A stretch of DNA of 64,000 nucleotides from a virus: IMG/VR virus record IMGVR_UViG_3300045012_000066, positions 32,001 to 96,000 of that record, one strand, 5' to 3'. Every line of letters begins with the position of its first letter. Position 1 is the stretch's first letter. This document shows positions 1-64,000 of the stretch, one piece after another. The position numbers were made by a program, and so were the translations under genes. Below the pieces are notes generated by a model. It made no database searches and had not been told where the DNA came from. It saw only the letters and a program-made list of their open reading frames with translations.

Positions 1-41
1 TGGTTACGGTAAAAGACAGTGACGGTGATCAGAGGGTTGCG

Positions 42-677
42 GTGAGCTATCGCCGCGTCATGAACGGTCGTTCCATCACGATTGTGATGGAGGACGACGG
101 AGTCAGACTGGCTGAACGGTACGCCCTAAAAAGGCAGACGCGAAATACGCAACTGAAGCGTAGGTCTGCGCACGGCCACGACGACACCACGTTTGAAAAA
201 GGACTCGCCACGCACCGCGCAGGCAGTTTTCCTGAACTTGCGGCGGCTCTATTAACAAGCCTCCCATGGCATGCGTACATGGATGACCTGAGTAGTCGTG
301 GTAGCTATCGTCCACCAGACCTCGGTCGAAACATTCAGATCAGAGGCCGCACCGAATTACATTACGGCCTTATCGTTCACAGGCCGAAAGAGCGCGATAA
401 CCCGGAAGACATCTTCGTTCTAGCTTATTGGGACCGTCAGCGTTCGGTCATGTTCGCAGGTTGGATGTTTGGTTGGGAGGCGCAAAACGAAAAGTACTGG
501 AATACCGTGAAGCTTCCTCGCCCCGCTTACCTTATCGACAAAGATTGCCCTAACCTTCGGCCAATCGGGGAACTACTACGCGGCATAGAAGTGTGGTCAG
601 CTAAGAAACCTGTAGTACGGGCATCACACAACCTGCTCGCACGTGGAGCAGTTCAGGAAGCCGAAGGTCAGCCATGA
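42..677 (+). CDS. Hypothetical phage protein (start uncertain)
   Basis: 211-aa ORF; stop overlaps the ATG of the next gene (ATGA at 674-677). Confidence 0.6.
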   Translation: MSYRRVMNGRSITIVMEDDGVRLAERYALKRQTRNTQLKRRSAHGHDDTTFEKGLATHRAGSFPELAAALLTSLPWHAYMDDLSSRGSYRPPDLGRNIQIRGRTELHYGLIVHRPKERDNPEDIFVLAYWDRQRSVMFAGWMFGWEAQNEKYWNTVKLPRPAYLIDKDCPNLRPIGELLRGIEVWSAKKPVVRASHNLLARGAVQEAEGQP

Positions 678-1075
678 AACATAACGACATGCAGGGATCG
701 CTGAACTTCGATTTGAACGAAGGGGAGAGACAGAAGGAGGAGGGAATTGCATTGGCGTCCCTACCTCGCAAGCAGCTTGTGGAGCTAGCGCGGCTCTGCG
801 CTATTCGTGTAGCCCGTAGCTTCGGCGAGGTGACGTACGACGACGTGTTCTACGAAATGATCCGTCAAGGACTGGACCCAATAGCTTTGGGTAATGCAGC
901 AGGCGGCATCTTTCGCGGCAAGGAATTTGTTTTCACTGGTCGCTGGGAGAAGTCGCGGCGAGTCAGTAATCATGCGCGAGTCAACCGCGTATGGCGTTTG
1001 AATAACGACTACATACCACTAAAAAAGAACCCGCTGCGGGCGGAAATCTTGGGAGAGAAGAATGTCGCTTGCTAA
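674..1075 (+). CDS. Hypothetical phage protein
   Basis: 133-aa ORF overlapping both neighbours in operon fashion. Confidence 0.7.
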   Translation: MKHNDMQGSLNFDLNEGERQKEEGIALASLPRKQLVELARLCAIRVARSFGEVTYDDVFYEMIRQGLDPIALGNAAGGIFRGKEFVFTGRWEKSRRVSNHARVNRVWRLNNDYIPLKKNPLRAEILGEKNVAC

Positions 1076-1772
1076 TGAAATTCTGCGCGTAGTCAAGCAT
1101 ATCGACGAGACAGGGGATTGCACCACAGCCGCGCTTTCTAAGCTTCGAAAAACAATCCATTTCTCAGATTCCGAATTGGAGGAATTAGCGTGGAGGGCTT
1201 TTGGTGACGAGGTGAATCGAGCGCTAGTCAGCACCGCAAGAAGAGAAGTTCTCCGGCGAGAAGTAACCATCCCTCAACCGGAGGGTAACGCGCAATCAGG
1301 AGCTAAAGAAGTAAGCGCCAAAGCTGTGCATTCAGCGTCAATCCCGGTCCCTATGCCGGTAAGTTTAAGGGTTGTGAAAGTGGAACCCAAGGTGATGTCT
1401 GTGACGGTGCGGGTTTTGGAGGAGACGATGTACGACATTCGCGGTGATGAGCGAAAGTCAGTCGCCGATTTTGAAACAGACGATGTTGCGTATCTGATCG
1501 AGCGCAACCTAGCTGTCATGCGAGGTCATCAGCAGCACCAAGCGCTTTTCGAGTACATCCTAAAAACGCTTCTGGCGGCGAAGGTAAGGCGAGTGCGCGA
1601 GTTGCCTATAGAGGAACAGGAAAGGATTGGGCGCATGCTGCTTTCGGCAAAAGGGAGGAGATCAGAGCCGCCAGAGCCGCCACCACCGGATGGTGCGACA
1701 GGTGCGACGAAACTTGGACCAACGAAACAGGGTCCAACAGCGGGGCGGCGGGTTGTCGCTCAGGCTGGTTAG
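1062..1772 (+). CDS. Hypothetical phage protein
   Basis: 236-aa ORF with GGAG SD; stop TAG directly precedes the first GGY-NN array. Confidence 0.65.
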   Translation: MSLANEILRVVKHIDETGDCTTAALSKLRKTIHFSDSELEELAWRAFGDEVNRALVSTARREVLRREVTIPQPEGNAQSGAKEVSAKAVHSASIPVPMPVSLRVVKVEPKVMSVTVRVLEETMYDIRGDERKSVADFETDDVAYLIERNLAVMRGHQQHQALFEYILKTLLAAKVRRVRELPIEEQERIGRMLLSAKGRRSEPPEPPPPDGATGATKLGPTKQGPTAGRRVVAQAG

Positions 1773-1773
1773 T

Positions 1774-2004
1774 GGCAAGGCAGGCGAGGCGTGGTCGGGT
1801 CCGGCGCGGCCAAGCGCGGTATGGCATGGCACGGCAAGGCAGGTATGGCAAGGTGTGGCAAGGTGTGGTGCGGTGTGGTGCGGTGCGGCAGGCTGGGCGT
1901 GGTCGGGTAAGGTCTGGCGGGGCGCGGTCGGGCACGGCACGGCAGGTGTGGCTAGGCATGGCAATGCCCGCTGCGGCTGGGTGTGGTCGGGCAAGGCGTG
2001 GCAA
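1774..2004 (+). repeat. GGY-NN pentamer array 1 (candidate guide-RNA array)
   Basis: 43 pentamers (40 start GGC/GGT, then a variable dinucleotide) plus four 4-nt GGCA separators at 1779, 1838, 1887 and 1941. Confidence 0.92.
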
Positions 2005-2010
2005 GTAAGC

Positions 2011-2043
2011 CGGGAGGGACGTTTTTTAAAACCGTCTCTCCCG
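2011..2043 (+). terminator. Stem-loop directly after array 1
   Basis: CGGGAGGGACG (2011-2021) pairs with CGTCTCTCCCG (2033-2043), one G-U pair, A/T-rich loop. Confidence 0.6.
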
Positions 2044-2140
2044 AAAACCTCAACCCCTTAAACGGTGGCATTAAACGCGGCCCTTCTTACGACAAGCTCG
2101 TAGCGGGCGCATATTTAGACGCCACAATGAGGAAAACAAA

Positions 2141-2845
2141 ATGGCTGTTAATAATCCGAAACTGAAGCCGACAGTGGATGTAACGCAAGTAAACACTGCC
2201 GAATTAAAATCCAAAATTCCACCTGCCTCAAAAGTCATCATGATCAAGCCTCCAAGGCTGGAGGTTGTGGAATTTCCCGTGCGGGGCACAGCACCACTGG
2301 TGGTCCATCGCATGTCGGCAAAACTTAAGGCGCAGTTGAAGGCTATCGCCGAAGGTACAGCGTCGAAGGGTGCGCGAAAGGTGCGTGAACCCATGGACTC
2401 AGACGCTCTTTACATGCAAGCCCGCTACATCAGCAAGGAAGGTTGGGACGGGTTTCATGCAGGGGGAATTCGCAACGCGCTGATTTCAGCTTGCCGCTTA
2501 GTGAATTACAAGATGACGCTAGCGAAGCTCAGCCTCTTTGTGATTGCTGATGGATGGGACGCAATTGAGCCGCAGCATCCACTTGTTCGCATTTATGGCG
2601 AGCCTGTTAAGCAGGAGGATGTGGCTCGCGTGGAAACCGGTCAGCCGTATATCGCTGTGCGACCGGCGTACTACAACTGGAGTGCCAAAATTAAGCTCCA
2701 GTATGACGCCGACCAGTTCAGCGTGAACGATGTAGCAAACCTCCTTCACCGTGTCGGTAAACAGGTGGGAATCTGCGAGGGCCGTCCTGACTCAAAGCGC
2801 TCTCCCGGAGTGGGCTGGGGAACGTTCGAGCTTGTAGAGGACTAG
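2141..2845 (+). CDS. RAMP/Cas7-like RNA-binding protein (Vipr-like), flanked by GGY-NN arrays
   Basis: N-terminal strand EFPVRGTAPLVVH, helix GGIRNALISAC and C-terminal Gly-rich loop GKQVGICEGRPDSKRSPGVGWGTFELV follow the RAMP motif order; GAGGA SD. Confidence 0.75.
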   Translation: MAVNNPKLKPTVDVTQVNTAELKSKIPPASKVIMIKPPRLEVVEFPVRGTAPLVVHRMSAKLKAQLKAIAEGTASKGARKVREPMDSDALYMQARYISKEGWDGFHAGGIRNALISACRLVNYKMTLAKLSLFVIADGWDAIEPQHPLVRIYGEPVKQEDVARVETGQPYIAVRPAYYNWSAKIKLQYDADQFSVNDVANLLHRVGKQVGICEGRPDSKRSPGVGWGTFELVED

Positions 2846-2853
2846 GTTTCACT

Positions 2854-2887
2854 GGGCGGCTACTGTCTCAAAGTAGCCGCCCTTCTT
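2854..2887 (+). terminator. Stem-loop between the RAMP-like gene and array 2
   Basis: Perfect 11-bp stem GGGCGGCTACT / AGTAGCCGCCC, 7-nt loop, followed by TTCTT. Confidence 0.65.
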
Positions 2888-2891
2888 AAGA

Positions 2892-3119
2892 GGCGTAGCA
2901 GGCGCGGCATGGCGCGGTTCGGTATGACGCGGTCGGGCGCGGCAAGGCAAGGCAAGGCAGGCGTGGCGTGGCAGGTACGGTACGGCGTGGCTGGGTTTGG
3001 CCGGGTACGGTGCGGCGCGGCTTGGCATGGCAGGGCAAGGCTTGGCAAGGTTCGACGGGGCGGGGCCCGGTCTGGCGCGGCAGGTACGGCAAGGTGAGGG
3101 TAAGGCCACGGCGAGGCGT
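2892..3119 (+). repeat. GGY-NN pentamer array 2 (candidate guide-RNA array)
   Basis: Phased GGY-NN pentamers with AGCA/GGCA separators at 2897, 2956, 2970 and 3079; degenerates just before the next SD. Confidence 0.9.
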
Positions 3120-3131
3120 AAGGAGGAGTTA

Positions 3132-4418
3132 ATGAATCTCGTACAGATACAAAGAATTCCTCCGTGGCACCAATCGACGGAGTTTCTAACTAGCTGCCCG
3201 CAGCTATATGTCGAGTCGGTGATCAAGGGCCATCCGCAACCGGGCGGACTGGACTCCGCACGCGGCAAGGAAGTTCACCAGACTGGCGCTGCTTATGTTG
3301 CTTATTGCGCATTGGAACGCGTTTCACTTGATCTAGCAAAGTTCGATGAGTTAGCAGCCGGTGCCGGTCCACTCGCGGCTCGCATTCTGGCTGGGATGAG
3401 AGATTCTTATGAAGTTGACTTTACACATGTGCTGGCGACAGAACTTACCTTGTCGCTGGATGAACACTTTCTGCCGACGCAGGTGACGGATGCGATTAAG
3501 GGAACGTGCGTAGATACAGGAGAAGAGCCAGTAACCGTCGGCACGCTGGACGCGCTGTATGCATTTCCAGTGGAAGCAACGATGCGGATCGACGATTTAA
3601 AAACGCATCCGAAACCCTTTGAACCCGGCGACAAGCTGCAAGCGAAAACCTATGCCCTGTTGACGTTCATGCACTGGCAGTGGGTTGAGAAGGTTATCTT
3701 CCGCTTGATCTTCGTCCGTTATAGAAAGGTAACTCGCGAAGTTACATTTACCCGCGACCAGATACCTGATCTGATCGCAGCCGTCAAAGCTGGCCGCGAG
3801 CGGCAAATTAAAATTCACGCCGACTACGAAGCTGGCAACAAGATCGAAGCCATTGCCGGGACGCATTGCTGGTATTGCCCCCTGCTGTCGAACCTGAAGT
3901 GCCCCATCGCGCAATACAACGAGAACATGCAACTCACCATGGCGCAGCGGCTCAACTTCAATCTCTGGTACGCGCAGTTCAGCCGCAAAAATAACCAAGT
4001 GATGAGGGCATACGTGCAGGAGAGGGGTCGAGGGATCGTACTCAAGGACTACAACGGCAAGGCGTACGTCTACGACCACGTCGAAGTCGAGTCGGAGGTG
4101 TATCCGGTATTTAAATTCATCGATCAACGCATGGAGCTTCGCGATGGCGTCAATCCGACGCTGCCGATCATCGATCTGTTGATCGACTACGCGGCTGGCA
4201 ATCCGGATGACTCAGAGTGGATGAAAAACGTGGTGGTGTCGTCCACTCCGCTGAGGCGCTACCTCAAAACCAACAAGCGCAGCTTTCTCGACCAAGCGGT
4301 CGAGGATGCCGTGGTGAAAGTCCCTAAATCGCCTATACGTGTGTCGAAACCGCTCGACGCGGTGCCGGAGGCGGAGTTTGACGATGACGAAGAGTTCGAA
4401 GACGAGGAGGAATTGTAA
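3132..4418 (+). CDS. PD-(D/E)xK nuclease, Cas4/AddB-like with probable 4Fe-4S cluster
   Basis: ATG 3132 after AGGAGG SD (ORF-track start 2997 lies inside the array); SCP near N-terminus, RGKEVH, GTLD..IDDLKT, QAKTYALL, C-terminal HCWYCPLLSNLKCP. Confidence 0.8.
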   Translation: MNLVQIQRIPPWHQSTEFLTSCPQLYVESVIKGHPQPGGLDSARGKEVHQTGAAYVAYCALERVSLDLAKFDELAAGAGPLAARILAGMRDSYEVDFTHVLATELTLSLDEHFLPTQVTDAIKGTCVDTGEEPVTVGTLDALYAFPVEATMRIDDLKTHPKPFEPGDKLQAKTYALLTFMHWQWVEKVIFRLIFVRYRKVTREVTFTRDQIPDLIAAVKAGRERQIKIHADYEAGNKIEAIAGTHCWYCPLLSNLKCPIAQYNENMQLTMAQRLNFNLWYAQFSRKNNQVMRAYVQERGRGIVLKDYNGKAYVYDHVEVESEVYPVFKFIDQRMELRDGVNPTLPIIDLLIDYAAGNPDDSEWMKNVVVSSTPLRRYLKTNKRSFLDQAVEDAVVKVPKSPIRVSKPLDAVPEAEFDDDEEFEDEEEL

Positions 4419-4678
4419 TGGATCAGGAAATGCTGATGCGGGCCAGTGAGATCACCGCCGAAACAGAACGTGCCATGAGTATCCACCCTCCCATCAATAG
4501 TGCGCACGAAGCCTATGCAGTCATCAAGGAAGAGTTGGAAGAGTTCTGGGATTTGGTGGTCATCAACCCCAACAAGCTGGATGCAGCGCAACGGGCTGTG
4601 CGGCTGGAGCAGATGCGTAAAGAGCTTACGCAGACGGCAGCGATGTGCCTGCGCACGATGATGGATTTGGCGCTATGA
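4418..4678 (+). CDS. MazG-like nucleotide pyrophosphohydrolase-fold protein
   Basis: HEAYAVIKEELEEFWDLV...KELTQTAAMC helical acidic pattern. Confidence 0.5.
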   Translation: MDQEMLMRASEITAETERAMSIHPPINSAHEAYAVIKEELEEFWDLVVINPNKLDAAQRAVRLEQMRKELTQTAAMCLRTMMDLAL

Positions 4679-4992
4679 CTGTGCTCCCCAGATTGTTCGC
4701 GCTGATGGTCGGGCATGCGCTGGCCGACTTCCCGCTGCAAGGAGACTTCCTCGCCAGAGGGAAGGATCATCGCCATCCGATTTCCGGCGTGCCGTGGTAT
4801 CAGTGCATGTTCGCGCACTGCATGATTCAGGCGGGCATGGTCTACCTCATTACGGGAAGCCTTGTGATCGGACTGGCTGAATTCGTACTGCATTTTGTGA
4901 TCGATTACGCGAAGTGCGACGGGAAGCTGACGTTCAACCAAGATCAGGCGCTGCATGCTACCTGCAAAGTTATCTGGGCGGTGGTCGCATAA
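4675..4992 (+). CDS. DUF3307-like membrane protein
   Basis: LMVGHALADFPLQ, AHCMIQ, HFVIDYAK and DQALH His/Asp motifs in hydrophobic helices. Confidence 0.75.
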   Translation: MTVLPRLFALMVGHALADFPLQGDFLARGKDHRHPISGVPWYQCMFAHCMIQAGMVYLITGSLVIGLAEFVLHFVIDYAKCDGKLTFNQDQALHATCKVIWAVVA

Positions 4993-5005
4993 GGGAGCCA
5001 TAGAT

Positions 5006-5511
5006 ATGAGCAATGAAGCGGATCAGAAGAAACGCACGCCCACGGAAGTCCTAGTGCAGGCCATGGAACTGGCCGAAGAGATGGCTGAATGCGTCGTTAT
5101 TTTTCGGCTCATGAAAGACGGTCAGGGGCACAGCGGAATGGGCTGGGTGACAGAGCTTCCAGAACTGGCGCAGAAGTTCGCCTTCCTTGAAGAGGCCAAG
5201 TTAGCGATGTTTCACAAAAGCTACGGAGAGCGGGATATGCGATGAGACTCAAACTTGAATACGAAGACGACCCGGTATTTGCCACCGTCAAGTACAGAAA
5301 GAGCGACTATCGCGCACTGACATTGAAGATCAACGGCAAACCCTTCAGTGTCTGGGTAACGCTGGACCTTGTGTACCAGTTTCGCCGCGATGACCCGGAC
5401 TACATGCGAGAGATCGACAGGAGCCTCGTTGCAGCCATGGAGCGAATGCTGGAAAAGATTTTTCTGGACGCCGTTGGAGCGATCCCGGATGGAAGCGACT
5501 TAATGATATGA
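5006..5511 (+). other. Two small hypothetical CDSs (5006-5245, 5242-5511)
   Basis: Translationally coupled ORFs with SD-like sites. Confidence 0.6.
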
Positions 5512-7442
5512 AGCTGATCAAACTGCACTTGGAAAATTTCCGTATCCACAAAGACTCCACCCTGTCACTCGGAGAGAGCGCCTTCGTGGTGATTCGCGGC
5601 AGCAACTTTGCCGGGAAGTCCACTATTGGGCAAGGTCTTTCGATGTGCCTCACACCATCGACCACCGGCCTCGATGCGCAGGGCCGGGGCTACGCCTCGA
5701 AGATTAAGCGCGGCGCTACTAGGGCGGTGATCACGGCAGACTTCCAGACGAAGCGTCATCTGATCGAACGCACGGTCACGCTGAACGCCAACGCTGCGGG
5801 CCGCACACAGAAAACAGTTTGCCTGAGTGATCCAAGCTGGAAGCCGACCAAGTTTGACGACGAGATCGACCGGCAGAAGGCCGCGCTGACGGTGGTGCTG
5901 AACACCGACGCGTTCCTGCGCATGGACGAGAAAGAGCAGAAGAACCTGCTGGCTGGGCTGGCGCTTCCCAGTCACTACGACTTCGACCGGCAGATCGTCG
6001 CGGACGTGGAGGCGGTCCTCGGCGAGTGGTCTGTCAACTTCACAGGCGAACCATTCGCAGCGATCAATCTGGCATACAAGAAGCTCTTCGACGAGCGCCA
6101 GATCGTCAACCGGCAGGTGAAGGAATTCGTGATCCCGGAAGCGTTGGCGGCTCCTGAAGACGTGGACTCCAACTCGCTGCAAAGCAGGCTGGCAGAGTTA
6201 CGGGAGCAGCGTCGGGAGAAGCAGCGCGAGCGCGATCAGGCGGTAGCGGAGGCCAGCAAAGAAGAGACCGCCCGCCAGCGGGCCAAGGATAAAGTGCAGC
6301 AGGCTCTCGACGGTGAGTATCGCCGGGGGAACTCGATCCGGGACAAGCTGGTCAAAGAAGGTCAGTTGGTTTATCTGCGCAAGATCGCGGAAAGCAAGCC
6401 GGAACTGGACAGACTGATGAAGGAGCGCGAGGCGTCCTTAAGGCTGCGCAACCATTACGACATCCAGCTTAAAGCTCTGGAGGCGGTGCCATGGAACGCG
6501 AAGGAATGCCCTACGTGCGAGCAGCCGGTGGACGTGGAGAATTTAAAAAGGCTGAGCGAGAAGCTAAAGAAGGACATCCGGGAATCCAACGGAACGCTGG
6601 GCGTCGTCGAGCAGAAAATCAAAGCTCTGGGCGACGTGGATGATGCAATCGCTCTCATCGAAAGGCACGAGGCGGCGCTGAAGGAACTGGGCACGTTCGA
6701 TGAACAGGCGGAAGAGAGGAAGAAGCAGATCGAAGAGGCGGAACGCGACATTCCGGGTCCGACGCTGTTCGACTTTGCCCCCTTCAATATCAGCATCTCT
6801 GAAATCGAACTGGAGATCGAGCGGCTGTCCGGCCTGCTTCGCCCGGTGATCGTCGCGGAGGAGCGGCGCAAGGAGATCGCGATCAAGCAGGGACAGCTAG
6901 CGGTCCTGAAGCAGAAGGCAGCGACGCTGGACCGGCTGGTCAAGTACTTCGACAAGGGCGGCATCAAAGCCAAGCTCATCGGCCAGTATATTGGCGGTTT
7001 CGAGTCGAAGCTGAATGAGGTGATGGGCGCGTGGGGCTACTCCTGTGCGCTCTCGATTGAGCCGTACTCGTTCGACGTAACCAACGCCCGTCAGGATGTG
7101 ATTCCGGTGCGCGAGCTTTCCGGGGCCGAAGAGGTCATGTTCTCGCTGGCCTTCCAGTGCGCGGTGAGCCAGACGGCCAACATCGGCATGGTGGTGATCG
7201 ACGAGGTCGCCATGTTCCTGCCGGAAATCCGCCGCGTGCTGAATGCGCGACTCTACGACATGATCCAGCGCGGCTTTCTGGAGCAGGTCATTCTGCTGGT
7301 CGCGGACACCTCGGAGCAGGCATCCAGCCTGCCGGGAGCGGCCTTCTACATGGTGGAAAACGGCGAGGTGCGTGCTCTGCCAGCAAACGGTGTACGAAAG
7401 GAGACACAAAGTGAGCGACGAAACGACCAACGTATTGCCTGA
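5508..7442 (+). CDS. Rad50/SbcC-like SMC ATPase
   Basis: Walker A GSNFAGKS, long coiled coil with zinc hook CPTC, signature LSGAE, Walker B VVIDE. Confidence 0.9.
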   Translation: MKLIKLHLENFRIHKDSTLSLGESAFVVIRGSNFAGKSTIGQGLSMCLTPSTTGLDAQGRGYASKIKRGATRAVITADFQTKRHLIERTVTLNANAAGRTQKTVCLSDPSWKPTKFDDEIDRQKAALTVVLNTDAFLRMDEKEQKNLLAGLALPSHYDFDRQIVADVEAVLGEWSVNFTGEPFAAINLAYKKLFDERQIVNRQVKEFVIPEALAAPEDVDSNSLQSRLAELREQRREKQRERDQAVAEASKEETARQRAKDKVQQALDGEYRRGNSIRDKLVKEGQLVYLRKIAESKPELDRLMKEREASLRLRNHYDIQLKALEAVPWNAKECPTCEQPVDVENLKRLSEKLKKDIRESNGTLGVVEQKIKALGDVDDAIALIERHEAALKELGTFDEQAEERKKQIEEAERDIPGPTLFDFAPFNISISEIELEIERLSGLLRPVIVAEERRKEIAIKQGQLAVLKQKAATLDRLVKYFDKGGIKAKLIGQYIGGFESKLNEVMGAWGYSCALSIEPYSFDVTNARQDVIPVRELSGAEEVMFSLAFQCAVSQTANIGMVVIDEVAMFLPEIRRVLNARLYDMIQRGFLEQVILLVADTSEQASSLPGAAFYMVENGEVRALPANGVRKETQSERRNDQRIA

Positions 7443-8262
7443 TCCTGAGGAGCAGGCGCAAACCACAACCAACGGGGACGACGAAGAGGGCGACGACAGC
7501 AAGGAAGAAACGCCAGAACCGGTGACGGAAGGAACGGTCAAAGACGCAGTGCCTGAGCAGCATAAGACCGTTACTGTTCCGTGATTGGCGTCTGGGTGCG
7601 CGACAACTGCGAACGCCATCCACGTATTGCGGGTGGCGTCGTGGTCATATTGCGGCACATGAATGCGTGGCTGACGGAGCACGGCCACAGGACGTACAGC
7701 CTCGACGATTTTAAATCTGCTCTGGAGAAAAATGGTCTGCCCGTGATCGAGGTTGCCGGAACACTGCTGGTGCCGGGTCTGGGCTTCAAGGAAGACTGTA
7801 AATGCCTACCAAAGAACAAGCCAAGCAGCCGATCATCCCGAAAGAAATAGTTCACATGGCCAAGTTCTGCTACGCGGCCATGCGAGTCAGTCAACAGTGT
7901 CCGGAGCTTGAAGGGCATGCGCGAAAGGCAATCGACGCGGTCAAGCGAGCGCAGATACAGATGATCGACGGCAAGCCAACCCGCTGGCGTGCGAGCCGCC
8001 ATGTGAAGCGGCTGGTGAGCGACATTTACGAGCGCTTCGGAACGGTGCCGTACTGAGGTGCAATATGGCTCTGAGCAAAGAAGATCAGGAGTACTACGAA
8101 ACACAGCGAATCGAGCAGGAGAGGCGCGACGATTTTGAATGCGAGCGCGACTTCTGGACCAACGTCATGCTGGCGGTTCTAGGTGAACCCGGAGCCACGG
8201 TAAGGAAATCGGTTGAGCAGGCAGACGAGGCGCTGCGACTCTACAAGGAGCGGTTTCAGTAA
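7411..8262 (+). other. Four small hypothetical CDSs (7411-7584 acidic, 7581-7850, 7802-8056, 8065-8262)
   Basis: Consecutive overlapping ORFs; AAGGAG SD before GTG 7411. Confidence 0.55.
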
Positions 8263-8780
8263 TGGGCGACTTCAAGAAGAGGGCGCGTTACAAGACCGGC
8301 TCCGGGATTTTATTTCAGGACGCAGTGAAATCAGTTTTCCTGCGCGTCACCGGGCAGACGTACGACAACATGCTGGTGAGAATCAGAAAGAAGGGATTCC
8401 CCGGCCTGCCATTCGACAAGGACGCCTTCCGGGATCACGTCCTGTCCGCCATGGGCGGGAACTACGACGGCTACTTCCGCTGCCAGTACTGCAACGGGTT
8501 TTTTACTCTGGAACAGGTTGCCGTGGATCATGCCCACTCGCTAGGACGGGCCGGTGGTGTCGAACTCAGCAATCTCGACTATCCGTGTAAGCCCTGCAAT
8601 GCCCGCAAGGGCACCATGCTACCCGACGAGTATCACAGGCTCCTGAAGTTCCTTGATGACGAGCTTCCGCTGGCCAAGACTGACATATTGCAGCGGCTGG
8701 AGATCAGCGTCCAGCTTGCGGCGGCGGATCGGGCGCGGCGAGCCAAGGAAAAGCGTCAGATGGAAGCTAAAACGTTTTAG
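8262..8780 (+). CDS. HNH endonuclease
   Basis: CQYC...VDHAHSLGRAGG...NL...CKPCNARKG. Confidence 0.85.
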   Translation: MGDFKKRARYKTGSGILFQDAVKSVFLRVTGQTYDNMLVRIRKKGFPGLPFDKDAFRDHVLSAMGGNYDGYFRCQYCNGFFTLEQVAVDHAHSLGRAGGVELSNLDYPCKPCNARKGTMLPDEYHRLLKFLDDELPLAKTDILQRLEISVQLAAADRARRAKEKRQMEAKTF

Positions 8781-8797
8781 CTGCCCCGGTGCGCTCA

Positions 8798-10086
8798 TCA
8801 CTCTGGCGGCGGAGGGTAGAAGGCGTTGAAGTGCTCGTCGATGTACTCCAACGCCTCGGTATAGGTTGCAAAGTTGCAGACCTGCGTGTCTCCAGTGGGG
8901 ATGCCCTCGCGATGCGGCACCCAGCGCGATCCGCTCCATGCCAGACCGGGATGGTTGTTGTGGATAATGACGCAGCGGCCAAGTGCCCCTTGGATCACGC
9001 CGATGGGAAGCGGCGGCGCTTTGGCAGGCTGGGCCAGTACACCCCACTGGTCGCCTTTGCGCATCACGACGCTGCCACACTTCTTGCAGCCAGCCATGAG
9101 TGCCTCTGGTGACGTGCCGACGTACAGGAATTGCTCCCAGTCATTGTTTCCGCAGGTACACCAGACTTTTCCGTCTGCGATCCGCTGTATGTCTGCGAGG
9201 TCCATCAGTGCCTCTCCCAAACGAATTCCCATGAGCGCAGGCCAAGGTCATCTTCGTACACCGGCTCACCCTCAAAGTGATTGCTTAGAAAACGAATGCC
9301 GGTGTGATCGTTGTTGGGGTAGATTGCGCCCTTGAACTGGCCATCTACAAAGACCTCGACCACCTCGACCTTCCTGACGGTGTGCAGCTTCTTCCTGAAT
9401 TCGATCATCGCTCACCAACCCCTTTGCTGAACACCATCTCCGTGTCAGCGGGGAAAACTCTGTAGTAGTCGATCTCGTCGAAAGAGATTCTCTTGGTGCC
9501 GTTGTCGGTCTTCTCCCGCCAGATTTTATTCGCCTCGTCATAGGGCAGGGGGCCGGACACATCGATCCACTGGTTATCCATGCCGTCGTAGAGCCGCACG
9601 ATGAACAGGGAGTCCATCTTCATTCGTGTGCCTCCTTTAGTTCTTTCCACTTCGCGTTAAAAGCTTCGTCGGTAGGAGCCGGAAGTATGCCGAAAGCAGC
9701 CATGATTTTCAGTTGCAAATCACGAGCGCCGCGACAGAGATGCGTTTCCCGCTTGCCGTGCAGTGCCGGGTGATGGCAGAGTTGTGAGCCTTGAAACTGG
9801 GTGCTTCGTTTTACGACGCCTGCGTGGACAGTCGGGTCACCGTTGGGGCCGAATGGGCACGTGGCGCACTGGCTCTTCATTACGGGCAGGTCGAGGGCAT
9901 TGCGACGGGACCGCCGCCTCATGCGGCCTCCAGTGCTGCTTCCTCTGTGCGTTCGTCGTCATAGCAGAACAGGGCATCGCCGCCGTCATCGTGGTAAACG
10001 GCGTCGTACCCCATCTCCCCACAAAATTCAGGAATCCTGTCCACCCTCACCGGGCGACCGCAGTTCTTGCACTTTAACTCGCTCAT
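8798..10086 (-). other. Cluster of small hypothetical CDSs (8798-9205, 9205-9408, 9405-~9623, 9620-~9880, 9919-10086), several Cys-rich
   Basis: Tightly packed minus-strand ORFs converging on the HNH gene. Confidence 0.55.
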
Positions 10087-10697
10087 TCGTATACTCTCCA
10101 CACTTCGGTCAGGTCGAGGTTGAATCCTTCAACCGGGCCGGAACCCTCCATCTCGCTCGCTGGTGTGCCTATCGCCGCCGCCCCCGCCGCTGCCGCGATG
10201 AAGTAATAACTCTTCCGTCTGTAGGGGTCGATCAACCAGCCTACCTCGACACCGTTATGGCTCCACTCGTGCATCTTGTCTATCGCCTCTGTCAGCGAGT
10301 CCGTAGCTGACATCAGTTCAATAACGAAGTTCGGGCAAACGGGTGCAAACTTGCGCAGCGCCTCGCGTGGTACGGTTGCCAGCCGCTCAGCGGTAATGTA
10401 GGCAGCGTCCGGCCCCTTCTTTGATCCATCAGGCAGGATGAACAGCGTATTGGAGTCGTAAACGCGCCCGGTTTTATGGGTACTCCACCAGCTATATAGT
10501 TGCGCGATGATCGCTGCGTTTGCCTCGCTGCTTTCGTTGCCGGATGGCGTCATCATGCGGATCGTACCCTCTTTCGTCACTTCAAAATTCATGTCATCGT
10601 AGCGAACGCAAAGCTCGAAAAACTCGTCATCGCTCAGTGGTGGTGCAAAAGTAATCGTGTGGTTCTCAAACAGCAGCGGCTTCTCAAGCTGTGGCAT
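10083..10697 (-). CDS. Uma2 family (DUF820) restriction-endonuclease-fold protein
   Basis: SDDEFFELC, MTPSG.ES, PDAAYI, PNFVIELMS, GVEVGWLIDP motifs. Confidence 0.9.
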   Translation of the reverse strand: MPQLEKPLLFENHTITFAPPLSDDEFFELCVRYDDMNFEVTKEGTIRMMTPSGNESSEANAAIIAQLYSWWSTHKTGRVYDSNTLFILPDGSKKGPDAAYITAERLATVPREALRKFAPVCPNFVIELMSATDSLTEAIDKMHEWSHNGVEVGWLIDPYRRKSYYFIAAAAGAAAIGTPASEMEGSGPVEGFNLDLTEVWRVYE

Positions 10698-11352
10698 ACT
10701 GCTCCTCCATGCGGCGAAGTATCTTTGCCACCGTGGTGCCGCGCCACGGCTTGCCAGAGCGGCTCCTGTGGCCCCCGGCGTTGAGGTGCGCTGCGATATG
10801 CTTCGCCGTTGACCCGGTGCTGCGCCACGCCAGAATAAACTTCATAGTGGCGACCTCTTCCGGCTTCTCACCAAAGGCATGACGACCCTCACCCTTGCCG
10901 TGTTTTAATTTCTTGCGCTGACGGGCGGCGCGAAGCTTCTGCACGATCATCACGCGATCATACTCGGCTATCGCGCCCATGATCTGGCGCATCAGTTTAC
11001 GGCTGGGATCATCGCTGCACAGGTCCGGCTCATACGCTGAGATGAGCGTGAAGCCACGCTTCTGGATATCGGCAAGAATCGTTTCCTGCACCATCAGGTC
11101 GCGGGCTAGCCGGTCGAGCTTTTCGATGATGACGACCGTTACACCGTTCTCTTCCAGCGCTACGAATAGCTCCGCAAGCGCAGGGCGGTCGTCCAGTTCC
11201 TTGGTGCCGGATACGCCCTTCTCCTGAAAGACCTCGGCGATCTCGTAGCCGTTCCCAGCGGCGTACTTCTCGCAGGCGAGTTGCTGACGATCAAAGCCGT
11301 CGCCATCAATTTGGCCCCGGCCAGATACACGTAAATAAGCAAAGGCTTTCAT
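10684..11352 (-). CDS. Small serine recombinase (resolvase/invertase family) with C-terminal DNA-binding domain
   Basis: AYLRVS (catalytic Ser), Q, DRLAR motifs; C-terminal IAAHLN..G.RSRSGKPW..TTVAKIL. Confidence 0.9.
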   Translation of the reverse strand: MKAFAYLRVSGRGQIDGDGFDRQQLACEKYAAGNGYEIAEVFQEKGVSGTKELDDRPALAELFVALEENGVTVVIIEKLDRLARDLMVQETILADIQKRGFTLISAYEPDLCSDDPSRKLMRQIMGAIAEYDRVMIVQKLRAARQRKKLKHGKGEGRHAFGEKPEEVATMKFILAWRSTGSTAKHIAAHLNAGGHRSRSGKPWRGTTVAKILRRMEEQYATA

Positions 11353-11421
11353 TTACCCCTCCCGGTAAGTGATGCAGTTATGTTCGCAGAGTATGCGTAC
11401 AGTTGTCAACGTTGCATGCGT

Positions 11422-12350
11422 TCATGCCTGATGCCCTTTGACGTTGATGTCAGCGAAGTGCTGCAAGCGGGCGTCCATCTCTCTGCTCTCTAGCTTGTTG
11501 GCGTAGAGGCGCAGCAAGTCCACGATGTCGGAGCGAGTCCCGTCATCCATCCGCACGCCATTGATCTCGCGAAAGATTTCCGGAAGCCACATGAAGCGGA
11601 TCGTTCCGTTCCGGTCCATGCGCAGATAGGCAAGGACCACACCATCATCATCCATGGGTTTCATGTATCCGGTAACTGGAGTCTCAGCGTCCACTTATCA
11701 CCTCACAGAAAGGGGTTCTAAAGAGTTCAAAGTCTGAATGGATATTGTCGAGCACAGTGCTGCCATCGTGAGCAAGCGCCGCCTTCGCCACGTCCACCGG
11801 GAACGTGACGCCAAAGTAGGCCCGTCCGAGCTTATCCCAAGTGCAGTCGATTACCTTTCCGTCGTGGTCGAGGTTCCACGCGTGGTGGGCAGGGAAGTCC
11901 AGATTGTTAATGTCGGGAACGGCGTATCCTTCCACATACCGATAGCCGCGCCTCCGGCTCACCTGTAGCGCGTTGTAGAAGCACTGCCTCGGCATACCGC
12001 GCCGGATATCCTTCGGCAGCGGCTTCGGCTCGTACCAAACGCCGTGCTGCGTCAGGAAGTCGCCGATCCCGGCGTAGTGGTAGCCCTCAGGCACGCCGTT
12101 ACTGCGACAGTTCTTACTGAGCAAGGTCAGCCACTCAGTGATCGAGTCTTGCGGGCTTGCCATTCTTCGTTACCTCTTCCTCTTCGTAGTGAATTCCAGT
12201 CAGTTTCTCAACGCGCTTGATGCGCTCGTTGAGTAAATAAAACACTTTGTTCCAAGCCTTATATGCTCGCTTCGACGTAATCAGGACGTAAACCTGTATG
12301 ACGAGCACGGCCACAGCAATCACCAGATTGATGTACACCGGCTTCAGCAT
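11422..12350 (-). other. Three hypothetical CDSs (11422-11694, 11684-12163, 12135-12350 membrane-anchored)
   Basis: Overlapping ORFs; 11684-12163 has a C..NA..YVEG..HHAW..IDCTW phage motif. Confidence 0.6.
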
Positions 12351-12629
12351 TTACCCACCAAATTCTTTCTTCGTGCCGACGAGTACATTGCCGACTACGA
12401 AGTCCACAATACCAGCACGATTGCCGAACAGGAGAATCGAAGCCTCCCGGTTGATGGGCTTCTGCTTCATCTTGCCGTCCTCGTCCATGAGCATGAGCTT
12501 GCCGTTAGCCATCCGCTGCATTTCGAAGTAGCCGCCGACGTGCTCCTGTATCTCTGCCAGCGTGAAAGAGTTGCCGCTTATCGGCTTAATCTCTTCCTGT
12601 GCGCCGCTTGCTTTTATCAGTGTTGCCAT
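12351..12629 (-). CDS. DUF3846-like phage protein
   Basis: FTLAEIQEHVGGYFE...MDEDGKMK..PIN..AS...VGNVLV. Confidence 0.7.
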   Translation of the reverse strand: MATLIKASGAQEEIKPISGNSFTLAEIQEHVGGYFEMQRMANGKLMLMDEDGKMKQKPINREASILLFGNRAGIVDFVVGNVLVGTKKEFGG

Positions 12630-12643
12630 TTATTCCTCCCGGT

Positions 12644-12898
12644 TTATGGGTCTTCCTCGTAGTCAATCAAGGCGATAGTTTCCGTCATGGTATGTCGCCT
12701 GCCGCGTTCACGCACAGCCGGAAATTTAATTTCGTGAATATGTGACTGTGTGTGTATCTTTTTACCGTTCCACTCTCGCGACCGGCAGTCCTGATTGCGA
12801 CAGTGCGACGGGAGCGGATTGTCTTCGTATATCGTCCACTCGCGACCGCACACGTCGCATTTGCAGCGCTTCGCCGGGACAGTGATGTCGGTGATCAT
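12644..12898 (-). CDS. Zinc-ribbon protein
   Basis: CDVCGREW...PSHCRNQDCRSREWN. Confidence 0.65.
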   Translation of the reverse strand: MITDITVPAKRCKCDVCGREWTIYEDNPLPSHCRNQDCRSREWNGKKIHTQSHIHEIKFPAVRERGRRHTMTETIALIDYEEDP

Positions 12899-13410
12899 CA
12901 GCTTTCCAGCATCCTCGCCCGCTTGTCCTCAGGCGGTTCAGACTCGTGCCCGGACTCCATGAGGTGACACCAGACGCGCTTGTACAGGGAGTCGGTTTGC
13001 CACGCATCAAAGACGGCCTTCAGCCCGCGCTGGGAAAGCTGGTGCTGGATGCGGTCCTGCTCAGGGTCATCCTTGGACCGGCAGTCAAAGAAGGCACAGC
13101 CGAAAGGGGAAGTCTCCCAGATGAGGCACTTGCGCTTCTCAAAATAAATGCACGAGCCGTCTTCCTTGCTAGCCATGACCAGCGTCGGGATTCTGAAGGT
13201 CTCGCCGTCTTTCTTGACGATGGCTCCCGGTGACGCCTCCAGATTCACCTCGGCCCACTTCAGCGGGTCTTCACCATCCGGGATCATGCGCTCCAGATCG
13301 GCGGGGATGAGAAACCCCGGAAGATACATACAATTCCTGCGGCAGGTGCGGCAGGAGCAGCCCTCGCCGCGCTCTACGCCGAATTCGATTCTTGTGGCAG
13401 TCTGTGTCAT
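12898..13410 (-). CDS. YkgJ-like cysteine-cluster protein
   Basis: CSCRTCRRNC...CIYFEKRKC...PFGCAFFDC. Confidence 0.65.
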   Translation of the reverse strand: MTQTATRIEFGVERGEGCSCRTCRRNCMYLPGFLIPADLERMIPDGEDPLKWAEVNLEASPGAIVKKDGETFRIPTLVMASKEDGSCIYFEKRKCLIWETSPFGCAFFDCRSKDDPEQDRIQHQLSQRGLKAVFDAWQTDSLYKRVWCHLMESGHESEPPEDKRARMLES

Positions 13411-13832
13411 GCTCTCCTGAATGGTCGTTGTACTGCGTTCTTTGCGGCTGGGACAGGCCGGGGACTCACGCCATCCCATAGCTGGCGACCCGTCTCCCAG
13501 CACAGGCCCATTCTCGTGAAAACCGGTTCTCCGGTGAGGAGTCCCCAGAGGTGGTACTGATTCGAATAATCGACCAGTTGCGACTCTCGCGGGTATATCT
13601 CAACCATCTCCGTCTCCGGCCCAACGATCTCGTTCTTGATCCGCTGGAAGTCGCGCCAGTCATGCTTTGCTGTCCGCTCGTTGTCGCGGATCGAAAGGTG
13701 AATGATGTCCGGCCCGCCATCGTGCGGGTTCGGGTACTTGCGCAGGATGACGTGATACCGGTTGTTGTGGAATAAAATTCCATTGCCCTCTGGTATCTTT
13801 TCAGCCGCAAACGGTCGCCAGCTTTTAGGCAT
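13407..13832 (-). CDS. Conserved phage protein
   Basis: HLSI...HDWRDFQRIKNEIVG..EMVEIYP.ES.LVD.SN.YHLW motif typical of phage hypotheticals. Confidence 0.7.
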   Translation of the reverse strand: MPKSWRPFAAEKIPEGNGILFHNNRYHVILRKYPNPHDGGPDIIHLSIRDNERTAKHDWRDFQRIKNEIVGPETEMVEIYPRESQLVDYSNQYHLWGLLTGEPVFTRMGLCWETGRQLWDGVSPRPVPAAKNAVQRPFRRA

Positions 13833-14232
13833 CCACTAACTCCCCGTTCTTCAGGGCAGACGCGGAGCGTCGCAGCGCAGTCAGTCTCTCAATATGCTCG
13901 TCAATTTCAGGCATCAGTTTTTTCAGGTCAGCGCGTTTGTACGTTTCGTGAACAAGAATCTCCTCGATAATTGCTTTTATACTGGCCAACGTTTCCAGCA
14001 GGGCAGCGCTGTTCGGTCCACTGGGAGCGAGAGTGCCGACCTTAATCTGCGCCCTCGCGGGGACATTTGAGTTCTTGTTGTTGTAGGGATTCTGGAAGCG
14101 GTGGTCTTCACCGTTCCAGCGTCGGCTCTTGCACGACGAGCATCGCCCCGGCTTCTTCTCGGCGCTCCACTCGTGGCCGCACTTGATGCACTTACAGTCA
14201 AAAACCCTTTTCGTTCTGAGAGTAATGGGCAC
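13825..14232 (-). CDS. Zinc-ribbon protein
   Basis: CIKCGHEWSAEKKPGRCSSCKSRRWN. Confidence 0.7.
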   Translation of the reverse strand: MPITLRTKRVFDCKCIKCGHEWSAEKKPGRCSSCKSRRWNGEDHRFQNPYNNKNSNVPARAQIKVGTLAPSGPNSAALLETLASIKAIIEEILVHETYKRADLKKLMPEIDEHIERLTALRRSASALKNGELVDA

Positions 14233-14252
14233 TGGGGAAATCTCTTTCTGTG

Positions 14253-14588
14253 TCAGTTGACCTGCTGCCTATTCTCGCGGAATTGGCGGTGCAGATCGGA
14301 AATAAATTTACGCAAGTCGCGCTCCGGGATCATGCCGCCGAACTTCACGCGGAACGTCTCGACGCTGCGTTGCAACAGGGCGTCCCACTGGCTGGCATCG
14401 ACGAGGTCGGCGCAGGTTTTGCATGCCGCCCAGTCGGCCTGCGAATTGATGTTCAGCTTCTTGCCGTCTGGGTTTTCCACTTGCTGCGTAAAGGTCTTGG
14501 CCGGGTAACTGGCGTAGATGGGAGTGCCGGAACAGAAGTCGCAGATTAGACCCTCCGCTGGCGCGGTGACGTAGACCTCCTGCTTCAT
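14253..14588 (-). CDS. Hypothetical Cys-motif protein
   Basis: CDFC...WAACKTCADLV; paralogous pattern to 39536-39973. Confidence 0.6.
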   Translation of the reverse strand: MKQEVYVTAPAEGLICDFCSGTPIYASYPAKTFTQQVENPDGKKLNINSQADWAACKTCADLVDASQWDALLQRSVETFRVKFGGMIPERDLRKFISDLHRQFRENRQQVN

Positions 14589-15454
14589 GCCTGAGTCGCT
14601 TCCCAGAAGCCCTCACCGTAAGTGGTTTTACCGTCCTGAGAGTGGAAGACAAGCCTGTCGCCGCCCTCGCAGACGCGCACTTCTTTCTTTTGCGCGATGG
14701 CTTCAACGGCTCGCCGCATAGCCTCTCCGACGGCGATCTGCTCGTCCTCGTACTCGACGACCTTGGCGAAGTATTGGCATCCGCTGTGCAGTCCGTCATC
14801 GCCGAAGATGTACAACGCCCACGGACCTTCGCTGTCCTCGGTATACTGAAGCTCAGTCAATTCGTGGACGATGCTCACCCGATCCGGGGTCGCCATAGCC
14901 GGGTGGCCCGCCACGGCGCGAAGGAAGTCGTCCTGCTTGCGCTGGCGAGCACTGATGAGTGCATCCATCTGGTGAATCGCTTCGCGCAGGGCGGCATAGT
15001 TCTCGTCGTCAGCGATCTCCAGCAGCGTCGTGCGATGCTCGTTGAAAAACTCGGACGCCTCATTCGCAAACGCCACCGTGGCAGCTTCAAGCTCCTGTAC
15101 AGCAGTATTTACGCGCTTGGCACCTTCCGGGGTGGTCAAGCCTCGGGGTGTGAGGTCGATTGTCTGTTGATTGGCCAGCGCGTAGCGGGGCGTGAAGACA
15201 TCCTCGGTCAGCTTGCCGGTCTGGCGGTTGATGGCTTTACGGATGCCGTAAACGTCATGCGAAAAGTCCTGCATGGGAGCCGCCAGCAGTCCCGCGAAGT
15301 CCAGCGGGCATCCATTGGCGTGGCAGGCGGTCAGGTCCATAATCAGGGTGCGTGGCTCGTCGGGATAGCCCGTAAGGTCGCGCATGGCCCGGTCTACAAC
15401 CTGCATGAGGAGATCGTGTTCCTGCTCCGTGATTTCCCAGTTGGTGATCGTCAT
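14585..15454 (-). CDS. Protein with N-terminal DUF6874-like domain
   Basis: MDLTACHANGCPLDF..LL...DFSHDVYGI...TGKL...FTPRYA. Confidence 0.65.
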   Translation of the reverse strand: MTITNWEITEQEHDLLMQVVDRAMRDLTGYPDEPRTLIMDLTACHANGCPLDFAGLLAAPMQDFSHDVYGIRKAINRQTGKLTEDVFTPRYALANQQTIDLTPRGLTTPEGAKRVNTAVQELEAATVAFANEASEFFNEHRTTLLEIADDENYAALREAIHQMDALISARQRKQDDFLRAVAGHPAMATPDRVSIVHELTELQYTEDSEGPWALYIFGDDGLHSGCQYFAKVVEYEDEQIAVGEAMRRAVEAIAQKKEVRVCEGGDRLVFHSQDGKTTYGEGFWEATQA

Positions 15455-15483
15455 TTATTTTCTTCCCTCTCCTGTAAACCTGT

Positions 15484-15687
15484 TTACGTGTTGAACTTCT
15501 CGCGCCTCGGGCGCTTGGTGATCGGCTGCGCATTCCCGCAACTGCCGCAAACGTTGTAGCGGAGTCCCGGCATGCCGCCGACTTCCGAACCGTCCCGCTC
15601 GGTCAGCGCCATCTGGCCGCACTTGCGGCAGCGCAGATTGCGTGTCTGATTGCTGACTCGTATTGCCTCTCTCTGATCGTCATCCAT
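15484..15687 (-). CDS. Small zinc-ribbon hypothetical protein
   Basis: CRKCG...CGSCG. Confidence 0.5.
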   Translation of the reverse strand: MDDDQREAIRVSNQTRNLRCRKCGQMALTERDGSEVGGMPGLRYNVCGSCGNAQPITKRPRREKFNT

Positions 15688-15694
15688 ATTGCGC

Positions 15695-16249
15695 TTAGCC
15701 CTGAGCTAGTGCGGTAATCTCCGTCATCATGAAGTCGATGCCCATGAAGACTTTTCTCGCCTCGGTTTCATATAGAAAGCGCTCTGTAGGAACCAGCACG
15801 CCGTCAATGTAGCGTTGCCATACTCCCTTATCCGGGTCCACGAACCAGATGTGCGGTATCTCTGCCTCGTCATATTCCGCGAACTTGCGACGGATGCGCC
15901 TCATAGATTCATCGGGGCTGAGTATCTCAAATACGGCTAGCGGCGTTGCGGTGACAATCTTCCCTTTGGCTCTTTCTTTGGTAGCGTCGAGAATGGTAAC
16001 GTCGGGAACCCGGTGCATGCCGGGGCGCAGCCGCACGCGCACCTCGGGCAGGCTTTCGATGGCCCACTCTCTTTTGTGCTGCGCAAACCAAAGCATAATG
16101 GCTTGCTGCCATCTACTGTGCTCAATCGTTCCCACTGGCCTCTCCTCAACAATCCCATCGGTAAATTCTGCATCTGGCTCAAAGCTGAAATGGTTGAGGT
16201 ACTCTTCCTCGGTCATCATCATTGGCGGATGCTGATATGCGGTTGCCAT
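15695..16249 (-). CDS. Second Uma2 family endonuclease-fold protein
   Basis: ATG 16249 after GGAG; EEYL..FEPDAEF.DG.VEER, RVPDV, VFEILSPDE, IPHIWFVDP. Confidence 0.9.
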   Translation of the reverse strand: MATAYQHPPMMMTEEEYLNHFSFEPDAEFTDGIVEERPVGTIEHSRWQQAIMLWFAQHKREWAIESLPEVRVRLRPGMHRVPDVTILDATKERAKGKIVTATPLAVFEILSPDESMRRIRRKFAEYDEAEIPHIWFVDPDKGVWQRYIDGVLVPTERFLYETEARKVFMGIDFMMTEITALAQG

Positions 16250-16647
16250 TAAGACTCCTTCTGTCCGTTCTCCTGTGGGCTTGTCCGAAAGAGAAACGCC
16301 CAGCCCTCTTCGGCGTCGAAGCTGCCCAGACGGTTGCCCTGCGCGTCGTACCACGTCCGGCGCTGCTCGTCGTTTTCCTTCTGGCTCTTCCAGCCCCGCG
16401 CCGCGACGGCCTCGTGCAGGGTCTGGCCTTGGGCCATGTTCTTCTTAATCCAGAACGGATCGTAGGCAAACGGGATGTCGTAGCAGAGCTTCCCGGTCAC
16501 CTGATTGTGGAACGTAGTCGCGTTGGCTTTCTCCAGCGGGTAGCGCGACAGGATTCCCTTGTTGACTTCGTTGACTTCGATGTATAGATCGGCCTCGTGA
16601 TCGGCGATATAGCCGCCTGTTGCTTTTACTTCTTCGTAGAGACTCAT
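16249..16647 (-). CDS. Hypothetical protein
   Basis: 132-aa ORF coupled to both neighbours. Confidence 0.6.
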   Translation of the reverse strand: MSLYEEVKATGGYIADHEADLYIEVNEVNKGILSRYPLEKANATTFHNQVTGKLCYDIPFAYDPFWIKKNMAQGQTLHEAVAARGWKSQKENDEQRRTWYDAQGNRLGSFDAEEGWAFLFRTSPQENGQKES

Positions 16648-16796
16648 TAGCTGCCGACTCTCTCGCGGCGCAGGTCGGCCTCGATGTTGAGTAGCCGGGT
16701 GTCGGTGCGGCTCTGCCCAAGCTGGTCAAGCAAAATGCCCACGAGGACTAGGAAGCTGGGAATGCCGATGGCAAGAAAAAGTTGCGAGTTGGTCAT
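16647..16796 (-). CDS. 49-aa membrane-anchored peptide (absent from the ORF track)
   Basis: Read by hand: MTNSQLFLAIGIPSFLVLVGILLDQLGQSRTDTRLLNIEADLRRERVGS; GGAG SD; stop overlaps the next ATG. Confidence 0.7.
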   Translation of the reverse strand: MTNSQLFLAIGIPSFLVLVGILLDQLGQSRTDTRLLNIEADLRRERVGS

Positions 16797-17313
16797 GCGT
16801 GTTCTCTCCTCCCAGAGATTGGTTTAGGTGTGTGTTCGTCTTCAGTCAATTTCGCCGCCTGCCTCGATTGGCCCGCAAATTTTAATTCGCAGCACATGCC
16901 ATTCTTCCGGCGTCATGCAGTCCAGCGGGTGATGGCCGACGGTCATTGCTGAAAGCTTGTAGGCGATAGCGGATGCGTGGCGGTAGTCTTCGCGGGAGTA
17001 AAATGCCTGCACCTCGCGCTCGCGCCTGTCGCGCTCTGCCTGCTTTTGATTGAACTCGGCGATCATGTCCGGGGTTGCGACGATGTAGTGGCTGGCACCG
17101 TGCAGCCCCGGCTCGCGGCCAGTGCCTTTCTCGATCCGCTGACTGCCCATGAAAATGAATTTAGGTGTGACCTTGGTGACCCCGCGCAGAGCGCCCGTCC
17201 ACTTGGACTCGTTCTCGCGGTCAACTCTCATCGGCGCAAGCTGGTCGCCGACCTGTACGTCCTGAAGACTGTGTTTCGCCATTACCCCTCCCGGTAAATT
17301 AACTGAAATCACA

Positions 17314-17342
17314 GTACAGCATGCTCGGCACCGCAGTGTCAA
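17314..17342 (-). promoter_or_regulatory. Sigma70-like -35 with conserved spacer operator
   Basis: TTGACA-CTGCGGTGCCGAG; -10 element weak. Confidence 0.45.
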
Positions 17343-20300
17343 GTAGTGTCAGGCTTGCTCCTGACCGGGGGTCTTCCATCCCGGCTGGCTGCGAATTTCA
17401 AGTACCTGCTCAATGGTGAGGTTTTCGGCGTCCCAGTTCTTCGCTGCGCAGTACGCGATTGCGAATTCACCGCGTCTGCGCAGGAAGTCGTGTTCTTGCT
17501 GCGTACCGCCTGCGACAGTGACCCCGAAGGGGAGTTTGGTCGCGAGCTTTTCGGTCATCAGGGCTTCTCCTGTAAACAGGTTTTAGGTTGTGACGAGGTC
17601 GGCGTCGAGCAGGGTTACTTTCCGAATGCTGCGCAAAATTAAACTCCTTCCTTCTGCCACGAAACCACAACCGCGACGACCATTGGCTGTAACGGAACGA
17701 ATGCACCTGTGTACGGCGTGAATTGGTTCCACGGCCCGCCAGCGTAGGAAACGATAGGCACCCCTGTGGTCGATGTGGCCCAGCGTGTGGTTGTAACGAC
17801 TGGCTTGTATTCGCAATACTTCTCGCCGATTGGCGCAGCGAGGAAGTCGCAGTCGTGCGGTTGCTTGCCAACGAAAACATTGTCGTAGCGAACCCGGTTG
17901 GGGTTGACGTTGTACTGGATAAAGTAGCGCAACCTGCTGTGCCAAAGATCACCGGGCATCAGGTGTATCAGAGAAAGAGTGACGAGCAGCGAAAATAGCA
18001 TGTAGCCCGCATAGGTCCAGAAAGCCAAGCTAGTCGTGGAGCTTCTCTCTACCGCATCCTCAACTCTTGAGACTGCTTGTTCGATATCGTAAAGATTGGT
18101 CGGCATTTTCTTTATGCTCTCTTCCTCGTCGTTTTCTTCGCATGCGCGACGGCCCAGTTATAGCCGCAGGACGCACCGCAAAAGAGGCTGTCACGAAAGC
18201 GCCCGTAGTCTCCGGTGAACTGCTCCGGGTGCCCTTTTACCCACGCCTCACGCTGCGTGCGGCGGCGACCATCTGCAAGGTCCGGGGGCATCGCCTCGGT
18301 TATAAACTGCGGGTCTAGTTCCTTGGTGCAGTACAGGCAGCGGGGGCGCTGGCCCTTCGGTTTAGGTTTAAGGTTGATGTTTTTGCTGCCTGACTTCATT
18401 GGTTTGCTCCTGTTGTTGAGTTGTTTGGTACGTCATTTAAATTGCACCCTCTTCGTGAAAAGCTGTTTCAGTGCGCCACGCGAGTAACTCTGCGTTGTCG
18501 ATGGTGGGCAGGTTATAGCTGGTGACTAGGTCGCTGTAAATCTCTTTCCCGTTGTCACTCAGGGACTCGAAGCCGTTGAAGGCTAAGGCGGGCTTGAACT
18601 TCAGGCGGTGAAGCTGAACGTGCGTCGCCTCGCTGCGCCTGCGGTTGCTCGGCCTCTCGTGCAGCCAGCCGCCCACGTTGTAATCGCTCTCCAGCGCAGC
18701 GTAAGCCTCGCAGATATCGAATCGGTCAAAATAGGCCATGTTAAAACTCCTTTACCACTGTCAGTTGTTTGCCAGCGTAGAGTGCCGCCGACTCCGACCC
18801 TAGCTCGTGCCACTCGATAGCGCCGGTCAGTCCGCGCAGGAGGTACATCTTCGCGGGCCGCTCGTCAGCACCCTGTAATGGCATCGCCTTCACGTCATCG
18901 CCGCGATACGTCGGTTTCGTTCCATTCAGAAACGGGCAGAGGTTGATCGATAGCTCCGCGCACTTCTCATGCATGGGACCATCGGCGAAGTAGTGCGAGT
19001 CCGCGCTGGCCTTCCCGCCGACCCAGTAGCAGGACAGCTTGAGCTTGGTGCCGCAGACGGAGCAGAGCTTGTACCGGTAGTGTTGAACGTAGGTCTCCCC
19101 GTCGATCTGCCGGAAGTCCGGCTTGCCGTCGATCCACTTCACGACCACCGGGACCGGCATTCCTGCAAACGTCTTTAGGCGTGCGATGGCTCGCGTGATA
19201 GGGCACTTGCTCATTGATGCTCCGTGTACCAGCGATCCATAAAGGCCAGCACTCGCTCGATCAGACTCATTGAATCACTCCTGTGTCTTCGTGGTTGGAA
19301 ACGCTGGAACCACAGAGCCGACAGTGAATCGTCGGCCCGGAGATGACGCAGCGCTCACCTACCCAGATATCGCGTCCGCAGGTGTTACAGTCCCGCGCCG
19401 CCGTGCATTCCGTCCAGTACGGCACAGCGGAAGTAGGCGGTTGGATCAATCCCGTTCTATGGTGATAGCCAAGCCAGTTCACGCCTATGCCTCCTCAACT
19501 TCCCGCAGAAACGCTGTGCTGTAAGCCAGAAAGGTAACGATGCGCCCGTCCTTAAGGTTGCGTGCCTTGCCTCCGTGGTGTGCGTCAACGGTAAGGCGCG
19601 TCCAAGGCTCCAAGTTGGCTTCCTTGTTGAGCGGCAGGTTTGTGCGCAGCACGATTGGCTCGCCGGGGGCAGGGGATAAGAACGCTCTGCCCACGGGAAT
19701 ATTTTTAAATAGCGGCAGCTTCGCCTCGCGACGCGCCCTCTCCTCTTTGCTTAACTTCGGCATGTCAGTGTTTCCCTCCGCAGCGGCAATGCTCCCGCGC
19801 TACCTCGTCCCACTTGTCGGAGACGGCCAGACGGTCGATGTTGTAAATAAATCCGTGGCTCCGTACCATGCGATCTGACTGCGCCCAGTAGCCCAGCTTC
19901 TTCATGCCGCGCACGCTGCCGGTCTTGTCGATGTTCGGGTGGCAGGTGTGCCCGCATCCGGCGCTGCCGTTCTCGACCCATGCGAGTCCGGTGCGCTCGT
20001 CGAAGTGAAGCTCGATGTATGGCGCAAGCTGCTTTACGAAAGTCTTCTTGTGCTTCTTCGCCTCGATATCCTCTCCCAGCGCTTGGCGGTTGCCCTTCTC
20101 GAATTTGGCACGTAGCCGTGCAGGCACATTCACGCGGTCGTCGATGTAGTAGCCCTCTCCGCGCTTCCAGTGGTCCTCGGTTGCGGATGCAAGGAAGAGG
20201 CAATTGCGATTGCGGAGCCTCGTCAAAACGTCTTTCTGTAACTCGGTCAATTCGTTCGGCATTTAAATTTTTCTCCAGTAGCCATACACGCAGCGGTTGC

Positions 20301-20785
20301 CGTTGCGGGACGGGTCATAGGTGTCGTAGATGATGCCGTCGATGACGGCTGTAACGTGACGGCTGACGTTGACCACCAGTCGTCCCATAGGAAGCTCGCC
20401 AGCCCGAAGGTGGACTTTGCAGCCTTGGCCGATGTGCATCGTCGGAATCCACTCAAAGCCCAGCGACGCTATGTAGTTTTTGAACCACTGCCGCTTGATG
20501 TGGATGCCGCGCTCGGCGGATGCCACCCGCTTCGGAGTGTGCTTGGTACGCCTCTGCGCTCCGGTGCCTTCGGCCAGAGCCTGATGAATCTCGGCGTAGG
20601 GCATACCGCTGGCAATGGCGATGGCTCGCGTGGTGCAGTCCCAAGCTTTGTCGTAGTATCCGGCAGCGCGTCGCCCGCCGTCGTGGCGGACCCACGGCAG
20701 AGTGCGCGGCTGGACCCGGAACCCGTAGATAATTTCGTGGCTCAAAACTCAACCCCTCCCGGTTAGTTTTTAAAGTTACGACAAT

Positions 20786-20814
20786 GTTAGCGTACACACG
20801 CGTACACGTCAAGC
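20786..20814 (-). promoter_or_regulatory. Sigma70-like promoter
   Basis: TTGACG-N17 (TGTACGCGTGTGTACGC)-TAACAT. Confidence 0.55.
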
Positions 20815-21842
20815 GCGGAATTTATTTCGGCCAGCGCAGCCACGATATGAAGACGAACACTAGCACGCTGGCGACCCACCAAAGGAAATACTGGCGTGCC
20901 TTTTTCGGCTCCTTCTTTACGGCCCAGTAGATACTGCAAGGCAGCAAACACATGGCGGCGATCAGGGCATAGGTCTGGCTGACAAAAATCAGAAACAGAA
21001 CGACTACGGCGATCCCTAGAAAGCCAAGGATGAGAACATCAAGACCGGCATCGCAAAGCAGGATGAATGCGGCGATGCCCATGAGAATAAGTGCGATAGT
21101 ACCCATTAGACTGAAACCTCTTTTCCTGTAATTCGTTCGCGCATCAGGCGCATGATCTTCAAATACGCTTCCGGTCTGCCAGCATACTCTTCGCGCCAGT
21201 TCTTTCCGGTCGTGTAGCTATCGTCCCGCAACCGCCTGTAACTCACCAGACACTCACCGACCTTGACTCCCGTCCGCTGGCCCTTCGACTTCGCAAAGAA
21301 GCTGGAGCCGGGATGACCGCATAGCAGGGCAGGGAGCAGGATGCCTTTCTGTTCGCGCTGTGCCTGTTGCAGGGAAGCGTCTACCAGCACGCCATTCACG
21401 TTGAGTACCAGATGCCCGCCAAAGCTGTTCGGTTTAAGCTGCCCATTCTCCGGTGGAACGATGCCGACTCCCCACGCGCCGTGCTGGTTGAAGAGCGCCA
21501 TGCGCTCGTCATGATCCTCGGGCAGCGGTCCTTGTTCCACCAGCTTCTGCATGGGACCATTGAGGACTTGGACGGTCACTGCGACCGCACGCGCCTTGTA
21601 GCCATACTCCGCGAAGACAGCCTGTAGTATCTTGCAGGTCGCAACGCAGCAGTCAGGCCGAAAATACTCCAGCATGGTCTTGCGCACCACGGGCAGCATG
21701 ACGTTGAGCAAGGTCGGCAGTGGAATTTTATTTGCCATCTCTCCCTAAAACCTCTTTTCCTGTAAGCTTCCGGTTTTTCAAATTCAAATGCATTCCCCGG
21801 TTCGGTAAAATAATTAACCAAACCGGGAAGACTGACAGGGGT

Positions 21843-21901
21843 TGGTGGACCGGACGGGATTTGAACCCGCAAAGCGCTCACCCTACCACGGGTTCCGGCC
21901 C
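21843..21901 (-). ncRNA. 59-nt tRNA-like RNA lacking the anticodon arm
   Basis: 7-bp acceptor GGGCCGG/CCGGTCC, discriminator A plus encoded CCA, T-arm GCGGG-TTCAAAT-CCCGT, D-like hairpin ACCC-GTGGTA-GGGT. Confidence 0.65.
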
Positions 21902-21910
21902 ACATTTGGT

Positions 21911-22519
21911 TTACTTGGTGGCCTCTAATGCAGCCGATGTGAACTTGGACTGATCGAGTGCCATGTCGCCCACAGTGTACGCGGTAAGCTCCGTCCCTGA
22001 AGGGATCGTGATGTCCTTGCCGTGCATCATGAGGAACAGGGCAGAGCCGCCCAGCGTGAAAATTGCCGTTGCCGCCATCGCGCCGATCATGGCTCCCGTG
22101 TGTCCGCCGCCTTTGCCTCCGGTGGTTGCCGCAAGGTCGTCGCGCTCGCCGTCCGTTAGACGAACGTAGTTGAGGGTGACATCCAGCTTGCCGCCCCGGC
22201 CAGCCCACTTCTTGCCCTCGTGCTCGTTGATAGTGCCCAGAGCCTTGGTGCCCTTGGCGATCACCACGATGCCATTGACGGTGACATCCTCGACGACATC
22301 GAAAGATATCTTCTCGCCCACGTAATCGTGAAACGCGTTTGAGGATGATATGGCTTGCGCGATCCTCAGCTTTACAGGCGTTCCGTCCACCAGTATGAAC
22401 GGCTTTGCTGCCGGTGCTGTCTGTGCGGGTGTATGGTTAGCCTCGACCGCTTGCTGCTGGCCGAAGACCGTAGGAGTTATCAAGGCAGATATGGTTGCAA
22501 TTGCTAAAAACTTTCTCAT
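21911..22519 (-). CDS. Secreted/periplasmic beta-rich protein
   Basis: Signal peptide MRKFLAIATISALITPTVFG; DGTPVKLR..GEKISFDVVEDV..GGKLDV..KG pattern. Confidence 0.7.
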   Translation of the reverse strand: MRKFLAIATISALITPTVFGQQQAVEANHTPAQTAPAAKPFILVDGTPVKLRIAQAISSSNAFHDYVGEKISFDVVEDVTVNGIVVIAKGTKALGTINEHEGKKWAGRGGKLDVTLNYVRLTDGERDDLAATTGGKGGGHTGAMIGAMAATAIFTLGGSALFLMMHGKDITIPSGTELTAYTVGDMALDQSKFTSAALEATK

Positions 22520-22966
22520 CGTTCTCTTTCCTGTAATTTTATTTACTGCAACTCCGCAGTCGGTTGGGGTTATTTCAACGGGGGGCGGCACTCGATCTTC
22601 TCTCTTAAACCTGTTTATGTGTGAATGATGTTGTTTGCTGTGCTGCCAAGGTGCAGCCGGGATGATGGCCAAGCTCCAGCGGGTTTTGCCCGCAATGGAC
22701 GCAGAGTGATTCGCGCCGTCTCTTTATACGTGAGCCAATGAAGCTAATGCCGCCGCCGACCAGCCCGCAGAGGACAGCGGTCACCAGTATCGGATGCTCC
22801 GGGCTGATTGCGTGAGCCAGCCCGAACTGGCGGGACGCCGTGGCCGTGAGCGCACCGGCAATCATACTTAAAAAGCTCCAGCCATCCCGCTGCGCCTTGG
22901 TCGGTTGTGGGGTCGTTGGGGTGGAATCTATATCAGTCAAAAAATCTCTCCTTGGTAGGAACGTGT

Positions 22967-23641
22967 TTATGTGTGGGTGTAGCCGTCCGGTTCGATACCG
23001 ACAAACATGCCGCACCAGTTAATCCCGGCGTAGCGGTCAGAGCCGATGCCGCTTTCCTGCACGCGGGTAAAGAACTCGTGACGGTTGCGTGAGCCATCCG
23101 GGCTGCGCTTGTACAGCGCATTGATAGCCTCGACCTGCTTGGGTGTCATCCACTCAGGAATGACGATATGCGGTTCACCGCGCACCAGCCGTTCGTCGCG
23201 ATCCTGTGAGCCAGCGGAATAGCCCTCAAAGTATGCCTCACGGTTGGACACGCCACGGGTGTCAGGCATCTCTGAATCGGAGCCGTGACGATATCCCAGC
23301 GCGTAATTCTCGGTCTTGGTCATGACTTTCTATTCCTCCGGTTTCGTATAAATTGGTTTAGCGTTGAGGTCCATGAAGAAGACTGCATCGCATTCGTCAC
23401 AGGCTCGCAGTGCTTGCGCCGGGACGCCTTCGGCTGGCTTCGTATGCACCCACTTGCCACACTCAGGGCAAAGCAGGAACTCTCGCTGCGCGTCGCGTTC
23501 AAGGTCGGATGCTGATTGGGGACACACGCCGTTGGTGTGATCTGTGAATGGTTGGCCGCAGTTGCGGCAGCGGTCTGGCACGTCGTATCCGGCGTTGCCG
23601 CGCTGATGTTCCTTGGGATCGAGCGGTTCAAAGTGGGTCAT
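22967..23641 (-). other. Two hypothetical CDSs (22967-23323, 23330-23641 Cys-rich)
   Basis: ORFs with shared leader/SD motif. Confidence 0.55.
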
Positions 23642-23725
23642 TGCCTCTCCTGTAAACGTCTTTGTGTGAGGGTCAGATTTCAAAGTGGCCGGTGGTTGCC
23701 GACCACTTTTCATCCGGGGTAGTTC

Positions 23726-24700
23726 TTAGGCCGCTTTCTGCGGGCGGGGGACAAGTACCCGGTACGCCTTGTGTGCGGCGACCAGCTTCTTCTCCGTGTC
23801 TGCGGTGGCGTTCTCCAGCCACGCATCGAGTGCGCGGGCTACAGTCTCAGCCGCCTCATAGACGGAGCTTGTCACCTTCGGTACAGGAGCGGCAGCAGGG
23901 GCAGGAGTATGGGTGGGTTTCTTGCCAGCCTTCCTGTCCTGTGAGGCTTGGACCTGAGCCTTCGCCCTCTCCGCCGTCTTGCCCTTACCCTTGGCGAGGA
24001 CAGCGGCGACCTTGACGCGCTTCTTGCCCTTCACCACGCTCGCGCTCTCAGCGATGATCTTGCGCTGCTCGTCCTTGCTCACCTTCGCCAGTTGCTTCGC
24101 AGTGGTGACCTTGATTTCGCCCTTGGTGACGGCTTCCTGTGCTTCGACGGCCAACTCTGCCAGTGCAGCGCGATCCTTGACCCACTTTGCAGCGTTCGCC
24201 CTCTTTTCGCCCTGCTTCGCCTCGGGGAAATAGATAAATGCAATCTCTTCGTCGGACTTCTTGAAGCGTTTGCGCAGCAGAGTGATATTCCAGCAGTCGT
24301 CCATTGGCGAGGTGCCTACGCGGAAGCGGTTCTCGCTGATGGCGGTGATGAGAGCCTCTTCCTCGGACAGAGTCTCGTAGATACCCTCGACCTTAAGAAG
24401 CTGCTCTTCGGAGGTTCCCTTGGCGCGGAGCTTCTTATTAATCAGGTTGATGGCATGGTAGCGGCAGTAGCCGAAAACCAGAACGGGCTGACCCGCATCG
24501 TTCTTGCGGAACTTGACCGGCGTGTCCTGACCTTTAGCCTGAATGTCTGCGGCCAGAGCTTCAACAGCAGCCTTGACATCAGGGTTGTCGCGCTCGTAAC
24601 GCCCATTTAGCTGGGGGTCGAGGACAATGTTTTCGGGGTAGTCGGCAACGACCAGCGTGCTAGTGCGCTTAGTCGTCTCGTTAGAAAAGCTTACGTTCAT
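23726..24700 (-). CDS. ParB/Srx-like N-terminal domain protein with Lys/Ala-rich tail
   Basis: N.RY...VEALAADIQAKGQDTPVKFR...LVFGYCRYHAI...AISEN..R, followed by helical HTH-like region. Confidence 0.75.
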   Translation of the reverse strand: MNVSFSNETTKRTSTLVVADYPENIVLDPQLNGRYERDNPDVKAAVEALAADIQAKGQDTPVKFRKNDAGQPVLVFGYCRYHAINLINKKLRAKGTSEEQLLKVEGIYETLSEEEALITAISENRFRVGTSPMDDCWNITLLRKRFKKSDEEIAFIYFPEAKQGEKRANAAKWVKDRAALAELAVEAQEAVTKGEIKVTTAKQLAKVSKDEQRKIIAESASVVKGKKRVKVAAVLAKGKGKTAERAKAQVQASQDRKAGKKPTHTPAPAAAPVPKVTSSVYEAAETVARALDAWLENATADTEKKLVAAHKAYRVLVPRPQKAA

Positions 24701-24783
24701 TTTTTAAATTTCCTCCCGTGTGATGTTTCGTGAATGCGAGCATCTAACCTCCCTGAGTCAGATGCAGTTTCGTCGTTAGAGTC

Positions 24784-24812
24784 AGCTTATTTCCTCGGTA
24801 CTGCGGTGTCAA
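24784..24812 (-). promoter_or_regulatory. Sigma70-like promoter with conserved spacer operator
   Basis: TTGACA-CCGCAGTACCGAGGAAA (17 nt)-TAAGCT upstream of the ParB-like gene. Confidence 0.65.
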
Positions 24813-24999
24813 GCAGAATCTTGGAAATTCCCTAACTATTTTCTTCTCATGTAAAGAGTTATAGGTGAGATGTCGAGTCTCACCAAAACATGTTTTTGTA
24901 AGGTTTTTCGGTACTGCCGTGTCAGCGGGGGGAAATTCTCGGCAAGCCAGAAGCGCAGGATAGGCGCAGGATGGACTGATATTTATTTCGACCTCTCGA

Positions 25000-26754
25000 T
25001 TATGAAGCTGTCTTAACCAAATGCATCCCTAGTTTTGTCCGCGTCTCTAGGAACTCAAGCAGGGAAACCTGAGACTCAGGCTTCATAATAACCGCTTCCT
25101 GCGTGGCGTAATCAAAGACGTAGTATGCACCGTCGCCCGCTTTGGCCACTTCGGCGCGGATGCGGCGGGTGGCTGCGTCAGTACATTTGATCTGCATCCC
25201 GCCGTCGCTCCGACGTAAGCCCACCCTAAAGCGTTTAACCGGCAAGTCTTTGGCGACAAGCACGTCGGCTAGGTCGGTAATGATGCAGGCAGGTGATGTA
25301 CCCGTCCACCATGCGGGCTTAGGACAGGGTTCGCCCTCGGCAGTGAGTGCAGGTGTGGTTACCGTGCGGGCCGGGTCGGCTAGGTTGGCGGACTGCCAGA
25401 TGGCGATGCCGCCCCTGTCGCGTATCCACTCGGTTACCTGTATCGCATTCTCAGGCGATGTGATGTACGGCTTTAAATTCATTCACTCCCCCTGTACTGC
25501 GTCGAAGATGCGAGCGCCAGCGAACAGGACGATGGCTGCGATGATGCCAGCGATCCACCCAAGGTGTATCCAGACAAGAACTATCACGGCGATGATTGCC
25601 GCCCAGATTAACCAAACCATTTTATGCGCCACCTCTCTGCGGCTGAACTGGCGACCGCCAGTCAGTGACGTTGGCCTTGTACAGGCGGTCGAACTCGGAG
25701 CGATCCTCGTCGGTTAGCTCGGTGCGGTACTCGCTCAGGTTGCGCTCTAGATCGTCGGCGCTGCCGATGAATGCGCCTCCGCCGTCTGACATGGTTGAGG
25801 CTGCGGTGACGAAGCCGTCAGACGTAATGCTCAGGCCGTACAGTTTGCCGCTGCGCCCGTCGCGTACTCCGTAGTCATGACCGATGATTGCGCCCACGAT
25901 GGCGACCAGCTTGGGGCTGAAGTTGAACTTGCTCGGATTGATGCGATCTGCGAAGTCGATGACTCCCGTTTCGTTTCCCATTGCGATTCTCCTGTAAATA
26001 GGTTTTACGGTTGCTGCGTGGCCGGGATTTAGTCGGCCACGGGGTTAGGTGGGGCGAGTGATACCAGACCTGCCGTAGATGACCACTGGTAATTCACAGG
26101 CTCGGCGGACTCAACGACTTGGTAGCCCTCGGCTAGCGTCCATGCTGCCACCTTGTTGCGGCCATAGGACTCAGCTTCCTCGCGGGTCGCCAGTGCAATG
26201 CCGTTCTGGTAATACTTCGGGTCGTCGTAGACTTTGATTGCTGCTTTGAAGCTCATGTTTAAAATTTCCTCCCGGTTGATTTCGTGTAAACAGGTTTAGG
26301 TGTGGGTAGCTTTGATCCGCCAGCTTGCGATCTTGCGACGGCGAACCTCACTTGCGCTGGATGGCACACGCTGCCGCACATCCAAGTGATATACGTATGG
26401 CTCGGACTCCAATTCTTGTTTCAGACTCGCGTACTCTTCAGGCTTCGCCAGTGTGGTGCGGTAGATGATGTCAAGGTTCGCTGCGCCATGCCCTCCAAGG
26501 TGCTCGTAGCTGTCGCAGTCATATGCATTGGTGCCGGGGTCGCAAGGGAACAGGGCGAAGACATCGCCACCCTCGGACTTCGGCCACTTGCGGAAGATGA
26601 CTTGCGTCTTGCACAGCGCGAACCATAGGCCAGTGGGGCCGATGACTACGGTGTGGTTGTGCTCGTCCTGAAGGCACTCTTCGCAGTAGTTAAACTCAAA
26701 CGTTTTCCGCAAGAACTCTTTTGCGGAGATGCCGCTCGCGTCTTTGATTTCCAT
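25000..26754 (-). other. Hypothetical CDSs (25000-25482, 25622-25981, 26029-26256, 26296-26754)
   Basis: ORFs with shared leader/SD motif. Confidence 0.6.
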
Positions 26755-26783
26755 TTCCCCTCCCGGAAACGTGTTTGTGTGAA

Positions 26784-26873
26784 CTAGGTTGGGACATGCC
26801 GGAATCGAACCGGGATGTTACTAGCACCATGAGTACCTCCAACGGGGCCGCTTACCTAACCAGCTTGACCTAG
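26784..26873 (-). ncRNA. Possible distorted tRNA-like structured RNA
   Basis: Terminal CTAGGT/ACCTAG pairing, D-like arm GCTG-GTTAGGTAAG-CGGC, T-loop CCGG-TTCGATT-CCGG. Confidence 0.35.
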
Positions 26874-27106
26874 TAAGCCCACTGGCAATTCGGCGGGTTC
26901 CCGCAGTACACATGCCCCATAAAAAGCTTGCGCTTTCGGATGCCCATCGATGATTCCTGCGACTGCGCTTGTCCGCAGGACAATCAAGATACTCGCGGCT
27001 GCGTCCAGCCGCACTAGATTTCCACCCAGCCCCGCTACACCCGGTAGGGTGCTGTTTCACGAGGGTAGTACCTGACGGGCATCCGAAAGAGCAATGCTCT
27101 TCCTTG

Positions 27107-27135
27107 AAGATACTTACTCGGTACTACGGTGTCAA
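27107..27135 (-). promoter_or_regulatory. Sigma70-like promoter with conserved spacer operator
   Basis: TTGACA-CCGTAGTACCGAGTAAG (17 nt)-TATCTT. Confidence 0.65.
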
Positions 27136-27515
27136 GCAGTACCGGGTAATTTAAATTTACGTCCCTCGGCCTCCTCAATGGCCTCGACGGGCAGGGGAAC
27201 CTCGATCCATCCAACCGGGGCGCACGCATAGGCCGTCTTGCTGTTGAGGACAATCACGTCGCCAACGCTCATGCTGCGGTTGCGGTAGTCGGCAGGGTGA
27301 CCGATGTTGAATGTCTCAAACAGTCGATTGCAAGCGTCGCGCTCCTCAAAGCGTTCGCGGCCTTCCTGCGTCTCGCGCATATGCGCTGCCAGTTCGCTGT
27401 CAGGCTCGACCTCGCCAGCATACGCAAGCTCCAGCGTGTCGCCCTCCCGGTAGCCGCTGAAAAAGTCTGTCTGCGTGTTCACGAAGAACAGGTACTTCAT
27501 TTCGATCTCTCCCAT
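27132..27515 (-). CDS. YodL-like domain protein
   Basis: LFETFNIGHPADYRNRSMSVGDVIVL...YAC..VGW. Confidence 0.75.
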   Translation of the reverse strand: MGEIEMKYLFFVNTQTDFFSGYREGDTLELAYAGEVEPDSELAAHMRETQEGRERFEERDACNRLFETFNIGHPADYRNRSMSVGDVIVLNSKTAYACAPVGWIEVPLPVEAIEEAEGRKFKLPGTA

Positions 27516-27560
27516 GTAAACCAGTTTCAGTGTGGCGGGGGAGACTCGCTCCCCCGTGTT

Positions 27561-28538
27561 TTAGCTTCGACTCAGGTAGGGAATGCCGGGGCCTTCAAAG
27601 AACACCTCGCCAGCCTTACCATCGTCCGTGCTTGTGAATGACCAGTGCGGCAGCGGCAGAAAGACCTTGAACCGCGATACCAGTAACTTAGTCTTGCTGG
27701 CCTCGCTTGTCGCTCGCGTGAGGCTTTCTTCAAAGCGTCGCCACTCATCCTCGGGCAGCGTGTCGCGCAGCGCTGCAATGGCCTGTTCCAGTGCTTTCGG
27801 GTCGCGCTGCCGCAAGTGTTCGCGGATGTGCGGCGTAAGCACCAGAACGAGAAGTGCGTTGATCGTTTTCCGTTGGCTGTTTTCCAATAAGCTCTCCTGT
27901 AAACCGGTTTTCGTATCAGGCAATGCGCCTGTTCAAAGCCTCCAGCGAAGCCTTGAATAGGCGCACGGGCCGTAGCCCATGCGGGTTTAGTGTGTGTGCG
28001 GCTTCGATTGCAGGGCGTGCCACGGCGTCATGGCATCCAGCTTTTCCATCAGCGTGCCACCGTGTACTTGCCAGTACAGGTTCGCGTCCTCGTAGTTGGT
28101 GAAGGCTCGCCCGTTGACGCGGTACTTTCGCTCGTCCTCTCGGGGTTGCTGTGCGGGTGTCGCCATTTCAATCTCTCCTGTAAACCTGTTTTCCTGTGTA
28201 CTTGCGCGATATTCTCATCGAACCTCTGGGAACTGCATCCCGGCCTTGTTGCCGTGCTTGGTGTAGAACGCTTTGATAGGTGCCAGCGTCTTCTTCAGGT
28301 CTGCATCTGTCGGCTCGGGCAGTCGTGGATATGCGCCCATGCCCGCGAACATATGACCGTGCAGGATAGTCATCAGCTTGTCGGCTGCTTTCGTCGGAAG
28401 CTTCCAGTAGGCCCAGCCATCGCTGTGCTCGTTGACTTCATTCTTGAACGCGTCCAGAAACCTTGCGTACTTGCCCAGCACAGGATGCGACTTGAACCTC
28501 TCCGCTGCCTCCTCAACTTCCCACTGATTCATCCACAT
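27561..28538 (-). other. Hypothetical CDSs (27561-~27920, 28215-28538, probable short ORF between)
   Basis: Leader/SD motifs at 27894, 28175 and ~28547. Confidence 0.5.
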
Positions 28539-28569
28539 AATTTTTTCCTCCCGGTTTGTGTAAGTTGGT

Positions 28570-38166: not shown

Positions 38167-38639
38167 GCCGTCAGAAAGCTCTGTGGCGCTGCTGGTTCTG
38201 CGGCGTAAAGCTGGTTGACCCGAAGTCCTTATTGATCCCTGATCCGAGTGGTATCGGGGACGCGGATCATCCGCACTACCTTGATCCAAAGCGCCTCCCC
38301 TATCAACGCTGCCACACCAAGCGCGAAGGACTGCTGGCCTGCCTCTCCTGCGCTCTCCGTAAAAATAAAAGAACGGTAGAAGAGTTCCGCGCCATGCTGA
38401 ATAGCCACACGCCACAGGGCCTGCTGCGGCACACAGTGGAACGGCTGCACGCAGAACTAGCCAAGGCGGATATCAGCGATCCGGAGACCTGCGAGATGGT
38501 GGCCGATATACAGGATCACCTGCGCTCACTGGAAGCCAGATTCTCACCTCTGCCAACGATTCGCTTCTACGGTGAGGCCGGTGACGCTCCGGTGTACGTC
38601 AATGCGCGTCACCGCAAGCGCGGAAGGGAAAGCGTATGA
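38163..38639 (+). CDS. HNH-like zinc-binding protein
   Basis: CWFCGVKL...LLACLSCALRKNKRTVEEF; canonical DH motif not evident. Confidence 0.5.
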   Translation: MSRQKALWRCWFCGVKLVDPKSLLIPDPSGIGDADHPHYLDPKRLPYQRCHTKREGLLACLSCALRKNKRTVEEFRAMLNSHTPQGLLRHTVERLHAELAKADISDPETCEMVADIQDHLRSLEARFSPLPTIRFYGEAGDAPVYVNARHRKRGRESV

Positions 38640-39973
38640 AACTCTTCGGCTGGTTCCGCAGGCAAACACTGATCGTGATGCGTACTGAAGATATGGTGCT
38701 GGTCCACCCGGAGACAGACTTCTCGTACCGCTGTTCGGCGTGCGCTTCTGAGGTCGGCATCTATCCCTCCGGGCAGGCGCTGATCCGCCAGCTTGGCACC
38801 AAAAGGCTGCGCATCGTCTGCAACCGCTGTGTGGATGCGGGCAAGGTGTCGCGAGCGCAGTTGGCCCCCGGCGCGATGGCCGAGGTCGGCCAGTCGGTCA
38901 GGAGAGAACCATGAGCGATTTTATTCGCGTCTACGGGATGAAGATGAGCCACATCGGCACCTGCGCGAAGTGTGCGAAGTCGCGGGAAAAAGGGAACCAC
39001 AGCCAGTGCGACCGCTGGCCGGGAATCAACTCCATGCGCTTCGGCTTTCACTACGTGGCCAACTCCAAGGAAACCACCCTCGCCGAATTAAAGCGCGTGG
39101 TCGAAGCCATCTGCGCAGGCGACAGCGATCAGACTCCGGTGCAGTTCGAGATACGTATCCGCCAGAGGCTCAATCCATGACCTTCCCTGATATCTCCCGC
39201 GAGGCGTGGGACGCGGCTATGATCGTCGATGATGTCATCGACCACTTCTTCAGAGACCACGATCTCACCCGCAGCGAAGGCGTCACCCGGATTCCCGTGG
39301 TCATTGCCAAGCTGGTGCAGACCACCATCGATAGAGCCGAGGTCAACTGGGAGTTGGGCAAGCTGAAGGAGTCGGATGAGGCGCTGGTGATGTACATCAT
39401 GCGCCACTTCGATGATATCGAGCATGACCCTGTCACCCTGCGTAACCGGGCGGCGGCGGCGCTCCACGACTATCACGAACATCAGCGCAGGGAGGCACAG
39501 AGTGGAACCCGACCCTCTGGAGAAAATTAAAAACCATGCCCAAGATTGCCGCACCTCTCGCCCTCGTCGCCAAAGGCTTACACTGCGACTGCTGTCACGC
39601 GCCCGATCCCCAGTACGACTACGACACCAGCAACAATATCGTGCTCGAAGCGTGGGTCGAGTCCGGCCCCCGGCTCGCGCCGCCGCTCATCCTCGACCGC
39701 TGGTGGGTGGTCTGCGGCGACTGCGAAGCCCTGATTCGCGACAGGAACTTTACCGGGCTGCTGGAGCGCGTGCTCGCGGTCCACGAAGAGCGCGATGGCA
39801 AACACTCCGAGGCCGACACCTTGGACCGGCGCAGGATGTTCACCCATCTCTACCGGGCGTTGGCCGAAACCGGCATGAAGCCCTGCTTCATCTGCGACGC
39901 CTGTAAGTCGGTCAGCTACCATCCGGAGGATCGCAGGCATCGCTATTGCGGAAAGTGTCATGAGTTTCGCTGA
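38636..39973 (+). other. Hypothetical CDSs (38636-38914, 38911-39180, 39177-39530, 39536-39973)
   Basis: Coupled ORFs, several Cys-rich. Confidence 0.55.
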
Positions 39974-40124
39974 GGAGGCGCGATGACGGAAAGCATCAGT
40001 GTAGACCGAAGCTCATGGGAGCGCTGGAAGGAACGCGCTGAAGCCTGTGGCCTGCCCGACATCCTCTCGAATACCGCCCTGATGGTGCTGTGGCTGCTGC
40101 TGGGCGAGAACTGCTGGAGACGCC

Positions 40125-40634
40125 ATGACCCATGACGAGCTACGCGCCAAGGCCATGAGCGTGCTGCGCCGCCCGCCCGTCACGTGGACACGCACCGGCA
40201 AGTGGAAGGAGCGCAGAGCGGGCTTTGCCTGCGGCGTGATCCTCTCGGAGTTGGCGTCGGTGGCAGGCGACATCCCGGACGCCATCGGCTGGAGCTACGG
40301 CCACTCGGTGCTGATCGAGTGCAAGGTATCCCGCAGCGACTTCTTCCGCGACGCCAAGAAGCCACAGCGCCAGAACGGCTCAGGCGCGGGCGAGCGGCGC
40401 TTCTATATGGTGCCCAAGGGGCTGATCGAACAGGCCGATTTGCCGCAAGGCTGGGGGCTGCTGGAGGTGGATGGCCGGGAAGTGATGGAGGTCGTACCCG
40501 CACCCCGTCGTACGCTCGATCTGGCTGCGCACGTTCAGGAAAAGCTGATGCTGCTCTCCACCATCCGGCGCATCCGTACACGGGAGTTTTTAATTATCCA
40601 GCGCGAGGACGGCGGGGAAGGCGTGGTCGCATGA
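40125..40634 (+). CDS. PD-(D/E)xK-fold protein (MmcB-like)
   Basis: IPDAIGW...LIECKVSRSDF..D..KP, RFYMVPKGLI..DLPQGWGLL. Confidence 0.65.
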   Translation: MTHDELRAKAMSVLRRPPVTWTRTGKWKERRAGFACGVILSELASVAGDIPDAIGWSYGHSVLIECKVSRSDFFRDAKKPQRQNGSGAGERRFYMVPKGLIEQADLPQGWGLLEVDGREVMEVVPAPRRTLDLAAHVQEKLMLLSTIRRIRTREFLIIQREDGGEGVVA

Positions 40635-40659
40635 AAAGCTCTTTAGGAGACAAGGCATA

Positions 40660-41181
40660 ATGGCGCTTGAAGTGGAAATGGAACGCGGTTGGGAATGGCT
40701 GGAAGATGCGGCGCACGATCTGCGCCTGACCGGCAGCATAGCGATGAAGTTCATCGTGGAAAATGAGCGCAGTGTCGTCATCATGCTCGTGCCCGAGTCG
40801 GAGGTCATCAACGATCCCGATCTGAAAACCTCAGTCGCCCAAAAGGTGCGCACGCTGGTGGACTCGATGGACGCGCATACCGTCTACCATCTCTCCGATG
40901 CTTGGACGAGTACGGTGAATAACGCCAGCCAGAGGCCGGAGTTAATCCGCAAGATTGAGGAGCTAGGCATTCGCTGCGCCTCTGATCTGGGCCTGATTGA
41001 GCGCCGTGAAGCCCTGATGTGCTCGATCAGCACCCGTAGCGGCGAAGGTGCGACGCTGCGCTGGTTCTATCGCCGCGATGGGAAACAGATCACCATGGAA
41101 GAACGCGACCGTCCCGGCGGGGCCATGAAAGGCAGATTCTCCCACCTGTTCGACAAGGGGTCTGACCATGATCGGCGATGA
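40660..41181 (+). CDS. Hypothetical protein
   Basis: 173-aa ORF with GGAG SD. Confidence 0.6.
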   Translation: MALEVEMERGWEWLEDAAHDLRLTGSIAMKFIVENERSVVIMLVPESEVINDPDLKTSVAQKVRTLVDSMDAHTVYHLSDAWTSTVNNASQRPELIRKIEELGIRCASDLGLIERREALMCSISTRSGEGATLRWFYRRDGKQITMEERDRPGGAMKGRFSHLFDKGSDHDRR

Positions 41182-41774
41182 CTGGTTCGTACAGGCGATT
41201 GCTGCTGCCATCGCGTTAGGGCTGATCTTCTGGCTGCTCGAACGGCGCGAGCGCAGACGCAGGCAAGGGAAGTAAGTCTGCTAATAGGTGTGCCTACCTT
41301 AGTAATCTAAGTCAATCAGGGTATTTACTGTATTCCGGTGTAGATGGAAATTAATTTCCTTGGAGTAATGCTCCAAGCATCTTCTCACCGATACGCATCT
41401 CTTAAAATCCATCGCAACTCTCGCGGATTTTAAATCTCATCAAAACACTGCAAACGGTAACAACCGAACTCTGCATCTGTAACTGCTCTGGTAACTAACA
41501 GATCAGGCGCGAAGTCTCACATGCGAGGCGCAGCTTCTGAATCACACGATGCGTGCGAAGTTGAAAAATATTTGCCCTGCCTGTGCAAAACCATGTGGAA
41601 GGGTCTTGACTCAGGAGGATGAGGAAGAGGAATATCACCAAAGTCAGTTTCTAATCTCATCGTGAAGCAAAGGGCCCTATGTACCGCCGATCAAGTTGAA
41701 CCCGCCGATGAGTTGTTAGTCCCGAGCAAAAAGATAGGTCAGAGCCAGCTTGGCAAAAAGTTGGGAGGCTAAAA

Positions 41775-41981
41775 GTGTCGGAGCAATTAAGAAAACCCGT
41801 GAAGCCAGTGAGGCCGCGCAACCACTGCAACCGTTGCGGGCTGAACTGGACGCAGCGCAAGCCCGAGGACGGGAAACCACGCGAATGCCCAGAGTGCCAC
41901 AAGCGCAACTGGAGCGATCCGCCCGACGAGCACCCCAATCCCAATCAAGAAGCGGCACCGCAGGCTCGCATGAGCGCGTAA
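41775..41981 (+). CDS. Zinc-ribbon protein
   Basis: CNRCGLNW...PRECPECHKRNW; GGGAGG SD before GTG. Confidence 0.6.
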   Translation: MSEQLRKPVKPVRPRNHCNRCGLNWTQRKPEDGKPRECPECHKRNWSDPPDEHPNPNQEAAPQARMSA

Positions 41982-42232
41982 CCTGCCGTAGCACCTCTGT
42001 TAACTGTGTTTACTTCCGGGAGAGTAAGTCAGTGGCCGAGTTATTCGTAATTACGCGGAGCAACAAACAACCTTACCGGTTGCACCCGAGGTACGGCCAT
42101 GCGCAGCCTTGACGAACTGTACTGGGACAGCCACTGCAATGAGCGCTGTGGCTGCAAGAGCCTGAAAGAGGCGTTGGCCAAGCACCCGGAATTACGCAAG
42201 GCCAGAGACGGCGATGAAAGCGAGGCAAGTTC

Positions 42233-43701
42233 ATGCCAGCCGAATACCTCATCCTCAAAAACCGAGTCGCACCGATAGAGCGCTGCCCCGACTGTGGGGC
42301 GTACCCCTTCGACTGCTTCATGCGCGGCATGGTGAAGAGCTACTGGCGGGCCTTCTGGGGGCGTCCCTGCTGGTGTGTCATCTGCTCCCAGTGTAAAGAG
42401 ATCGTGGGCTACGAGTTGGCCTGCCCGCGCAACTCCCTGCGGCGCACTCTGTACGACATCTTCACCTCGTTCAGAGCAAGGCGCTCGTGATGACCCAACC
42501 CATTCACCCAAAAGAAAGGACTATCCCCATGGCCTACATCCGTGAACGTTCGAACGGCACCAGTGTCGTCCATCCCCATAAACTCCGCGCCATGCTGAAA
42601 ACTAAAATCTCCGAGCTACTCACCCGCTACTCACTGGACGAGGTGTTGAGCGAAGTCGCTGCCCAGCGGCCCAGCTTCGACATCCACATCTGTCCAGCCA
42701 AGACCGATACGGTCCCCGGCACCAAACCTGAAGAACAGGAAGCAGTGGAGGTCTAACGATGCCCTGCGGCGGCGTGTATCCAGTCCGTATCATTCCCGAC
42801 GATGGCGGCATTCGACCCGCCACCATGACTCCCGCAGAGAAGCGCACCTGCTTCTGGTGCCGCAGACCGGGTGCAGGGCACTTCTATGAAGAGTGGGACG
42901 CGTACGTCCACGCCGCCTGCTTCCTGCATGATCTGCGTAACCATCCGGACGGTGAAGCTGCCATCGCACTGATCCATGGGCACCAGATTTACCTCGACAC
43001 CACCGCTGACCAATATCCCGTGCTGACGCCGCAATGAGCAGAGGGCGTGACACGTTGCTGGCGGAAATTAAAAACGGGGGTAAGGAATCGCCCTGCCCCC
43101 TGTGCGGATTACCCCGTGTCAAGCGCAGCGACTACATTCGCTGCTGCCGGTGCGGGACCAACTGGGTAGAGGGTGATCCGCTGGACAAAGACCCACGGAA
43201 TTTCCGCCAGCGCAGGTTGATCGACGATATGCAGGCCATGCAGATTAAAAAGAAGGAGGAGCCGGATGGACGAAGCTAAGTTCTCAGTCCATGGAGACGA
43301 GGTCGTGATCCGCATCAGCACCGATGACTACGACCGGCTCCTGATCCTGATGGGCTTTGCCGTGGGCGCGGCCTATGAAAAGGATCGGGGAATGGCGTAC
43401 CGCTTTCTCGATCTGATCAACCGGGTGAACAAGGGAAATCCCAAGTTCATACCGTACGAGATACCGCAACACCTGAAAGGAGACTAGGCAATCCGTTATG
43501 GCTCACTATCAGGTCTATCTGCGCGGCGGCGTGACCACCGAAATACAGGTCGAGAAGAACATCATCGTCAACTCCACCAAGCTGGAGAACGCCATCGGGT
43601 TGAGCTTCGCAAGGTTCAGCGCATGGGTCAAAGAGAAGGGCGGCGAGATCGTTCTGGTCATGGAGCCACCCTCTCTGGAAAGGATCAGCAAGTTATGGTG
43701 A
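42233..43701 (+). other. Small hypothetical CDSs (42233-42490, 42487-42756, 42759-43037, 43034-43279, 43266-43487, 43498-43701)
   Basis: Coupled ORF series. Confidence 0.55.
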
Positions 43702-44363
43702 CAACACAGAAAAAGTCCGCAGCATCCGGCAGGGTAGAAGTTCAGGACGAATTAAAATTGCGCTGGCCCGAGGGCTGGAAGCGAACCCTGATTGAGTTGC
43801 GTAGGGGGCAAAAGCGATGGGGCAAGACCTCTTCCTACTACCACCAGAGCGTCATCAAGGAACTGACGCTGATGGGTGCCACCGCCATCCTGATCACCCA
43901 TTGGCCCAACGACAAGGAACGCATGGACCCCGGCGTTGCCGTGTGGTTCTCGCTGGTCAAGGAAGACTACTCATGGCAGACGCTGCTCGATCTGCCGCCC
44001 GCGCCCACACTGGATGAGATTGACCGCGCCTTCCGCGACAAGGCGAAGCCCATCCACCCCGACCGGACGGACGGCGGCGATCCCGAGATGTTCAAACGGA
44101 TGGGTGAGGCCAAGAGGCGGGCCAGAGATTGGGTTCTGGGCGAGAATGCGGGCCGTCATGAGCACGTGATGGCGCTGGACCTTTACACCAGCATCCACTC
44201 CAATCTGGCCGGACTCGCGCAAGCCTTCAAGGCGTTCCGATCCTTGCAGCGATTGGGTATGCCCACCATTCTGGAGCGCGTGCTGGAGGGAGCTTTGAAG
44301 GGCGTACTGCCTATGACGGCATCGGGAGGTGCCAATGAGCCTCGTACTGAACGTTCCGCATAA
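43695..44363 (+). CDS. Phage DnaJ-domain protein with internal J domain
   Basis: WPEGWKRT, DPGVAVWF, then J-domain helices EIDRAFRDKAKPIHPDRTDGGD..MFKRMGEA. Confidence 0.75.
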   Translation: MVTTQKKSAASGRVEVQDELKLRWPEGWKRTLIELRRGQKRWGKTSSYYHQSVIKELTLMGATAILITHWPNDKERMDPGVAVWFSLVKEDYSWQTLLDLPPAPTLDEIDRAFRDKAKPIHPDRTDGGDPEMFKRMGEAKRRARDWVLGENAGRHEHVMALDLYTSIHSNLAGLAQAFKAFRSLQRLGMPTILERVLEGALKGVLPMTASGGANEPRTERSA

Positions 44364-44823
44364 CCCGCAAGACATGATTGCCTCACTTCAGCGCGAACTG
44401 CATGACCGAATCGTGCGCATTCGCGAACTGGAAGATGAACTCGACAAAGAGAAGCTGCGCAACCGGGGCGTCGAGGTCAGCGCCGCAAGCCTGCGCAACA
44501 TCCTGACCCCGCTCTACAACGCCATTGGCGGCATTCTCGGCCATATAGACGCCATGGATATCACCACCACGGACGGACGCAGCGGCAAGCCCGCCAGCAG
44601 CGAAGACGACAAGGTGTGGGAGTCGTGGAAGCAGAAGCTGGGGGGAAAGACGGCAGCGGCTATCGACGCGCTGCGCATGCACGGCCCCATGACACAGGCA
44701 CAGTTACGAATTCAATTAGGCTGCGCGACGCGTACGGTCACCAACGTAGTCGGAGCACTGAACAAGGCCGCGCTCATCAATAAGGCCAACGGAAAGATCG
44801 CGCTCAAGGAGTTGTACAAGTGA
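44335..44823 (+). CDS. Coiled-coil protein with C-terminal winged helix
   Basis: IDALRMHGPMTQAQLRIQLG..TRTVTNVVGALNKAALI. Confidence 0.6.
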   Translation: MSLVLNVPHNPQDMIASLQRELHDRIVRIRELEDELDKEKLRNRGVEVSAASLRNILTPLYNAIGGILGHIDAMDITTTDGRSGKPASSEDDKVWESWKQKLGGKTAAAIDALRMHGPMTQAQLRIQLGCATRTVTNVVGALNKAALINKANGKIALKELYK

Positions 44824-46057
44824 CACTCTGGACGTTGAGCAACCCACACAGCTTGTCTATGGTGATCGAAATCATAGGCGTACAAACGGTGCGAGCTACC
44901 TTCCCGGCGATCCCCGGCTGCGAAGGAGAGGGCACCCATCTCGATCCTTGGAAAGCACGCGATATGGCGATCCTCAATTGCGCACAGTCAATTGTGGCGA
45001 AGCTGCAATCGGAGTAAACGTCATGCATATTCAGGTCGTCAGCACAGAAGGTGGAAGACACGAACTTATCACGCTCACTGAACCAGTGACGATTTTGTGC
45101 GGCGAAACATTGGACCGTTTAATCTGCGGAGCCACGGAACACTGGTTCAGGAAAGACGGCACCTACGACGGTTGGGGTATGAATCTGGCCGACACCAAGA
45201 TGACTCCAGAGGAAATATCCAAGCTTGTCGATGAGGTCGAGAAGGGCCGGGTGTTCTAAAGAACACGGAGGCAACGATGGGTCTAAGCGCACACAACTTC
45301 GACACAGAGCTTTCAATCTGGGCAAGGGTTCACAGGATTCACAACTCCCATCCGGGAAGGGTTCTCCTCGACGGTCGGGAGGTTTCCCTAGAAAAGCTTC
45401 ACGGCACCTTGTCTGACACCTTTGAACCAATAGCAAGGAAGAGGAAGGTAAAGCCGCCAGAGAACCGGCCCCGGTCGGCAGATTGCCTCGTTCACCACAA
45501 TGCGGAGTTTGCCCAAGCGCATGCGGAGAGGCTGGAGCGCCTGACCGGCGACCACTGCGAGGTCAGGAAGTACGGACCTACCCTCTTCAAGGTGATCCGG
45601 TATGACGCCAGCGGCAAGTGGGTCTTGAACTGTTCGTACTGAGGGAGGGAAGCGATGCGTGTTCTGTTGATAGACGAAGAGGCCAAGGAAAAAGTTGCGC
45701 AGGCGATGTCTTATGCGCGGCAGCACATCTACCACCCCGGCACAGATACCAAAGTGCCGGGAGACCCCACTGTATGGTGCTGGCCGAGGAGTTGACGCAA
45801 TGAGTGACGACAAGGAAATTAAAACGCATACAACTGAAGACGACGAGTACTTGGAGCGGGCGAAGAAACGCGCCTTGGCCTACCTTGATCAGCTACACGA
45901 TCCGGCGCAGGCGTTCACGTCGATGCTCAGCGACATGACCAAGAACCCGCATTTCAGGAACCATGCAGGCAACATGATCGGCACGGGGATGATGCTGATC
46001 CCCGGTTGGATCACCAACCCGGTCGAGGTGCGACGCTGGATTGAGGGCTATCGCTGA
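44820..46057 (+). other. Small hypothetical CDSs (44820-45017, 45023-45259, 45277-45642, 45800-46057)
   Basis: ORFs with SD-like sites. Confidence 0.55.
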
Positions 46058-46058
46058 G

Positions 46059-46856
46059 TTATTTCTTAGTCTTTTTCTTAGCTCTTGTGACCCTTGCGAC
46101 TGGCTCCGGTTCCGGCTCTGGCTCAGGTTCTGGTTCAGGCTCTTCTTCTTCCGGCTCTTCAGGTTCCTCTGGCTCTGGCTCTTCTGGTTCCGGTTCTGGT
46201 TCCGGTTCTGGTTCTGGCTCAGCCGGTGGTTCCGGTTCAGGCTCTGGCTCAGGTTCAGGCTCCGGCTCTGGCTCAGGTTCAGGTTCTGGTTCAGGCTCAG
46301 GCTCAGGTTCAGGCTCCGGCTCTGGCTCAGGTTCAGGTTCTGGTTCAGGCTCCGGCTCAGGTTCAGGCGTTGGCGGTTCCGGTATAGGAAGCCCAGCCAG
46401 CGTCAGCAACTGGACGTATCCCTGTTGCACCATGGCGTCTAACTCTTCCTGTGTATGCTGGCCAACCCGCACGCGTTCGTCGCCGATGTCAACCGCTTCC
46501 CCCGGAGCCGCATCCCCGGATTGCATACTGGGCAAGGAAACCCAGTAGAACGTTTGTTCGTTGATGCTGATCCGCCAGATGGCGCAGTACCCAATCTCAC
46601 CGTCCGGGACATGGCCAAGCTGCATCATCCCCCATTCGTCATAGCCAGCGATATCCGCCAGCCAGCCGCGAAAGCTGGCACGCTGCATCTCCAGTTGTTC
46701 ACCGGGAGCCACACCTAGTGCTACGAGAATTGCATTGGAGTTCGGCCTGCCTTCCTCCATGCGCATGGTGGCGTCTTGAATCTTGAGCATGTCTTCGCGA
46801 CGCATTGCTTCTGCGAACTCTTCCAGTGTTGCGACCTGCTGCATATAAACCTCCAC
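46059..46856 (-). CDS. Protein with long (Pro-Glu)n tract and basic tail
   Basis: About 90 aa of EP repeats encoded by mixed 6-nt GARCCN units; GGAGG SD; ends RAKKKTKK. Confidence 0.7.
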
Positions 46857-46893
46857 TGCCTATAGTAGGTCTAGAAGCTAACTTATCCGACAC

Positions 46894-47094
46894 TTATTGT
46901 CCCCAGATAGATTCTTGCTCCTTACGATGCGCGGCCAGCACGCGATTGCGGTGCGGCGCAGGGAGATAGACCATGCCACCCATGCCACCGGGTTTAGGAG
47001 CGAGGCACTTGCCCGACACGGCTGCGTTGCACTCTGGACACTGAATGGAGAGGGTCTCGTCATCGTAGTTGTCGAAGTCTAGGTGCAGGTCCAT
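46894..47094 (-). CDS. Small Cys-motif hypothetical protein
   Basis: CPECNA..C...PH..R; GAGGAG SD. Confidence 0.55.
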   Translation of the reverse strand: MDLHLDFDNYDDETLSIQCPECNAAVSGKCLAPKPGGMGGMVYLPAPHRNRVLAAHRKEQESIWGQ

Positions 47095-47560
47095 TGTTCC
47101 TCCTCTTCCTCCTCTTCCTCTTAACTACTCTAGTTATCCACAAAAGTTTTTCCACTTATGCACCAGTGTTCTTGACTTAAGGCGCAGCTTAGGCGCATGT
47201 TAGCAGAGTCGTGAAGGCTTATTCACCATGCCGCTGTTGGAAAAGATTTACATGCAGGAGAGAATCACTGACCTGCTCGTTCGCTTCTGGGGGTTGGGCA
47301 AAGAACTCAACGCCGAGGAGAAGGACACGCTTCTGACGGCACTTGACGCAGAAAATAAATCCATTCGCGGGCCGATCCATGTGCGAGCACTGGAACGGCT
47401 CCGGGAGATGGGGATTGAGTAAACATGCCAGCCGACAAGGACGCGCCCTGTGGACGCTGCCACATGCCTCTGAGCGAGCACTGTCCGGGGGATGTGGTTC
47501 ACGGCGGCATCAAGTGCCGCACTCGCCACTGCCTCGCGCCGTTGTGTGACTGCATAGACT

Positions 47561-47878
47561 ATGTGGAGACGAGAGATGCCGCGATCCCAGCCAAGGGCGA
47601 AAGCCGAATCGCAGACCGAGGACGTAGACCTGAAACAGCGTAGAAAACGCGCCAACGACTGGAAGCTGTTCCGTCGTAACAACCTCTTTACACAGAAGCG
47701 GTTGGCCGAAGTGATCGGCGTGTCGCGTCGCACCATCCAACAGATCGAGGGCGGTCACATTACGCCGCGTGACGTGACGCTGCGCCGCTTCGCCGTCTTT
47801 AAACAAAAGTGCAAAGTCAACGCAGATTTAAATCTGCAACTTGTAGAAGGAGAAACTGATGGCAACGGAAGTAGATGA
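47561..47878 (+). CDS. XRE/Cro-CI family HTH regulator
   Basis: WKLFRRNNLFTQKRLAEVIGVSRRTIQQIEGGHITP. Confidence 0.85.
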   Translation: MWRREMPRSQPRAKAESQTEDVDLKQRRKRANDWKLFRRNNLFTQKRLAEVIGVSRRTIQQIEGGHITPRDVTLRRFAVFKQKCKVNADLNLQLVEGETDGNGSR

Positions 47879-48681
47879 GTATGTCGAACCCTTGAGTGGC
47901 GAAGAGATTGTGATTGATCTGTGCTCGCGGATCGCTGAAAAGCTGCGAGCGGATTGCAACCTGAGAGAGAGCGACGCCTACAGCGGCGGCTACATGGCCA
48001 AAGTAACCGTCCATCTGGAGGCTTACGGGATGGACACGGCCAACGTGGACGTGGCAGTTGTAACCGGCAAGCCACAGGACACCCCGGATGAACTGCTTGA
48101 CACCGAGTACGAGATTCCCCGCGAGGAAGCTCTGAACAAGGTGCGCGAGCGCTCCGACCAGCCGGTGCCCACGCTCACGAGCGAAGGCGGTCAGCCGGTG
48201 GTGAAGCAGCGCCGTTACGTGAAGGGCGCTGAAAAGGTGGGCGGGGGAGCAAATTAAATTTTCCGCGCACTGTTACGCGGCGTGCGGCAGTCTTCGAGGG
48301 AACGGGAAGCCCAGACTGCCGCACGTATTCCGCCGAGGTTCAGCGATGACCGACGACCAGATGAATGCGTTTGTCGAACGTTTTGTGCTATCGTTCGAAA
48401 AAATAGGGACAGCGCTGGAGGGTCTGGATGAAACCTACCGACGACACCTCGACAAGCTCTACCCGGCCCGCGCAGAGCGCCGGGAAGCGGTCGTTACGCG
48501 GGTCCAAACCGAAGAAGACCGCATCCGTGAAGCCCAAGGCTCAAGCGCGAAGCCACTCGACCAATGGCTCAGCGAAGTCGAAGAAGAAGAAGAAGAGCGG
48601 GAATATATTGGAGTTCGCGAGCGGGTCTGGCTCGACGGTCAAAAGCGTAAGCAAACTGAAGAGAAACCAGCAGGGGATTGA
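47859..48681 (+). other. Hypothetical CDSs (47859-48257, 48346-48681)
   Basis: Acidic ORFs with SD sites. Confidence 0.6.
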
Positions 48682-49303
48682 TCGCTCGGCAAATGCCCTC
48701 AAGCGCATCCGCGTCTCCCCGGAACAACTGGCGCTCGCTCCCCAGATCACGCCGCTGCTGAAGCAGGCCGCAGGTGGACTGCAACAGGTCATTACGGCAC
48801 TGCGCTTCTCTGCCGATACTCTCGCGCTGGCGTTCCTTGAAAAGTACGACTCTATCCCGACTGGAGACCGCGAGTATCTGTCGATTGAGTCCATTGCTCT
48901 AGCCGCGCAGATCGACATCACCCATCTGCTGGGATCGATCATGGTCTCTCTTCAGCAGCATGCGGTCAACGCAACACGGATTATCGCCATGACGAATCAC
49001 CCCAAGATTACGGAGGCTAGAGTTGCGTACGGCATGCTTCCGCTGGGTGAGCGCGACCGCACGGCGCTGGATACGGCGATGGGCTTCCTGCCTTCGCCCA
49101 AGGGGCCGACCTTCATCGGCAAAGCTATCTTCGGTTCCGGCAAAAATACGATGGATCAGCAGCGGAGTGATGAGGACGACGATCCGGGAGACGATGGTGA
49201 TGGCCCTGATCTGGACAAGCTCTTTCCACCTGCAAACACGATGCAGAATAAATTAACCGCGATCCGGCAGAGAGCGTTACCGCCTCCCCCGAATCAGCAA
49301 TGA
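48428..49303 (+). CDS. Probable terminase small subunit (positional; start uncertain)
   Basis: Helical ORF directly upstream of TerL; only plausible ATG lies inside the preceding gene. Confidence 0.5.
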   Translation: MKPTDDTSTSSTRPAQSAGKRSLRGSKPKKTASVKPKAQARSHSTNGSAKSKKKKKSGNILEFASGSGSTVKSVSKLKRNQQGIDRSANALKRIRVSPEQLALAPQITPLLKQAAGGLQQVITALRFSADTLALAFLEKYDSIPTGDREYLSIESIALAAQIDITHLLGSIMVSLQQHAVNATRIIAMTNHPKITEARVAYGMLPLGERDRTALDTAMGFLPSPKGPTFIGKAIFGSGKNTMDQQRSDEDDDPGDDGDGPDLDKLFPPANTMQNKLTAIRQRALPPPPNQQ

Positions 49304-49404
49304 ATTTAATTGCGGCAGCGTTTCCTTCTTGACGCCTGCCGAAAACAAGCTTAAGTATTGATTCGATAGGGACACAGGCTCCTCTTCTCAGAGAAGGGAC
49401 AGGC

Positions 49405-49434
49405 AATGGCTCTGGCGACAACGCCAGAGCCATT
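49405..49434 (+). promoter_or_regulatory. Late-leader hairpin 1
   Basis: Perfect 13-bp stem AATGGCTCTGGCG-ACAA-CGCCAGAGCCATT just upstream of TerL, downstream of TTGACG at 49329. Confidence 0.65.
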
Positions 49435-49448
49435 TCTATTTGCGGCTC

Positions 49449-51602
49449 ATGTACTCCAACAGGACCATCGTCGATAACTTGGAGCAGTTCGAAGCGCAGG
49501 AACGGTGGATGCCTATCTACCATACCTACGACGAGGTGCGCGAGTTCATCGCCTACATCGACTCGCTGACCAAGATCGAGTCGAACTCCAAGACCAGCTA
49601 TATCTCCGTGGTGAAGCCGATCAGCGGCCAGCGCCAGAAGGACATTGCCCGCTGGGTGGAAAACGAGCAGGTGTTATGCGGCTTCGACAGCAGCTACTGG
49701 GAGCAGAACTACGCGTGGGTCTGCGACGAAAAAGGGCAGATTTTTAAATTTCATAATCGCAAATCGCAGGATGTGTTTGACGCTGTCATCGCCGACTTCG
49801 ATGAGCGGCAGGTCTCTATCGAATTACTAATCCTGAAGGCACGGCAGGTGGGCATCTCCACCAAGACGGCGCTGAAATTTATTCACCGGCTGATGTTCAT
49901 CCCGCACACGCAGGCGGTGATGGCGTCGGTGATGAAAGAAAAGTCGGAACTGATCGGGCGCATCCTCGATACCGCGTACAATCGCTCGCCATGGTGGCTG
50001 GTGCCGCGCCGCATGCCGAAGCGGTCGTTCGACAACGGCTCCATCCTCTCCATTCAATCCGGTATGCAGGCCACTGGACTGGCGCAAGGCTGGACGCCCA
50101 CCTGCGTCCATGTTTCCGAGCTTGCTGACGTTCCGAATCCCAAGGTCACCATCGAGGAAGGATTGTTCCGCGCCGCGCACTCATCCAGAAACCTGTTCAT
50201 GGTTCTCGAAGGAACGGGTGGCGGCAACACCGGATGGCTGGCGGAGACATGGAGAGCGGCGAAGGCGGATTGGCCCAAGGGGCTGGCTCGTCTGTTCCCT
50301 ATGTTTATCCCTTGGCCCATGTGCCCGGACATCTATCCGGAGCCGGACTGGCTCAGAAAATTCCCCGTGCCCGCCGAGTTCGAGAGCCGCCAGATGCACG
50401 ACATCACGCGGAAACACGTGACCAAGTGTGAGTCGTATATCCGTAACACGCCCTACCTCGCCAAAATCGCTGGCACTGGCTGGCGCATGCCGGTCGAGCA
50501 GAAGTGGTTCTGGCAGTTCTACTACGACGCGGCCTGCAAGAACCACACGCAGAAGACGTGGTCTGCGCAGATGCCCGCCGACGATTATGAGGCGCTGACC
50601 GGCGTGCATGACACCGTCTTCGATCCCGAAGTGCTGGCCGAGGTGGAAGACCGTATCTACGAAGTCGAATCCGACGACTACAAGCGCAAGCGCAAACAGC
50701 CGGTCGAGATATACGCCATCACCGGCCACGATGTAGACGAGGTCTTCTACCCGCCAGAAGAGCGCATTGACTGGGAAAAAGAAGTGGTACGCGTCGAGTG
50801 GGACTCATATCGCGGCCACCACTACGAGTGGGACATGATTCCACTGCTCACGCTGGACGAAGACAACGAGCGGAACACTCTGGACTACCTGCTGATCTAC
50901 GAATGGCCCAAGAGGGGACAGCGCTACTCCTGCGGGATCGACACGGCAGACGGGCTGGGCAAAGAAGACGAAGAGCGCACCTGTCTGTCGGTGGCCAAAA
51001 ACCGCTTTGGGGGAGACTGCGACCAGCAGGTCGCCGAGCTTACGTCGAATCGTATCAACTCCGCGCAGGTCGTCGCCTTTGCCGCCTGCGTAGGAGCGCT
51101 GTACGGGCCAGCCTGCCCGGATGCGAGGGGTATGAAGTACTGCATCGAGCAGATTCAGGGGCCGGGAGACACCTGCCAACACCAGTTGAAGATGATGGGC
51201 TTCTTCAATCACCATATCCCGCGCCGTTACGACTCGAAAAAGATCAGAGACGAGTCATCGAGAAAAGAAGGCTTCTATGCCAGCACGTGGTCCATTCCCC
51301 TGCTCATGACGCGATTCGTCGAGGCAGTGAATGGCGGCTGGTACGAGCCACGGTCGAAGTGGCTCATCGAGGAGTTGCGCACGCTGGAGCGCCACGTCAC
51401 TACCAACAAATCAAAAATGGAGCACCAGACCGGCAAGTTTGATGATCGCGTACGCGGCGCGGCGATGTCGTACTTCACCGCGCACGACATGGACGTGCTG
51501 ACGGATCGGGCACAGAAACGCTACGCGCTGCCGGTGAACAAGCGGCCCGTGGCCTACAAAGCGGCGTGTAGCGCCAGTCGGGCATCAGTGGGGAATTGGT
51601 GA
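49449..51602 (+). CDS. terL: Terminase large subunit
   Basis: Walker A ILKARQVGIST, Walker B VHVSELAD, coupling motif VLEGTG, nuclease GIDTADG and FDDRV. Confidence 0.92.
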   Translation: MYSNRTIVDNLEQFEAQERWMPIYHTYDEVREFIAYIDSLTKIESNSKTSYISVVKPISGQRQKDIARWVENEQVLCGFDSSYWEQNYAWVCDEKGQIFKFHNRKSQDVFDAVIADFDERQVSIELLILKARQVGISTKTALKFIHRLMFIPHTQAVMASVMKEKSELIGRILDTAYNRSPWWLVPRRMPKRSFDNGSILSIQSGMQATGLAQGWTPTCVHVSELADVPNPKVTIEEGLFRAAHSSRNLFMVLEGTGGGNTGWLAETWRAAKADWPKGLARLFPMFIPWPMCPDIYPEPDWLRKFPVPAEFESRQMHDITRKHVTKCESYIRNTPYLAKIAGTGWRMPVEQKWFWQFYYDAACKNHTQKTWSAQMPADDYEALTGVHDTVFDPEVLAEVEDRIYEVESDDYKRKRKQPVEIYAITGHDVDEVFYPPEERIDWEKEVVRVEWDSYRGHHYEWDMIPLLTLDEDNERNTLDYLLIYEWPKRGQRYSCGIDTADGLGKEDEERTCLSVAKNRFGGDCDQQVAELTSNRINSAQVVAFAACVGALYGPACPDARGMKYCIEQIQGPGDTCQHQLKMMGFFNHHIPRRYDSKKIRDESSRKEGFYASTWSIPLLMTRFVEAVNGGWYEPRSKWLIEELRTLERHVTTNKSKMEHQTGKFDDRVRGAAMSYFTAHDMDVLTDRAQKRYALPVNKRPVAYKAACSASRASVGNW

Positions 51603-51991
51603 TGAAAAATACGCAGCTAAGAAATAAGGTCGTGTACTGGGTGGACCGGAACCAGCAGCTTTACATGGGCCTGCCGGAACAGTTTCCCGCGCCATTCGGG
51701 ATGGAAAGAATTATCTGCGCCACTGCCCAGCAGGCCGAGTACTGGTCGAAGCGTATGCGCGAGCAGGAGCGAGTCAGAGAAGAGGCGAAGGACGAGGAGC
51801 GCGAGAAGGTCGAGGGGCCGATCCGTAAAAACCTGCGCAGCCACATCCTGCATCTGGCCGGGAATGCCCGCAACAACATGAACCGCGATTTTCTTCTGAT
51901 GCACCTTCGCCAGTACGACCAGCGTGCGGACCTCACGAAGACGAGGCGGACCAGCTATCTGCACAGCGAAGCGTTTGAGCAAGGGCGTTAA
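51599..51991 (+). CDS. Hypothetical protein between TerL and portal
   Basis: ORF coupled to both neighbours. Confidence 0.65.
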   Translation: MMKNTQLRNKVVYWVDRNQQLYMGLPEQFPAPFGMERIICATAQQAEYWSKRMREQERVREEAKDEEREKVEGPIRKNLRSHILHLAGNARNNMNRDFLLMHLRQYDQRADLTKTRRTSYLHSEAFEQGR

Positions 51992-51993
51992 TT

Positions 51994-54093
51994 ATGCCGG
52001 TCATTCTCGAAAGCGCGGGATACGTAAATTCGGCCAGTGATCGGACGTACTGGGCTGCGCCGAAATTCGAATCGCATCCCAGTGCCATCTTCGGTTGGGT
52101 CGAGGAGCAGATTCAGGAAGGTGAAGGCTTTCTGGAGGGCCAGCAATGCTATCGGGAATGGGCCTCCAACCTGCGCGTGTTTAATGCGATCTTCCGCGAC
52201 ACCACCAAATCGAAGCTGGTCACCAACGAGCTTAAGTACGACATCCGCAAGTTCTGCGAGACGCTGGCGCAGGTAAGAGAGATTGCCGGGTATGCCTCCG
52301 ACTTCCCCGGATTTAAAAAGATGGCCGACATGCTGTCGAAAGTCTCCAAGGCCGTCTATCACGAATCCGATTTCCCTTTTCAAATCCTGAAGGTTCTCCA
52401 GTACGCCAGCGTGATGGGCATCGGTTACCTGTGGCCCAAGGTGCGAGCCGACGAGTACGGCTACGGCGAAAGGAAGATGGAGTTCGACGCGCTGGGACTG
52501 CTGGATGTGGTCCCGGTGCAGATACCGCCACGCACCAACAACGTGCAGGACGCGTACGCGATCACTCTGTACGACTACATGCCCATCGCGGAGGCGTGTA
52601 CAAGGTATCCACTGTTTCAGGGTGACATTCAAACGGTCGGCCCGCGCAACTTCAGTACGCGCTTGCAGGCCCGTCGCCTCGACTTTGCGGAGCGCACCCG
52701 CTACGGTCAGCAGGGCAGGAGCTTCGGCGATCTCTACGCGGAAATCCGCTGGACTTTCATTCGCGACACCCGCATCAACACCACCGGCTACGAGCTTCCC
52801 ATGGGGGATTTGGGAACGACGTGGTTCTACAAGGTGCCCTTCGTCGGCCAGCAGATTCTCGGCGGCGTCTTCAATGGGCAGCCCTACATGCGTTCTGCCA
52901 CTCCGGAAGACTGCCGCGTCTATCCCAACCTGCGGCTGATCATCACTTCGTCCGGCATGAACAAGCCGATGTACGACGGCCCCGGATTCGACTGGGATTC
53001 GAAGATGCCGGTCATTCAGTACACCGTGGACGACTGGGCATGGGAGCCGCTGGGCCGCTCGCTGGTGGGTGACGTTTCTACGATTGAAGTCACCACGCGC
53101 AAGATCGAGCGCAAGATGGACGCGGTCATCACCGTCACGCTCAATCCGCCGCTGGGCTACAACAATACGGAAACCGGTGGTCCCAAGATCGAGCACTTTG
53201 ACATCTTTGAAGAGGATGTTCGTCTGGGCGTGGATGGCAAGCCGCGTGAGACGTTGCAGTCGGTGCTACCCGACAGTGTGCGCGTCGAGGGCGAACATTT
53301 TAATTTCCTGAAGTACCTGAAGGAAGCCAAGCAGAGCCAGCTTGGCCTGACCGATCTCGGCAACCTTCAGAATATGAAGATGAATCTCGCCAACGACACC
53401 GCAGATAAGATGCTGGAGTCGATTGGACCCATTGCCAAAGGTATCGCGGCCCGCATCGAGCGCGGCAACAAGGCGGTTGGCCAGCGGATGAAATTCCTGA
53501 TCCTTCAGTGGTTCGACGTACGCAGGATCATGGAGTACGTAGGTCCGGAAAACATCGCCCCGGAAACCTTTGACTACAATCCGGACGATCTTGTTCCCAG
53601 CCACATGCCCAACGAAATGATATCCGGCAACTTCCCCAGCGGCGCGTCGCAGTACACGCAGCTTGATCGAGCGCGGTGGTTTGCCCGGAATATTCGTCTC
53701 ATCTCCGTACCCAGCACATTGCTGAAGATTACCCAGATGCAGCGTCAGTTGATGATGCTGCAACTGAAGCGCGGTGGTGCGCCGCTCTCATGGCTCACGG
53801 TGTTCCAGAATATGGACATCGCGAATCCGGAACGGGAGATCGAGAACAGCTTCAAGGAAGATGCCAAGCTGCAAGAGATGAAGATCATGGAACAAATCTC
53901 CATCATGGCGAAGCTGAAGGAGATGGGCGTCGATCCTCAGGCGTTGATGGGCGGTGGCGAAGGCGGCGGTGGCGGAGCAGCTAAAGGACAAGGCAAGGGC
54001 GGCGGTAGACCATCGAGTGCGCAGAGAGCGCCGCGACTGGGAACCAAAGGTGCTGCCGGTGGTCAGCCACGCACCGTAGTGAAAGAGTCGTAA
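51994..54093 (+). CDS. Portal protein
   Basis: 699 aa, position after TerL, helical, Gly/basic C-terminal tail typical of podovirus-like portals. Confidence 0.8.
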   Translation: MPVILESAGYVNSASDRTYWAAPKFESHPSAIFGWVEEQIQEGEGFLEGQQCYREWASNLRVFNAIFRDTTKSKLVTNELKYDIRKFCETLAQVREIAGYASDFPGFKKMADMLSKVSKAVYHESDFPFQILKVLQYASVMGIGYLWPKVRADEYGYGERKMEFDALGLLDVVPVQIPPRTNNVQDAYAITLYDYMPIAEACTRYPLFQGDIQTVGPRNFSTRLQARRLDFAERTRYGQQGRSFGDLYAEIRWTFIRDTRINTTGYELPMGDLGTTWFYKVPFVGQQILGGVFNGQPYMRSATPEDCRVYPNLRLIITSSGMNKPMYDGPGFDWDSKMPVIQYTVDDWAWEPLGRSLVGDVSTIEVTTRKIERKMDAVITVTLNPPLGYNNTETGGPKIEHFDIFEEDVRLGVDGKPRETLQSVLPDSVRVEGEHFNFLKYLKEAKQSQLGLTDLGNLQNMKMNLANDTADKMLESIGPIAKGIAARIERGNKAVGQRMKFLILQWFDVRRIMEYVGPENIAPETFDYNPDDLVPSHMPNEMISGNFPSGASQYTQLDRARWFARNIRLISVPSTLLKITQMQRQLMMLQLKRGGAPLSWLTVFQNMDIANPEREIENSFKEDAKLQEMKIMEQISIMAKLKEMGVDPQALMGGGEGGGGGAAKGQGKGGGRPSSAQRAPRLGTKGAAGGQPRTVVKES

Positions 54094-54117
54094 GATTAAA
54101 CTTCCGGGAGAATGGTC

Positions 54118-54396
54118 ATGGCAATAAAGCTCCAGACGCAGAACGATTACCTGCTTACCGAAGTAGTTATCGATATACCTCCTGACCGAACGGAGCAAAA
54201 TAAGCTGCTGAGCGAGATCGATGCCCTGATGAGGGCGTCGCGTGGCACAGGTAAAGTGGTTGCACAGTACTCCAGCGGCGGGTTAAACGGAATTAATGTG
54301 GAGCAGCGATCAAAAATTCGCGGTGCAGTCGCAGATAGAGTGCGCGACCTCGTTGGTATCGAGAGCGTAGAAATAAATAATGGCTACCATAAGTAA
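54118..54396 (+). CDS. Hypothetical protein
   Basis: ORF with CCGGGAGA SD. Confidence 0.6.
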   Translation: MAIKLQTQNDYLLTEVVIDIPPDRTEQNKLLSEIDALMRASRGTGKVVAQYSSGGLNGINVEQRSKIRGAVADRVRDLVGIESVEINNGYHK

Positions 54397-54568
54397 GCTG
54401 CTGCGCCTAACTGCGCCTGATCTGCGCCTATCTTCCATACCTTTGAGTTAAGCTCGCAAGTATTGCAGATTCTGCAAAATAAAATCTTGACGACAGGGAA
54501 TAGTTAGGCTTAGGTTTTTATGAAGATAAGTTGAGACGCAGACTCCTCAGTAGGTACTGGGATAGGTC

Positions 54569-54596
54569 ATGGCTCTGGCGGAAACGCTAGGGCCAT
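54569..54596 (+). promoter_or_regulatory. Late-leader hairpin 2 (homologous to 49405-49434)
   Basis: ATGGCTCTGGCG-GAAA-CGCTAGGGCCAT, 12 bp with two G-U pairs; TTGACG at 54487. Confidence 0.65.
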
Positions 54597-54635
54597 TTTC
54601 ATTTGACCTAGCCCCAACCGAAAAAGGAGACTACC

Positions 54636-54740
54636 ATGGCCGGTCGTCGTCGTCACACCGCTGCTGTAACCCACATCAGGAAAGTCACCCGCAAGCGCCG
54701 CACCCGTCGTAGCGGCAAGCGGTCAGCCATCAAGGCGTAG
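54636..54740 (+). CDS. 34-aa protamine-like basic peptide (absent from the ORF track)
   Basis: AAGGAG SD; MAGRRRHTAAVTHIRKVTRKRRTRRSGKRSAIKA, 14 of 34 residues R/K. Confidence 0.75.
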   Translation: MAGRRRHTAAVTHIRKVTRKRRTRRSGKRSAIKA

Positions 54741-54767
54741 TTGTAGCCCACCGTTCGAGGTCAATCG

Positions 54768-55088
54768 ATGGCTACAGCACCGCCAATGCCGGATCAAGGA
54801 GCACAGGGAGCGCCGCCACCCCCGCAGGGTGGTGGTGCCCCTCCTCCTCCTCCCGACCAGAACGGGCAACAGCCCGGTCAGGGAGATCAGCCGCAGTCTT
54901 CGTTTCAAGCTCCCGCAAATCCTATCCAGATACTCCTCGCGAAATGGTCCAAGGTGGCCGAGCAAATGGCCGCTGCCGATCCTCGTCTCGCGGCGGGTGC
55001 GCAGAAGGTGCGCGAGGGCATTCGCGACATGCAGCAGGCCATGATCACGCCACAGCAACCGACGCCGCTGGGGCAGCAGCCTCAGTAA
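54768..55088 (+). CDS. Pro/Gln-rich head-region protein
   Basis: GAGG SD; low-complexity N-terminus and helical C-terminus. Confidence 0.7.
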   Translation: MATAPPMPDQGAQGAPPPPQGGGAPPPPPDQNGQQPGQGDQPQSSFQAPANPIQILLAKWSKVAEQMAAADPRLAAGAQKVREGIRDMQQAMITPQQPTPLGQQPQ

Positions 55089-55127
55089 TCAATCAACCGC
55101 CTGTTTATTTCCGGGAGAAATAAAAAT

Positions 55128-56081
55128 ATGCCAACCGTTGAAGAGGTTTTGAGACAAAGCGGATTTACGGATCAGCAGATCAGCGAGATGGATGCGCGAG
55201 CGATCACTGCCTTTACCGGCGTGCTCGGCCAAGCAGAGAAAGAACGGCAGGAAGCCAAGGCTGCGCAGGACGCAGCCGAACTCGCACAGCGTAGCAACGT
55301 CGATTTTTACGAAAACCGCATCGCGCCCAGCCTGACAGCGTGGGAAGAAGAGAAGCAGCGGCTCGAAAACGACCGCGCCAAGGCGAATGCGGAAGCGGCC
55401 TTCTATCGCGTGCAGGCCGAAGAGGCCAAGAAAACCGGCTTTATCCCTGCCGAAGCTCCCGGATTCGATCCCGCCAAGTTCGCTCCTCCCGCAAATGGTC
55501 AGGTCCGCGATCCGAATAACGGTCGCTACGTGGCTGGCGTACCCGGTGCGACCCCCGGTTCCCCAACTTTCAATGTGAATGAGTTTGCTGCTAAAGCAGG
55601 TGATGCCATGGGCATCATCGCGGATATCAACTGGAACTACCAAACATTGTTCGGCAAGCCGCTCCCCGTTTCCCCAACGGAATTAATTAAAAAGGCCGAT
55701 GAACAAAAGCTCGATCCCATGACGTACGCGTCCCGGATATTTAATTTCGACGCCCGCCGACAGGAGCTTCAGAAGCAGGAGCAGGAAGCCCGCGACCAGA
55801 AGCTTCGCGAGGAAGCGATAGCCCCATACGAGCAAAAGCTCAAAGAAAAGGACGAGGAGTCCAAGAAGGCTTTGGCTAACAAGGATCGCGAGTGGGCGGA
55901 GCGCACCGGCAACAACCCCGATATACGCAGGCCGCAGGACAACGCCCAGATGTCATCCATTGCCAAGGCGGCGAAAACCGACCCCGCGAATTTCGACCCC
56001 TTGTTATTGAACGATCAGCAGCGCAGGTCGCTGACCGCGCAGATGATCCGCAAGGACATGGAAGCCAATACAGCCGCGTGA
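55128..56081 (+). CDS. Probable capsid scaffolding protein
   Basis: Coiled-coil, charged, directly upstream of the major capsid gene. Confidence 0.7.
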   Translation: MPTVEEVLRQSGFTDQQISEMDARAITAFTGVLGQAEKERQEAKAAQDAAELAQRSNVDFYENRIAPSLTAWEEEKQRLENDRAKANAEAAFYRVQAEEAKKTGFIPAEAPGFDPAKFAPPANGQVRDPNNGRYVAGVPGATPGSPTFNVNEFAAKAGDAMGIIADINWNYQTLFGKPLPVSPTELIKKADEQKLDPMTYASRIFNFDARRQELQKQEQEARDQKLREEAIAPYEQKLKEKDEESKKALANKDREWAERTGNNPDIRRPQDNAQMSSIAKAAKTDPANFDPLLLNDQQRRSLTAQMIRKDMEANTAA

Positions 56082-56130
56082 CCTGCGGCGGACGAAGTTT
56101 TGAAGTTACCGACGATAGGAGATATCAGCC

Positions 56131-57372
56131 ATGCCGACCGATCCGCTTTACAACGAGATAGACGCCAGTAACTTAGAGTCTGTCCGGCGCAATGTGGTAT
56201 TCAACAACCTATTCGTCGGCACCCCCTTTCAGGCGAAGCTGCGACGCGCTGGCGTATGGGATGAGTTCCTTGGCGGCGCGGGCATGATGGAAGGCATCCT
56301 GTACGGTCGCACCCAAGGCGCGGCTGTCAATCCCGGCCAGACCATCACGGTCACCCGCCAGCAGATCAACACCGGAATTAAATTCCTGCCGAAGGCGTAT
56401 GCCACGTGGTATCCGCTCGACGACTGGGAGATGGATGACGGCTCGGGCACGGGCGGAGTGATCAACTCCGGCCCATCGTTGATCGTTGACTCGTACCAGC
56501 TATACATGGAGAACCTTGTCCTGACCATGAACACCATGCAGGAAATGGACTCCTTCCGGCACGGTCAGGCGTCATCGGCATTCATCACCGATAACCGGAC
56601 CAAGACCATCAACGGTCTGGACGAGGCGCTGAATAACGGGATCGATCCGTCCGTCTATGGCAACGTCTACAAGTCCTACGGCGGACAGCAGCGCAACGGC
56701 AACGTCGGCGTCGCGCTGAACTCGACACCCATCTACTGCGGCACTCCGACCGGAGGCACCGGCCAGATCGACTTCGCAGTGCTGATGCAACTGTGGTCGC
56801 AGTGCAAGGTGACAGGCGGCTCTCCTTCTCTGGGTATCACGAATGTGTTCGGCTTTAAGGCTGTCGCTATCGCACTCGATGCGCAGCGCCGCGATATTTC
56901 GAACACGCGTCACGATATCAAGTGGGATGGGCTGAACTTTAACGGTGTGGATATCTACGCCGATCCTCTGGCTCCTTCGGCGCAGGCACAGAACTACATC
57001 GCGCTTGGGTCGGCGGTCGGAGGTGGACAGGGTAACGCCAGTCTGGTGGATGGTGTTGGATCGAGCACCACGACCGTCGCTTTCACCACGCCGCAGTTCG
57101 TCAACCCGACGACTGGCGCACCGATGCCGGTATCGCCGACAGGATCGGGGTTGCCGTCCAATCAAGCCATTTCACCGGGTGAGGTTCTCTACTTCTTGGA
57201 GCCGGAGTCGTTCAAGATCAGGCCGACTAATAAGAAGGGCTGGAACTTCGGACTGCGCCGTGCGCCGATGCCGAACAACGTAAGCATCGATGCCTTGTTT
57301 ATGAGGCTGGGTATCAACCTCTATAACACGCAGCCGCGCCACAATTGCTACGCATTTAGCTTCTCCGCATAA
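56131..57372 (+). CDS. Major capsid protein (HK97 fold)
   Basis: 413 aa, position, NGLDEAL..YGG..R, ITNVFGF, YFL..ESF capsid-like motifs. Confidence 0.85.
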   Translation: MPTDPLYNEIDASNLESVRRNVVFNNLFVGTPFQAKLRRAGVWDEFLGGAGMMEGILYGRTQGAAVNPGQTITVTRQQINTGIKFLPKAYATWYPLDDWEMDDGSGTGGVINSGPSLIVDSYQLYMENLVLTMNTMQEMDSFRHGQASSAFITDNRTKTINGLDEALNNGIDPSVYGNVYKSYGGQQRNGNVGVALNSTPIYCGTPTGGTGQIDFAVLMQLWSQCKVTGGSPSLGITNVFGFKAVAIALDAQRRDISNTRHDIKWDGLNFNGVDIYADPLAPSAQAQNYIALGSAVGGGQGNASLVDGVGSSTTTVAFTTPQFVNPTTGAPMPVSPTGSGLPSNQAISPGEVLYFLEPESFKIRPTNKKGWNFGLRRAPMPNNVSIDALFMRLGINLYNTQPRHNCYAFSFSA

Positions 57373-57402
57373 CGCAGGTAAGAGGGTTCTTAGAAGGAAA
57401 CG

Positions 57403-58242
57403 ATGCCGCAGCAGCAGATCATCCCGACATGGTTGGCGTGGAACAACGCTAACTTTGCCACCGAGTCCGGCATTCAGGACTTTCGTACAGGGCAGAACTT
57501 TCCTGCCGGTGGACTAGGTCTGGGCGACTACTTCGATGCGACGGAAAAGGAAGCCAATACCGCATCCTTCCTCCAGAACGGTCTCCTTCACTCGGGTCGA
57601 TACCGCCTCGTGCAGGTGGATTCAGGTGCCACGGTTGCCAATGTCAAGACGGGCACAGTCGGCTTTATACGCCCCGGCCAGTTTTTGCAGGCGATAGCGA
57701 TTGCCGTTCCCGGCACGGGCGGGACTCCCGGTACTTACAACATCCTAGCGACACCGGGCAGCGGCGCTGGCGTCGGCGCGGCGATTCAAGTGGTGGTCGG
57801 GCCGACAGGCGGCATTCAGTCAGCAAGCGTGCTTAAGGGCGGATTTAATTATGTATACGCCGCTCCCACATTCGACCTGACCGTCACTGGTGTTACTGGC
57901 GCGGTGCTGTTATCGCGCCTGAATTCCTCGCCCAATATCGTGACGAGTTCAGACGCCGGACTTGTGCCACGTCCGGTCGTGTTTCTGAATGCAATCACGC
58001 CGGGGAACTTCGGCTTCGTGCAAGAACTAGGTCAGGCCACTGTGTTATGCGGCCCGACTGCTGGCTCCGGTACTCAGGGTCAGGGTGACTGGGTGAACGT
58101 CACCATCGCCAGCGGAACCGTAACGTCCACGCCCCTAACCGGGTCGCCGCTTGGGCTGACTGTCGGGAAAGCGTTGGAGCCGGTTTGGGCCAACACGATG
58201 TTGAAAATCTATATGACCAATATTCCGGTGGTTCAGGACTAA
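57403..58242 (+). CDS. Capsid decoration/cement-like protein, paralog A
   Basis: Gly/Thr/Val-rich; follows MCP; near-identical N-terminus to the next gene. Confidence 0.65.
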   Translation: MPQQQIIPTWLAWNNANFATESGIQDFRTGQNFPAGGLGLGDYFDATEKEANTASFLQNGLLHSGRYRLVQVDSGATVANVKTGTVGFIRPGQFLQAIAIAVPGTGGTPGTYNILATPGSGAGVGAAIQVVVGPTGGIQSASVLKGGFNYVYAAPTFDLTVTGVTGAVLLSRLNSSPNIVTSSDAGLVPRPVVFLNAITPGNFGFVQELGQATVLCGPTAGSGTQGQGDWVNVTIASGTVTSTPLTGSPLGLTVGKALEPVWANTMLKIYMTNIPVVQD

Positions 58243-58252
58243 GGAGCAAGTT

Positions 58253-59080
58253 ATGCCACAGCAACAAATCATCCCGACTTGGTTAGCTTGGAATAATGCT
58301 AACTTCGCGACTGAGTCCGGTCTTCAGGATTTAAGAACAGGTGCAAACTTTCCCGCTGGCGGTTTGGGTCTCGGCGATTACTTTGACGCAACGGAGAAGG
58401 AAGCGAACGCTGCATCCTTTGCCGCAAATGGCTTACTCCATGCGGGCCGGTATCGTCTGGTGCAGGTGGATTCCGGAGCGACGGTCGCCAACGTCAAAAC
58501 TGGCACGGTTGGCTACGCACGCGTTGGCTCGTTCGTACAGGGCGTACTTGTCTCTGCTCCCGGTACAGGTGGAACTCCGGGCACGTATAACATCCCAGCT
58601 ACACCGGGAAGCGGTGGCGGCAGCGGCGCGGTACTTACGGTCGTCGTCGGATCGACCGGCGTGATCCAGTCTGCCAGCGTGGCTCAGGGTGGATTTAATT
58701 ATGTCTCTGCGCCTACTTTCCCGCTGACTGTCACAGGTGTGACCGGCGCTACGCTATCCGCGCAATTGAATTCTTCAGCCAATCTTGTAACCAGTCAAGA
58801 CAAGGGTGTTTCAGCGCGTCCCGTGGTCTTCCTGAATGCGATTACGCCGGGGAATTTTGGCTTCGTGCAGGAGTTGGGTCTGGCCACTGTGCTGGCTGGT
58901 GCGTCTGCTGGCACTGCCGGTGTCGGCGACTGGGTGAATGTCGGCGCAGGCGGAACGGTAACGACAACTGCGGCGACCGGGTCGGCGATTGGAGCGACTA
59001 TCGGAAGCGCGGTCGATGTGGCGGTTGCGAACTCGCTGTTCAAAGCCTACCTGTCTGAGGTTCCGGTAGTTCAAGACTAA
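58253..59080 (+). CDS. Capsid decoration/cement-like protein, paralog B
   Basis: MPQQQIIPTWLAWNNANFATESG and PVVFLNAITPGNFGFVQELG shared with paralog A. Confidence 0.65.
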   Translation: MPQQQIIPTWLAWNNANFATESGLQDLRTGANFPAGGLGLGDYFDATEKEANAASFAANGLLHAGRYRLVQVDSGATVANVKTGTVGYARVGSFVQGVLVSAPGTGGTPGTYNIPATPGSGGGSGAVLTVVVGSTGVIQSASVAQGGFNYVSAPTFPLTVTGVTGATLSAQLNSSANLVTSQDKGVSARPVVFLNAITPGNFGFVQELGLATVLAGASAGTAGVGDWVNVGAGGTVTTTAATGSAIGATIGSAVDVAVANSLFKAYLSEVPVVQD

Positions 59081-59092
59081 GGAGCGGAAACG

Positions 59093-59434
59093 ATGCAACT
59101 CACATTGCTCAAAGGCTATCCCGATTTTGTCGGCAAACGAGCTACGTTTGTTGGCTGGGGAAACGGACCCGCTTCGTATAACCAGACAACCGGCGATGTA
59201 ATCAGCCTGCCGCAACGAAACTACTACATCGATGCGGTTGCAGGCGGGGTCAACAGCATAAACCTGACCACGGGTGTGATGGGCGGCTTCTATGTCAGGG
59301 CGCAGTCCTCCGGGGTGGGGCCGCGAATGACGTGGGCGCTGTTCTGGTTCACGCCAGCGGGGTTGCCGGTCGGGAACGGCGTCAACCTCTCAGGCGAGCA
59401 GGTACAGATCGGCGGGAATTGCGGCCAGTACTGA
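59093..59434 (+). CDS. Small virion structural protein (hypothetical)
   Basis: Beta-rich 113-aa ORF with AAGGAG SD. Confidence 0.6.
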   Translation: MQLTLLKGYPDFVGKRATFVGWGNGPASYNQTTGDVISLPQRNYYIDAVAGGVNSINLTTGVMGGFYVRAQSSGVGPRMTWALFWFTPAGLPVGNGVNLSGEQVQIGGNCGQY

Positions 59435-59477
59435 GGCGCAACACGAAGTCTCGACCCCTCCCGGAAGAGACACAGGC

Positions 59478-59515
59478 AAACGCCCTTGCGGGGGAGCATC
59501 TTCGCAAGGGCGTTT
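59478..59515 (+). terminator. Long hairpin after the head genes
   Basis: Perfect 13-bp stem AAACGCCCTTGCG / CGCAAGGGCGTTT with 12-nt loop. Confidence 0.6.
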
Positions 59516-59542
59516 GAGTTATAGGGGCAAAGGAGAAACGTC

Positions 59543-59659
59543 ATGGCGAAGCGGAAGAAGGTATCGGTCCAGTGCGATAGCGATATGGGGCAGGGTGAAG
59601 AAGCTCCGGTGAAAAAGACCACGCGGAAGAAGACACGCAAGCGGGTGTCGAAGAAATAA
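59543..59659 (+). CDS. 38-aa Lys/Arg-rich peptide (absent from the ORF track)
   Basis: AAGGAG SD; MAKRKKVSVQCDSDMGQGEEAPVKKTTRKKTRKRVSKK. Confidence 0.65.
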   Translation: MAKRKKVSVQCDSDMGQGEEAPVKKTTRKKTRKRVSKK

Positions 59660-59668
59660 AGGAGCGCA

Positions 59669-60907
59669 ATGTCTCTGGGGTCCATGCGGCAAGAGTTACT
59701 CGGCATACCGGGTTCGAACTTCGGTCTTGTGACCACTCGAATCAATGAGGCTCTTGCTGCGATTCAAAATGAGAACGTGTTCTCCTTTCAGCTTCAGGTC
59801 AACGGGTGGCTTACTCCCGGCCTGTTGGGCGGGCCGACGACTACCTTTCTCAGCCCCGGCCTGATCACGATCAAACCGTATACCAACACGGTTACTGGCG
59901 ATCCGGTAGCCTCGCAGATTTGGCAGGCCACCATTTTTAATCCGCCCTTATTGACCCAGCAGCAAATTCGCGTGCCTTACTACTCGCTGTACAACATCAT
60001 CGCGCTGGGAAATAACGGCACCGTTTCTTATGCGAACATCATCAGCCCCGGCTCCGGGCAGACGCCGGGAACTTATGCGGTCCCGGTGATCGACGGTGCA
60101 GGAGTGGGCGGCGGCGGCATGGTTTCGATCACCGTAGGGTCGGACGGGACGGTAAGCATTCCTCCGGTGGTGCTGGCTGCGGGAAGCGCGTACATCATGC
60201 CGATCATCGACTTTTCCCAAGGCGGAAATCCAGCAGCCTTCAATGTCGGCTTGCAGGCAGTGCTGACGCTGGATCGGCCATGGACGGACCCGAATCAGTT
60301 AAACGCGGGCTACCTGATCTATCAGGCTTACTTTCCCGCGCCGCCCGGATTTAAACGTTGGTACTACATTCTCGACACCACGAATAACAACTGGTTGGAC
60401 TGGTGGTCGTACACACAGGTCAATCTCTCGGAGAAGGATGCGCAGCGAGTTAATTTTCTACAGCCCACCAATGTGGTTCCGTATGGCATGGATACGCGGC
60501 AGGGAAGCGCAACTCTCGGGCAAATGCTGTACGAGTTATGGCCACATCCGATTATGCAGTTACCGTACACCTTCGGTTGTCAGACGAACTGGCCCGCGCT
60601 CCAAGCTCCGGGCGACACGGTCCCGTTCCCGCTGACCGACGAACTGGTCAAGATGCGTGCTTACGAAATGATGTACCTCTGGAAGGAATCCCAGAAGGGC
60701 GATGAGATGGAGCGCGGATCGGGAGCCAACTGGCAATTTCTGGTGCAGGCCATGCGAGCGGAATACACAGATCGGCTCAAGAGAATTCGCATCATGGATC
60801 GCCATCTGGTCGATCTCTACTTTACGAAGATGCGCAGAATGCCAATGAGTCAGCAGGTGTGGGGCACGGTGACAGGTCAAGCCAACGTAGGCGGCTGGAA
60901 CAGCTAA
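59669..60907 (+). CDS. Probable head-tail adaptor / tail tubular protein with inserted beta domain
   Basis: Helical N- and C-termini (RINEALAAI...; DELVKMRAYEMMY) around a Gly-rich insert; position after head genes. Confidence 0.55.
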   Translation: MSLGSMRQELLGIPGSNFGLVTTRINEALAAIQNENVFSFQLQVNGWLTPGLLGGPTTTFLSPGLITIKPYTNTVTGDPVASQIWQATIFNPPLLTQQQIRVPYYSLYNIIALGNNGTVSYANIISPGSGQTPGTYAVPVIDGAGVGGGGMVSITVGSDGTVSIPPVVLAAGSAYIMPIIDFSQGGNPAAFNVGLQAVLTLDRPWTDPNQLNAGYLIYQAYFPAPPGFKRWYYILDTTNNNWLDWWSYTQVNLSEKDAQRVNFLQPTNVVPYGMDTRQGSATLGQMLYELWPHPIMQLPYTFGCQTNWPALQAPGDTVPFPLTDELVKMRAYEMMYLWKESQKGDEMERGSGANWQFLVQAMRAEYTDRLKRIRIMDRHLVDLYFTKMRRMPMSQQVWGTVTGQANVGGWNS

Positions 60908-60953
60908 GGGATCACATGAAAACCTCTTTAGGTGAGAAGAACGGAGAAGCGGC

Positions 60954-63338
60954 ATGAGCGGCGGCTACGGCGGCACCGGACAGGCAGCACTTCTGCGCCA
61001 GAATCAGCAGGTAGCTCTGTTTCAGCAAGCGACAAACATTGTCGGCAGGGCGAGCATTGCCATCCAACCGGAGCGCCTTTCGTTTCCGACCTCGTTATCC
61101 GTCCAAATTTATTTCACTGACGTAAACGGTAATCCGTCCAGCCCCGGCGCGTTCGAGGTGGATGTCCAAGCATCGGACCTCGATCAGGATTCGCAGTATT
61201 ACACCGCCAGCACATGGACCGGCCCTCTGAACGCAGGAGATGTGGGCCGAATTGAACTAGGCTCGATCCTCGCCAGATATGTCCGCATCGTAGTGAAGTC
61301 GCTGACCAATGCTGTCTACACGACCGCATACCTCACCAGCTTCGCTGGCGGAGGCGGTGGCGGCAGCAATGGCGGAGGTGGTGGCAGTGGCCCCGCATTG
61401 CAGGTCAACGGGACACCGACTGCGGATCAGGCACTTTTAAATCTGGTGGCCGGTCCCAATGTGACCATCGCCGACAATGGCGGTGGTGCTGTTCAGATTT
61501 CTGCTGCCGGTGGCGGAGCACCCTCCGGCCCTGCTGGCGGCGACCTGACGGGCACGTACCCCAACCCAACTGTGAATGGGATTGCTGGCGCTGCCTTACC
61601 AGCCAACTTCTTAGCTAGTGGCGCAGCCAGTCTACCCGCTGTCACAATGACGGGCGCACCGTTCGTAGGGACCGCCATCACCGCGACGCCGCTCCTTCTT
61701 CTTAGCCCGAGCGGCACACCTGCTGTTTCGACGTGGATTGCAGCCGGAACTTTCCTTGGCATCAACTCACCGACTGGCTTCTCAGGAAATTTAATCGACA
61801 CCAAGCTCAACGGTGTTACCGTCTTCAGCGTAGGACAGGCGGGCGGGGGAAATGTCCAACTCAGCACATCGTTTCAGGTCATTCCAAATCTCTTCACAGC
61901 GACTTCAAACTCGCTTCTCGCGTGGTTTAGTGCCACGACGATAACAGGCGCTCGCGACACGACCCTTGGTCGCGCAGCGGCAGGCATATTGCAACTGAAC
62001 TCCGGATCGACGGCAGGGAATACAGGCCAGCTTAACCTTGGTGCAATTCAGTTGATCGGTGGCACGGCTGCTGCATCGGTATCGCAGTTGCTCTGCACCA
62101 CTCCGCCGTTTACGGCAGGCACGGCCACGACTAACTTGCCGGTTCTCTATCTCAATAGCAGTGCGATCTTGCCGACGTGGAGCACTCTTGGCACCATACT
62201 CGGCATCAATGCTCCAGCCGGGTTTGCCGGGAACTTTATCGACCTCCGTCTCAATGGAGGTGCCTCTGGTTTCGCTGTCGCTAACAACGGAACGACAAGC
62301 GTCGCGAATTTAAATATCGGCACATTTTTCACCGGGCTGGCTTCTCTCTCAAGAATGGGGATGAACAACGCGACGTATCTGGCGTGGTCGTCCACCACCG
62401 GTACGTCGGCAGGGATGGATACCACCCTGTCCCGCGCCAATCCCGGCGTACTGCAACTCGCCAGCAGCGCGACACAAGGGAATAACGGCGAACTTGATCT
62501 CGGCTCCCTTCAGGTGATTGGGGGCACCGCTGCGGCGTCCGTGTCACAGATGTATTGCACCACGCCACCGTTTACAGGTGGCACCGGCACGACAAATTTC
62601 CCAGTGTTGTACCTGAATAGCGGTACGACACAGCCGACAACCTTCAGCGTGAGCGGCACAGTCCTTGGGATCAACGCTCCCGCTGGATTTACCGGGAACC
62701 TCGCGGATTTCCGCGTCAACGGAGGAGCAGCAGTACTTAGCGTGAACGCAGCCGGAGGCGTCACAACCCCTAGCTCTGTCTCGGCTACTGGCGGCTTCGG
62801 TGTTACTTCTACCGTAACGATAAATTCCACACTTACCCGATTCCAAAATGCTTACGTTTTGGGATGGTCGTCCACCACTTCCATCGTATCGGCATCGGAC
62901 ATAACTCTCTCCCGTGTTGCTGCTGGCATCCTTGGCGTAGGTGCGGTAAATGGAGCCGGAGTCCAAGGCACGATTCAGTTGGGCCAGATCATGGGCGGCG
63001 GCGGTACGCCCAGTATTGCGGCAGGTGCAGCCGCTGGGACAGCCCCAACGGTCACCATCGTCTCCAATAGCTCCAATCTGGCGGGCAGTGTCAGCGTCAC
63101 GATTGGCACGGCACCCGTTGGTGGTGCGCCGATCCTGACCATCACCTTCGCAAACGCCTTCACCTTCGCCAACGCTCCTTTTAGCATGCTCACACCCGGC
63201 AACGCCAATAGCGCCGCACTGACCGGCCCGACACAGGTCTACACAACAGAGACTACGACCACGATTGTCATCAACGCTGGAGCAACCGCGCTGACAGCGG
63301 GCACGCAATACGTCTGGAAGTATCACGTAGTCGGGTAG
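60954..63338 (+). CDS. Tail fibre/spike-like virion protein with three internal repeats
   Basis: Gly/Thr/Ala-rich 794 aa; module PPF.GT.T...LYL..T.LGINAP.GF.GN..D..NG and AW.S.T...DTTL.R...G each occur three times. Confidence 0.7.
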   Translation: MSGGYGGTGQAALLRQNQQVALFQQATNIVGRASIAIQPERLSFPTSLSVQIYFTDVNGNPSSPGAFEVDVQASDLDQDSQYYTASTWTGPLNAGDVGRIELGSILARYVRIVVKSLTNAVYTTAYLTSFAGGGGGGSNGGGGGSGPALQVNGTPTADQALLNLVAGPNVTIADNGGGAVQISAAGGGAPSGPAGGDLTGTYPNPTVNGIAGAALPANFLASGAASLPAVTMTGAPFVGTAITATPLLLLSPSGTPAVSTWIAAGTFLGINSPTGFSGNLIDTKLNGVTVFSVGQAGGGNVQLSTSFQVIPNLFTATSNSLLAWFSATTITGARDTTLGRAAAGILQLNSGSTAGNTGQLNLGAIQLIGGTAAASVSQLLCTTPPFTAGTATTNLPVLYLNSSAILPTWSTLGTILGINAPAGFAGNFIDLRLNGGASGFAVANNGTTSVANLNIGTFFTGLASLSRMGMNNATYLAWSSTTGTSAGMDTTLSRANPGVLQLASSATQGNNGELDLGSLQVIGGTAAASVSQMYCTTPPFTGGTGTTNFPVLYLNSGTTQPTTFSVSGTVLGINAPAGFTGNLADFRVNGGAAVLSVNAAGGVTTPSSVSATGGFGVTSTVTINSTLTRFQNAYVLGWSSTTSIVSASDITLSRVAAGILGVGAVNGAGVQGTIQLGQIMGGGGTPSIAAGAAAGTAPTVTIVSNSSNLAGSVSVTIGTAPVGGAPILTITFANAFTFANAPFSMLTPGNANSAALTGPTQVYTTETTTTIVINAGATALTAGTQYVWKYHVVG

Positions 63339-63352
63339 GTAAGGGAGGACTT

Positions 63353-64000
63353 ATGAGTGGTGGCTATGCCGGAACAGGACAATCGACGCTTTTGCGCCAG
63401 AACCATCAAATAGCCCTGTTCCAGCAAATGACGGGCATTGTTGGCGCGGCGAGTATTGCTGTGCAACTGGAGCGCGTTCGCCTTGCAGCCCCCACTTCAG
63501 TCGCTGTCCAAATTTATTTCACCGACGCGCAGGGAAATTCATCCAGCCCCGGTGCCTTTGAAGTCGATATTCAAACTTCAGACATCGATCAGGACTTGCA
63601 ATACTGCACCGCTGAGACATGGACTGGCCCTCTGAACGGTGGCAACGCGGGCCGGGTTGTGCTGGGGCCGGTCTTTGCCAAATACGTTCGGATATTTGTG
63701 AAATCGCTGGCCAATGCAGCCGTTTATACAACTGCCTATCTCACCAGCTTTGCAGGCGCAGGGAGCGGCAGTAGTAATGGTGGCGGCGGAGGTGGAGGAG
63801 GTGGTCCTGTGTTACAAGTCAATGGCACGCCGACCGCAGATCAGGCGCTACTCAATCTGGTGAATGGTCCCAACATAACCATCACCGATGAAGGGGCAGG
63901 AGCCGTTCAGATATCGGGTACGGGAAGTCTCAGCGGAAATGCTCCTCCGTTCTTCCGGTATTTTGGCGACGGCTCCGACGGCTCGTGGACTGACCTTGTT
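63353..64000 (+). CDS. Paralogous tail fibre-like protein (partial, runs off window)
   Basis: GGAGG SD; MSGGYAGTGQSTLLRQNHQIALFQQ...WTGPLNGG...PVLQVNGTPTADQALLNLV closely matches the N-terminus of 60954-63338. Confidence 0.75.
   Translation, partial: MSGGYAGTGQSTLLRQNHQIALFQQMTGIVGAASIAVQLERVRLAAPTSVAVQIYFTDAQGNSSSPGAFEVDIQTSDIDQDLQYCTAETWTGPLNGGNAGRVVLGPVFAKYVRIFVKSLANAAVYTTAYLTSFAGAGSGSSNGGGGGGGGGPVLQVNGTPTADQALLNLVNGPNITITDEGAGAVQISGTGSLSGNAPPFFRYFGDGSDGSWTDLV

What the first reader, a model, noticed from the sequence alone, without database searches (positions are those of the whole stretch)
1774..3119. RAMP/Cas7-like gene sandwiched between two GGY-NN pentamer arrays: candidate phage RNA-guided system
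Seen: two ~230-nt arrays on the coding strand in which a fixed GGC/GGT trinucleotide alternates with a variable dinucleotide (40 of 43 pentamers in array 1 start GGY), flanking one 234-aa gene. Established: the protein motif order (G.APL..H strand, GGIRNAL helix, terminal Gly-rich loop G..VG..GRP..G.GWG.F) is that of RAMP/Cas7 backbone proteins, which polymerise along crRNA with fixed nucleotide periodicity. Inference: each protomer binds one GGY and presents the NN for pairing, so the NN string is a non-contiguous guide. There is no CRISPR repeat-spacer array, cas1/2 or other Cascade subunit. The layout matches my recollection of the recently reported VIPR systems; I cannot confirm that assignment here.
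Basis: partly seen in the sequence, partly recalled or inferred. Interest (0 to 1): 0.95.

Follow-up and report, generated by a model that had tools for sequence, protein, structure and literature searches.

The report
Phage VIPR locus with staggered guide arrays
This is a real phage-borne VIPR system: a stand-alone Cas7-like protein flanked by two arrays of GGY-NN pentamers that most likely encode gapped guide RNAs. It belongs to a family first described in 2026 preprints, so it is a new member, not a new kind.

Summary
The window carries two + strand arrays (1774-2004 and about 2892-3119). G-G-pyrimidine is fixed in them and the next two bases are near-random. They flank one 234-aa gene (2141-2845). 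They are the only such arrays in the 122-kb phage genome.

- The protein folds as a CRISPR RAMP; 49 of the 50 best structural matches are Csm3/Cmr4/Cas7-type chains.
- Its only significant sequence match among solved structures is the SUSP1 Vipr protein (profile E 1.9e-6; hhalign 95.5%).
- Four of the five published SUSP1 contact residues for the two guanines and the pyrimidine that I could align have conserved counterparts.
- Of 117 homologue loci, 101 carry the same arrays on the coding strand.

The arrays are of the published "staggered" kind. A 4-nt GGCA unit shifts the register every 10-12 pentamers, giving about 7 full-length candidate guides and no structured tails.

Two things differ from relatives. 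The roughly 150-aa accessory gene found in 82% of related loci is missing. A rare 236-aa gene that fills that slot in two to three other phages lies upstream instead.

No target was established. There is no self-targeting, and the one 21/22 match, in another phage's head gene, is not statistically secure.

Verdict: a new member of a known kind, of moderate interest.

The parts
1062..1772 (+). 236-aa gene directly upstream of array 1; candidate alternative VIPR accessory gene
   Evidence: It is homologous over its full length to the genes that sit between vipr and the array in L009 (E 4e-22) and L007 (E 1e-11). It has no Pfam family. hhalign finds no relation to the clade's usual accessory or to SUSP1 vap1. 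The AlphaFold2 model was unusable at pLDDT 46.8. There is a faint Cas11e hit, E 0.006, which I treat only as a lead.
1774..2004 (+). vrRNA array 1: 47 units, 44 starting with GGY. GGCA register slips divide it into candidate guides at 1783-1842 (12 units), 1842-1891 (10), 1891-1945 (11) and 1945-2004 (12, with two degenerate units).
   Evidence: GGCA punctuation is a feature of the whole clade.
2012..2042 (+). Stable hairpin after array 1, with no U-tract; a possible 3' end or processing structure
   Evidence: The fold of 2000-2060 gives -22.5 kcal/mol, z -3.4. The consensus terminator scan did not call it. Hairpins are not enriched after arrays across the clade.
2141..2845 (+). vipr gene: 234-aa stand-alone RAMP protein
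   Evidence: It matches phrog_4652 and has no Pfam family. The AlphaFold2 model has pLDDT 77.5. RAMP chains fill the fold-search lists. It matches SUSP1 Vipr, PDB 36pp. It has 2,778 homologues and 2,715 cluster representatives.
2854..2882 (+). GC-rich 11-bp hairpin followed by UUCUU, between the vipr stop codon and array 2; a weak terminator or processing structure
   Evidence: The fold of 2843-2900 gives -27.0 kcal/mol, z -4.2.
2892..3119 (+). vrRNA array 2: 44 units, 42 starting with GGY. Candidate guides lie at 2901-2960 (12 units), 2960-2974 (3 units, a stub), 2974-3033 (12), 3034-3083 (10) and 3083-3119 (7 irregular units). The array runs into the AAGGAGG ribosome-binding site of the next gene.
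3132..4418 (+). 428-aa exonuclease-like gene immediately after array 2; a neighbour, not shown to belong to the system
   Evidence: It matches phrog_69 exonuclease at E 1e-12. It has no Pfam, PADLOC or PDB sequence hit. A homologue follows the VIPR locus in only one other locus, L030. The next large gene downstream (5508-7442) encodes an SbcC-like ATPase, so this looks like the phage recombination module.

Best explanation
This is a phage-encoded VIPR (Viral Interference Programmable Repeat) system. I infer the following mechanism from the characterised SUSP1 system. The two arrays are transcribed on the + strand with the surrounding genes. Copies of the 234-aa Vipr protein polymerise along the RNA, one protomer per pentamer. 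They hold each G-G-pyrimidine through the RRM sheet, thumb and glycine-rich loop, and they expose the two variable bases. The string of NN dinucleotides then pairs with double-stranded DNA that reads NN-x-NN-x, skipping one target base per unit. The bound filament silences transcription of a competing mobile element such as another phage, a prophage or a satellite. In this clade the guides are packed head to tail. A 4-nt GGCA unit breaks the 5-nt register every 10-12 units here (mostly 8-13 across the clade), which I infer ends one filament and starts the next. That gives about four guides per array without structured 3' tails. Shown here: the arrays, the RAMP fold, homology to SUSP1 Vipr, conservation of GGY-contact residues, clade-wide protein-array linkage, clade-wide GGCA punctuation, and the viral context. 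Inferred only: transcription, processing, RNP formation, DNA rather than RNA targeting, the 1-nt skip rule in this clade, and the biological target.
For: Arrays: (100% pyrimidine at position 3; near-maximal entropy at positions 4 and 5). They are the only two such arrays in the 122-kb genome. Fold: in the wide VIA-align search 49 of the top 50 chains are CRISPR RAMPs, with Z up to 9.2; every listed Foldseek match is a chain of a CRISPR effector complex, mostly type III. Homology: profile A2 against all PDB sequences gives one significant hit, 36pp 'SUSP1 Vipr protein', E 1.9e-6. hhalign against the SUSP1-type Vipr gives 95.5% probability, E 1.4e-8. Contact residues: SUSP1 H17, R138, D177 and R179 (paper 10.64898/2026.04.26.720927, section 5) align with window H56, R174, E213 and R215, which are invariant or nearly so in the clade. 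Linkage: 101 of 117 homologue loci have strict arrays near the gene; 4,657 units lie near it on the coding strand, against 67 elsewhere and 62 on the other strand. Punctuation: of 480 four-nt slips, 89% are GGCAGGY, and the segments between slips are mostly 39-64 nt. In 240 well-framed junctions the unit is GGCA in 98-99%. This matches the 'staggered vrRNA arrays' with 1-nt overlap in fig. S18 of 10.64898/2026.04.26.720920. Context: the record is a complete 122-kb virus with terminase and capsid genes and no Cas1. There is no self-targeting, as reported for published VIPRs.
Against: No expression or binding data exist for this locus, and the scan found no sigma-70 consensus promoter. The published text states sRNA-seq confirmation only for ribozyme-interspersed arrays and single-vrRNA systems, not for staggered arrays. 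No convincing target was found. Near-full-length 1-nt-skip patterns (terminal GGCAG unit omitted) for two guides gave nothing or one chance-level hit. Eight-unit seeds for four guides gave one 21/22 match. A pooled test of 377 clade guides against about 1 Mb of held loci showed no excess for the 1-nt skip over 0, 2 or 3. SUSP1 W178, which stacks on the second G, aligns with a glycine here; the clade instead has an 8-residue insertion ending in GWG. The accessory gene typical of the clade is absent from the whole phage genome.
Confidence: 0.88

Rival explanations
1. The locus is a Vipr-type ribonucleoprotein that reads RNA rather than double-stranded DNA. It would act like a type III or Cmr backbone on transcripts, possibly with a different skip rule from SUSP1.
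For: The closest solved folds are Csm3, Cmr4 and gRAMP, which form RNA-targeting backbones. This clade is only distantly related to SUSP1 Vipr, with sequence similarity confined mostly to the C-terminal third. The glycine-rich loop carries an insertion. The 1-nt-skip rule showed no enrichment in my small pooled test.
Against: All seven published VIPR types are described as using GGY/NN or related arrays with DNA-interacting accessory genes. GGY-contact residues are conserved. The one candidate target fits the 1-nt skip with the skipped bases at wobble positions. Similarity to Csm3 is at fold level only, at 7-14% identity.
Confidence: 0.07
2. The locus is a decaying or disarmed VIPR. It would have lost its accessory gene and carry degenerate guides, so it no longer silences anything.
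For: The roughly 150-aa accessory found in 133 of 162 related loci is absent from the entire genome. Several units are degenerate (AGCGC, TGCCC, GCTGC, GACGC, GACGG), there is a 3-unit stub, and the array tail at 3083-3119 is irregular. No secure target was found.
Against: The vipr ORF is intact with all clade-invariant residues. GGY is kept in 86 of 91 units. In SUSP1, vipr plus vrRNA suffices for silencing and vap1 only enhances it. The paper itself notes frequent internal degeneracy in vrRNAs. A different gene seen in the accessory slot of other phages lies upstream.
Confidence: 0.04
3. The arrays are not guide RNAs. They would instead be DNA-level or coding features, such as G-quadruplex-prone repeats, iterons, or Arg/Gly-rich small ORFs.
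For: Short ORFs run through both arrays because GGYNN rarely makes a stop codon. The G-rich repeats could fold in DNA.
Against: A 5-nt period cannot hold a reading frame. The arrays are strictly strand-specific relative to vipr in about a hundred unrelated contigs. The variable positions are exactly those shown to be guide bases in SUSP1.
Confidence: 0.01

Closest known systems
VIPR type II systems (Escherichia phage SUSP1 and the Pseudomonas fulva prophage), bioRxiv 10.64898/2026.04.26.720920 and 10.64898/2026.04.26.720927
   Same: Both have a stand-alone RAMP protein with an RRM core, thumb and glycine-rich loop. Both have GGY/NN pentamer arrays on the coding strand on both sides of the gene. 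Both are carried by phages and have no cas genes and no self-targeting. Counterparts of SUSP1 H17, R138, D177 and R179 are conserved.
   Different: Sequence similarity is detectable only by profiles, mostly in the C-terminal 60 residues. The protein is 234 aa against 193-202 aa, with an 8-residue insertion in the glycine-rich loop. In a SUSP1-type locus (L231) the guides are discrete blocks of 6-14 units about 60-125 nt apart; the paper describes structured tails after each guide. Here the guides abut and are separated only by GGCA. No homologue of vap1 is present.
'Staggered vrRNA arrays' (fig. S18 of 10.64898/2026.04.26.720920)
   Same: Successive guides overlap by one nucleotide, so the end of one marks the start of the next. 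This is exactly the GGCA|GGY geometry seen here and in about 100 related loci.
   Different: The text held does not say which VIPR type has this architecture. It states sRNA-seq confirmation only for the other two architectures. The GGCA consensus and the spacing of mostly 8-13 units were measured here and are not taken from the paper.
Cyanophage Cy-LDV1 (BK059895.1) gene g34 and neighbours
   Same: This is the nearest named phage homologue, at 49% identity. Its locus (L001) has arrays of 31 and 28 units after the gene.
   Different: Its order is vipr, array, a 193-aa gene of the clade's usual accessory family, then a second array. All are annotated as hypothetical. The window has no such accessory.
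Class 1 CRISPR backbone proteins (Cas7, Csm3, Cmr4)
   Same: They share the fold and the way the protein binds RNA periodically, flipping bases with a thumb.
   Different: There is no CRISPR repeat-spacer array, no Cas1, and no detected Cas5, Cas6, Cas8 or Cas10 partner. The period is 5 nt with three bases sequestered, against 6 nt with one base flipped. Identity is 7-14%.

Membership tests
VIPR | A Vipr protein with the RAMP fold: RRM core, thumb hairpin and glycine-rich loop | tested here: met
   The AlphaFold2 model has pLDDT 77.5. It shows a beta-hairpin at 155-177 and a Gly-rich loop at 210-227. In the wide VIA-align search 49 of 50 top chains are CRISPR RAMPs, Z up to 9.2, covering residues 36-234. 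Every listed Foldseek match is a chain of a CRISPR effector complex, mostly type III Csm/Cmr.
VIPR | Sequence homology to an experimentally characterised Vipr | tested here: met
   The only significant PDB sequence hit is 36pp, 'SUSP1 Vipr protein'. E-values are 0.089 for the single sequence, 0.005 for profile A1 and 1.9e-6 for profile A2. hhalign gives 95.5% probability, E 1.4e-8.
VIPR | Residues that hold G1, G2 and Y3 of the repeat (SUSP1 H17, R138, D177, W178, R179) | tested here: met
   H56, R174, E213 and R215 align with SUSP1 H17, R138, D177 and R179 and are conserved in the clade. W178 aligns with G214. A tryptophan is supplied in the inserted GWG motif (W226), but its role is unknown. 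Four of five residues are therefore met.
VIPR | Tandem YNNGG (GGY/NN) repeats of at least four units next to vipr on its strand | tested here: met
   There are 47 and 44 units, with 44 and 42 starting GGY, only on the + strand.
VIPR | Protein and arrays travel together across homologues | tested here: met
   101 of 117 loci have arrays. Units number 4,657 near the gene on the coding strand, against 67 far away and 62 on the other strand.
VIPR | Individual vrRNAs of about 9-16 repeats | tested here: inconclusive
   GGCA slips cut the arrays into pieces of 10-12 units, but the boundaries are inferred from sequence and were not mapped.
VIPR | An invariant, structured 3' tail after each guide (described for type II) | tested here: not met
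   There are no spacers between guides. Only one hairpin follows array 1. Hairpins are not enriched after arrays in the clade. No Rfam family, including hammerhead, was found. The paper describes tail-less staggered arrays as a VIPR variant, so this feature is not required for membership.
VIPR | An adjacent vap accessory gene | tested here: inconclusive
   The clade's usual accessory of about 150 aa (phrog_15946; present in 133 of 162 loci) is absent from the genome. The 236-aa gene at 1062-1772 fills that slot in L007 and L009, but its function is unknown. The downstream exonuclease is linked to a VIPR locus in only one other locus.
VIPR | Viral or proviral context without cas genes or a CRISPR array | tested here: met
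   The source is a 122-kb virus record rated 100% complete. It has terminase and capsid genes, no Cas1 and no CRISPR-length repeats.
VIPR | Guides match natural targets under the 1-nt skip rule at 80% NN identity or more, and do not target their own genome | tested here: inconclusive
   There is no self-target; the best matches, 62-75%, equal those of shuffled guides. One 21/22 match lies in a VG15-family head gene of IMG/VR UViG_3300009986_000002, with skipped bases at wobble positions. My estimate of chance is about 0.05-0.15. The other guides found nothing above background.
VIPR | vrRNAs are expressed and co-purify with Vipr, and the RNP represses matching DNA | not testable with these tools
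   This needs sRNA-seq, pull-down and reporter assays.
VIPR type assignment (I-VII) | Position in the published Vipr phylogeny, together with the vap family and the array architecture | not testable with these tools
   The type tables and trees are not in the text held. It is not type II, judged by sequence distance, array layout and the lack of vap1.
CRISPR-Cas class 1 | A CRISPR repeat-spacer array, the cas1-cas2 adaptation genes and a multi-subunit effector | tested here: not met
   There is no Cas1 and no repeats of 25-40 nt with spacers near the gene. None of the four neighbouring proteins scanned (1062-1772, vipr, 3132-4418, 5508-7442) gave a significant PADLOC cas match; the only cas-related row is a faint Cas11e hit at E 0.006.

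The most novel reading that the evidence does not exclude
In this large, little-studied VIPR clade the guides need no tail, ribozyme or dedicated nuclease. A single 4-nt GGCA unit would break the Vipr filament register and so measure out and delimit each guide, with maturation then done by trimming of unprotected RNA. The 236-aa upstream protein would be a new accessory factor that replaces the clade's usual one, perhaps a helical partner like the CRISPR small subunit. The phage would then deploy VIPR guides alongside a second guide system, since it also carries TIGR-like arrays.
Probability: 0.25. Interest if true: 0.6.

Novelty: new member of a known kind. Interest (0 to 1): 0.4.

Why it matters
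VIPR is a months-old discovery. So far it has been characterised experimentally mainly in one type (SUSP1 and P. fulva).

This locus belongs to a much larger clade. I found 2,778 homologues, or 2,715 cluster representatives at 50% identity. The clade spans many bacterial phyla, a cyanophage and actinophages.

Its guides are packed in staggered arrays, an architecture for which the published text reports no sRNA-seq confirmation. The clade-wide numbers gathered here give concrete, testable rules for how such arrays are cut into guides. These are the GGCA unit in 98-99% of junctions and the spacing of mostly 8-13 units.

The locus is compact, about 2.1 kb from 1062 to 3119. It lacks the usual accessory gene. 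That makes it a convenient minimal construct for asking what the accessory genes do. The same phage also carries TIGR-like arrays, so it may be a useful case of one virus holding two unrelated programmable guide systems.

Tried and rejected
- **Target search.** Near-full-length exact 1-nt-skip patterns (terminal GGCAG unit omitted) for guides 1891-1945 and 1842-1891 were scanned against IMG/VR. They gave no hit and one hit. The hit (L118) is 18/20, lies in an AT-rich glycosyltransferase gene, is not wobble-aligned, and is at the number expected by chance.
- **Seed scans.** Eight-unit seeds for four more guides gave 8, 7, 36 and 12 seed hits. Only one extended well, L173 at 21/22. No other guide matches that 49.5-kb contig, and the window phage has no homologue of the targeted gene.
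- **Pooled skip-rule test.** I tested 377 clade guides against all held loci with skips of 0 to 3. The 1-nt skip showed no excess, but the database was too small to be informative.
- **Accessory structure.** The model of the 236-aa candidate had pLDDT 46.8, too poor for a fold search. Only two close homologues exist in the large protein database.
- **Accessory homology.** hhalign found no relation between the 236-aa protein, the clade's usual accessory and SUSP1 vap1.
- **Structured tail.** Hairpins are not enriched after arrays in the clade, and there is no Rfam hit.
- **Transcription signals.** The scan found no sigma-70 consensus promoter, and its three terminator-like calls, all on the - strand, are at the number expected by chance.
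- **VIPR type.** The tables are not in the supplement text that is held.
- **False array hits.** A loose array detector flagged 46102-46385 and a stretch upstream of the window. Both are 6-nt coding repeats and were discarded.
Full report
**What is there**

Window 1774-2004 and about 2892-3119 hold two + strand arrays in which GG plus a pyrimidine recurs every 5 nt.
- Array 1 has 47 units: 43 pentamers, 40 of which begin with GGY, and four 4-nt GGCA units.
- Array 2 has 44 units, 42 of which begin with GGY.
- Position 3 is C or T without exception. Positions 4 and 5 carry 1.8-2.0 bits of entropy.
- Runs of four or more in-phase GGYNN units occur nowhere else in the window and never on the - strand. 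Shuffles give 0.21 runs per 64 kb.

The window is bases 32001-96000 of a 122,463-bp IMG/VR virus record rated 100% complete. It has terminase and capsid-like genes. In the whole genome these are the only two such arrays; the other loose hits were 6-nt Gly-Ser type coding repeats.

Between the arrays lies one 234-aa gene (2141-2845). All genes from 42 to 7442 are on the same strand.

**The protein**

It has no Pfam family and matches only phrog_4652, of unknown function.

An AlphaFold2 model built on 25 homologues has pLDDT 77.5. It shows a beta-alpha-beta core, a long beta-hairpin at 155-177 that fits a RAMP thumb, and a C-terminal glycine-rich loop.
- A search of 48,161 representative solved chains that does not rely on Foldseek put CRISPR RAMPs (Csm3, Cmr4/6, Cas7, gRAMP, Cas6) in 49 of the first 50 places. 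Z reached 9.2 over residues 36-234.
- Every listed Foldseek match is a chain of a CRISPR effector complex, mostly type III Csm/Cmr.

At the sequence level, the only significant match among all PDB chains is 36pp, named 'SUSP1 Vipr protein'.
- E was 0.089 for the single sequence, 0.005 for a 25-sequence profile and 1.9e-6 for a 61-sequence profile.
- hhalign of the profile against the SUSP1-type protein from Shigella phage vB_SflM_004 gave 95.5% probability and E 1.4e-8.

**Contact residues**

The cryo-EM paper (10.64898/2026.04.26.720927, read) names the SUSP1 residues involved. H17 and D177 bind the first G. R138 and W178 bind the second G. R179 is among the residues that bind the pyrimidine.

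In the alignments these fall on window H56, R174, E213 and R215. All are invariant or nearly invariant in the clade.

W178 aligns with a glycine. This clade has an 8-residue insertion in the loop that ends in a conserved GWG, which may supply the stacking tryptophan; that is inference.

**Linkage of protein and arrays**

The family is large. I found 2,778 homologues in the 90% clusters and 2,715 representatives at 50% identity.

I fetched 80 viral, 35 genomic and one GenBank phage locus. I scored them with a strict detector that required at least 70% of spacings to be multiples of 5.
- Counting the window itself, 101 of 117 loci have arrays within 1.5 kb upstream or 2 kb downstream of the gene on its own strand.
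- There were 4,657 units there, against 67 elsewhere on that strand and 62 on the other strand.

The hosts named for the genomic contigs span Bacteroidota, Acidobacteria, Proteobacteria, Planctomycetes, Verrucomicrobia, candidate phyla and others. A cyanophage and several Gordonia phages also carry homologues.

**How the arrays are divided**

The 5-nt register slips by one base at GGCA|GGY.
- In the window this happens at 1779/1783, 1838/1842, 1887/1891, 1941/1945, 2956/2960, 2970/2974 and 3079/3083.
- Across the clade there are 480 such slips, and 89% read GGCAGGY. The stretches between them are mostly 39-64 nt, or 8-13 units.
- In 240 well-framed junctions the short unit is GGCA in 98-99% of cases, while the flanking NN remain variable.

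If the last unit is read as GGCAG, it shares one G with the next guide. This is the 'staggered vrRNA array' with 1-nt overlaps of fig. S18 in the discovery paper.

On this reading the window encodes guides of 12, 10, 11 and 12 units in array 1. Array 2 encodes 12, 3, 12 and 10 units, followed by an irregular 7-unit end.

There are no spacers or tails between guides.
- One hairpin follows array 1 (2012-2042) and one separates vipr from array 2 (2854-2882).
- Hairpins are not enriched after arrays in the clade.
- No Rfam family, including hammerhead, is present.

A SUSP1-type locus looks different. It has five separate blocks of 6-14 units, about 60-125 nt apart.

**Accessory genes**

A gene of about 150 aa (phrog_15946, no Pfam) usually sits next to vipr, most often just downstream. 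It occurs in 91 of the 117 loci analysed first and in 133 of 162 homologue loci overall.

The window phage has no detectable copy anywhere in its genome.

Instead, the 236-aa gene that ends at the first base of array 1 (1062-1772) is homologous over its full length to the genes occupying the accessory slot in L009 and L007.
- It is unrelated, as far as hhalign can see, to phrog_15946 or to SUSP1 vap1.
- It has only two close relatives in the large database.
- It gave an unusable model.
- A faint Cas11e match (E 0.006) is only a lead.

The 428-aa exonuclease-like gene after array 2 (phrog_69) recurs next to a VIPR locus only in L030. An SbcC-like ATPase gene lies further downstream. I read this as the phage recombination module, not a shown part of the system.

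**Targets**

Under the published rule the guide reads NN-x-NN-x in DNA.

No guide matches the phage's own genome better than shuffled guides do; the best matches are 62-75%. Published systems behave the same way.

Scans of IMG/VR gave one notable hit.
- Guide 2974-3033 matches 21 of 22 informative bases at L173 2356-2391.
- The site lies inside a VG15-family (PF25310) head gene next to an SPP1-type portal gene, in a 49.5-kb viral contig that has no vipr.
- All skipped bases fall on codon third positions of that gene.
- Given the number of seed hits examined and the GC-rich coding background, I put the chance probability at roughly 0.05-0.15.
- No second guide hits that contig.

It is therefore a lead, not a finding. 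The other scans found nothing above background.

**Comparison with what is known, and verdict**

VIPR systems were described in 2026 preprints: 10.64898/2026.04.26.720920, 10.64898/2026.04.26.720927 and 10.64898/2026.10.15.759431. A genomic language model study, 10.64898/2026.10.21.760802, also recovered them.

The locus meets the defining features that can be tested from sequence:
- the RAMP fold;
- homology to a characterised Vipr;
- conserved GGY-contact residues;
- GGY/NN arrays on the coding strand;
- family-wide linkage of protein and arrays;
- viral context without cas genes.

It is not type II. Its type could not be assigned because the classification tables are not in the held text.

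Expression, RNP formation, DNA targeting and the skip rule are inferred by homology. I therefore file it as a new member of a known kind. It has three features of local interest: a tail-less staggered array with GGCA punctuation, loss of the usual accessory gene, and a rare alternative neighbour.

Earlier notes of this scan on the same stretch had also proposed GGCA punctuation. I measured it independently, before reading them.

Noticed in passing
window 37179-37641 (+): An array with a 36-nt period. Two CCA-ending motifs alternate (GAGTGAACCA and GAGAGTACCA/GCGAGTGCCA), separated by variable stretches of about 8-9 nt, for about 13 units. The layout is TIGR-like. The same phage would then carry two unrelated tandem-repeat guide systems.
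   Followed up: partly
L173 2356-2391 (IMG/VR UViG_3300009986_000002): [quoted passage not shown] This is a candidate natural target, but I estimate the chance probability at about 0.05-0.15.
   Followed up: yes
window 1062-1772 (+): The N-terminus (residues 7-59) of the 236-aa candidate accessory protein gives a faint PADLOC hit to Cas11e, the type I-E small subunit (E 0.006, 14 bits). The cryo-EM paper compares Vipr's helical bundle with the small subunit, so a small-subunit-like accessory is worth testing. The hit itself is not significant.
   Followed up: partly
related loci L002-L116 and L119-L164: A conserved gene of about 150 aa (phrog_15946, no Pfam) accompanies this Vipr clade in 133 of 162 loci. 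It sits either directly after vipr with the array about 450-600 nt downstream, or after a first array. hhalign finds no relation to SUSP1 vap1.
   Followed up: partly
window 3132-4418 and 5508-7442 (+): An exonuclease-like gene (phrog_69) begins 13 nt after array 2, and its ribosome-binding site merges with the last repeat units. An SbcC/LmuB-like ATPase gene lies further downstream. This is probably a recombination module that shares a transcript with the arrays.
   Followed up: partly
window 46100-46385 (+): A long 6-nt Gly-Ser type coding repeat (GGY TCN). It mimics a GGY array in loose detectors.
   Followed up: yes
phages collection: A 48-residue C-terminal piece of SUSP1 Vipr finds identical or near-identical genes in 118 Felixounavirus-type phages of Escherichia, Shigella, Salmonella and Citrobacter. 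It also finds distant copies in Gordonia, Mycobacterium and Pseudomonas phages. All the rows shown are annotated as hypothetical or are unannotated.
   Followed up: no

What the first reader, a model, noticed from the sequence alone, without database searches (positions are those of the whole stretch)
1779..3082. Arrays divide into guide-sized units at GGCA(GG) separators; NN strings suggest a gapped, possibly wobble-skipping target code
Seen: 4-nt GGCA units break the 5-nt phase and split array 1 into units of 11, 9, 10 and 12 pentamers (NN: GA GT CG CC GC CA GC AT AT AC AA / AT AA GT AA GT GC GT GC GC / TG GT CG AA CT GG GC CG AC AC / GT TA AT AA CC GC TG GT CG AA GT AA). Array 2 has units of 11, 2 and 21 pentamers, and the 21 splits into 11 + 9 at an internal GGCAGG. 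Inference: the separators are processing or boundary marks giving 18-24 informative nt per unit. If one target base is skipped after each NN, the units read as codon prefixes of plausible peptides (for example V-Y-I-N-P-A-C/W-V-R-K-V-K), which would make targeting blind to synonymous third-position escape. This peptide reading is weak evidence by itself.
Basis: partly seen in the sequence, partly recalled or inferred. Interest (0 to 1): 0.78.

Follow-up and report, generated by a model that had tools for sequence, protein, structure and literature searches.

The report
Phage VIPR guide-RNA arrays, staggered type

Summary
Two + strand arrays (1774-2004 and 2892-3119) consist of GGYNN pentamers.

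The gene between the arrays (2141-2845) has a Cas7-like RAMP fold. It belongs to phrog_4652, the same family as the tested Vipr protein of Escherichia phage SUSP1. The locus is therefore a VIPR system (bioRxiv 10.64898/2026.04.26.720920 and .720927). In these systems one Vipr protomer holds each GGY, and the NN pairs read double-stranded DNA while skipping every third base, usually the codon wobble base. The GGCA slip matches that paper's "staggered arrays with 1-nt overlapping vrRNAs".

In 183 pooled arrays from related phages, 805 of 907 phase breaks are GGCA, and the breaks lie 5k-1 nt apart, mostly 44-59 nt.

My own target tests were weak. Two units gave 21/22 one-skip matches in other phages (combined p about 0.02). 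Only one of these, in a head-morphogenesis gene, has the skips on wobble positions.

This phage lacks the accessory gene (phrog_15946) that follows vipr in 95 of 99 related loci.

The scan has already noted VIPR loci in at least 264 other genomes. This is a new member of a known kind.

The parts
1774..2004 (+). vrRNA array 1. It has a leading GGCAA-GGCA, then four units of 11, 9, 10 and 12 GGYNN pentamers separated by 4-nt GGCA units at 1779, 1838, 1887 and 1941.
   Evidence: parse; the units are unstructured as RNA (z of 0 or above).
2012..2044 (+). Hairpin just after array 1. It may be a 3' end or terminator for the array transcript; there is no U-run.
   Evidence: about -20 kcal/mol stem. 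One search found no canonical terminator.
2141..2845 (+). The vipr gene, 234 aa: a stand-alone Cas7-like RAMP protein.
   Evidence: phrog_4652, E 4.6e-14. AF2 model with pLDDT 76. All 50 listed Foldseek PDB matches are CRISPR RAMP chains, mostly Cas7/Csm3-type. VIA-align Z up to 9.9, and all 32 best rows are CRISPR RAMP chains. hhalign to SUSP1 Vipr, E 9.4e-5. SUSP1 Vipr is also phrog_4652. More than 2,700 homologues.
2854..2882 (+). Strong hairpin between the vipr stop codon and array 2.
   Evidence: -25.7 kcal/mol, z -4.4, and 0 of 200 shuffles fold as well.
2892..3119 (+). vrRNA array 2. It has units of 11, 2 and 21 pentamers with GGCA at 2956, 2970 and 3079, an in-phase GGCAG at 3029, and a degenerate tail that overlaps the ribosome-binding site of the next gene.
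2974..3028 (+). Unit A2U3a (11 NN). Under the 1-nt-skip rule it has a candidate target in another phage's head-morphogenesis gene.
   Evidence: 21/22 at L170:2356-2387. The skip bases fall on codon position 3 of L170:2055-2801(-), which matches phrog_193 (3e-40) and Pfam VG15. Empirical p for that scan is 0.059.
1783..1837 (+). Unit A1U1 (11 NN). Its candidate 1-nt-skip match in another phage is out of wobble register.
   Evidence: 21/22 at L193:1925-1894(-). The skip bases fall on codon position 2 of the likely gene 1829-2485(+). Empirical p is 0.048.

Best explanation
This is a VIPR (Viral Interference Programmable Repeat) locus of a 122-kb soil phage.

Proposed mechanism:
- The two arrays are transcribed in the same direction as vipr.
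- Vipr protomers bind the RNA one per pentamer. They grip each GGY and leave the two variable bases exposed.
- Each run of about 9-12 pentamers is one guide.
- The exposed NN pairs base-pair with one strand of double-stranded target DNA and skip every third target base. This gives an R-loop triplex that blocks transcription of a rival phage, satellite or prophage.
- The one-base-short GGCA unit breaks the 5-nt register, so one filament ends and the next begins. This makes a tail-less 'staggered' multi-guide array.

What is shown here: the repeat anatomy, the RAMP fold, family membership, co-orientation, and the clade-wide GGCA punctuation.

What is taken from the literature on homologous systems: filament assembly, the 1-nt skip, and silencing.

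What is inferred: that GGCA is the guide boundary, and what this phage's guides target.
For: Protein:
- RAMP fold with thumb hairpin and C-terminal glycine loop.
- Same PHROG family as the experimentally studied SUSP1 Vipr, and a profile alignment at E 9.4e-5.
- In that alignment SUSP1's GGY-contact residues H17, R138 and R179 align with H56, R174 and R215. These are invariant in 27 homologues.

RNA:
- The arrays are GGY/NN repeats of 9-12 per unit.
- All 103 arrays of 100 nt or more in 84 vipr-bearing loci are co-oriented with vipr.
- 75 of 120 loci fetched by the array pattern alone encode a Vipr homologue of 21-74% identity.
- No other gene next to vipr in this window is shared with those loci.

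Code:
- The published 1-nt skip rule comes from a pangenome search, in-vitro binding, GFP repression, phage defence and cryo-EM.
- Homologous guides in different loci keep NN while position 3 changes: L020/L115 14/14 NN with 4/7 Y different; L109/L121 20/20 NN with 3/10; L017/L027 15/16 NN with 4/8.
- NN composition fits sense codon positions 1-2 best of six registers (weak).
- There is no self-target in the phage's own genome, as the paper reports for its systems.
- Two 21/22 candidate targets each span exactly one 11-NN unit.

Boundaries:
- 805 of 907 phase breaks are GGCA, and there are almost no +1 breaks.
- Breaks lie 5k-1 nt apart.
- The bias extends only one pentamer to either side of the break.
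- The legend of fig. S18 describes the same arrangement.
Against: - No RNA data exist for this phage, so transcription, processing at GGCA and Vipr loading are untested here.
- The paper says staggered arrays were not among the architectures confirmed by sRNA-seq.
- The shuffled-control test of 777 pooled units against 2.5 Mb showed no enrichment at skip 0, 1, 2 or 3.
- Three of five window units scanned remotely gave nothing beyond chance.
- The other units do not converge on the two candidate target contigs.
- One candidate is out of wobble register, and the other is not a conserved motif of its family.
- A Bradyrhizobium prophage guide found only chance-level hits in 301 genomes of that genus.
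- Several pentamers are degenerate, one unit has only 2 pentamers, and unit 2 of array 1 is low-complexity, so some guides may be decayed.
- The clade's usual accessory gene is missing from this phage.
Confidence: 0.9

Rival explanations
1. The locus is a decaying or guide-less VIPR remnant. The arrays still have the repeat form, but they no longer direct silencing of any target and are kept at most as a Vipr-binding RNA.
For: - Degenerate pentamers (AGCGC, TGCCC, GCTGC, GACGC, GACGG), a 2-pentamer unit and a low-complexity unit.
- No accessory gene anywhere in the phage.
- No convincing target was found.
Against: - The vipr reading frame is intact and keeps every residue that is invariant in the 27-sequence alignment.
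- The paper notes that internal degeneracy of vrRNAs is frequent and that VIPR works without vap, with vap1 only enhancing it.
- My target searches were underpowered.
- 21 of 120 related loci also lack the accessory gene within the fetched flank.
Confidence: 0.07
2. The arrays act at the DNA or transcript level without guiding anything. For example, they could be G-rich R-loop or G-quadruplex formers, a Rho-blocking spacer, or binding sites for some other ring or filament protein of the recombination module.
For: - The arrays are G-rich on the sense strand with GG every 5 nt.
- They sit in an early/recombination module next to an exonuclease and an SbcC-like ATPase.
Against: - None of those neighbouring genes recurs in 129 related loci, while vipr does.
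- Strict pyrimidine at position 3, breaks that are only -1 (GGCA), and NN kept while Y varies are not needed for G4, R-loop or Rho effects.
- The published structures explain each letter of GGY.
Confidence: 0.02
3. The arrays are protein-coding low-complexity sequence.
For: Four of six frames are open across array 1.
Against: - The open frames follow from the low T/A content.
- The period is 5 nt, not 3.
- Arrays in relatives contain stop codons and shift position between genes.
- There is no family match.
Confidence: 0.01

Closest known systems
VIPR systems with 'staggered' vrRNA arrays (bioRxiv 10.64898/2026.04.26.720920, fig. S18 legend)
   Same: - A lone Vipr RAMP gene flanked by GGY/NN pentamer tracts.
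- Successive guides abut with a 1-nt overlap. Here that is GGCA followed by GG, which can be read as GGCAG overlapping the next GG.
- There are no tails or ribozymes between guides.
   Different: - The preprint text I could read gives no sequence consensus, unit statistics or RNA-seq for this architecture, and its figures and tables are not held, so I cannot name the type (I-VII).
- Here the break is GGCA in 89% of cases, with a GGC-A-A / GGC-R-N bias on the flanking pentamers.
- This phage lacks the clade's accessory gene.
Type II VIPR of Escherichia phage SUSP1 (KT454805.2, about 27.5-29.5 kb) and the Pseudomonas fulva prophage
   Same: - Vipr is in the same PHROG family (phrog_4652).
- The repeats are GGYNN.
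- There are arrays both upstream and downstream of vipr on the same strand.
- Guides have 9-16 repeats.
   Different: - SUSP1 guides are mostly GGT-NN, and each ends in a conserved structured 3' tail (seen). Here the repeats are about 60-80% GGC and there are no tails between units.
- SUSP1's accessory gene vap1 is phrog_5926. This clade's accessory gene is phrog_15946, and it is absent from this phage.
- The aligned pyrimidine-pocket residues differ (E71/M72 against A113/L114).
Cas7 backbone of class 1 CRISPR effectors (Csm3, Cmr4, Cas7-11, type IV Csf2)
   Same: - The RRM/RAMP fold, thumb and glycine loop.
- One protomer binds per RNA repeat, with periodic base flipping.
   Different: - The period is 5 nt with a sequence-specific GGY grip, against a 6-nt sequence-independent period.
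- The guide is non-contiguous.
- There are no CRISPR repeats, no Cas5, Cas6 or Cas10, and no adaptation genes.
- The system is phage-borne.

Membership tests
VIPR (Vipr + vrRNA) | A stand-alone minimal RAMP protein (single RRM core, thumb, glycine-rich loop) outside a CRISPR-cas context. | tested here: met
   - AF2 model.
- All 50 listed Foldseek PDB matches are CRISPR RAMP chains, mostly Cas7/Csm3/Cmr4-type.
- VIA-align wide search: Z 9.9-8.0 for Cmr, Csm, Cas7-11, type IV and type VII RAMPs.
- Invariant G223, G225, W226, G227 loop.
- No CRISPR-like repeats or Rfam hits in the window.
VIPR (Vipr + vrRNA) | Sequence relationship to an experimentally characterised Vipr. | tested here: met
   - The window protein matches phrog_4652 at 4.6e-14.
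- SUSP1 Vipr (L130:28474-29061, minus strand) matches phrog_4652 at 1.4e-96.
- hhalign of A1 against SUSP1 Vipr: E 9.4e-5, 157 columns, probability 59%.
VIPR (Vipr + vrRNA) | The GGY-contact residues of SUSP1 Vipr (H17, R138, D177, W178, R179) are conserved. | tested here: inconclusive
   - In the alignment H17, R138 and R179 pair with H56, R174 and R215, all invariant.
- D177 pairs with E213.
- W178 pairs with G214. An alternative register puts it at W226 in GVGWG.
- The model is low-confidence at 213-219.
VIPR (Vipr + vrRNA) | Tandem GGY/NN (YNNGG) pentamer tracts next to vipr on the same strand, about 9-16 repeats per guide. | tested here: met
   - units of 11, 9, 10, 12, 11 and 21 pentamers.
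- 103 of 103 arrays are co-oriented with vipr in 84 related loci.
VIPR (Vipr + vrRNA) | A vipr-accessory (vap) gene in the operon. The paper calls this typical, not obligatory. | tested here: not met
   - The clade's partner, phrog_15946, lies directly downstream of vipr in 95 of 99 loci.
- It has no match in the whole 122-kb phage at E of 1 or below.
- The adjacent exonuclease is not shared with any of 129 loci.
VIPR (Vipr + vrRNA) | Guides read natural targets with a 1-nt skip, with the skipped base usually at the codon wobble position. | tested here: inconclusive
   - No enrichment in a 2.5-Mb local set at any skip.
- Two 21/22 matches in viral contigs, with per-scan p of 0.048 and 0.059. 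One is in wobble register.
- No convergence of the other units.
- Only the 1-nt skip was scanned remotely.
VIPR (Vipr + vrRNA) | vrRNAs are expressed, processed to unit length and co-purify with Vipr. | not testable with these tools
   No transcript data are available for this metagenomic phage.
Type II VIPR (SUSP1 type) | Each guide ends in a conserved structured 3' tail, and the accessory gene is vap1 (phrog_5926). | tested here: not met
   - Units abut through a 4-nt GGCA with no tail.
- SUSP1 tails are visible.
- The two accessory proteins show no similarity to each other.
CRISPR-Cas (class 1) | A repeat-spacer array, multiple cas genes and a contiguous guide. | tested here: not met
   - No repeats of CRISPR length were found.
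- The only cas-like neighbour is a PD-(D/E)XK exonuclease (phrog_69), and it is not linked to vipr elsewhere.

The most novel reading that the evidence does not exclude
In this large, mostly soil-borne clade the one-base-short GGCA unit may be a self-contained punctuation mark. By breaking the 5-nt register it would end one Vipr filament and start the next. Long transcripts would then be parsed into many independent guides without tails, ribozymes or a Cas6-like nuclease. Such a system could also work with no accessory protein, as in this phage. This would be a guide-array processing logic that has not been shown experimentally.
Probability: 0.45. Interest if true: 0.45.

Novelty: new member of a known kind. 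Interest (0 to 1): 0.3.

Why it matters
VIPR is a newly described, minimal RNA-guided way of recognising DNA and a proposed ancestor of the CRISPR RAMP proteins. This locus adds nothing new in principle.

It does add some useful points:
- It gives a first quantitative description of the GGCA punctuation.
- It is a natural example with no accessory gene.
- It offers concrete units and one candidate target, a rival phage's head-morphogenesis gene, for testing how tail-less arrays are parsed.

Tried and rejected
**Ideas held before the fold result and then dropped**
- A TRAP-like 11-mer ring or a single-strand-annealing ring binding 11 x 5 nt. Unit sizes range from 8 to 13, and none of the recombination genes recurs.
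- R-loop or switch-region-like DNA, G-quadruplexes, an antisense Rho site, sigma-54 sites, primase sites and Chi decoys. None of these explains GGY plus breaks that are only -1.
- Coding sequence. The open frames are compositional.

**Searches that led nowhere**
- Rfam found nothing in the window.
- The consensus scan found no promoter or terminator.
- 777 pooled units against 2.5 Mb at skips 0-3, with shuffles: no enrichment.
- The window's units against the phage's own genome and all fetched loci: chance level.
- Remote 1-nt-skip scans: unit A1U4 gave 0 hits twice in viral contigs. Its 10-NN metagenome scan gave 1 hit, in a eukaryote-like low-complexity frame out of register. A1U3 gave 3 chance hits. 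A2U1 gave 69 hits and none extends.
- The idea that units 3 and 4 of array 1 tile one target, because they share the NN string TG GT CG AA with different Y letters, found no support.
- The other units do not hit the two candidate target contigs.
- The candidate site in the VG15-family gene is not a family motif.
- A Bradyrhizobium lablabi prophage guide against 301 genomes of that genus gave 3 hits against 2 control hits.

**Other limits**
- The host could not be inferred, because Vipr relatives occur in MAGs of many phyla.
- The VIPR type (I-VII) could not be assigned, because the paper's figures and tables are not held.
Full report
**1. The observation**

Reading 1400-3500 and parsing it shows two + strand tracts of GGYNN pentamers.

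Array 1 (1774-2004) is GGCAA, GGCA, 11 pentamers, GGCA, 9 pentamers, GGCA, 10 pentamers, GGCA, 12 pentamers. Array 2 (2892-3119) is 11 pentamers, GGCA, 2 pentamers, GGCA, 21 pentamers, GGCA, then a degenerate tail that runs into the AGGAGG of the next gene.

Position 3 is C or T in 68 of the 69 clean 5-nt units. Positions 4-5 vary.

A lag-5 GG scan finds no other such tract in the window or in the whole 122,463-bp phage. As RNA the units are unstructured (z of 0 or above). Strong hairpins sit after array 1 (2012-2044) and between the middle gene and array 2 (2854-2882; -25.7 kcal/mol, z -4.4).

**2. The surroundings**

All genes here are on the + strand and look like a phage early/recombination module:
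- phrog_18407 (3-677);
- two unknown genes (674-1075, 1062-1772);
- array 1;
- a 234-aa phrog_4652 protein (2141-2845);
- array 2;
- a PD-(D/E)XK exonuclease (3132-4418, phrog_69);
- a DUF3307 membrane protein;
- an SbcC-like ATPase (5508-7442).

**3. The middle gene is a RAMP**

It has more than 2,700 homologues at E of 0.001 or below, and no Pfam domain. An AlphaFold model built on 27 sequences (pLDDT 76) finds only CRISPR RAMP proteins, mostly of the Cas7 family, in two independent structure searches:
- In Foldseek against the PDB, all 50 listed matches are Csm, Cmr, Cas7-11 or Csc2 chains.
- In VIA-align against 48,161 chains, Z is 9.9 to 8.0 for Cmr-beta, Csm, gRAMP/Cas7-11, type VII and type IV RAMPs.

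The alignment has the invariant C-terminal glycine loop G223, G225, W226, G227.

**4. Arrays and gene travel together**

- Nine viral loci fetched through the protein also carry + strand GGYNN arrays with GGCA breaks, at varying intergenic positions.
Of these, 75 encode a homologue of the 234-aa protein (21-74% identity) within the fetched flank. None encodes any of the window's other neighbours.
- All 103 arrays of 100 nt or more in 84 such loci are co-oriented with the gene. 86 lie downstream and 17 upstream.

**5. The literature settles what it is**

[quoted passage not shown] It describes VIPR systems:
- They consist of a stand-alone ancestral RAMP (Vipr, about 20 kDa), usually one accessory gene (vap), and vrRNAs made of 9-16 YNNGG repeats.
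- The NN dinucleotides pair with double-stranded DNA under a '1 nt skip rule'.
- The skipped base is mostly at the codon wobble position.
- The rule was shown by a pangenome search, competitive binding, GFP repression, reprogramming and phage-defence assays.

The companion cryo-EM paper (10.64898/2026.04.26.720927) shows one protomer per repeat. Residues H17, D177, R138, W178 and a pyrimidine pocket hold G1, G2 and Y3, and the complex forms an R-loop triplex.

A third paper shows the system deciding phage-satellite competition. A fourth recovers 99 VIPR-like clusters with a period of 5.

[quoted passage not shown] S18 legend). That is what GGCA followed by GG amounts to: GGCAG sharing its last G with the next GG. 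The paper states that only the ribozyme-interspersed and single-guide layouts were confirmed by sRNA-seq.

**6. Membership tested here**

- I located the SUSP1 locus in KT454805.2. It has GGT-NN arrays with structured tails on the minus strand at about 27.5-28.0 kb and 29.1-29.3 kb.
- Its 195-aa Vipr is phrog_4652 at 1.4e-96, the same family the window protein hit.
- It aligns to the window protein's profile at E 9.4e-5 over 157 columns.
- In that alignment H17, R138 and R179 fall on H56, R174 and R215, all invariant. D177 falls on E213. W178 is ambiguous. The pyrimidine-pocket residues differ (E71/M72 against A113/L114), which may go with this clade's preference for GGC over SUSP1's GGT.
- The locus is not type II. 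There are no tails between guides, and the accessory genes are unrelated.

**7. What I can add on the punctuation**

The pooled set is 183 arrays from 130 sources.
- There are 7,832 pentamers, 907 four-letter units (805 GGCA) and only 9 six-letter units, so breaks are almost always -1.
- Distances between breaks are 5k-1 nt. The peak is 44-59 nt, with 8-11 clean pentamers between breaks most common.
- The pentamer before a break is biased to GGC-A-A and never ends in G. The pentamer after it is biased to GGC-R-N. One pentamer further out, composition is at background.
- In-phase GGCAG is not depleted inside units.

The sampling pattern contained GGCAAGGCAGG, so the share of that exact motif is somewhat inflated.

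**8. The code in this clade**

- *Local test.* 777 units against 2.5 Mb (all loci plus the phage, arrays masked), at skips 0-3 with five shuffles each, showed no enrichment. The database is far too small for this to count against the rule.
- *Self-targeting.* There is none.
- *NN composition.* It fits sense codon positions 1-2 best of six registers (Pearson 0.49, lowest KL). This is weak.
- *Homologous guides.* In different loci they keep NN while position 3 changes: L020/L115 14 of 14 NN bases with 4 of 7 Y different; L109/L121 20 of 20 NN with 3 of 10; L017/L027 15 of 16 NN with 4 of 8. Selection therefore acts on NN.
- *Remote 1-skip scans with the first 8 NN of units.*
  - Unit 2974-3028 matches L170:2356-2387 at 21 of 22 bases over exactly its 11 NN. 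The site lies inside a VG15/head-morphogenesis gene (phrog_193, 3e-40), and every skip falls on codon position 3.
  - Unit 1783-1837 matches L193 at 21 of 22 bases over its 11 NN, but the skips fall on codon position 2 of the likely gene.
  - Empirical per-scan probabilities are 0.059 and 0.048, and about 0.02 for two successes in three comparable scans.
  - No other unit hits those two contigs. The L170 site is not a family motif.
  - The other scans gave nothing beyond chance, as did a prophage guide in 301 Bradyrhizobium genomes.

I treat the L170 site as a candidate only.

**9. The accessory gene**

In 99 of 120 vipr loci a protein of about 150 aa (phrog_15946, unknown function) is on the same strand, and it lies directly downstream of vipr in 95 of them. 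The whole phage, which CheckV rates 100% complete, has no match at E of 1 or below. The Cas4-like exonuclease that follows array 2 is not a conserved partner. It is best read as the phage's recombination nuclease.

**10. Verdict**

The kind is known and this locus is a new member.

Three points remain open and modestly interesting:
- whether the GGCA slip alone parses tail-less arrays;
- how a vap-less system performs;
- what these guides target.

The scan has already noted VIPR loci in at least 264 other genomes.

Noticed in passing
L003:3636-4076, L005:3638-4120 and 97 other loci; absent from window and G000: A conserved protein of about 150 aa (phrog_15946, with motif SPLH..FEWDD..AA..RLWQAR.LI) sits directly downstream of vipr in 95 of 99 loci. 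It is probably this clade's vap gene. It shows no detectable similarity to SUSP1 vap1 (phrog_5926) and is missing from this 122-kb phage.
   Followed up: partly
window 3132-4418: A PD-(D/E)XK (Cas4/RecB-like) exonuclease whose ribosome-binding site overlaps the degenerate tail of array 2. No homologue occurs next to vipr in 129 related loci, so the adjacency looks incidental.
   Followed up: partly
window 1891-1910 and 1975-1994: Units 3 and 4 of array 1 share the NN string TG GT CG AA, while two of the four position-3 letters differ (GGCGT/GGTGT and GGTAA/GGCAA). This could reflect duplication with NN preserved, or two guides on one target. No tiled target was found.
   Followed up: partly
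window 2854-2882: A very stable hairpin (-25.7 kcal/mol, z -4.4) followed by UUCUU lies between the vipr stop codon and array 2. Array 2 may therefore need read-through or its own promoter. The sigma-70 scan found no promoter.
   Followed up: partly
L071:6723-8007; L002:4193-4857 (runs off the contig): Some relatives carry very long arrays (1,285 nt; more than 660 nt). Many arrays sit at contig ends, so these repeats probably break metagenome assemblies and array sizes are underestimated.
   Followed up: no
L020 vs L115, L109 vs L121, L017 vs L027 (array units): Guides shared between different phages keep all or nearly all NN bases, while 30-57% of position-3 letters differ and even some GG are lost in one copy.
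   Followed up: partly
window 46100-46368 and 31436-31543: Long tandem repeats with periods of 6, 18 and 54 nt (GGTTCA/GGCTCT type) and 12 and 24 nt (CTCGTCGCCTTC type). They are presumably low-complexity coding linkers in structural genes and are unrelated to the finding.
   Followed up: no
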